A DNA stretch of 64,000 bases from Eledone cirrhosa (lineage: Eukaryota). The notes below the pieces were generated by a model. That model was not told where the DNA came from. It searched no databases and saw only the letters and a program-made list of their open reading frames with translations. Location of the stretch: NCBI GenBank assembly GCA_964016885.1, contig OZ024748.1, positions 1,922,001 to 1,986,000 of the forward strand, in the 5' to 3' direction. Shown here piece after piece: positions 1 to 64,000 of this stretch. Within the stretch, counting starts at the first letter, position 1. The number at the start of each line of letters is the position of its first letter. Made by a program: the position numbers and the translations under genes.

Positions 1-45
1 TATATATGTATATATATGTATATATATATATATACACACATACAC

Positions 46-78
<33 letters not shown>

Positions 79-131
79 CATATATATATACATATATATA
101 TATAAATACATATATATATATATATAAATAC

Positions 132-164
<33 letters not shown>

Positions 165-169
165 AATAC

Positions 170-252
<83 letters not shown>

Positions 253-294
253 CATATATACATATATATATATACATATGTATATATATATATA
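1..294. repeat. (TA)n microsatellite with C interruptions
   Basis: Direct reading; source of the YI-repeat ORF 6..401. Confidence 0.97.
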
Positions 295-789
295 GAAAGG
301 ATGAATATAAAATGAAAGTGCTTTTTTTAAAAAGGAATTTATTAGGTATTGACATATGTTTCTGTAACAGACGGAATACCTATGTATCGCTGCTTGCGTA
401 ATCATATAATGTTAGCAAGTATTCGATAGCAAATGTATAATCAGTTGTCACTTCTTCAGAGATTTTGGATAAATTGGATAAAATCAGAAAAATTGAAGTA
501 TTTATATTAGTAATAGAGGAAGAAAAAGAGGGGATAGTATATGACAGATGGTAAATCAAATTACTGCTAAACAAGTATATAATGGGTTTCTAATGAGAAT
601 ACCATGAGTAAATGGTTCATTTTATCTAAATAAGAATTTTTGGGAGTGCCAATTTTAATCTCTACTTGACCAATTGGACAGTGGACAGGGCTGGTCATTT
701 GGTGTAGTAGTATTAATTATAAAGTGTCAATTGGGGAAGGGAGAGATTTCGATTGCTACTGAATAACATCAATGCTAGTAGCCAGCTGG

Positions 790-1792
<1,003 letters not shown>

Positions 1793-2464
1793 GCATAACA
1801 GAAGGGAGAGCTCTTCATTCAATGAAAGCAACCTCCTTAGTGCTGGTGCCACAATAAAATGCACCCGGTACTCTCTGTAAAGTAGTGTAAAGTAATTGGT
1901 GTTAGGATGGGCTTTCAGGCATAGAATCGAAGCGAAAGGGTTGAAAGGACCATTCAGTCAGGACATGTCAACTTCTCTAGTACATGCTGTAAGTTGCATT
2001 CTGTAGAGAGACAGAGTTTGAAAGAGAATATGGGAATGTATATGAGATGTGGTGCCTTGGTCCATCTGAGAACTCAATAGCTCCAATTAAGTACTGGCTT
2101 GGTCTGTGACAACCCATTCAATTTTACTAACAGATAAATTGGATATGAAGTGATGGTGCTGATGATGATATTTGGTTAAAGAGAAGAGATGGTTAAGTAA
2201 CTTGTGTGTTTGGGGCAGTTGATGTTGTTGGTGATTGTTTGATTTCCTGTGGTGAGTGTACTGTAGTGCTTCATTCTAGTATCCAATGGCTTTGTTGAAT
2301 GTGGATTCAGCTGAGTATAAGAAGATATCCTCTCACAGATATTGTTAGGTAATTGTCTGATGATATCATGTTTGATTTTACATAGATATAATGGAATGAT
2401 ATATCATCCCATTATATATATATCATCATCATCATTTAATTTTTATTTTCTATGGTTGCATACA

Positions 2465-2554
2465 TTACACAGGTTTTCACATAGTGAGGCTAAGTTACAC
2501 AGGTTTTCACATAGTGAGGCTAAGTTACACAGGTTTTGACATAGTGAGGCTAAG
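2465..2554 (+). repeat. 30-bp minisatellite x3
   Basis: Unit TTACACAGGTTTTCACATAGTGAGGCTAAG three times, one substitution in the third copy. Confidence 0.95.
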
Positions 2555-4189
2555 CAGGTCAGATGAGATTAAGCCCTACTGATACTTCAACACTAAGGAT
2601 GACAGAACCCTTTTAACAAGTATCTAATCACTATCAATCAGCATCACCATTATCATCATCAGAGTTGTCTTTATGGCTGCTTTTCAATGCTGTTATGGGT
2701 TTTGAAGGAGTGTTTTACAGTTCTTCCTGACAACACACCTTTTTTATCACTTCTTATGACATACAAGTGCATGGTGGGCTTTCTAAACATTAAGATACAT
2801 ATGGCTTTTAGAATAAGAATGTTTTTATTTAAAATCCTGAAAATGGAAAAACAAACAAACCACAGAAATGGAAGTCTACAGAACAGCAAAGTCATCTTTT
2901 AAGAGTTAAATAAGAAGATCTGTTTCTTATTTACAAACAAACCATTCCTATTTCTGCAATAAAAGCAAAACTGAGACCTGTTTCCCTCGACGAGAGGAAA
3001 TATTTATAATTTCAACAGAGTCTTCATTCTCCCTGTTTTTGTAACAAACATATACAAGGTTTTTGCCTTGTTGATGCAGTCCACCATTAGTCAGCCCCAC
3101 CCTCATTCCCAAATTCCTATATCTGATGTAAATGAAAATAAATTTCACCCTCACAGTAAAACATGTCTGAACCTTCGTGTCGAGGGGAACAAATCTAATT
3201 CCTGTAATATTTCTTAAGAAAGACACTGTTATTTTCAGATCATTTTGAACGTAATCAAGAATTTGCTGGGATTTTGTCAAATAATGAACTTTTGGTGTTT
3301 GGAACATAACTTATGAAACGTTTTTACATAAATATAAATGCTTTAAAGTAAAGGCAGTATTTTGGCAGCTTGGTTGAAAAAGACTAAGCTTAGGTTGAAA
3401 AAGACTAAGTAAACAGGTCTTATCTTTACCTCGGATATAGACTAATCCCTTTTATTTTATCCCAGTGGACAATCTTTGTATTTATTGTTGAAGAAGCAAG
3501 TATGTCCCAATCCCACCAGAGACAACATAGACAGGTTCTATTTCATAATGATTGTGGGTGTGAAATTCATGAATATGATGAAAGAATTCCTTGAAAGGCT
3601 GTGTAAACATTGTATGATACATTTATATTTCTTGAAATCTTAAAACAGAAAAAAGGTTAATATTTTTGGCAGGGAATGTTATAAATTTGAGTGATACACA
3701 AACAAACTAGATAGGAAGCTGAGATACATTTTCAAATGATGTTGTTAAATTACTAAAAATAATATTTTTTTATGACTATTTCTATATCCTTTTTACAGTG
3801 CATATTTTGGTTTATTTCTCTTACCTCATATGTCAAAATAGATAACAAGGTAATATGAGGAAAACAGCAGGGAAATGTTGCAAAACTGACTAAATAGAGG
3901 TAGAGTGGGGAATGTGTTTGAGGTTGGAAGTTTATAGGACTGTACACTAGGTGAAAGAGAGAGACAGGTGTGAAAGAGATGAAGAGATTATATGACTGTA
4001 CACGAGATGAAGTACTTAAAATTAATTAAAATTTATATATTTTCCTTCAAGGTGTAGCAGATAGATGGAACTGGATAGGATAAAAGGGAATCATTGACTT
4101 AGGGCTCAAAATAAAAAAATCAAATATTTTGTAGGATTCATCAGGTTCACTATACATATGTGAATAACAATGCCCGTTTATAGACACAT

Positions 4190-5675
4190 TATGGTTAAGT
4201 TTGGTTAGGGTAGTGTTTTGTTAGGGTAGTGTTTTGTTAGGGTAGTGTTTTGTTATGGTTAAGTTTTGTTAGGGTAGTGTTTTGTTATGGTTAAGTTTGG
4301 TTAGGGGAGTGTTTTGTTATGGTTAAGTTTGGTTAGGGGAGTGTTTTGTTAGGGTAGTGTTTTGTTATGGTTAAGTTTGGTTAGGGTAGTGTTTTGTTAG
4401 GGTAGTGTTTTGTTAGGGTTAGTGTTTTGTTATGGTTAAGTTTGGTTAGGGTAGTGTTTTGTTAGGGTAGTGTTTTGTTAGGGTTAGTGTTTTGTTATGG
4501 TTAAGTTTTGTTAGGGGAGTGTTTTGTTAGGGTAGTGTTTTGTTAGGGTTAGTGTTTTGTTAGGGTAGTGTTTTGTTAGGATAGTGTTTTGTTATGGTTA
4601 AGTTTGGTTAGGGGAGTGTTTTGTTATGGTTAAGTTTGGTTAGGGGAGTGTTTTGTTATGGTTAAGTTTGGTTAGGGTAGTGTTTTGTTAGGATTAGTGT
4701 TTTGTTATGGTTAAGTTTGGTTAGGGTAGTGTTTTGTTAGGGTAGTGTTTTGTTAGGGTTAGTGTTTTGTTATGGTTAAGTTTTGTTAGGGTAGTGTTTT
4801 GTTATGGTTAAGTTTGGTTAGGGGAGTGTTTTGTTAGGGTAGTGTTTTGTTAGGGAAGTGTTTGGTTATGGTAGAGTTTTGTTAGGGGAGTGTTTTGTTA
4901 GGGGAGTGTTTTTTTAGGGAAGTGTTTTGTTAGGATAGTGTTTGGTTAGGGTAGTGTTTTGTTAGGGAAGTGTTTGGTTAGGGTAGTGTTTTGTTAGGGA
5001 AGTGTTTGGTTAGGGTAGTGTTTTGTTAGGGTAGTGTTTTGTTAGGGTAGTGTTTTGTTAGGTTTAGTGTTTTGTTAGGGTAGTGTTTGGTTAGGGTTAG
5101 TGTTTTGTTAGGGTAGTGTTTTGTTAGGTTTAGTGTTTTGTTAGGGTAGTGTTTTGTTATGGTTAAGTTTGGTTAGGTTTAGTGTTTTGTTAGGGTAGTG
5201 TTTGGTTAGGGTTAGTGTTTTGTTAGGTTTAGTGTTTTGTTAGGGTAGTGTTTTGTTAGGATAGTGTTTTGTTAGGGTTAGTGTTTTGTTAGGGTAGTGT
5301 TTGGTTAGGGTTAGTGTTTTGTTAGGGTAGTGTTTTGTTAGGATAGTGTTTTGTTAGGGTTAGTGTTTTGTTAGGGTAGTGTTTGGTTAGGGTTAGTGTT
5401 TTGTTAGGGTAGTGTTTTGTTAGGGTAGTGTTTTGTTAGGTTTAGTGTTTTGTTAGGGTAGTGTTTTGTTAGGTTTAGTGTTTTGTTAGGGTAGTGTTTT
5501 GTTAGGGTTAGTGTTTTGTTAGGTTTAGTGTTTTGTTAGGGTAGTGTTTTGTTAGGGTTAGTGTTTTGTTAGGATAGTGTTTGGTTAGGGTTAGTGTTTT
5601 GTTAGGGTAGTGTTTTGTTAGGATTAGTGTTTTGTTAGGTAGTGTTTTGTTAGGGTAGTGTTTTGTTAGGGTTAG
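4190..5675 (+). repeat. ~16-bp satellite containing TTAGGG (GTTAGGGTAGTGTTTT and variants)
   Basis: About 1.5 kb of tandem 16-17 bp units; the variant GTTATGGTTAAGTTTG is concentrated in the 5' half; no C on the + strand inside the array. Confidence 0.95.
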
Positions 5676-6949
5676 AGTCAGGGATTGTTATGGTTAGTGT
5701 TCTCTCATTGGCTTGTGTATGTGTATCTGAGGTGTTAAGTTAGTGTGTGTAGGGGGGTTAAGTATGTGTGCGCGTGTGTGTATTCTTATTTATACAAGGT
5801 AATTTGATTATTTCAAACTGTAAAGTCAAAGAATAAAAAGTTAATGCACTTCTGTCAATTTCGTTCGAAAGACCAACTTAATTATAAGAAAGTTAGTTAT
5901 ATTACTAAATCCCTCCAAATTCTTGGTTATTTTCAAAATTATTTAAAAAAATCTTAAACAGTGTCATTTATTACAAATATGGTCATGATAGAGTTAAAGT
6001 ATAAAATAGGGATAAAATATATCTATTCTGTAATTTGTTGAAACATGTAAAGATAGGTAAAGTAATAATAATACCTGCTTTAATGAATATGTTTGGAGAG
6101 AATATTTTCTTCATCTTCTATCTCCATATTATCTGATATGATTGCATATAATGAATGTGGAACTGGTCTTTGCCTCTGGCTTATTTCTATAATTGGTAAG
6201 ATCCGGAATCTAATTAAACTGGCTGTGGTCTGTGTCGTTGGTAAAAGATAATCCATAAAAGTACAGAGAAAAAGAAAAAGATTCCACTGAATTAATTTGA
6301 AATTTTGTGATCATTGTATTAAAGTATCTGTCTTTTTTTTCTCTCCCTGAAAAAGGATAAGTATTTGAAATGTTAGATTTTACAATCCTCACAGCAAACG
6401 TCTAATCTAACAGGGTTTTGTCATATCTTTTTGATTGATTAGAAATCATTGTATTAAAACTTAAAAAAAAATAAATTATGCAATCTTGATTAAGTACTGC
6501 TCACATTTAGTAGTTCATTAATAAATTGATCATACTCATATTTCTTTCCAAATTCTGTTAATCAATATTGTACAATGTGAAGAAGTATTTCTAGAGCTTC
6601 TCATATCTGAGTAATGTCTGGAGGAACTTGTGAAATTTCTTCTCAGTCTACATCAGTAACAGCTTGACATATTTCTGATACTCATGCCACAGACAAGGTA
6701 GTTTCCAATTAAAATTTACTGTCAATAGCCAACCAAGTTTAAAACACTTCTTTTTATAAATCATCTGAGGCTCTATCAATAATTAATTTATAATAAGCTA
6801 TAATTCCTTATTAACAGATGATTCTGTACTTATTTTAGAATCTCTCTCTTTTTTTAAAAGCAATTCTTGCTCATATGGATCTGTATAAAGGGTTGGACAA
6901 GTAAGAGACAAGTCAGGTCAGGTGATCAAGTCTTGCTCATATGGATCTG

Positions 6950-8089
6950 TATAAAGGGGTAAATATTCTTCTCTGAGATTTGTTTCCATCATATTGCTAG
7001 CATAAGCAATGAGTCAACAAAGGTAATCCATTTACAATTGCATTTGCATTAGATTGACTTTGAATATCATCAAGTTTGGCTAAATTTCTTGTACAACTTT
7101 CTCTTTGATAAATAAGCCTTTAAAGCTCATATGATGCCTTGGTCACATGGTTGAATTAACAATGTAGTGTTGAAGGCAAGAAAATGACTTTGATGTTCTT
7201 TAATGACAAATCATTTCTGTATGTTGTATATTTGTCAAACAAGATCATTTTCCACTTTAATTCCAAAGCCTACTTAAGTAACCAGTTGTTAAAAATATCT
7301 GGAGTCATCCGATACATTTGCATTAAAACAATAATGAAGAGGTAAACTTTTGAGACCCTTAAAACATTAAGGATTTGTACACTAGAAACTATTGTTTCTA
7401 ACCCTTCATATTAACACAACAAAGAACTGTCATTTCACTCTTTTGAACATTTATATCCTTTGGCATTTGCATTTTTAAACAAATATGAAAGTTTGGCCAT
7501 TGCATGAAAATAAAGCTGTTTTGTCAGTGCTGTTAATACTCTGAGGAGTATTCTATCATAATCCACAATTTAACTGATTATATAAAACCCCAGCTCTTTG
7601 TTCCTCACTATGAACATATTTATGCAGGGATTATTGGGCTGTGGGAGCTAAGTTTAACCCCACAAATATCCATTAAAAAAATGATAATGTGGTACAGTGT
7701 AACACATCATCATCATCGTTTAACGTCCATCTTCCACACTAGCATGGGTTTGGACGGAAGTTTTCCCACTTGAGGCAAGAGTGGTTGTCTTGCTCGCATA
7801 GGACTGTCTGGTGGGTTTTCTACGGCTGGATGCCCTTCCTAACACCAACCACATTTACAGTGTGGGGCTGGGAGGTTTTTACCGTGTTGCCTACACGGCC
7901 ACATTACAGCGTGGACTGTGTGCTTTTTTGTCGTGACACCTACACGATCTCATTTGTTTCGGCCTGGATGTTGTGGCACCAACGTAACTTTACATTGAAA
8001 GGGGCGGTGTGGATGGGGCGGGGGTGGTGTGACGGGGGCGTATTTTGTTAGAGATGCCTACTGACTGTAGTAGGTTTACTTTGTATATA

Positions 8090-8124
<35 letters not shown>

Positions 8125-8400
8125 ATAATGTATGTATGTGCACATGCACTTCTTTTTATTAACCCTTCCCTCTTCTAAAATCAACTCTGTTGTCTGTATT
8201 TAAACAATATTCTCTGACCTTTTCGACTTGTTAAACCATTTAACAGATAGTGTGAAATTTTCTTTTCCCATTTCAATACTTGTTTAATTTGACAATGTTT
8301 GCCAGGTCACAAAGATATGACTGTGCTTTCCCTAGCATCTTAAATAAAACTAGAATTTATTCCTAATTTTTTTAAATTATCTACTTTTTGCCTTGGAAAC
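6950..8400 (-). mobile_element. Degraded Tigger/pogo (CENP-B HTH + DDE_1) transposase relic, interrupted by an RTE 3' fragment
   Basis: Minus-strand translations with stops and frameshifts, in the expected order: GKENFTLSVKWFNKSKRSENIV (~8270-8205), SINSTDKTALF (~7540-7510), RMTPDIFNNWLLK (~7310), LKNIKVIFLPS..LIQPCDQGII*ALKAYY (~7200-7110). Confidence 0.8.
7706..8084 (-). mobile_element. RTE LINE 3' UTR fragment with (GAT)n tail
   Basis: Reverse complement closely matches 24066-24450, which directly follows the RTE ORF stop. Confidence 0.88.
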
Positions 8401-8972
8401 TGCTAACAATTGCCTCCATCTCCTACTGAGGAAGAAGTTTAAAAACAACAAAGAATTTCTGGTATATAAAATTGTGTCCAACCCTTGCTAGGAAGGAAAG
8501 CAGACATTAAATGATGAAAGAAAATATATTTAGTACATCTCACTTCAAACTTGTTGGACTTCATGTTATTGGGGCTCCTTCTGTTCTTTCTCTTGAATAA
8601 TTTTATTTTTACAATATGTATATATATATATATGTATGTATGTTTGTATGTATATGTATGTATGTGTGTATGTATGAATAAGTGTGTGCATGTGTATATA
8701 TGTGTATATATGTATGTGTGCACATGTGTATATGTATGTATTTGTGTATGTGTGCATGAGTGTGTGCCTGTGTATGTTTGTGTGTGTATTTGTGTATATG
8801 TATGCATATGTGTGTGCATGTGTATGTATGTGAGTATATGTGTTTCTATATATAGACACGTACACACTCATACTCAGAGTTTCCCTTTGTCTGTCTGTCT
8901 CTTTTTCATACAAAAAACACACTACATAGAAACACACCACACATATATACACACATACATACACACATACAT

Positions 8973-9434
8973 GGTGGCTGCCAACTCGTTTTCGAGTACG
9001 GCCACTACTTTATATCCATGTAGGAGAACTCCTACCGATGCGCTGAACGAGTGTCACGTTTTAGTCCAGCCAGCGACTTGAAAACTCTGGTACAAACACT
9101 ACACTTGTGACAATTATTGACACATAGTGCTGGGCCCATGGTACCATATGACGACAAGTGCAGAGAGATCTCCAGATATAAAGCAATGCCTGTGCCGTGA
9201 AGCTTTTATAGTGAGCAAAGGCACTGCACAAAGCCAGTCCCACTCTCTTAACCAAGATGATATTTACCAAAAAGAAGAACAAGTCAACATCATTGGATAC
9301 CATCAGAGTTGCAGGTGTTATGTCAGAGTTTTCCTTCTCCTAGAATTCTGCCTTGACAAAGGCTAAGGGGTCATCTCTCCCGGTGATTTTGGATGGCCAT
9401 TGACTCCTAAGAGCTCCTTTGCCCTTTGACAGGT
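8973..9434 (-). mobile_element. 5'-truncated copy of the bipartite non-autonomous RTE derivative
   Basis: Near-identical to 36251-36710; ends in CSVCTRVFKSLAGLKRDTRSAHR*; flanked by CATA/CA repeats. Confidence 0.8.
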
Positions 9435-11484
9435 GCATACATACGTACATATGCATAATACTCACATATGCATACATACATAACATAGGTACATGCATAC
9501 ACAACAAAACAAACATATTCACACACACACCTGCACACACATACAAATGCACCCATACATACACACAGACAGCAGTTTGTCATCTTAGAATATTTGATGG
9601 CTCCCGTATTTACTTGAAAAGCAATTTCTTATTATACCTCTAATTTTTATTTACACTATTACTTACTACCGACTTTCATTTGTAAACAAACCAGTGTAAT
9701 ACAGAATTAAGCTATTACTTACTATTTCATCTTATTTGTAAACAAACCAGAGTATAACAGCATTAAACCTACCAATGTGAGGCAGCCTGGCTAAACTAAC
9801 TCTTAGTATCACTAATAACATTTCATCAATACTAGCTTTACTTATATTATAGTCATTGTTAACCCTCTTTTGATACCAACCCATTAAAAAACAGCCTCTA
9901 TGTCCATGAAACAAAATCTACCATTTAAAGGTTTTCCATTGAAATTAAAATCTCTTACCATAATTTTACATAGCAAGAGTAGGATCAGTTCTCTCGAACT
10001 GAGCCAGTGTTCAAATGGAGCTACTCATCTCTCAGTTGGACCAGGTGGGGCTGCATCTCACAAATGTTCTCCCATTCCACAAGGAAAGTGATGTTGGTCT
10101 ACATTGATAAAAATGATGCTGTGGAGTTTCTGTTTTTGTTTTCTGGGAAGAAAAGAAATTTGATGTTTCAAGATTGTCCCTTAACCTGTTAGAAATAACA
10201 GCCAAATCTCCTTGAAACCACACTAAATAATGCATTGAATAATGTAGTCTTAGATGTGTACTACTAAGTCTGGGGATAAAAAAAGAACATGATACTCACA
10301 TCAATAACATCTTTAATTCTTTTGATACAAGATCTCTTGGAATTGTCTCTGGTTCTATGATTCAAAACTTTCTTTTAAAGTATTTATATTTATCTAAAAT
10401 CCCCCATCATAATGTTATGTAAGAAACCTTGTTAAGTTAATAGTGTTCCAAATACAAGCTTAATAATGAGAAAGTCGGTTATTTTAATAAATCTCTCTAG
10501 ATTATTTTCAGTGTCTTTTTAGAAATATGGTAATGAAAGGGTTAATCAGATATTTGCATGGTTAGAAATTACCTGAAGATAAATAATAGCAGCAGCAACA
10601 ATAACTAATGTATTAGTAATTACAATAGTTAAACTAGATTTATATTAATTTATAATCTCATGAGACTAAACAATGCAATAGTCATTAAATCAATCAACAT
10701 AAATTACTTAGCTGTCTAGAAAACTAATTAGTGTGTTGCTAATTAATTTCTAATCAAGCAATTAACACTAATCAACTAACATTAAATTTAACAACACAAT
10801 AAATGGGAAATGTTCAAAGTGAACATTTTCAAGAGATATTTAATTTTCTGTCATCCTAAGAACATTAAATGATGACACAGTCATATATATATATAACAAA
10901 TACACATATATATATATATATATATATATATCATCGCCAGCAGCAGCATTTAACATTCATTCTCCCTGCTAGCATGGTTTGGATGGGTCGTTCCATTGTG
11001 CCATTGTAAGACAAGCCAGATCAGATGACTCTGTCCTGCTCATACAGAACTAATTCTGGCTTGATTTCTATGGCTACATGCCCTTCTTAATGTCAACCAC
11101 ATTTACAGTGTGGACTAGCAGCTTTTTGTCAAGTCACCAACACCACACATAAATATAGTTGCGTATGTGAGTGTGTTGGTAACCCATTTAACCCTTGCAT
11201 GCATGGAAAATGGGTGTTAAACAATGATGATATATATACACTTGTGTATAAGTCACACCTCTTTCCCACAGGTGAAATTAACATGGTCAACTTTCCTTAT
11301 GAACATATCAAGTTGATGTCTGCAGGAAAGACATCTTCAGGAAGGGAATTCTACATTCAAGGGGTGAAGAATTGAGTTTGGTTGATGAATGTAATCACTT
11401 ATACACCCATCCTCCAAAATGTGGCTTTGAAATTATGTTAGATAACATCATTGTTGATATTTTATTTTTGAGAGGGCAGTATAT

Positions 11485-11673
11485 TGGCAGTATCAGTAGA
11501 GCATTGAACAATATGCTTTGCACCATATAGTTACAGCCCTGCATCCAAATCCTGCCAAGGTTAGCTTTGCCTTTCATCCTTACAGGGTCAATAAAATAAA
11601 GTAACATACTGGGGTCGATTTAATCAGCTTTCCTCTAAATTGCTGGTCTTGAACTAAAAGTAGAAACAATTAT
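11485..11673 (+). mobile_element. tRNA-derived SINE with Meta/MESC-like core
   Basis: TGGCAGTATCAGTAGAG head, core TTTGCCTTTCATCCTTACAGGGTCAATAAAATAAAGTA, tail AAAAGTAGAAACAATTATT, shared with other copies in the window. Confidence 0.8.
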
Positions 11674-12632
11674 TTTATTTTCACCTCATTCAATTCCAAT
11701 GTAAATTTCCACACATTATGTTAGATATCTTTGTCATGTATCCTTCATCTGACACCCTTGTGATATATATAAGAAATTATTATCATACCAAGGCAACTAA
11801 TTGGCAGGGTCATTAGAACATTGGATTGAATGCTTTGCAATATTTGTACTGGCTCTCTGACTCTCTGAGTTCAAAACATGTTGAGCTCAACTTCTTTTAC
11901 CTTTTGAGGTCAATAAAAAATATACCAGTCCAAGTCTGGGGTCAATTCTTCCTCTATATCTGTTTCTCACCTCTCTTTATCACTTTCTCTCTTCTCCCCT
12001 GGAAGAAGTCAGCTGTGTTTAGATCTAGAGAGGAGATGGGTCCTGCCAAGTTTAAAGTGCTTAAGAAGTGCCAAATGTCACAATGGTACCCTATGACTTC
12101 AACAGGAGTTAGAGGTCCCTCATACATTATAAGCATCATAACCATTATTTTTCAAAATGTAGTGGACGTAATAGAGCATTCGTGAATTCTTGACCGGCCA
12201 AGTTCATAGAATTACTTCAATTCCTTTATTTTAATTGTTTCTCTTACCATAATTTAATTGATACTGTTGGAAAATATATAAATGTCACAACTGTTTTTTT
12301 GTTTTCTCTTATCACTTTCTTAAGAATCTGGATATTTTGGCTTATGCAAGAGCTAACGATTATTATAATTAGGGCAGAGAGAGAATGTAAGATGTTTAGA
12401 GAATAGTTGCTATCTTAACTAACAAGATATCTTTCTATATGAAAGGTGAGCTGTATGGTGCATAAATCAGTTGTCATGTTGTATGGCAGTTAAATACACA
12501 AGGCTAATGAATTCAGAGGATGAGCAGCAACTGACAATGAGTTAGCAGTGGTAGGAGTTGTTTGTTGTGTACTGAGAACTTTAAAGAGAGATTGTGTGGG
12601 AGATTAGTAGAAGTATTGGTTAATGGATATGC

Positions 12633-12665
<33 letters not shown>

Positions 12666-13199
12666 ATGTGTGTGTATATATAAAAATATATGCAGAACGA
12701 GGATGAGAGTGAGTGAGTGAGGTGTTGGATTATACTCATGTGATGAGACTGAAGAAGGCAAGCTGGTTTGGAAAAGGGAGATAAGCAGGTTAAGCAGATT
12801 GGGCAGTTGTATTAAGGTAGATAAAAAGCAGAGCTTTAAAGTTGTAGCTTCTTGACAGATGAAGTATTAATGTCTGGAAAAAGAAAATGGCTAGAAATGA
12901 AGCTAAACTACAGATACTTTCAAACTATGTTAGTTAGATAAAACAGTTGTAAAACTGTGATGGTGATGTGAGAAAAATAAAAAGGAGCTGGATGAAATAT
13001 TTGACAATATTTAAGTGTGCTATCTGAGACAGATGACTTTTGCCCTTTTCTGAAGGAAAGGAGTATTCCCATAGATTTTGCCTGCCTCTGGAGGAAAGGA
13101 TTACCAATACCCTGACACCAGTGAGATCAGTAGGGTTAATTTTTCTGTTGACCATTTAATAGCTGATGAATAATGTTAATCCAGAGACCCTTCAGAGGA

Positions 13200-13600
13200 A
13201 CCATTCTTCAGCCACTTGTATTGTTTCAGTCATTACCCAAAATTCGTGACCATAGGTAAGGGTGTTCATAAATATTGAATTGAAAGTTATGAGTTTGGCT
13301 TTTACACCTACCTCTCTTCTAATGACCAAGTATTGAAGCAGGTGTATTATTCATCAGCTCCAGCAGTTATTGCACTTAATTCAACCCCCTACCTCAATTA
13401 CTCATGAAAACAGAACTGAGATACTTGAACTTCTTCACCTACTTCAGTGTAATTCCATTCACATGCCAAACACACTACATGAGGTTTTCTCAAGAAGACA
13501 AAATATCTAACTCTTTGCAGCACTGATTTTCTTTTCTGCTTTTCAGTACACAACGGTAAACCTATCTAGTGCATGATAGAGATCACCTAAAGCGAACTAG
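13200..13600 (-). mobile_element. Old degraded RTE (Rex3/Expander-like) RT C-terminal fragment
   Basis: Minus-strand peptides VNGITLK*VKKFKYLSSVF and KAKLITFNSIFMNTLTYGHEFWVMTE resemble the RTE FKYLG and LTYGHESW motifs. Confidence 0.7.
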
Positions 13601-14714
13601 ACTCTTCATGTTCAAATTATTATATTTAGATAGCATTGAAAAGATTAAGAATTCCAATCTGCACATACTCTGTGGCAAAAATATTTAATTTTTTTTTCTG
13701 ACTCATTCTACCAAGATGTAAATAGGTGTTATGAAAAACTAAAACATTTTAATGGGGCATACCAACCTCTTCAACAGTTATCTGGAAAACTTTCTCCAGT
13801 GAAGTTACGTTAATCTTGGAGAAATGAGACAACTAGTAAATTCTTCAGTTGACCTACTGAGAAATTGTAGCAGTAATATTTAAACTAACACCCAGAAATT
13901 GTTTAAGATTGAGACAGTGAAATTAAACAAAACATAATGTCAAATATTCTCACCTTTAACCACAATGTTGTTATAGAAAACATGCTTAATTTCTCCATGC
14001 ACAATTCTATTTTTTTCATTATTTTATATTTAATAGCGACAAAAAAAAAAAAATAGCCTTGGATAATTTAGCAGGCCTATGATCAAAATGGCTTCCAACT
14101 TGGTCATCATATCTTCTTTCTTTTTCATTTTCTTTTATGCGTAATGTATCTAGACATAAATAATCTGCCACCTAGTTTAGCACCAATACATGGCTCTTGG
14201 GAGCTTTTAGCAGAGGCCATTCTGTTGCAAGCATTTAGGATAGGTTTCCAGTGAGAGGCTCTGAAAAGAATAGGTGGTGGTGGTGGTGGTGGGGGGGGGG
14301 GGGTTCCTTCCTCTTCTGACTAAGCTATTCAAAAAGGGAATAGCATTTTACAATGTGCTCTACCTCTTTTTTAAAGAGAGTAGGATGTAATATGAGGGAA
14401 ACTTAGATATTATTTCTAGCAGGTTGAATGATCATGTAATAACTGGTTTGTTCACCAATAAAACAGATTTCAGGCACCATCTGACAAACAACCTAACTGT
14501 TGTGAGGTATTAATGAACCACTAGTCTGATAATGGCCCCTGGATATAGTCAGGCTGATGTTTAAATTTAATCCTTTTGATAACAACCCCCTCAAACTGGC
14601 CTAGCCCTGGTTCTATGAAATTCTACAGGGCTCCTAATTAAATTAAAATTTTGCAATGTAATTTTATATAAGAACCATATGTTAAGTTGCTATCTTAGTA
14701 ATGAAATAATTAAT

Positions 14715-14880
14715 AATTGTTTCTACTTTTGGCACAAGGCCAGCAACTTACCCAGTACATTACTGGTACTTTATTTTATCAACCCCGTAAGGATGAAAGG
14801 CAAAGTTAACCTCGACAGGATTTGAACTCAGATCGTAAAGGGACGTAACTCTATGCTGGAAAGCATGGCGTCCAACCCCT
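14715..14880 (-). mobile_element. tRNA-derived SINE, Meta-like core
   Basis: Reverse complement of the 42107/50037 family (GTACTTTATTTTATCAACCCCGTAAGGATGAAAGGCAAAGTTAACCTC...GGATTTGAACTCAG). Confidence 0.85.
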
Positions 14881-15176
14881 CTGTAAATACCCCATTTCTT
14901 TGCCTGTTGCTTCGGAATGAAAATTTTTGATTTTCTTCATTAATTAATTGAAATAGAGTATATTTCATTAGATGTATGGCATTGAAAGGGTTAACCCTAG
15001 CCCTAAATAAACACTAATAACCCCTTCTACTACAATTTATTTGGTGCTCTTTAGTGAGTTAACAGAAAAATTGATTTCTTGATTGGTTTATTTTATTTTT
15101 TCTGCTTTTGAAGCTTAACAAGATGTTGGGATTAACACTTAACACTAAACATCTAGTATGTTAAACCTGCTATAGC

Positions 15177-15517
15177 AATAGGATTAATAGCATTGAAAGA
15201 TGGCTGCCTGCCATGTATATATATATGTGTATATATATATGTGTATATATATATGTGTATATATATGTGTGTATATATATGTATGTATATGTATATGTGT
15301 ATGTATATATATATGTATATGTGAATGTTTATATATGTGTATGTATATATAAGTATATGTATATGTGTATGTATATATATGTATATGTGTATATATATGT
15401 ACATATATATGTATATGTGTATATATATATATGTGTATATATATATATATGTGTATATATATATGTGTATATATATATGTATATATTTATGTGTATATAT
15501 ATATATATATTTATGTG

Positions 15518-15549
<32 letters not shown>

Positions 15550-15747
15550 TCTGTATACATATATATTTATGTGTATATATATATATGTGTATACATATAT
15601 ATTTATGTGTATATATATATGTGTATACAAATATATTTATGTGTATATATATATATGTGTATACAAATATATTTATGTGTATATATATATATGTGTGTAT
15701 ATATATATATATGTGTATATATATATATGTGTATATATATATATGTG

Positions 15748-15812
<65 letters not shown>

Positions 15813-15831
15813 GTGTATATATATATATATA

Positions 15832-15903
<72 letters not shown>

Positions 15904-15907
15904 TGTG

Positions 15908-15939
<32 letters not shown>

Positions 15940-15945
15940 TATGTG

Positions 15946-15979
<34 letters not shown>

Positions 15980-15985
15980 TATGTG

Positions 15986-16017
<32 letters not shown>

Positions 16018-16023
16018 TATGTG

Positions 16024-16097
<74 letters not shown>

Positions 16098-16109
16098 TAT
16101 GTGTATATA

Positions 16110-16140
<31 letters not shown>

Positions 16141-16388
16141 GTGTATATATATATGTATATATATATATATATATATATGTGTATATATATATGTATATAT
16201 ATATATATATATATGTGTATATATATATGTGTATATGTGTATATATATATGTGTATATGTATATATATATATGTGTATGTATATATATATATGTGTATGT
16301 ATATATATATATGTGTATATATATATATATATGTGTATATATATATATATGTGTATATATATATATATATGTGTATATATATATATAT

Positions 16389-16433
<45 letters not shown>

Positions 16434-16480
16434 TATATACACATATATATATATATATATACACATATATATATACACAC

Positions 16481-16511
<31 letters not shown>

Positions 16512-16520
16512 TATATATAT

Positions 16521-16589
<69 letters not shown>

Positions 16590-16608
16590 CACATATATAT
16601 ATATATAT

Positions 16609-16649
<41 letters not shown>

Positions 16650-16697
16650 TATATATACATATATATATATATACACATAAATATATATGTATACAGA

Positions 16698-16729
<32 letters not shown>

Positions 16730-16982
16730 CACATATACATATACATATATATACATACACATATACATATACTTATATATACATACACATATATAAACAT
16801 TCACATATACATATATATATACATACACATATACATATACATATACATACATATATATACACACATATATATACACACATATATATACACATATATATAT
16901 ACACATATATATATACACATATATATATACACATATATATATACATGGCAGGCAGCCATCTTTCAATGCTATTAATCCTATT
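15177..16982. repeat. ~1.8 kb imperfect palindrome: ~36-bp unique termini plus mirrored TA array
   Basis: AATAGGATTAATAGCATTGAAAGATGGCTGCCTGCCATG at the left end and its exact reverse complement at the right end; internal landmarks are also mirrored. Confidence 0.92.
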
Positions 16983-17501
16983 ATGTGTATATATATATAT
17001 ATGTGTATATATATATATATATGTGTATATATATATATATGTGTATATATATATATATATGTGTATATATATATATGTGTATATATATATGTGTATATGT
17101 ATATATATATATTTGTATATATATATGTGTATATGTATATATATATATGTGTATATATATATGTGTATATGTATATATATATATGTGTATATATATATGT
17201 GTATATGTATATATATATATATGTATGTATATATATATGTATATATATATATGTATATATATGTATGTATATATATATATGTGTATATATATATGTGTAT
17301 ATGTATATATATATATATATGTATGTATATATATATATGTATGTATATATATATATGTATATATATATATGTATATATATATGTATATATATATATATAT
17401 ATAGGAACGATCGACTTTCGTCAAATCGGACCGAGGGAACAATGTTTCCGTCGGTCTATCCAATTGCTAATACTAACTATCGGTCGCAACTCCAGGTAGA
17501 A

Positions 17502-17623
17502 GGAGCAATGTGAAATAAAGTGTCTTGCTCAAGGACATAACGCATCGCCTGTTCCAGGAATCGAACTCACAACCTTACGATTTGCGAATCCAATTCTCTA
17601 ACCACTCAGCCACACGCCTTCAC
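17502..17623 (-). mobile_element. tRNA-headed CORE-type SINE (5' part)
   Basis: Minus strand: A box TGGCTGAGTGG, B box GAGTTCGATTCC, CORE-like CCTTGAGCAAGACACTTTA; a partial + copy lies at ~33452-33547. Confidence 0.85.
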
Positions 17624-21450
<3,827 letters not shown>

Positions 21451-22949
21451 AATAAAAAGTGGTTGTTTTAAAATGATTTTGCTGAGTCGTGACCTTGTGT
21501 GTAGGTCTATAAAACCTCTACTTATGTCACACCTATTGCATTACTCAGTTAACACCCTCTCTCTACTTCTAATTAATTTTAATATCAGTATTAAAAAAAG
21601 AATAAAGATAAACTATAACAAAATAATAAATGTTTGTTTATCTATATTATCAAACACACTGTTATATATAATATTATATTACATTACTGCCAAATAGTTT
21701 TATAATTTCTTTTATGTATAAATATATATAATTGTATTTATCTGTTCTTTAAAAGAGTTGAACAAGCTATTTTGTTATCAGTGTGGAATTATAAACATCA
21801 GTTTTAAGTCAGATACAGTATATTTCTTCCCTGTACCATATTGCAACATAGGCATCACTTTCATTTCAGTTTTAACAGTTTATTTACCATTGTCTATGTG
21901 TTTCAATTAATTTTGAAAATAATCAAAAGTTTGAAGCAATTTAATGAAATAACTAACTTTTTCATTAATATGCAGATATTTATGACATCACTTAAGAAAA
22001 ATTTTTGAAATAAAATGATGGGAAGTTTTAACAGAAGTATGTGTGTATCCCAGTTTTTAGAATATATACAGCGGATTCCTGCATGTTGTAGGAAGTGACT
22101 AAAAGGATTGGTATCAGGAAGGGCATCTGGGTGTAAACATTGTCCCAAAACATCCTAGCCAAAACCATGCCAGCATAGAAGTGTGGTTGTAAAAGTGATG
22201 ATGATGATCATCATGGTCATTTTAAAATAAGTAAAGGGCACGCAACCATACAACACTGCCTCAAAAACTTCACATACAACTTATTCTAACATGGATAGAT
22301 TAACATAAAAGTGATGATGACAATGATATATTGGTCTACCAGGTCAAAGATCATTGTTGATACCATTCCTGTTGTCATAGACAAGTGGGCAGTGTAAATT
22401 GAATTGATCCTAGTATATTACTGGTAGTTATTGACCCTGGAAAGGTGAATTGGTGAAGTATGAAATCCAGAAGAATTTGAAATAAGAATTTGAATATACA
22501 AGAATGGAATTTAATACAATGAAGTATTTAGTTTGGTGCTCTATCAATTATACCTTCCATCATTCTCTAATCATTTCAGAAATAAGACATGTAATAGCTT
22601 CCTTTTTATTTAATATCTTTGTAATGTTCCTTGTGTGTCCCCAATAATACATCTTGAATTGAATGAATGGGTTTTCGAGATTACTCGAGAATGAGTAAAT
22701 TGTCTATTCAAATTGAATTATTCCTCTACTATAGAGACATAACAAGCAAATATTATGGATTTCATTGTTTAATAATGCCTGTTTCAGAACCATTATTATA
22801 TAGAATGTAAAGAGGTAAAGCTGGTGGTAATGAATTATTATATCTTTAGCCATCACTAAAAGACATTTGAAATCATTATGGTTATTATATTCTACACAGA
22901 AAATCCATTTGAATTTTCATAATGCATAATGGTAATTATATAAATATAT

Positions 22950-23192
22950 ATCATCATCATCATCATCGTTTAACGTCTATCTTCCACACTAGCATGGGTT
23001 TAGACGGGAATTATCCCAATTGAGGCAAGATTGGTTGTCTCTCGTATAGGACTGTCTGGCAGGTTTTCTACGATTGGATGCCCTTCCTAACACCAACCAC
23101 GTTTACAGTGTGGACTGGGAGGTTTTTACCGTGTTACCTACACGGCTACATTACAGTGTGGACTGAGTGTTTTTTTGTCGTGATACCTACGC
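22950..23192 (-). mobile_element. RTE 3' UTR fragment
   Basis: Reverse-complement match to ~24210-24450, with (CAT)n at the left end. Confidence 0.85.
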
Positions 23193-23335
23193 AAAGTATA
23201 TATATATATATGTAAATATATGTATATGTATGTAAGTATATATATGTAAATATATGTATATGTATGTAAGTATATATATGTAAATATATGTATATGTATG
23301 TAAGTATACATATATATGTAAATATATGTATATGT

Positions 23336-24452
23336 ATCAGGTTATGAAAGTGGCAGAAAGGATATTAGCACAACTAATTAGAGAAAGGGTCAAACTAGAT
23401 GAGATGCAGTTTGGTTTTGTGCCTGGGAAGAGTACAACAGATGCCCTCTTCTTGGTGAGACAATTGCAAGAGAGGTTCTTAGAGAAAAATAAGCCACTAT
23501 ACTTAGCCTTTGTTGACCTAGCAGTGGTGGAGGGTGCTCTGAAAGTACAGTAGCTAGAGTCAGAACTGGATGGAAAAAGTTCAGAGAGCTTATACCACTA
23601 TTAGCCGCTAAAGGGTTCTCTCTAAAAATGAAAGGCAGGTTGTATGATGCCTGCATACGAACAGCAATGTTACATGGCAGTGAGACCTGGGCATTGTGTG
23701 CAGAGGATATACGCAGACTGGAGAGGAACGAAGCTTGCATGCTCTGCTGGATGTGTAATAGTAATATACGTGAACGGCAAAGCATAAACGAACTAAGGGA
23801 AAAATTAGAAATAAGAGGGATCAGATGTTGTTTACTCGAGAGAAGACTACGTTGGTATGGTCACGTGATGCGCATGAAAGACAACAGCTGTATAAAAAAG
23901 TGCAGGGCAATAAAAATAGACGGTAGCCATGGAGTAGGCAGACCCAGAAAAACCTGGGACGACTTGATAAATTCCGACCTCACACACTTACACCTCTCCA
24001 AGACAATGTCACTGGACCGAGATCTTTGGCGCTATACAGTAATAGAGAAGACCCACCTTACCTAAGTACAAAGTGAAACCTACTACAGTCAGTAGGCACC
24101 TCTAACAAAAATACACCCCGGGCCCACTACCCCCACCCCATCCACACCACCCCTTTCAATGAAAAGTTATGTTTGTACCACAACATCCAGTCCGAAACAA
24201 ATGTGGTCGTGTAGTGGTCACGACAAAAAAACACACAGTCCACGCTGTAATGTGGCCGTGTAGGTAACACGGTAAAAACCTCCCAGTCCACACTGTAAAT
24301 GTGGTTGGTGTTAGGAAGGGCATCCAGCTGTAGAAAACCCGCCAGACAGTCCTATACGAGCAAGACAACCAATCTTGCCTCAAGTGGGAAAACTCCCGTC
24401 CAAACCCATGCAAGCGTGGAAGATGGACGTTAAATGATGATGATGATGATGA
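23336..24452 (+). mobile_element. 5'-truncated, internally deleted RTE LINE (RT fragment, C-terminus, 3' UTR)
   Basis: MQFGFVPGKSTTDALF..YLAFVDL, then a jump at ~23520 to [22 protein letters not shown], then [26 protein letters not shown], stop at 24065, (GAT)n tail. Confidence 0.93.
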
Positions 24453-24899
24453 TATATATATGGTGTAGAGTAAGTATATATATGATGATATATGTTTCAG
24501 ATTATCTTACTCAACTAGATGATGTTGAGTGTATTAAAAATCCACTTAGTTAAGTTCCATTGAATATAAAAACCAAGTGATAATATTTATTAATGCTTAA
24601 TTAAATGACTCTAAAGAGTTCTTGCTTGAAAACTAGAAAGAAGTAGAAGAAAGAAAGAGAGGTGCGGGGGGGGGGGGGGGGTGTCTAGAAAGATGCATGT
24701 AGAGGGGGGTTGATAGAAAGATAGAGAAAAAGGAATAAAAAATTAAAATGAATAACATGTAAATAAATCCACTATTCATAAGATTTGTTGATCTCTCTAT
24801 CTACATTTACCTATCTACCTATCTATCTATCTACCTTTCTTCCTATCCATCTACCTTTCTACCTATATATCTATCTACCTTTCTACCTATCTATCTACC

Positions 24900-25289
24900 T
24901 ATCATTTCGGAAGAAGGATCAGGATGGAGAGAGAGGTGCTGCACCCCAGCCGTTTCTATGAAAGATGGGTGAAAGTGGCGAGAATGGCCCGTGTGAATGG
25001 GCCTTCACTCTACATCAGACTATAGGTGAGGAAGATGAAAGACCAAGGGAGCACCCCTTCTCTGTGCTCCTGAGGAGAAGGGTTGCACACTTTTTTCGGG
25101 GGTGTGTGCGACCCCCCAAGGCGCCTCCTCTCTATTGAGGACTTTGTTATAAATTTTATTTTTTGTTATATTTTATTTTATTTTTATATATTGTTATTGC
25201 CTCCTCCTTATTGAGGACACCTTGTTTTGTAAACTCCCCCCATTGTACTTGTCCCACTTTTGATGCCCTGGTGGCAAATAAAAGAAACA
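24900..25289 (+). mobile_element. Tx1/L1-like non-LTR 3' end in (TCTA)n
   Basis: Encodes YHFGRRIRMEREVLHPSRFYERWVKVARMARVNGPSLYIRL* (stop 25025); 3' UTR ends AATAAAAGAAAC directly into ATCT repeats. Clade assignment is by resemblance. Confidence 0.7.
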
Positions 25290-25499
25290 TATCTATCTAC
25301 CTATCTATCTATCTATCTATCTACCTATCTATCTACCTGTATATCTATCTACCTGTATATCTATCTACCTGTATATCTATCTATCTATCTACCTTTCTAC
25401 CTATCTATCTATCTACCTTTCTACCTATCTATCTATTCATCTACCTACATAATTATCAATCTTTCTATTTCTATCTATCTATCTATCTTTCAAGTTTTA

Positions 25500-25796
25500 T
25501 GTGGGTGAAAGTGGCGAGAATGGCCCGAGTGAATGGGCCTTCTCTCTATAACAGCCTGTAGGTTGAGGAAAAAGAGGAGAGGAAAGGGGTACAAACTCTT
25601 TGTACTCCTGGAGATGAGGGTTGCACATTTTTTTCGGGGGTATGTGTTACCCATATGTAATGTCTCCCCCTATTGGGGAAAATCGATTAACTTTTAAATT
25701 GTATTCGTGATAATATTTTATACGTTTTTATTGTATGTAAACTTCCCCCTTTGTATTTGTCCCTTTCTTTTGTGCCCCTGTGGCTAATAAAGAAAC
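25500..25796 (+). mobile_element. Second, diverged Tx1/L1-like 3' end in (TCTA)n
   Basis: WVKVARMARVNGPSLYNSL*, homologous 3' UTR ending AATAAAGAAAC followed by ATATCTATCT. Confidence 0.7.
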
Positions 25797-26271
25797 ATAT
25801 CTATCTATCTATCTATTGACATATCTTTCTATCTTGCTATCTATTTAGCTACCCACCTACCTAACAATCTATCTATGTATGTCTCTCAAACAAATAAATC
25901 TATCTGTCTATCTATTTATCTATCTATCAATCAATCCATTAGTAATTATATTAAATATATATTTTGAAAGTCATTTACCTAATAAGGTATAAAGAGCTTA
26001 AAGTCTATGGTGTAGGTAGGTTAATATTAAAGGATTTACTGGGTAAGTACTGTGAATACATTGTAGAAATAAATACACATTACTATCAGGTGTTGCTATA
26101 CACTTCATCTCTTACTACACAGCTTGCCGAATCATTGCCCCCTTCATCGCTTCTATGAATATATGAATATACTGTTCAATTAGGTAAGTCACTGGACATT
26201 GAAACCTTACTGCTTTGTTTAATTTCATTATTTATGTATTTATGGAAGGGTGGGGGACTGAGTCGTTAGCG

Positions 26272-26436
26272 TGTCAGACAAATGCTTAGTAGTGTTTGTT
26301 TTGGCTCAAATATTGTCAAGGTCAGCTTTGCCTTTCATCCTTCTGAGGTCGATAAAATAATGCACCAGTAAAGAACTGGAGTCGATATAATCAACTTACC
26401 CCTTCCCACTGTCTAGTGTTTCAATTAGAAATCATT
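26272..26436 (+). mobile_element. tRNA-derived SINE, Meta-like core (diverged)
   Basis: CTTTGCCTTTCATCCTTCTGAGGTCGATAAAATAATGCACCAGT core. Confidence 0.75.
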
Positions 26437-26475
26437 ATTTATTTATTTGTTTTGAGGAGGATTGTCAGAGTTTTA

Positions 26476-28862
<2,387 letters not shown>

Positions 28863-29052
28863 ATTATAGAGAGTTGGGCACTAACTGTTTACAATACTCA
28901 TTCTCTACCTTACCAAGTATTGTGTACTTAGCTGAGACTAGTAAGACAATTGTCTTACTAGTCTAAACTGGTAACTCTCTCTCTCCTTCTCTCTCTCTCT
29001 CCCTCTCTCTCTCTCTCTCCCTCTCTCTCTCTCCCTCTCTCTCTCTCCCTCT

Positions 29053-29111
<59 letters not shown>

Positions 29112-29799
29112 AATATATATATATAGTTTATAATATATTCCTATGTATTTGCATATATTCATATATAATCTTAAAATATTTTTCTGCTTGTCACAACATT
29201 CATGTGTTTGAGTGTTACACATTAAAATAACTTTACTTTAACTATGGAATGCACTCCAAGATATAATACAAGTAGTTAGCATACTGTAACAATGGCATGA
29301 AGATCTATAAATATATGTCTACATCAAAACAGAAAAAAGAATATTTATATAAGGTGGAATTTCCATGTGTCCCACCAGTGTATATAAATAAGATATATAG
29401 AGAGAGATAGAACTGAACAACGTGCCATGAGTCAGATAAGATGTATGACAGTTTTATGAGACATGTGTGTATGTACATGAATAATAGATATATGCATAAT
29501 ATATATATATATACACATACATTTGTGCGTATATACATACACACACACACCGAAAATATATATAAATAAACACACATACCTAAATGATGATGATAATAAT
29601 AATAGCAATAATGATAATGGTTATTATGTTTTGGTAAAATATACAATATAATGAGAGAACTCAATACAATTTGTAGAGTAGTATATATATTTATTCAGGC
29701 TGAATAAACACTACACCAAGTATATTTCAACTTTTAGTTCTTCAGAATGGATACAATGAAAACAACACCAGGAACTGAAAAGGGAATCTACAGTTACAG

Positions 29800-29835
<36 letters not shown>

Positions 29836-29960
29836 AAAGAAAGGTGTGGTAAGATACCATGTTGACCATAACAACCAGAGTACTCGATACTTAGGGTAGT
29901 AAAGTGAGTAATAGAACAGATAGATCTGAATCTAGTTGTCGAAACGGCCGGAGTTCATCT
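29836..29960. mobile_element. Diverged member of the 20920/45281 family with a short inverted segment, abutting the RTE fragment
   Basis: AAGGTGTGGTAAGATACCATGTTGACCATAAC..GTACTCGATACTTAGGGTAGTA, followed by inverted GTCGAAACGGCCGGAGTTCATCT. Confidence 0.65.
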
Positions 29961-31322
29961 ACGCTGCTGCTGACTTGTACTGCTGGCCCCTCTATAGGGT
30001 CTACTTGGGGTAGGGTCTCTTCTTCCCATGCATTCTCCTCATTTAGTAATCTATCATAATGGCTCTTCCATGCATCTTTCTTCTCAGCACTTGTGAGGGC
30101 AAGCTCACCTTTATCATTCCGGATACACTTCTCTCCAATGACATCACAATTCTCTCTGACACACTGCCTCGCAATCTTGAACACCTCCTGTTTCTGGTCC
30201 TCACATTGCAAAACATGCTTGAATTTTCTATCCTCTGCTTCCCTCCTAGCTAAGTATACTTGTCGCCTAGCTTCCCTCTTGGTCTCTATATAATGTACCC
30301 TGCTCCCCCCGTTCTTCCATTCTTTCCATGCCTGTCTCTTGGCCTTAACTGCCTCATCTACCTTATTGTTCCACCACCAAGTCACTCTCCTCCTGCTTGT
30401 GGTCTTACTCCAGCCATGGACCTCATCCGTCACCTCTAGTAAGTTATTTTTTAGGAACTCCCAGTGCTCTTCTACATTGAATGTCTCTATCTGTTCTTCT
30501 TTACTGTCGTAGGTGTTGAGTAAAATATCTTTAAATCTGGCTGAGGGGTCTTTCAGCTTCCAGATCTTTCTTCTCCAGGTTGGCTTCTGTTTCCAGGTTC
30601 GTCTAGTTCTGACCGTGAGGTCGCTGACAACTAAGCTATGTTGGGAGGTACATTCCTCACTAGGGTAAGCTTTTGTATTTACGACCGTCCATCTGTCACG
30701 TCCTCTGATGAGGATAAAATCTATCTGACTAGAATGCTCTCCTGATCTATAGGTGATCAAGTGGTCGTCGGGTTTTTTGAAGTTTGTGTTTCATATCGAC
30801 ATGTCATTGGCGTCGCAGAATTCTAGAAGTCTGAATCCTTCATTTCTTGTGCCAACCCCATGGCCTCCATGGATTCTATTGAAGCCGTCACAGTGTTTAC
30901 CTACATGTCCGTTAAAATCTCCTGCGATGATTAGGAAGTCATTGTCGTTTGTTAGAGCAGTAGTGTGCATTAGGGACTCGTAAAATCTATCCTTAAGTTC
31001 GTCTGGCAACCCTGATTGGGGTGCGTAAGCTGATATTATTGTGGTAATTATTTTATTCAGGACTAGTCTGAGTTTCATGATTCTTGCATTTACCTTGTAC
31101 ACTGAGATTACTTTATCTACCCACTTGTCAGCTAGTAGTATACCTACACCACCCATCCCATTGTCATTTCCCAACCAGAAAAATTTGTAGCACCGACTTT
31201 TTCCTACAAGGACTCTAGCAGACTCTCCTCTCCATCTAGTCTCTTGCACACAGCATATATCAATTTCCTTTCGCTCTAGCATTTCTACGATTTCTCCTGC
31301 TCTTCCTTTCATTGTGCTTACA
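29961..31322 (-). mobile_element. RTE LINE fragment: APE endonuclease and linker, one in-frame stop
   Basis: CCVQETRW, SAYAPQSG, GDFNGHVG, SQIDFIL, SQHSLVV and TWWWNNKV motifs; ORFs 30791..31345 and 29891..30760 are in the same frame, separated by TGA at 30791-30793. Confidence 0.95.
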
Positions 31323-31381
31323 ATATATATATATATTGATTCCAAATATTAACAAAAATAGAACTTCTTTGTGATCAAGTA

Positions 31382-31448
31382 TATTTTATTATACATATTT
31401 CAGAGGTACTGAGCTAACTTCAACAGTACGTCCTCATCAGATAAAATA
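31382..31448 (-). ncRNA. Minimal type I hammerhead ribozyme
   Basis: Minus strand: TATTTTAT-CTGATGA-GGAC GTACTG..CAGTAC CTCT-GAAA-T ATGT A-TA-ATAAAATA; perfect 8-bp stem I, AUA triplet. Confidence 0.85.
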
Positions 31449-31479
31449 AGATGATGCATGACATACCTTGTTTAACCTT

Positions 31480-31521
<42 letters not shown>

Positions 31522-31526
<5 letters not shown>

Positions 31527-31731
31527 TTTATAGAAGGAGCTTCTACAGGAGTAGTACTGTTTCATTCAGATGAAATCTTCAGGAAGCTTCAGGAAGCTTC
31601 CTGAAGATTTCATCTGAATGAAACAGTACTAGTCCTGTAGAAGCTCCTTCTATAAAATAAAAATATTTTACTCTGCCATGTATTGAGTACCTTACTTACT
31701 GTGGTTACCCCCGACTCAACCCGGGACCTAC
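31522..31731 (+). mobile_element. Penelope-like pLTR fragment with inverted partial copy and hammerhead-like core
   Basis: Inverted repeat 31522-31661; + arm CTGAAGA-TTTCATCTGAAT-GAAAC-AGTACTA-GTC; continues to GTATTGAGTAC..TTACTGTGGTTACCCC; TA arrays on both sides. Confidence 0.7.
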
Positions 31732-31759
31732 GTATATATATATATATATATATATACAG

Positions 31760-31923
31760 GGTAACAAGTATAACTATGTAATTAAGGAGTTTGCTGTGCA
31801 ACCACGTAGCTCTAAGTACAGTCCCACTCTATGGCATCTAGTGCTATTCTCTTCTACAAAAGCTTCAGCTTTATAAATGACTTATAAGAGGAATTTGATA
31901 GATGGCAACTACAGAAACCTGTC
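31760..31923 (+). mobile_element. Degraded tRNA/CORE-type SINE followed by (ATGT)n
   Basis: CAGTCCCACT..TGGCATCT..TCTTCTAC..GAATTTGATAGATGGCAACTACAGAAACCTGTC resembles a common cephalopod SINE. Confidence 0.5.
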
Positions 31924-31954
31924 ATGTATGTATGTATGTATGTATGTATGTATG

Positions 31955-32024
<70 letters not shown>

Positions 32025-32656
32025 TGTGTGTGTCTATTTGTGTCTGTCTGTCTATGTATCTTTCATCCTTTTATATATGTCCATATTTTTCTGTCTCTTT
32101 CTTCCTCTCTGCTTTGCTACCAATGCCTCGAAAATATTAATGCTTGTACACGCACACGCACACGCACACGCACGCACACGCACACACGCACACGCACACG
32201 CACACGCACACGCACACACTCACAGACAATGATTTATTAGATGTTGTTCAAGTAAAGTGGACTCTAGGATGATGACAATGATTACTATTTGTGTCAAGCT
32301 TATAAAAAGCACCCACAACTCCACCTCAGAAATGCTACCTAAATACTTTTATATATGATCGACATCTGACAGATTACAACAAAGATCATTTGTGGCATAG
32401 TCTTTTGTGGTTTTGGTTGAGAACAGCAAAACTGGCTGCTGATTTACAAGATCTTCTATAGTTCAGTCATTTAAAGTTTGTTGTAGCATCTTCTTCTGTT
32501 CAGTTTCTCTATCTAAGTCATATATGTCAGATGTTGTCTTTATGATATTTACAAATCAGTGTATTGTACTGAGCCATTGCTTTACTCTATGATGTCTTTT
32601 TTATTTCCAAGCCAGAGAAATTGAATCAGCAACATTTTCTTTAGTGAAGCTGCCAA

Positions 32657-32802
32657 ACACACACAGACATACAGACACAGACACAGACGCACACAGACAC
32701 AGACATACAGACACAGACACAGACGCACACAGACACAGACATACAGACACAGACACAGCCACAGACACAGACACAGACACAGACGCACACAGACAGACAG
32801 GC

Positions 32803-32833
<31 letters not shown>

Positions 32834-32890
32834 CAGACAGACAGACAGACAGACAGACACAGACAGACAGACAGACACAGACAGACAGAC

Positions 32891-32921
<31 letters not shown>

Positions 32922-32952
32922 GGCAGACAGACAGGCAGACAGGCAGACAGGC

Positions 32953-33001
<49 letters not shown>

Positions 33002-33174
33002 CACACACACAGAGACAGACACACAGACAGACAGACAGACAGACACACACACACAGAGACACACACAGACACACAGAGACACACACAGAGACACACACAG
33101 ACACACAGAGACACACACAGAGACACAGAGACACACACAGAGACACACACAGAGACACACAGAGACACACACAC
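32657..33174. repeat. Compound (CAGACA)n/(CAGA)n/(CA)n microsatellite
   Basis: Direct reading. Confidence 0.95.
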
Positions 33175-33571
33175 TAAGATATGCACTAAGCAGCTGAAGT
33201 ATATGATAGTGTTATATTTGTATATATACAGAACAGAAGTAACTGAGCCTGCATAAATGTATATATAAATTTACACATTTTTCTTATATAGACATGTAAA
33301 CAGGCTAAATATATATATCTCTCTGTAAGTTGAAAAAAGGATAAACACCTTTAACGAGTTCTCTAACATAATTGGGCTTTTATCAGAAGGCTTGTTTATC
33401 ATCTAATCAACCACAAAGAAATATGTAATATATATATATATATATATATGAATTGTGAGTTCAATTCTCAGACTGGGTGATGTGTTGTTTCCTTGAGCAA
33501 GACACTTTATTTCACATTGCTCCAGTTTATTCAGCTGTAGAAATGAGATGATAGGGACTGGGGTCCCTATC

Positions 33572-33748
33572 ATTCCACTGCAAAGTGGTCGTGGAGGTGC
33601 CACGGCAAAAAAGCACCCAGCCCACACTGTAAAGAGGTTGGTGTTAAGAAGGGCATCCAGCTGTAGAAATCAAGCCAGAATCAGTTCCCGTCCCACCCTT
33701 GCAAGCAGGGAAAAGCGGACGTAAAATGAAATGATGATGATGATGATG
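33572..33748 (+). mobile_element. RTE 3' UTR fragment (subfamily of the 56607-57875 copy)
   Basis: GTGGTCGTGGAGGTGCCACGGCAAAAAAGCACCCAGCCCACACTGTAAAG identical to ~57618-57668; (GAT)n tail. Confidence 0.8.
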
Positions 33749-33782
33749 AATATATGGAAAACGAGGAATCAGTGATGCATCG

Positions 33783-33816
<34 letters not shown>

Positions 33817-34150
33817 GCACGCACGCACGCACGCACGCACACACGCACACGCACGCACGCACACACGCACACGCACACACGCACACACGCACACGCACGC
33901 ACGCACACACACACACGCACACGCACGCACACACACACACACACACACACGTACGCACGCACACACACACGCGCACACACGCACACATATATATATAAGA
34001 TATATGTGGTAAATATTGATGCAATTCAATTGAAGCACTCAACGACATGTTACTTCTTCAAAATAAGGATGATGGAGTATAATTAGAATGAGGAAAATAC
34101 AAAGTTGTAGATGTTAAAGAGTTCTTTCATTAACACACACACATATATAT

Positions 34151-34367
34151 ATTGAAAATTCTCCTTGAGTTAGAAGCTTTGATGCATGTGGGGTTTATCT
34201 TTTACTATGAAAAATAGTCTAACAAATTGGGCAGATGTGAGTTCATGTCCCACAGATGATGCTGTCAACTGTTTTCTGTCCAGGGGCTTTTATGCCTAAT
34301 TTGTTAGTGTTTCATAGTAAAAAGAAACATGGGCGTTGAAGCTTCTAATTCTAGGTTAATTTTCAAT
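34151..34367. mobile_element. MITE / fold-back element with long imperfect terminal inverted repeats
   Basis: Mirrored pairs ATTGAAAATT/AATTTTCAAT, TTAGAAGCTT/AAGCTTCTAA, TTTTACTATGAAA/TTTCATAGTAAAA and CTAACAAATT/AATTTGTTAG. Confidence 0.75.
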
Positions 34368-35635
34368 AAATACATATCCACTTAATGTTTCTAAAAATAG
34401 ATCATTATATATATACACACACACCAGCATCCACACCCACACACTTAGTACTGATGGTAATAAGTATAAGTACCTCATCCCCCAGCAGACCAGCTTCTTA
34501 TGGGGTGTAATTGACCTAAAAATGTGATGATGAACATTCTCAAATACCAATTGAAATATATTCATGGCGTTTCATTCTCTGGTGTTAGCAGAAATAATGA
34601 TTAACAGATCCTCATTTATATCACTAATACGTTTGAGAACGTCATAAATATTACTCAATCTCCGACTCTTCACTTTATAAACTGTAAATAGAATAGATTC
34701 ACAGCTGGCTGGACTATTTAAGCAGTTGAATAATTAGACAAAAGAACTATTACTGTAGTTCATTTATATCTTGAACCTGTTATACAATGATGTGTCTGTA
34801 AGCAATGCACTAAATTCTAAGTACTCCACTTAATTAGAAAGTGCCCTGCAAAGTCGATAAATCTGCTAGAAACAGCAGATTAACCACTTTTATATCAAAC
34901 TTTACCATCATAAAAAAGAATGGAAATGTTGGATAATGTAGTCTTTGATACACTATGCCTGAATAAAAAAGATATGATGAACACAGCTGTAACATCTTTG
35001 TTCATAGATTTGCTACATTGGGGTTGAATTCAGCAAGTCAACAAGGGAAACATTATAGAATTGCTCAACATGCTAGAAAGAACAAGCAAATATCTGTCAA
35101 ATCATACCCTATAGTCTTAGAAATGGAAAATATCTGATTGTGAAGTCTTAGATGCATTTCAATGACATACAGTAGACATCGGATTATGTTAATCATTGAG
35201 TCCTTTCTTTTTCAAAATAGTAGGATGTGATTTGGAAGAGAATTGGCTGCTATTTCTAACAGATTGAGCAACCATATAGAGCTCTCTTCCCTCTTATCCT
35301 TGTTAATATTTATGTATTATGAAATGGGGATTAGTTTAGTTTAAGACACCACAATAAGGGAGCTGCCACTTTTCCTGTTCGAAACAACAGCCAAATCTCT
35401 CAACTCCCATTTTCTCAATATATATATATATGCTTTAAGAGTGCACAAAACATAAAATAATCAGTATACATATGTACATTCACTTCCCTTCCTCGCTACA
35501 TAAATGTATATCTATATGAAGGTGCGTATACATGTTATGTGTATGCATATATGTGTTCATCTTCTCTATTTCTCTCTTTAATATATATATATATATGAAT
35601 GTGTGTGTGTTTGTATTTATATATGTATATACTTG

Positions 35636-35697
<62 letters not shown>

Positions 35698-35882
35698 TGT
35701 TAGGAAGAGCATCCAGCCGTAGAAAACCTGCCAAATAGTCCTATATGAGTGGGACAACTCCCATCTAACCCATGCTAGCATGGAAGATGGACATTAAACG
35801 ATGATGATGATTATATATATATATATATATGGAAAAGAATGAAACGAAATTTCATTTCTCACTCTTAGTACGGCTGATACCT

Positions 35883-35927
<45 letters not shown>

Positions 35928-36250
35928 CAATGATTTGAGATTTTATATTTGAAACAGTTATGGAAATTATCCTAGAATTATGATGCAAGGCAGGAATTTG
36001 TGTAAATATGTTGCATAGATCTGTCTAAACCATAATAGCAACAATGAAATTAGTATTAAAACTGATGATTATGGTGGTGTTAGTGCACAGATTGATGAGG
36101 CAAAAGACGTTGGTGACAGTCTGTGAGAATGTCCAACTCATTCATCATTTTCTATGTTTGATATGAATCGATAGTAAGACTGCATGATAATCGCTTCTTT
36201 CATTGTACAAGACCTGAGTACAGCATGGTTATATACATACATATATATAT

Positions 36251-36856
36251 GGTGGCTGCCAACTCGTTTTCGAGTACAGCCACTACTCTATATCCATGTA
36301 GGAGAACCCCTACCGATGCGCTAAACGAGTGTGACTTTTTAGTCCAGTTAGCGACTTGAAAACTCTGGTACAAACACTACACATGTGACAATTATTGACA
36401 CATAGTGCTGGGACCATGGTACCATGTGACAAGTGCAGAGAGATCTCCAGATATAAAGCAATGCCTGTGCCGTGAAGCTTTTATAGTGAGCAAAGGCACT
36501 GCACAAAGCCAGTCCCACTGTCTTAACCAAGATGATATTTACCAAAAAGAAGAACAAGTCAACATCATTGGATACCATCTGGGTTGCAGGTGTTATATCA
36601 GAGTTTTCCTTCTCCTAGAATTCTGCCTTGACAAAGGCTAAGGGGTCATCTCTCCCGGTGATTTTGGATGGCCATTGACTCTTAAGAGCTCCTTTGCCCT
36701 TTGACAGGTTTTGTTTTTAGTCCTGCAGGATGTCCAAAGTCACCCTCCTCACCAAAAAACCTTGGTGGGGTTGCCAGTTTAGTCGCCAACGACCCGACCA
36801 TGAGACAGGTTGTACTGGGATACATGTTACCAGTAGCACCAACTGGTGACCTGACA
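36251..36856 (-). mobile_element. Bipartite non-autonomous RTE (BovB-like) derivative: 5' UTR fused to ORF C-terminus and 3' UTR
   Basis: RTE 5'-UTR-like motif TAGGAGAAGGAAAACTCTGA; 36399-36310 encodes VNNCHMCSVCTRVFKSLTGLKSHTRLAHR* (C2H2 finger); short 3' end CTCGAAAACGAGTTGGCAGCC; second copy at 8973-9434. Confidence 0.75.
36774..36851 (-). ncRNA. Candidate HDV-like ribozyme (degenerate)
   Basis: P1 GGTCA/TGGTC, J1/2 hairpin ACCAGT/ACTGGT, P2 CCAGT/ACTGG, CC/GG P1.1, P4 TCG-TTGG-CGA, J4/2 CTAA; P3/L3 spacing is non-canonical. Confidence 0.5.
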
Positions 36857-36960
36857 TAACATGCATGCATACATGCATGCATACATACATACATACATAC
36901 ATACATACATACATACATAAAAAGATACATACATACATACATAAAAAGATACATACATAC

Positions 36961-37808
36961 AGAAAAAGTTGTGCATGGATACTTGAGACGTAAAACACAG
37001 ACCATAGAGGGGATAAACCACTCAAAAAGCCTGGCATGGAGTTCCGACAAGTTTATGACATCACACCTTGAGGGATATCTCTATGCAATACAGGAACAAG
37101 AACTCCCTACCAAATATCTGCTGCACAAAAGGGGAGGGCCAGCAGCTGACAATAAATGTAGGCTATGTAAAACAAAGATCGAGGATGTAAGCCACATTGT
37201 TGCCAGCTGCGAAAGAATGTCATCTCGCTACTACCTCCCCATGAGACACGATGGGATAGCTAGAACCATCTGGAACGCACTTCGGAAAACAAAATTAACA
37301 ACAAACGAGGAAGAATATATTGAGACAGATGGCACTAAGGAATACTGATGGAACCTGAAAATAAAAACTGCCACCAAATTAAAGCAAAACCGGCCTGATA
37401 TTGTTGTTTGGGACCACACATTGAAAACGTGTTCTGTTGTGGAGATCAGCTGCCCACTTGATGTAAACGTTGTCAGAAAAATACAGGAGGAGGAGGACAT
37501 CTACGGACCATTGATGAGGAGTTTACAAATCCAGTATCCAAGATACACCTTTAGCTTCATACCCATCATTATTGGAGCTACGGGTTATATACCAACCCAC
37601 TTGGACCAAAGTATGACTGAACTTGGATTTGCAGACAAAAAGCACAGCTCCCTAATTCATAGTCTACAAATGGCTGCGATAGCTGGCACCTTCAAAATTT
37701 GCAAAACATTCTTGCGATTCAAGGGATGACAATTTCTTTTCTTTTACAACCTTGTCACCAGGAGTGGCCAGTCAAAAAAATATACTCGAAATTAAGAGAA
37801 AGAGATAA
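36961..37808 (+). mobile_element. R4/Dong-like non-LTR element 3' fragment (CCHC knuckle + restriction-like endonuclease) in (CATA)n
   Basis: AIQEQE..CRLC..EDVSHIVASC..RHD, premature TGA at 37346-37348, then NRPDIVVWD..VVEISCP..IIIGATG, stop 37729; CATA repeats on both sides. Confidence 0.92.
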
Positions 37809-38768
37809 CATACATACGTACATACATACATACGTACATCATACATATATGATATTTACATACATATGTTTTTTTTACTATATTAAACATTAAGCTAATT
37901 ATCTTTGTGTACTGTATTGTTCCCTGTTTTGTTTTTCTGTTTACTTTGCGCTTGTATGCACGCGCACACACACCACACACACACACACACACATATATAC
38001 TATGTGTATCTGGTTTAGAATAGATACACCTTATCTCTACATGTTGTAAGAAGTGACTAAAAGGATCAATACCTCCAACAGTTCCATCCAATCCATGCCA
38101 GCACAGTTTCAGTCATTCAACAGGGGTTAAGCTAGGGTGTCACCTTCAAAGGTTTAATTGATCGTATTTGCAATAGTACTTATTTTATTGATCTATATTT
38201 GGCAAATGGCTAAGTTACAAGAAATACAATAAACACTTGTTTATAGGTTGCATCTTTCTAAAGAAAAGACGATGTGAAAAACGAGGATGGCCCCAAAAGT
38301 TTGAAAACCTCTAATGTTATATGTAAAAAGAGGTGTGGCGTATCTATCAGGATGATTTATGCATTGATATATATGATCTGTCTATTTATGTTTAATCATG
38401 AGTTTAAATTTATTAAATTTATAATTCTAAGTTATATTCCTAAATATAAATGATGTTTCGGAAAAAAAAAAAATTGTATTTATTTGTATATTTATAAATA
38501 TTCTTAGAAACAAAGCAGCTGACTTAAGAGGCATTGGGAAATTGGGAAATTTGAAATTTATATGTCTCAACATAAATGACCATATTAATAGTTGATTAGT
38601 ATAAATAATAGATGAGACAATTGAGTAAAATATCCCTGGAAATGGAAAAAATGTGGGCATAGCTGCATGGATGGACCACTACACTAAAGGGCCACTTCGT
38701 TTTCTTGTGTTTTTTTATCTAATTTATTCATTTATCATTTAAAGCAATCGACTATTATTGTGGTTATG

Positions 38769-38953
38769 TGGCAGTATCGTTAGAGGGTCGGATGCCATAC
38801 TTTGCAGCATGGAGTTTGTGGGCCTTTACGATCTGAGTTCAAATCCCGCTGAGGTTAACTTTGCCTTTCATCCTTATGGGGTCGATAAAATAATGTACCT
38901 GTAATACACTGGGATAATTGCTGGACTTGTGCCAAAAGTAGAAACAATTATTA
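38769..38953 (+). mobile_element. tRNA-derived SINE, Meta-like core
   Basis: B-box-like GAGTTCAAATCCC plus core and AAAAGTAGAAACAATTATTA tail. Confidence 0.85.
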
Positions 38954-39365
38954 TGGTTATTTACGCTAGGCTGGCCACATTCAAATTTTAACTATTTTTA
39001 TGTGTCTACATAAATATATTTACAATTATTTACATGTCATCTGAGGCATGCTTATTTGTTTGAAAAGTTTTAACAGAGTGAAATATGGATCGCATTTATT
39101 TTAACATGTATGTATATGTGTGTGTTGTAGGCCACAGTTTTGCACCAAGATAGCTGATATTTATTATAAGGGTCACATATTTTAAGCGAGAAGGTCATAG
39201 GGTAGATTATGTCTAGGTTTTATATTTGTTTGTTTAGTTCCTTGTTTTGTTTTGAGTATTTTTATGAATCTTAACTTGAATTTCAACTAAATAGTTTGGA
39301 TGTAGCAATCTTGAACATCTCATTCACATTAGTATGTATTGTGTGCCTTTGTTGTGTAAATCACC

Positions 39366-39465
<100 letters not shown>

Positions 39466-39883
39466 ATGTAAGTAGGGAGGTTAAAAAGGTTCAAGTCTGA
39501 TCTAAGCCTAGAGGCTCATCACGCCAGAGCCTATTCCAGTTTCATTCTCATTAAGTTGTTTATTTTGCATGCTGGCATGGATTGGACATGTTATCTATCT
39601 CTCTCTCTCTATATATATGCATAGATATATATTTATTTCAACCTCTTTCAATCCTTGGACTTCAGCCATTACTAGTCTGATTCTATTTTATTAATCTGTA
39701 TTTATTGAATGGTTAAGTGAACTTTTGGCATAAAGGCATGTAAAACAAGGTATTTCTTGTTTGGTGCATGGATTTATACTAATACACACTTATAAAAACA
39801 TACATTCACATGCATATATATATATATATATTCCCATGCAGTATAAGTTAAGAGGTTAAAATTAACTTCATTTATTCATAGTC

Positions 39884-39942
39884 GCTGTTATATATATTTC
39901 AGTAATAACCATTATGCAATAACTATGACCTCATCAGACAGC
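39884..39942 (-). ncRNA. Minimal type I hammerhead ribozyme
   Basis: Minus strand: GCTGT-CTGATGA-GGTCATAGTTATT GCAT AATGGTTATTACT-GAAA-T ATAT A-TA-ACAGC. Confidence 0.8.
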
Positions 39943-40058
39943 TAGAATTTGAACAGAAAAAAACAGAAAAACATGGAATAAAGCTTACTTCTGTTATTTC
40001 AATTTTTTTTTATATGCTCAGTGCTGAAATTCAGTGTTGTTTTCTCAAAGCACCAGTA

Positions 40059-40102
<44 letters not shown>

Positions 40103-40440
40103 AAAACATGACTATGCTACAGTTTGATCATTTTTTTCTATTAAGGATATTTTAAATTTCCATTTTATTACTTTATGCTTAATTTGGAGCAGTAGCATTC
40201 CTAAATCTATGTATTTCAGATCTTCACAGTACCATCTTCAGAGTCAGAATTGTCATGCAATATATTAGTCATATGCTTAACAGTAGTTGTAAAGTATCAT
40301 GGGAGTAGTAAAAGATCGTGGAGACCTGATTTAAAATCTCTCAATAGTTAAAACATGACTGTTATTATAATTAGTTTCATGTCTGCCTTATATCTGGGTT
40401 TTAATGTTTGGTATATATTTTGATATCAGTAGAACCTCTG

Positions 40441-40491
<51 letters not shown>

Positions 40492-40527
40492 ATGGGTATT
40501 ATATATATAATATACATTATAAGTGTG

Positions 40528-40589
<62 letters not shown>

Positions 40590-40945
40590 CAAAACACCCC
40601 CCCCCCCCGTCCCACCACCTCCACCCCATCCACACCGCCCCTTTCAATGTAAAGTTATGTTGGTCCCACAACATCCAGGCCGAAACAAATGAGATCGTGT
40701 AGGTGTCACGACAAAAAAACACACAGTCCACGCTGTAATGTGGCCGTGTAGGCAACACGGTAAAAACCTCCCAGACCCACACTGTAAATGTGGTTGGTGT
40801 TAGGAAGGGCATCCAACTGTAGAAAACCCGCCAGACAGTCCTATGCGAGCAAGAGAATCACTCTTGCCTCAAGTGGGAAAACCCCCGTCCAAACCCATGC
40901 AAGCGTGGAACACGGATGCTAAACCTGATGATGATGATGATGATA
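40590..40945 (+). mobile_element. RTE 3' UTR fragment
   Basis: Matches 24110-24450; TA array at the 5' junction, (GAT)n tail. Confidence 0.88.
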
Positions 40946-41180
40946 TATACATATATATTTATATATATATACACAGACAAATAGAAATACACATAAGAAA
41001 GTGAAAGAGAAACGAGTAGATTAGTTTGCTTGTATTTTATTTAAGATATAATATGCAAATTCTTACTTAAATATATATATGTATGTATATATATTATATA
41101 TATACATATGTATATATAAAATCCTACTATCAGTGATGCTTAAGCTAAACAGTTTTTCTTCTGTTTTTTTCTTCTTTTAG

Positions 41181-41320
41181 TTGATTCAGAAATGTTTCGT
41201 CAGATTACGATGTGGGATAGAATATTGAGATGTTTACTGGAGTAGTATTTCCCATTCACCTATATCTTATACTCACATGCACGTAGCCACATCTCACTAA
41301 CATAGATCTTTGAAAAACAT
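41181..41320 (+). other. Candidate spliced exon (non-coding or terminal)
   Basis: Long polypyrimidine tract ending TTCTTCTTTTAG at 41180; possible donor CAT|GTAGGT at 41320; no recognisable protein. Confidence 0.3.
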
Positions 41321-41446
41321 GTAGGTATATCTAACTCCTTCCTATCTACAATACTCATGTAGACATACATATTTCATTTCTATTTCAGACTCATAAAAAT
41401 ATCAATAAATGATGATGATGATAATAATTCTAATAATGATTTCTGA

Positions 41447-42285
41447 TTTAAGTACAAGGCCAACAATTTTTGGGGAACAGAAAGTCGATTAAATCAACCC
41501 CAGTGTGTTACTGGTACTTTTTTTTTATCAACGCCGTAAGGATGAAACACTATTATAAAAATGATTACAATAGTAGAAAATAGCACTATAGGGCACTATA
41601 CATACTATGAAGACCACTCTCAATACTATAGAAACAACACCAAAAGCAGCATTGCACATACCCAAGACACAGAGAGCTGTGCTCAGTAATTCAATGACAG
41701 CATGCAATAAAAATATGACTAATCTAAATAATACTGATAATAATGTTTTCTGGCACAAAGCCAGCAATTTTTGGAGAGGGGAAAGTTGATATACCCCAGT
41801 GTGTAATTGGTACTTTAAAAAAAATCTATTCCGTAAGGATGAAAGACAAAGCTAACATCGGAGGGATTTGAAATCAGAATGTAAAGAGTCATAACCCTAT
41901 GCTGCAAACCATTTTGTCCGATGATGATGATTCTGATAATATTAATTTCTAATATAAAGCACAAGGACAGTTGATTTGGAGCAATAGCAAAGTTGTTTAA
42001 ACCAACCCCAGTACTTTACTGGTACATTATTTTATCGACCTCAGAAGGATCAGAGGCAAAGTTGACCTTGGTACAATTTGAACTCATGATATATGATCAT
42101 TATGATTGGCAGTATCGGTAGAGGGTCGGACACCATCCTTTGACGCATAGTTACGGCCCTTGCCATTCTGAGTTCAAATCCCGCTGAGGTTAACTTTGCC
42201 TTTCATCCTTACGGGGTCGATAAAATAAAGTACTAGTAATGCACTGGGTATTTGCTGGCCTTGTGCCAAAAGTAGAAACAATTAT
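41447..42285. mobile_element. Cluster of four Meta-core SINE copies (three minus, one plus at 42107-42285)
   Basis: Core or its reverse complement at ~41500-41546, ~41795-41885, ~42005-42087 and ~42170-42240. Confidence 0.8.
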
Positions 42286-42849
42286 AATATTAATAACATG
42301 AATAATATGAATTAACAACATATAAACATACTTTTTTTTTATCCATCAACCTTTGAAAGACATTCCATTTTCATTTAAATGAGTGCATTTATAAATACAT
42401 ACTTATTAATACTATATGATAAGCTCATATATATATGTGTGTGTGTGCACACATCAATATATGTGTGTACATATTGTATGTTTGTGTGTAAGTGCAAATA
42501 TAGAAATACATACATATGTATACACACATATATATACACACACACATGCACACACATACATACACACACACACGCACATGCGCACGCGCAGACACACACA
42601 CACACACACATATCATCATCATCACCACCATCTTCGGTTTTCCATCTACTTTTACTTGCTGGCAAAAGTTGGGCAGGACATTTGCAGCAGTGTTTTATAG
42701 TTGAATGTTTGCCTAACAGCAACCTTTTTATGTGCTTCTTATGACATGTAGAAATACAGTGTAGCTATTTTAAACTGGACAGATATGTACACATACATAT
42801 AAATATACACACACTCACTGCTTTATATATATATATATATATATATAAC

Positions 42850-43020
42850 AAATGGCTTCTACATGACTAGAACTGTTTCTTTCAATGGAAATCATCAGGA
42901 AAGCCTGAATGAACCAGTTCTAGTCCTGTAGAAGCCATTTCTGTATTAAATTTGTTGTATACACTCTACTAATGTATTGCGTACTTTACTTACTGTGGTT
43001 ACCCCTGATTGAACACGGTG
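42850..43020. mobile_element. Penelope-like pLTR fragment with inverted arm carrying a hammerhead core
   Basis: Minus arm CTGATGA-TTTC CATT GAAA-GAAAC-AGTTCTA-GTC; + arm homologous to 31615-31730. Confidence 0.7.
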
Positions 43021-43231
43021 CGCACACGCGCACACACGCACACACACACATATACACATAGTTGTTTTATCCATCAAATTACAGCCTGTTAGTAAAGCAA
43101 TATGCATTTAGAACATATTATGTTGACAACTGCTCCGAGCAGAAGCTTCGTTCATTTCATTGGAATGATTTATGGAAATTATTTCCCAATAAGAAATTAT
43201 GAAAAATCAATGATTGGACATCCAAACATAA

Positions 43232-43585
43232 AGAGGTACATATATAGAGAGGTACATAGATAGAGAGGTACATAGAGAGGTACATATATAGAGAGGTACA
43301 TATATAGAGAGGTACATAGATAGAGAGGTACATAGATAGAGAGGTACATATATAGAGAGGTACATATAGAGATAGGTACATATAGAGATAGGTACATGTA
43401 AAGATAGATACATGTAGAGATAGGTACATGTAGAGATAGGTACATGTAGAGATAGGTACATGTAGAGATAGGTACATGTAGAGATAGGTACATGTAGAGA
43501 TAGGTACATGTAGAGATACATAGATAGGTACTTACATAGATAGGTACTTACATAGATAGGTACATATATAGATAGGTACATATAT
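43232..43585 (+). repeat. ~16-bp minisatellite GAGATAGGTACATGTA and variants
   Basis: Direct reading. Confidence 0.9.
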
Positions 43586-43943
43586 AGGATAGAAACATAT
43601 ATACATACATATACAGAGAGAGAGAGAGCAAGAGAGAGAGGGGTAGATATATATATAGATATATAGATACACAGATAGATATATAGGTATTAGCAGTTAT
43701 TACATTTTGACAACTGTAATGTGGTGGGGAGGTGGTAGGGAGTGGTAGGAGGTGGTAGGGAGTTGTGGGTGGTGGTGTGAGGTAGTGGGGGAGTGGTGGG
43801 AGGTGGTGGGGTATTGTTGGCAAACAAGAGGAAAACATTTAAAATTTGATTTGCTGTCAAGATTTACATCAATTACTTAGTATTTATTACAATATTATTC
43901 TTTAGTAACATGCCACGTGATGGAGATAGATCGCGTGAAAAGG

Positions 43944-44628
43944 AGTGTTGCTATGACACTATTTAATGGGGGAACTAGGGGTTGTTTGCAGGTGTTGCCA
44001 TGACACTATTTAATGGGGGAACTAGGGGTTGTTTGCAGGTGTTGCCATGACACTATTTAATGGGGGAACTAGGGGTTGTTTGCAGGTGTTGCCATGACAC
44101 TATTTAATGGGGGAACTAGGGGTTGTTTGCAGGTGTTGCCATGACACTATTTAATGGGGGAACTAGGGGTTGTTTGCAGGTGTTGCCATGACACTATTTA
44201 ATGGGGGAACTAGGGGTTGTTTGCAGGTGTTGCCATGACACTATTTAATGGGGGAACTAGGGGTTGTTTGCAGGTGTTGCCATGACACTATTTAATGGGG
44301 GAACTAGGGGTTGTTTGCAGGTGTTGCCATGACACTATTTAATGGGGGAACTAGGGGTTGTTTGCAGGTGTTGCCATGACACTATTTAATGGGGGAACTA
44401 GGGGTTGTTTGCAGGTGTTGCCATGACACTATTTAATGGGGGAACTAGGGGTTGTTTGCAGGTGTTGCCATGAAACTATTTAATGGAGAACTAGGTGTGT
44501 TACCATGGCATTATTTAATGGGGTACTAGGATGTGTTGCCATGGTACAATTTAATGGGGAACTAGGATGTGTTGCCATGGTACAATTTAATGGGGAACTA
44601 GGATGTGTTGCCATGGCACTATTTAATC
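43944..44628 (+). repeat. 47-bp minisatellite (~11 copies) followed by 36-bp related units
   Basis: Unit GGTGTTGCCATGACACTATTTAATGGGGGAACTAGGGGTTGTTTGCA recurs every 47 bp from 43991 to 44461. Confidence 0.96.
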
Positions 44629-45170
44629 TGTCTGTATCTGTCTATAATTCATTTTGATCTAATCCCAAAGTTGATCAGTTTGTGGTTCTTAGTTTGCTAT
44701 AAACTCAAATTCAGTCTGTTGGCTCTACATACAAAGACACCTCTACGATCACTGACATAAGGTGACCCCAGTCCCATCAAGCAAGAGCAAAAGATTTGTT
44801 AGGTTAGGTTAAGGGTCCTTAACTCTTGATGGTATCAAATATATATATATATACATACAGTGAGAGGGAGAGAGAGAGGCATACAGCTGAATGCCATTCC
44901 TAACACCAATCATTTTACAATGAGTACTGGGTGCATTTTATCTTTGCTGTTGGTGCCACAATAAAATGCACATAATACACACTAAAGTAATTGATGTTTG
45001 AAAGGTCATCTGTCTGCAGAAATCAGACACAAAATTATATATATATTATATGTATATATGTTGGAGGTGAGTTTTATTGTAGCACAATAAAGCAATGCAA
45101 ATATCGGATAAGTAGCACTCAACAGTTTATTGGACTGGAGTATATATAAGAAGAAATTAAAAGATGGTTA

Positions 45171-45272
45171 AAAAAGTTCCAAGTATTTTATTATGCGCAT
45201 TTCAAAAACAAATATCATCCCAGTATGATATTTGTTTTTGAAATGCGCATAATAAAATACATGGAACTTTTT
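45171..45272. mobile_element. Palindrome made of two hammerhead 3' halves (pLTR fragment)
   Basis: ~48-bp arms with a short loop (CCCAGT); each strand reads GAAA-T GCGC A-TA-ATAAAATAC; no CTGANGA. Confidence 0.7.
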
Positions 45273-45685
<413 letters not shown>

Positions 45686-45899
45686 CATATATATATATAC
45701 ATATAAAAATATTAAACAAATAATGAATAAACAATTCCTTATATTAAACAAAAAAAGTTCATTATTTAACGATCGTTTCTAGGATATATATGTGTTAGAA
45801 TTGGTATGCATATTCAACAGATCTATGTACAAAATTATACAAAATTATACAAATTATCAAGATTAAATATACATACCAACACATATATACGCCGTCTTC

Positions 45900-47358
<1,459 letters not shown>

Positions 47359-47831
47359 TCCTAATCTCTACATCAGAACTGTTAATGGTTGAGTATATAT
47401 TATTTTATTTTTATTTCTAATATATTTAATCTTAAATCTCTCCGACTAAGCTGGATTATTTGAAGCAATGCTGTTATTTCTTCTCCCCAACTGTATTGTA
47501 GTTGAGAAGGTGGTTGGATGTGATACATTCACGTTTCCACTTCATTGGAAATGTTAAATTAATACAAGTGTATGTATTATGGAGATAGACATTATAATTT
47601 CCAATATTCAAAATTAACAATATATTCATTGAATGTGTAGTTTGGTTGACTTCTGGTGTTTGGTTTCCATACCACCTTCCTATTCACTGCTATTAGGTCA
47701 AAGCTGGCCACACATTGGAATGAGCCCCATGAAGTTTATTGCATTTGACTTCCAGTATTCTTGGTCCCCATACCAGCTCCTAACTCATTGCTATTGCAGT
47801 AGAGTTAGCCACCTGTGTGGATCTGTGTGCA

Positions 47832-47990
47832 TGCATGCATCATTCTGTGTGTGTGTATGCATCATTCTGTGTGTGTGTATGCATCATTCTGTGTGCATGT
47901 ATGCATCATTCTGTGTGTGTGTATGCATCATTCTGTGTGTGTGTATGCATCATTCTGTGTGTGTGTATGCATCATTCTGTGTGTGTGTAT
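47832..47990 (+). repeat. 22-bp minisatellite GCATCATTCTGTGTGTGTGTAT (~7 copies)
   Basis: Direct reading. Confidence 0.92.

Positions 47991-64000: not shown

Follow-up and report, generated by a model that had tools for sequence, protein, structure and literature searches.

At positions 36251..36856 of the window, by which is meant the whole 64,000-nt stretch of Eledone cirrhosa DNA that was analysed, the minus strand carries a 606-bp non-autonomous RTE-derived retroposon of a family designated A, the consensus of which is 609 bp. Its ends are sharp and bounded by TA/TATG microsatellites; an AT/ATGT microsatellite at 36230..36250 (minus strand) is its tail or its target, and among 105 3' flanks of family members ATGTATGT was present in 40 and ATATATAT in 32. 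An earlier reading made from the sequence alone had described an element of about 600 bp in two copies, of which the size and the strand stand, whereas the second copy in the window (8973..9434, minus strand, 96% identical) is 5'-truncated at element position 148 and headless, and the family is far larger. Exact 25-mer counts across the 3.0-Gb genome, which as exact matches are lower bounds, gave 10,453 intact heads and 25,924 tails with 0 hits for the reversed-pattern controls, which puts the full-length fraction at about 40%. The 96 distinct full-length copies from the loci fetched diverge from the 609-bp consensus by a mean of 1.6%, a low estimate because the copies were chosen by similarity; the element is a young retroposon family. 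Its tails cluster, with at least two tails at 20 of 90 loci.

The element is inserted into a microsatellite within the 3' portion of an older LINE that has a restriction-like endonuclease motif. This LINE flanks it at 36860-37729 (plus strand), where the ORF pieces lie (zf-RVT, E 1e-7), and at 36150-36230. Another copy of this zf-RVT LINE is broken near the same position by the intact RTE described below (L228).

RTE-derived body and candidate partner LINE

The proposal that the unit is a bipartite RTE derivative, in which a part of an RTE 5' UTR is joined to an RTE 3' end with no ORF, was borne out. The body at 36458..36664 (minus strand; element positions 193-399) aligns at 69% identity with the UTR of an intact RTE LINE found in the same genome, and according to the part of PMC5786205 that concerns it (its supplement), the motif at the 3' end of the body is also present in RTE 5' UTRs. 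A C2H2-like finger had likewise been recognised near the 3' end and is indeed present, as the last C2H2 finger of the parent ORF, at 36316..36387 (minus strand), followed by a stop codon at 36312-36310. Because its score against Pfam zf-C2H2 (20.1 bits, E 8e-4) lies under the cut-off of 25.2 and the 609-bp family consensus holds no long ORF, the finger is a relic; 14 of its 27 residues are identical to those of the last finger of the intact RTE ORF. The element ends in a stem-loop at 36252..36283 (minus strand; z = -4.1, 0 of 200 shuffles), and 26 of its last 30 bases are identical to the 3' end of the intact RTE. This 3' stem-loop is likely the signal recognised by the RTE protein.

The intact LINE family (L224, L225, L227, and L234-L237) encodes APE, RT, and C2H2 fingers in an ORF of about 1180 aa with three such fingers; in L234, spanning L234:1178-5310, the ORF comprises 1181 aa from the first Met. 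The head of the retroposon is absent from this family, whose 5' region is a different sequence of 1.6 kb with no Rfam match at its 5' end. The intact RTE is therefore a candidate mobiliser and not the direct parent, and the head is dispensable for the intact LINE. Thus, the autonomous RTE with both ends, for which the earlier reading had advised a search, was found as regards body and tail but not as regards the head, and no headed autonomous parent occurred among the RTE loci fetched. Heads near old RTE loci were considered as parents and proved to be separate insertions, with the exception of L193:3440-6892 (minus strand), where a family B head is followed by about 300 unrelated bases and then by a decayed RTE ORF with several zinc fingers; this locus may be a headed autonomous copy or a nested insertion. 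The 1.6-kb 5' region of the intact RTE (L244:3562 onwards; L234) is microsatellite-rich and starts with a short sequence, perhaps captured from a host promoter or exon, at the end of which stands a motif resembling a splice donor.

A protein search for the partner with the finger peptide returned nothing, three long open frames considered as candidates were microsatellite artefacts, and 17 loci from a search with the RT family were of the unrelated CR1 type. Loci L176-L192 contain a very young CR1-type LINE with a 945-aa ORF2 and many intact copies. RTE-2_OV of Octopus vulgaris (PMC9115989) resembles L234 as an RTE LINE with APE, RT, a C2H2 finger, and a microsatellite 3' UTR. However, since two of the three published RTE-2_OV primers have no match in L234 and the third matches with 3 mismatches, and since RTE-2_OV has 1109 aa (PMC9115989) against 1181 aa, the partner is a family related to RTE-2_OV and not that element itself.

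In keeping with the earlier reading, in which no Pol III promoter is needed, the element lacks a Pol III-type (tRNA) head: no tRNA was detected, Rfam gave no tRNA-, 5S-, or 7SL-type match, and no B box occurs before position 499 at one mismatch.

Resemblance of the head to subclass-1a xrRNAs

The first 60 positions of the element (36797..36856, minus strand) have the architecture of a subclass-1a exoribonuclease-resistant RNA (xrRNA), a nuclease-blocking knot of mosquito-borne flaviviruses. In the relevant parts of three published accounts, this subclass is defined by a three-way junction, a C between P2 and P3, and a U.A-U triple (PMC8374639, PMC7527734, PMC8571300), the junction being built of a 5-bp P1, a variable P2, and a P3 of 4-8 bp (PMC7527734), with a PK1 of 1-2 bp that includes a G-C pair and a PK2 of 2-7 bp (PMC8374639, PMC8571300). 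The head has such a three-way junction at 36806..36853 (minus strand), formed by P1 (36853-36849 with 36810-36806), the P2 hairpin (36848-36837), and P3 (36835-36830 with 36818-36813), and the single unpaired C between P2 and P3, at 36836, is C21 in the consensuses of all four related families described below. U1-G2, the 5' strand of the predicted PK1, lies with U3 at 36854..36856 and faces C45-A46 (36812-36811), whereas the predicted PK2 (36799..36826) joins L3 at 36826-36823 to 36802-36799 by 4 bp. In element numbering, P1 is 4-8/47-51, P2 9-20, P3 22-27/39-44, and PK2 31-34/55-58. PK1, comprising G2-C45 and U1-A46, is paired in 97% of cells, with position 1 varying in family D; PK2 has 6 bp in family D and 4 bp in the other three, and is paired in 95.6% of cells with no two-sided change. 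U3 and the A23-U43 pair are present in the sequence and could form the U.A-U triple contact. At 64-75, where a P4 after PK2 would be expected, a 4-bp hairpin unlike the Rfam 3' hairpin occurs in A, B, and C and has one mismatch in D.

A search of Rfam (4227 families) gave RF01415, the flavivirus 3'-UTR SL-IV, as the best match for the A, B, and D heads, with scores of 23.2, 21.2, and 26.8 bits (E 0.038, 0.11, and 0.008), respectively. These scores (21-27 bits) fall far short of the gathering threshold (54.5), and in the same search the heads had no match to RF03547, the general model for xrRNAs. The alignment to RF01415 retains the GUCAGG start, all core pairs, the junction C, and the CA before the 3' strand of P1, with the 3' hairpin of the model as the part missing; relative to the viral consensus, C-G is exchanged for U-A in one pair each of P1 and P3, and the conserved P1 sequence aligns with that one compensated pair. 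A sequence pattern joint to the head and the Rfam consensus had 1 match in the window, 0 in 100 shuffles, and 11 in a viral collection, of which exactly the 5 near the end of 10.7-11.1-kb contigs pass the subclass-1a descriptor described below. Against RF01415 these five flavivirus-sized contigs score 27-71 bits. As three of these five viral controls score 27-30 bits, the low scores of the heads do not exclude membership. The pattern of the head itself found nothing in the viral collection, and two prokaryotic pattern matches were set aside as chance. Two further sequences of the viral collection that are not flavivirus-sized, L369 (4255 bases) and L370 (3725 bases), contain a subclass-1a-like junction in which the basal pair of P3 is U-A, as in the retroposon head; both satisfy a relaxed descriptor and score 22-24 bits against RF01415.

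With both strands of the 64-kb window scanned, the structure-first subclass-1a descriptor, which has six fixed bases, gave a single match, at 36855, against 0 in 1.2 Mb of control sequence. It is passed by all four family consensuses and, among individual copies, by 68 of 81 in A, 13 of 22 in B, 2 of 7 in C, and 6 of 10 in D. When the 63-66 nt at the 5' end were folded without constraints, the three-way junction formed in A, B, and D, together with a competing nested fold in which the leader pairs with the 3' strand of PK2; fragments of 67 nt and 120 nt took other minimum-energy folds (z 0.07 and -1.2). Judged from sequence and comparison, the head very probably adopts an xrRNA-like fold, and we consider it likely, with less assurance, that this fold works as an exonuclease-resistant structure. 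The molecule would then be expected to form a ring-shaped tertiary fold and to resist Xrn1 and Xrn2.

Sister families and conservation of the predicted fold

Three sister families, B, C, and D, have the first 120 nt in common with A and diverge beyond. Family C has the UTR and terminus of the intact LINE, and family D carries the RTE motif that is reported from Ceph-SINEs in PMC5786205. In 17 distinct heads of families A-C, the pairs of the xrRNA model are intact in 95.8% of cells with 10 two-sided changes, a count drawn from related sequences, and none of 500 shuffles scored as high; with D included, 90.4% of cells in 76 distinct heads are paired in an alignment fitted to the structure model. 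The two-sided changes between families are limited to P2, a stem that is fully paired in each of the four families but different in every one and that RNAalifold missed on the plain alignment owing to gap placement. P1, P3, PK1, and PK2 neither support nor contradict the fold because they are nearly invariant. Among 97 A heads, all 4 variants in at least 3 copies fall in loops or preserve pairing as wobbles, whereas 16 of 32 rare variants break a pair, a comparison that involves four common variants and loci chosen by similarity.

Downstream of the head, a conserved 7-bp hairpin (36750..36767, minus strand), with both-sided changes in D, is followed by a conserved GAGGAGGG motif, and a loop CCC could pair with a conserved GGG near position 112.

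In family D, heads also occur at no fewer than 7 loci in head-to-tail arrays of 4 to 13 units of about 97-115 nt (among them L175:1136-1830, L137:1578-2286, L320:278-1537, L318:1175-1543, and L122:1588-1991). Each unit opens with an xrRNA-like core and the units are joined at short microhomology; L320 contains up to 13 of them. A homologue from another sample, at L141:3436-3541 (minus strand) on a metagenome contig, is a decayed head that fails the subclass-1a descriptor. Behind it lies a broken endonuclease frame that belongs to another RTE type, an arrangement suggestive of autonomous elements with this head outside the present genome.

Position of the 5' end

The element is preceded by a three-base leader, TTA, at 36857..36859 (minus strand), which is out of phase with the flanking repeat. 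A phase-breaking TT occupies -3/-2 in 17 of 72 heads of family A (background 0.018) and in 8 of 19 of family B (background 0.045). The TTA leader stands before 16 of 73 A heads, and an inherited leader ends at the distance of 4 nt in these and in 8 of 19 heads of B; elsewhere the flanks are indistinguishable from the target repeat, and all counts refer to DNA copies. At base -4 the sequence is variable (A 8, T 5, and G 3 in 16 heads). Since the TT leader is kept and the base before it varies, the inherited sequence would end four bases before G2. Family D has mostly non-microsatellite flanks; there, conservation begins at G2 (24 of 29) and U3 (26 of 29), and position 1 and the leader vary. The start of the leader is likely the true 5' end, 4 nt before the G of PK1. 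According to a passage in PMC12081666, class-1 xrRNAs halt Xrn1 mainly four nucleotides upstream of PK1.

Proposed mechanism and alternative explanations

Based on these features, a possible route to the 5' end of the element is proposed. Read-through transcripts from host promoters could be the source of the RNA. Host 5'-3' exonucleases may trim such RNA and stop at the knot, which would leave an element-length RNA with a 4-nt leader, so that the knot would both define the 5' end without a promoter of its own and protect the uncapped RNA. It is known that xrRNAs let polymerases through from the 3' side. The RTE LINE protein may then bind the 3' stem-loop and prime reverse transcription in TA/TATG repeats, the target often being the tail of an earlier copy, and mobilisation could occur in trans through the intact RTE family, which has a similar 3' stem-loop. 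The knot would thereby be the counterpart of the HDV-like and twister ribozymes of other LINEs. As published in part of PMC8374639, xrRNAs stop several unrelated 5'-3' exonucleases. On balance we favour this full model, in which an xrRNA-type head would set and protect the 5' end of an RTE-copied retroposon. The earlier reading had the element released from host transcripts without a Pol III promoter by cutting itself out; the idea of release survives, but an exonuclease block appears likelier than self-cleavage. A structured RNA does coincide with the 5' boundary of the element, but its identity as an HDV-like ribozyme is not supported.

An alternative of some weight, which we nevertheless regard as unlikely, is that the head acts as a promoter for RNA polymerase II, internal to the element, from which transcription starts at the leader. 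The xrRNA-like fold, though real, would then not set the 5' end but only lend the RNA stability or have a role in protein binding or translation in the parent LINE. Internal promoters are expected to give sharp 5' ends, and a promoter-fixed start would give an end as sharp as that observed. Mouse L1 promoters are built of monomers, and the tandem head monomers of family D fit promoter monomers, as they fit tandem xrRNAs. Bipartite LINEs have been argued, in a section of PMC5786205, to be transcribed by Pol II, and the portion of PMC4035085 on L1Tc describes one 77-nt head that is both promoter and ribozyme. However, P2 shows compensatory changes and variants spare the pairs, both indicative of selection acting on RNA structure; the core of the knot is conserved in family D while position 1 and the leader vary, and the boundary lies at the known halting distance of Xrn1.

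It is improbable, and more so than a promoter, that the head is an undescribed self-cleaving ribozyme or some other look-alike of an xrRNA, cleavage of which just upstream of G2 would set the 5' end. RTE elements carry HDV-like and twister ribozymes according to parts of PMC5786205 and PMC8501958, and the conservation past the 60-nt core and the possible CCC-GGG pairing count in favour of this reading. In contrast, Rfam contains no ribozyme family that matches any head at E 10 or below, which applies equally to twister, twister-sister, hammerhead, pistol, and hatchet, and the junction C and the bases of the triple are present, which a chance resemblance would not need. For these five ribozymes the order of motifs, judged by eye, is also wrong.

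The HDV-like ribozyme of the earlier reading, thought to cut at 36851 and free the element, retains hardly any probability. Ruminski (2011) is reportedly the original paper on HDV-like ribozymes in RTE elements. The helices of the head can be written in HDV order, with a CUAA, a possible J4/2 conserved in all four families, ahead of a possible P2 strand, and a relaxed HDV descriptor matches 74 of 81 family A heads. However, this relaxed match is confined to A, with none in B, C, or D, sits in a different register with a 5-bp P1 and P2 that are both mismatched, and is obtained with 291 of 2000 shuffles; relaxed HDV-like folds were at chance level in further shuffles as well (32 of 40 and 20 of 40). 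The canonical descriptor, which recovers 33 of 40 control loci (a phage HDV-like ribozyme) and 54 of 2000 shuffles, matches 0 of 120 heads (81 A, 22 B, 7 C, and 10 D), so that the HDV pseudoknot order assigned to the minus-strand 5' end was not confirmed. As reconstructed, the fold of the earlier reading is paired in 80.3% of cells, a value that does not stand out from the shuffled control (161 of 500); for P3 the paired share is 45%, and 19 of 36 sequences cannot form the central P2 pair. P1 in its register has 5 bp including two wobbles, compared with the 6-7 bp from the cleavage-site G in HDV-like ribozymes, and the HDV-type 3-bp P3 closing a 6-8-nt L3 (U-Y-C..G) with P1.1 is not formed. 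An alternative 7-bp P1 with positions 113-119 exists in A, B, and C, encloses neither L3 nor P1.1, and fails in D. The registers examined (G at 36851, P1 from position 2, long-range P1 to 113-119, and those in the upstream flank) were all rejected because none unites L3, P1.1, and P2 or holds across the four families.

The earlier reading had named as refuting it a consensus that leaves the imperfect P1 and P3 unrestored and 5' ends that extend beyond the predicted cut, and both were found. The consensus of 30 close copies equals the window copy over the first 100 nt. Full-length copies begin at 36856 or as much as 3 nt outside it, which puts their ends 5-8 nt upstream of the predicted cut: in two sets of 30 copies chosen by their 3' part, each of which includes the window copy, 15 and 12 have their first base at 36856, compared with 1 of 30 at 36852 and 2 of 30 at 36851. 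Moreover, 10,453 genomic heads retain the four bases upstream of 36851, which contradicts a cut there, as ribozyme cleavage would have removed them. The HDV reading is thus refuted by the standard that it had itself set. A 12-nt deletion at 15 places, which removes the J4/2 and P2 strand of that reading, was considered as a sign of propagation without that part and dropped; as its carriers are without a common diagnostic variant, the deletions look like recurrent microhomology events and give no proof of such propagation.

Relation to known systems and implications

Compared with the subclass-1a xrRNAs of flaviviruses (RF01415; ZIKV xrRNA1 and MVEV xrRNA2), as the cited portions of PMC8374639, PMC7527734, and PMC8571300 describe them, the head shares the 5-bp P1, the P2 hairpin, the single C, the 6-bp P3, the G-C pair in PK1, the bases of the U.A-U triple, a 4-6-bp PK2, and the sequence of the P1 strand, as well as a probable 5' end about 4 nt before PK1 and, in family D, tandem copies. 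In contrast to these 3'-UTR structures, it stands at the 5' end of a genomic retroposon, where it is known from sequence, contains U-A for C-G once each in P1 and P3, and has a downstream hairpin that differs from the Rfam model. The likeness to flaviviruses, seen here in one genome, may reflect descent or convergence. Putative xrRNAs have been reported from marine invertebrate flaviviruses, one of them from squid, in a part of PMC8128465.

Bipartite RTE derivatives are already known from the pertinent part of PMC5786205, and those listed there (RTE-N, Bov-A, WALLSI3, and RTESINE2) resemble the present element in combining a 5'-UTR part with an RTE 3' end without an ORF, in their microsatellite tail, and in their many 5'-truncated copies. 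Unlike them, the present element has a C2H2 ORF relic in its 3' part and a head that is not tRNA, 5S, or a known ribozyme and that occurs in four sister families with different tails. Ribozyme heads are known as well, as parts of PMC8501958, PMC6765202, PMC4035085, PMC4908430, and PMC10879173 document. LINEs with such heads and their short derivatives (R2/SIDEs, L1Tc/NARTc, and the twister variants of Perere-3; PMC6765202, PMC4035085, and PMC8501958, in the sections concerned) are comparable in having a structured RNA at the exact 5' boundary and a possible release from host RNA. In contrast to them, the present head has no HDV or twister core and is predicted to block exonucleases, not to cut itself.

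Section 7 of a 2021 review (PMC8374639) describes xrRNAs as characterised in viruses only and asks about eukaryotic genomes, and a statement within PMC12081666 (2025) holds that no xrRNA is known in cellular RNAs; the terms 'retro' and 'eukaryotic genome' are absent from PMC12397905. In the openly accessible literature, at the level of search listings, no paper on a retrotransposon with a natural xrRNA came up; the repeat family itself may already be catalogued in Repbase/Dfam. A wider interpretation would see in the head a working flavivirus-type xrRNA, present in more than 10,000 copies, that serves as the 5'-end device of RTE retroposons parasitising host 5'-3' decay, would attribute the likeness in P1 to module exchange with flaviviruses in either direction, and would expect stable, decay-resistant RNAs from intronic or downstream copies. 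This interpretation is tentative, its chances falling a little short of even. If true, it would add a third route to a defined retroelement 5' end beside internal promoters and ribozymes, place the xrRNA-type knot, so far viral, in a cellular genome, raise the question of movement of the fold between retrotransposons and flaviviruses, and predict many exonuclease road-blocks in host transcripts. The locus offers for this purpose a 60-nt candidate with point predictions.

Other features of the window

Another RTE-type LINE with an endonuclease domain is represented in the window by fragments at 29891-31348 (minus strand), 23517-24433 (plus strand), 55618-56253, and 57017-57545, and its 3' ends are repeated several times. 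Near-perfect palindromes lie at 31517-31666 (about 150 bases) and 45171-45541 (100-370 bases), and a tandem repeat with a unit of about 94 bases occupies 43945-44627.
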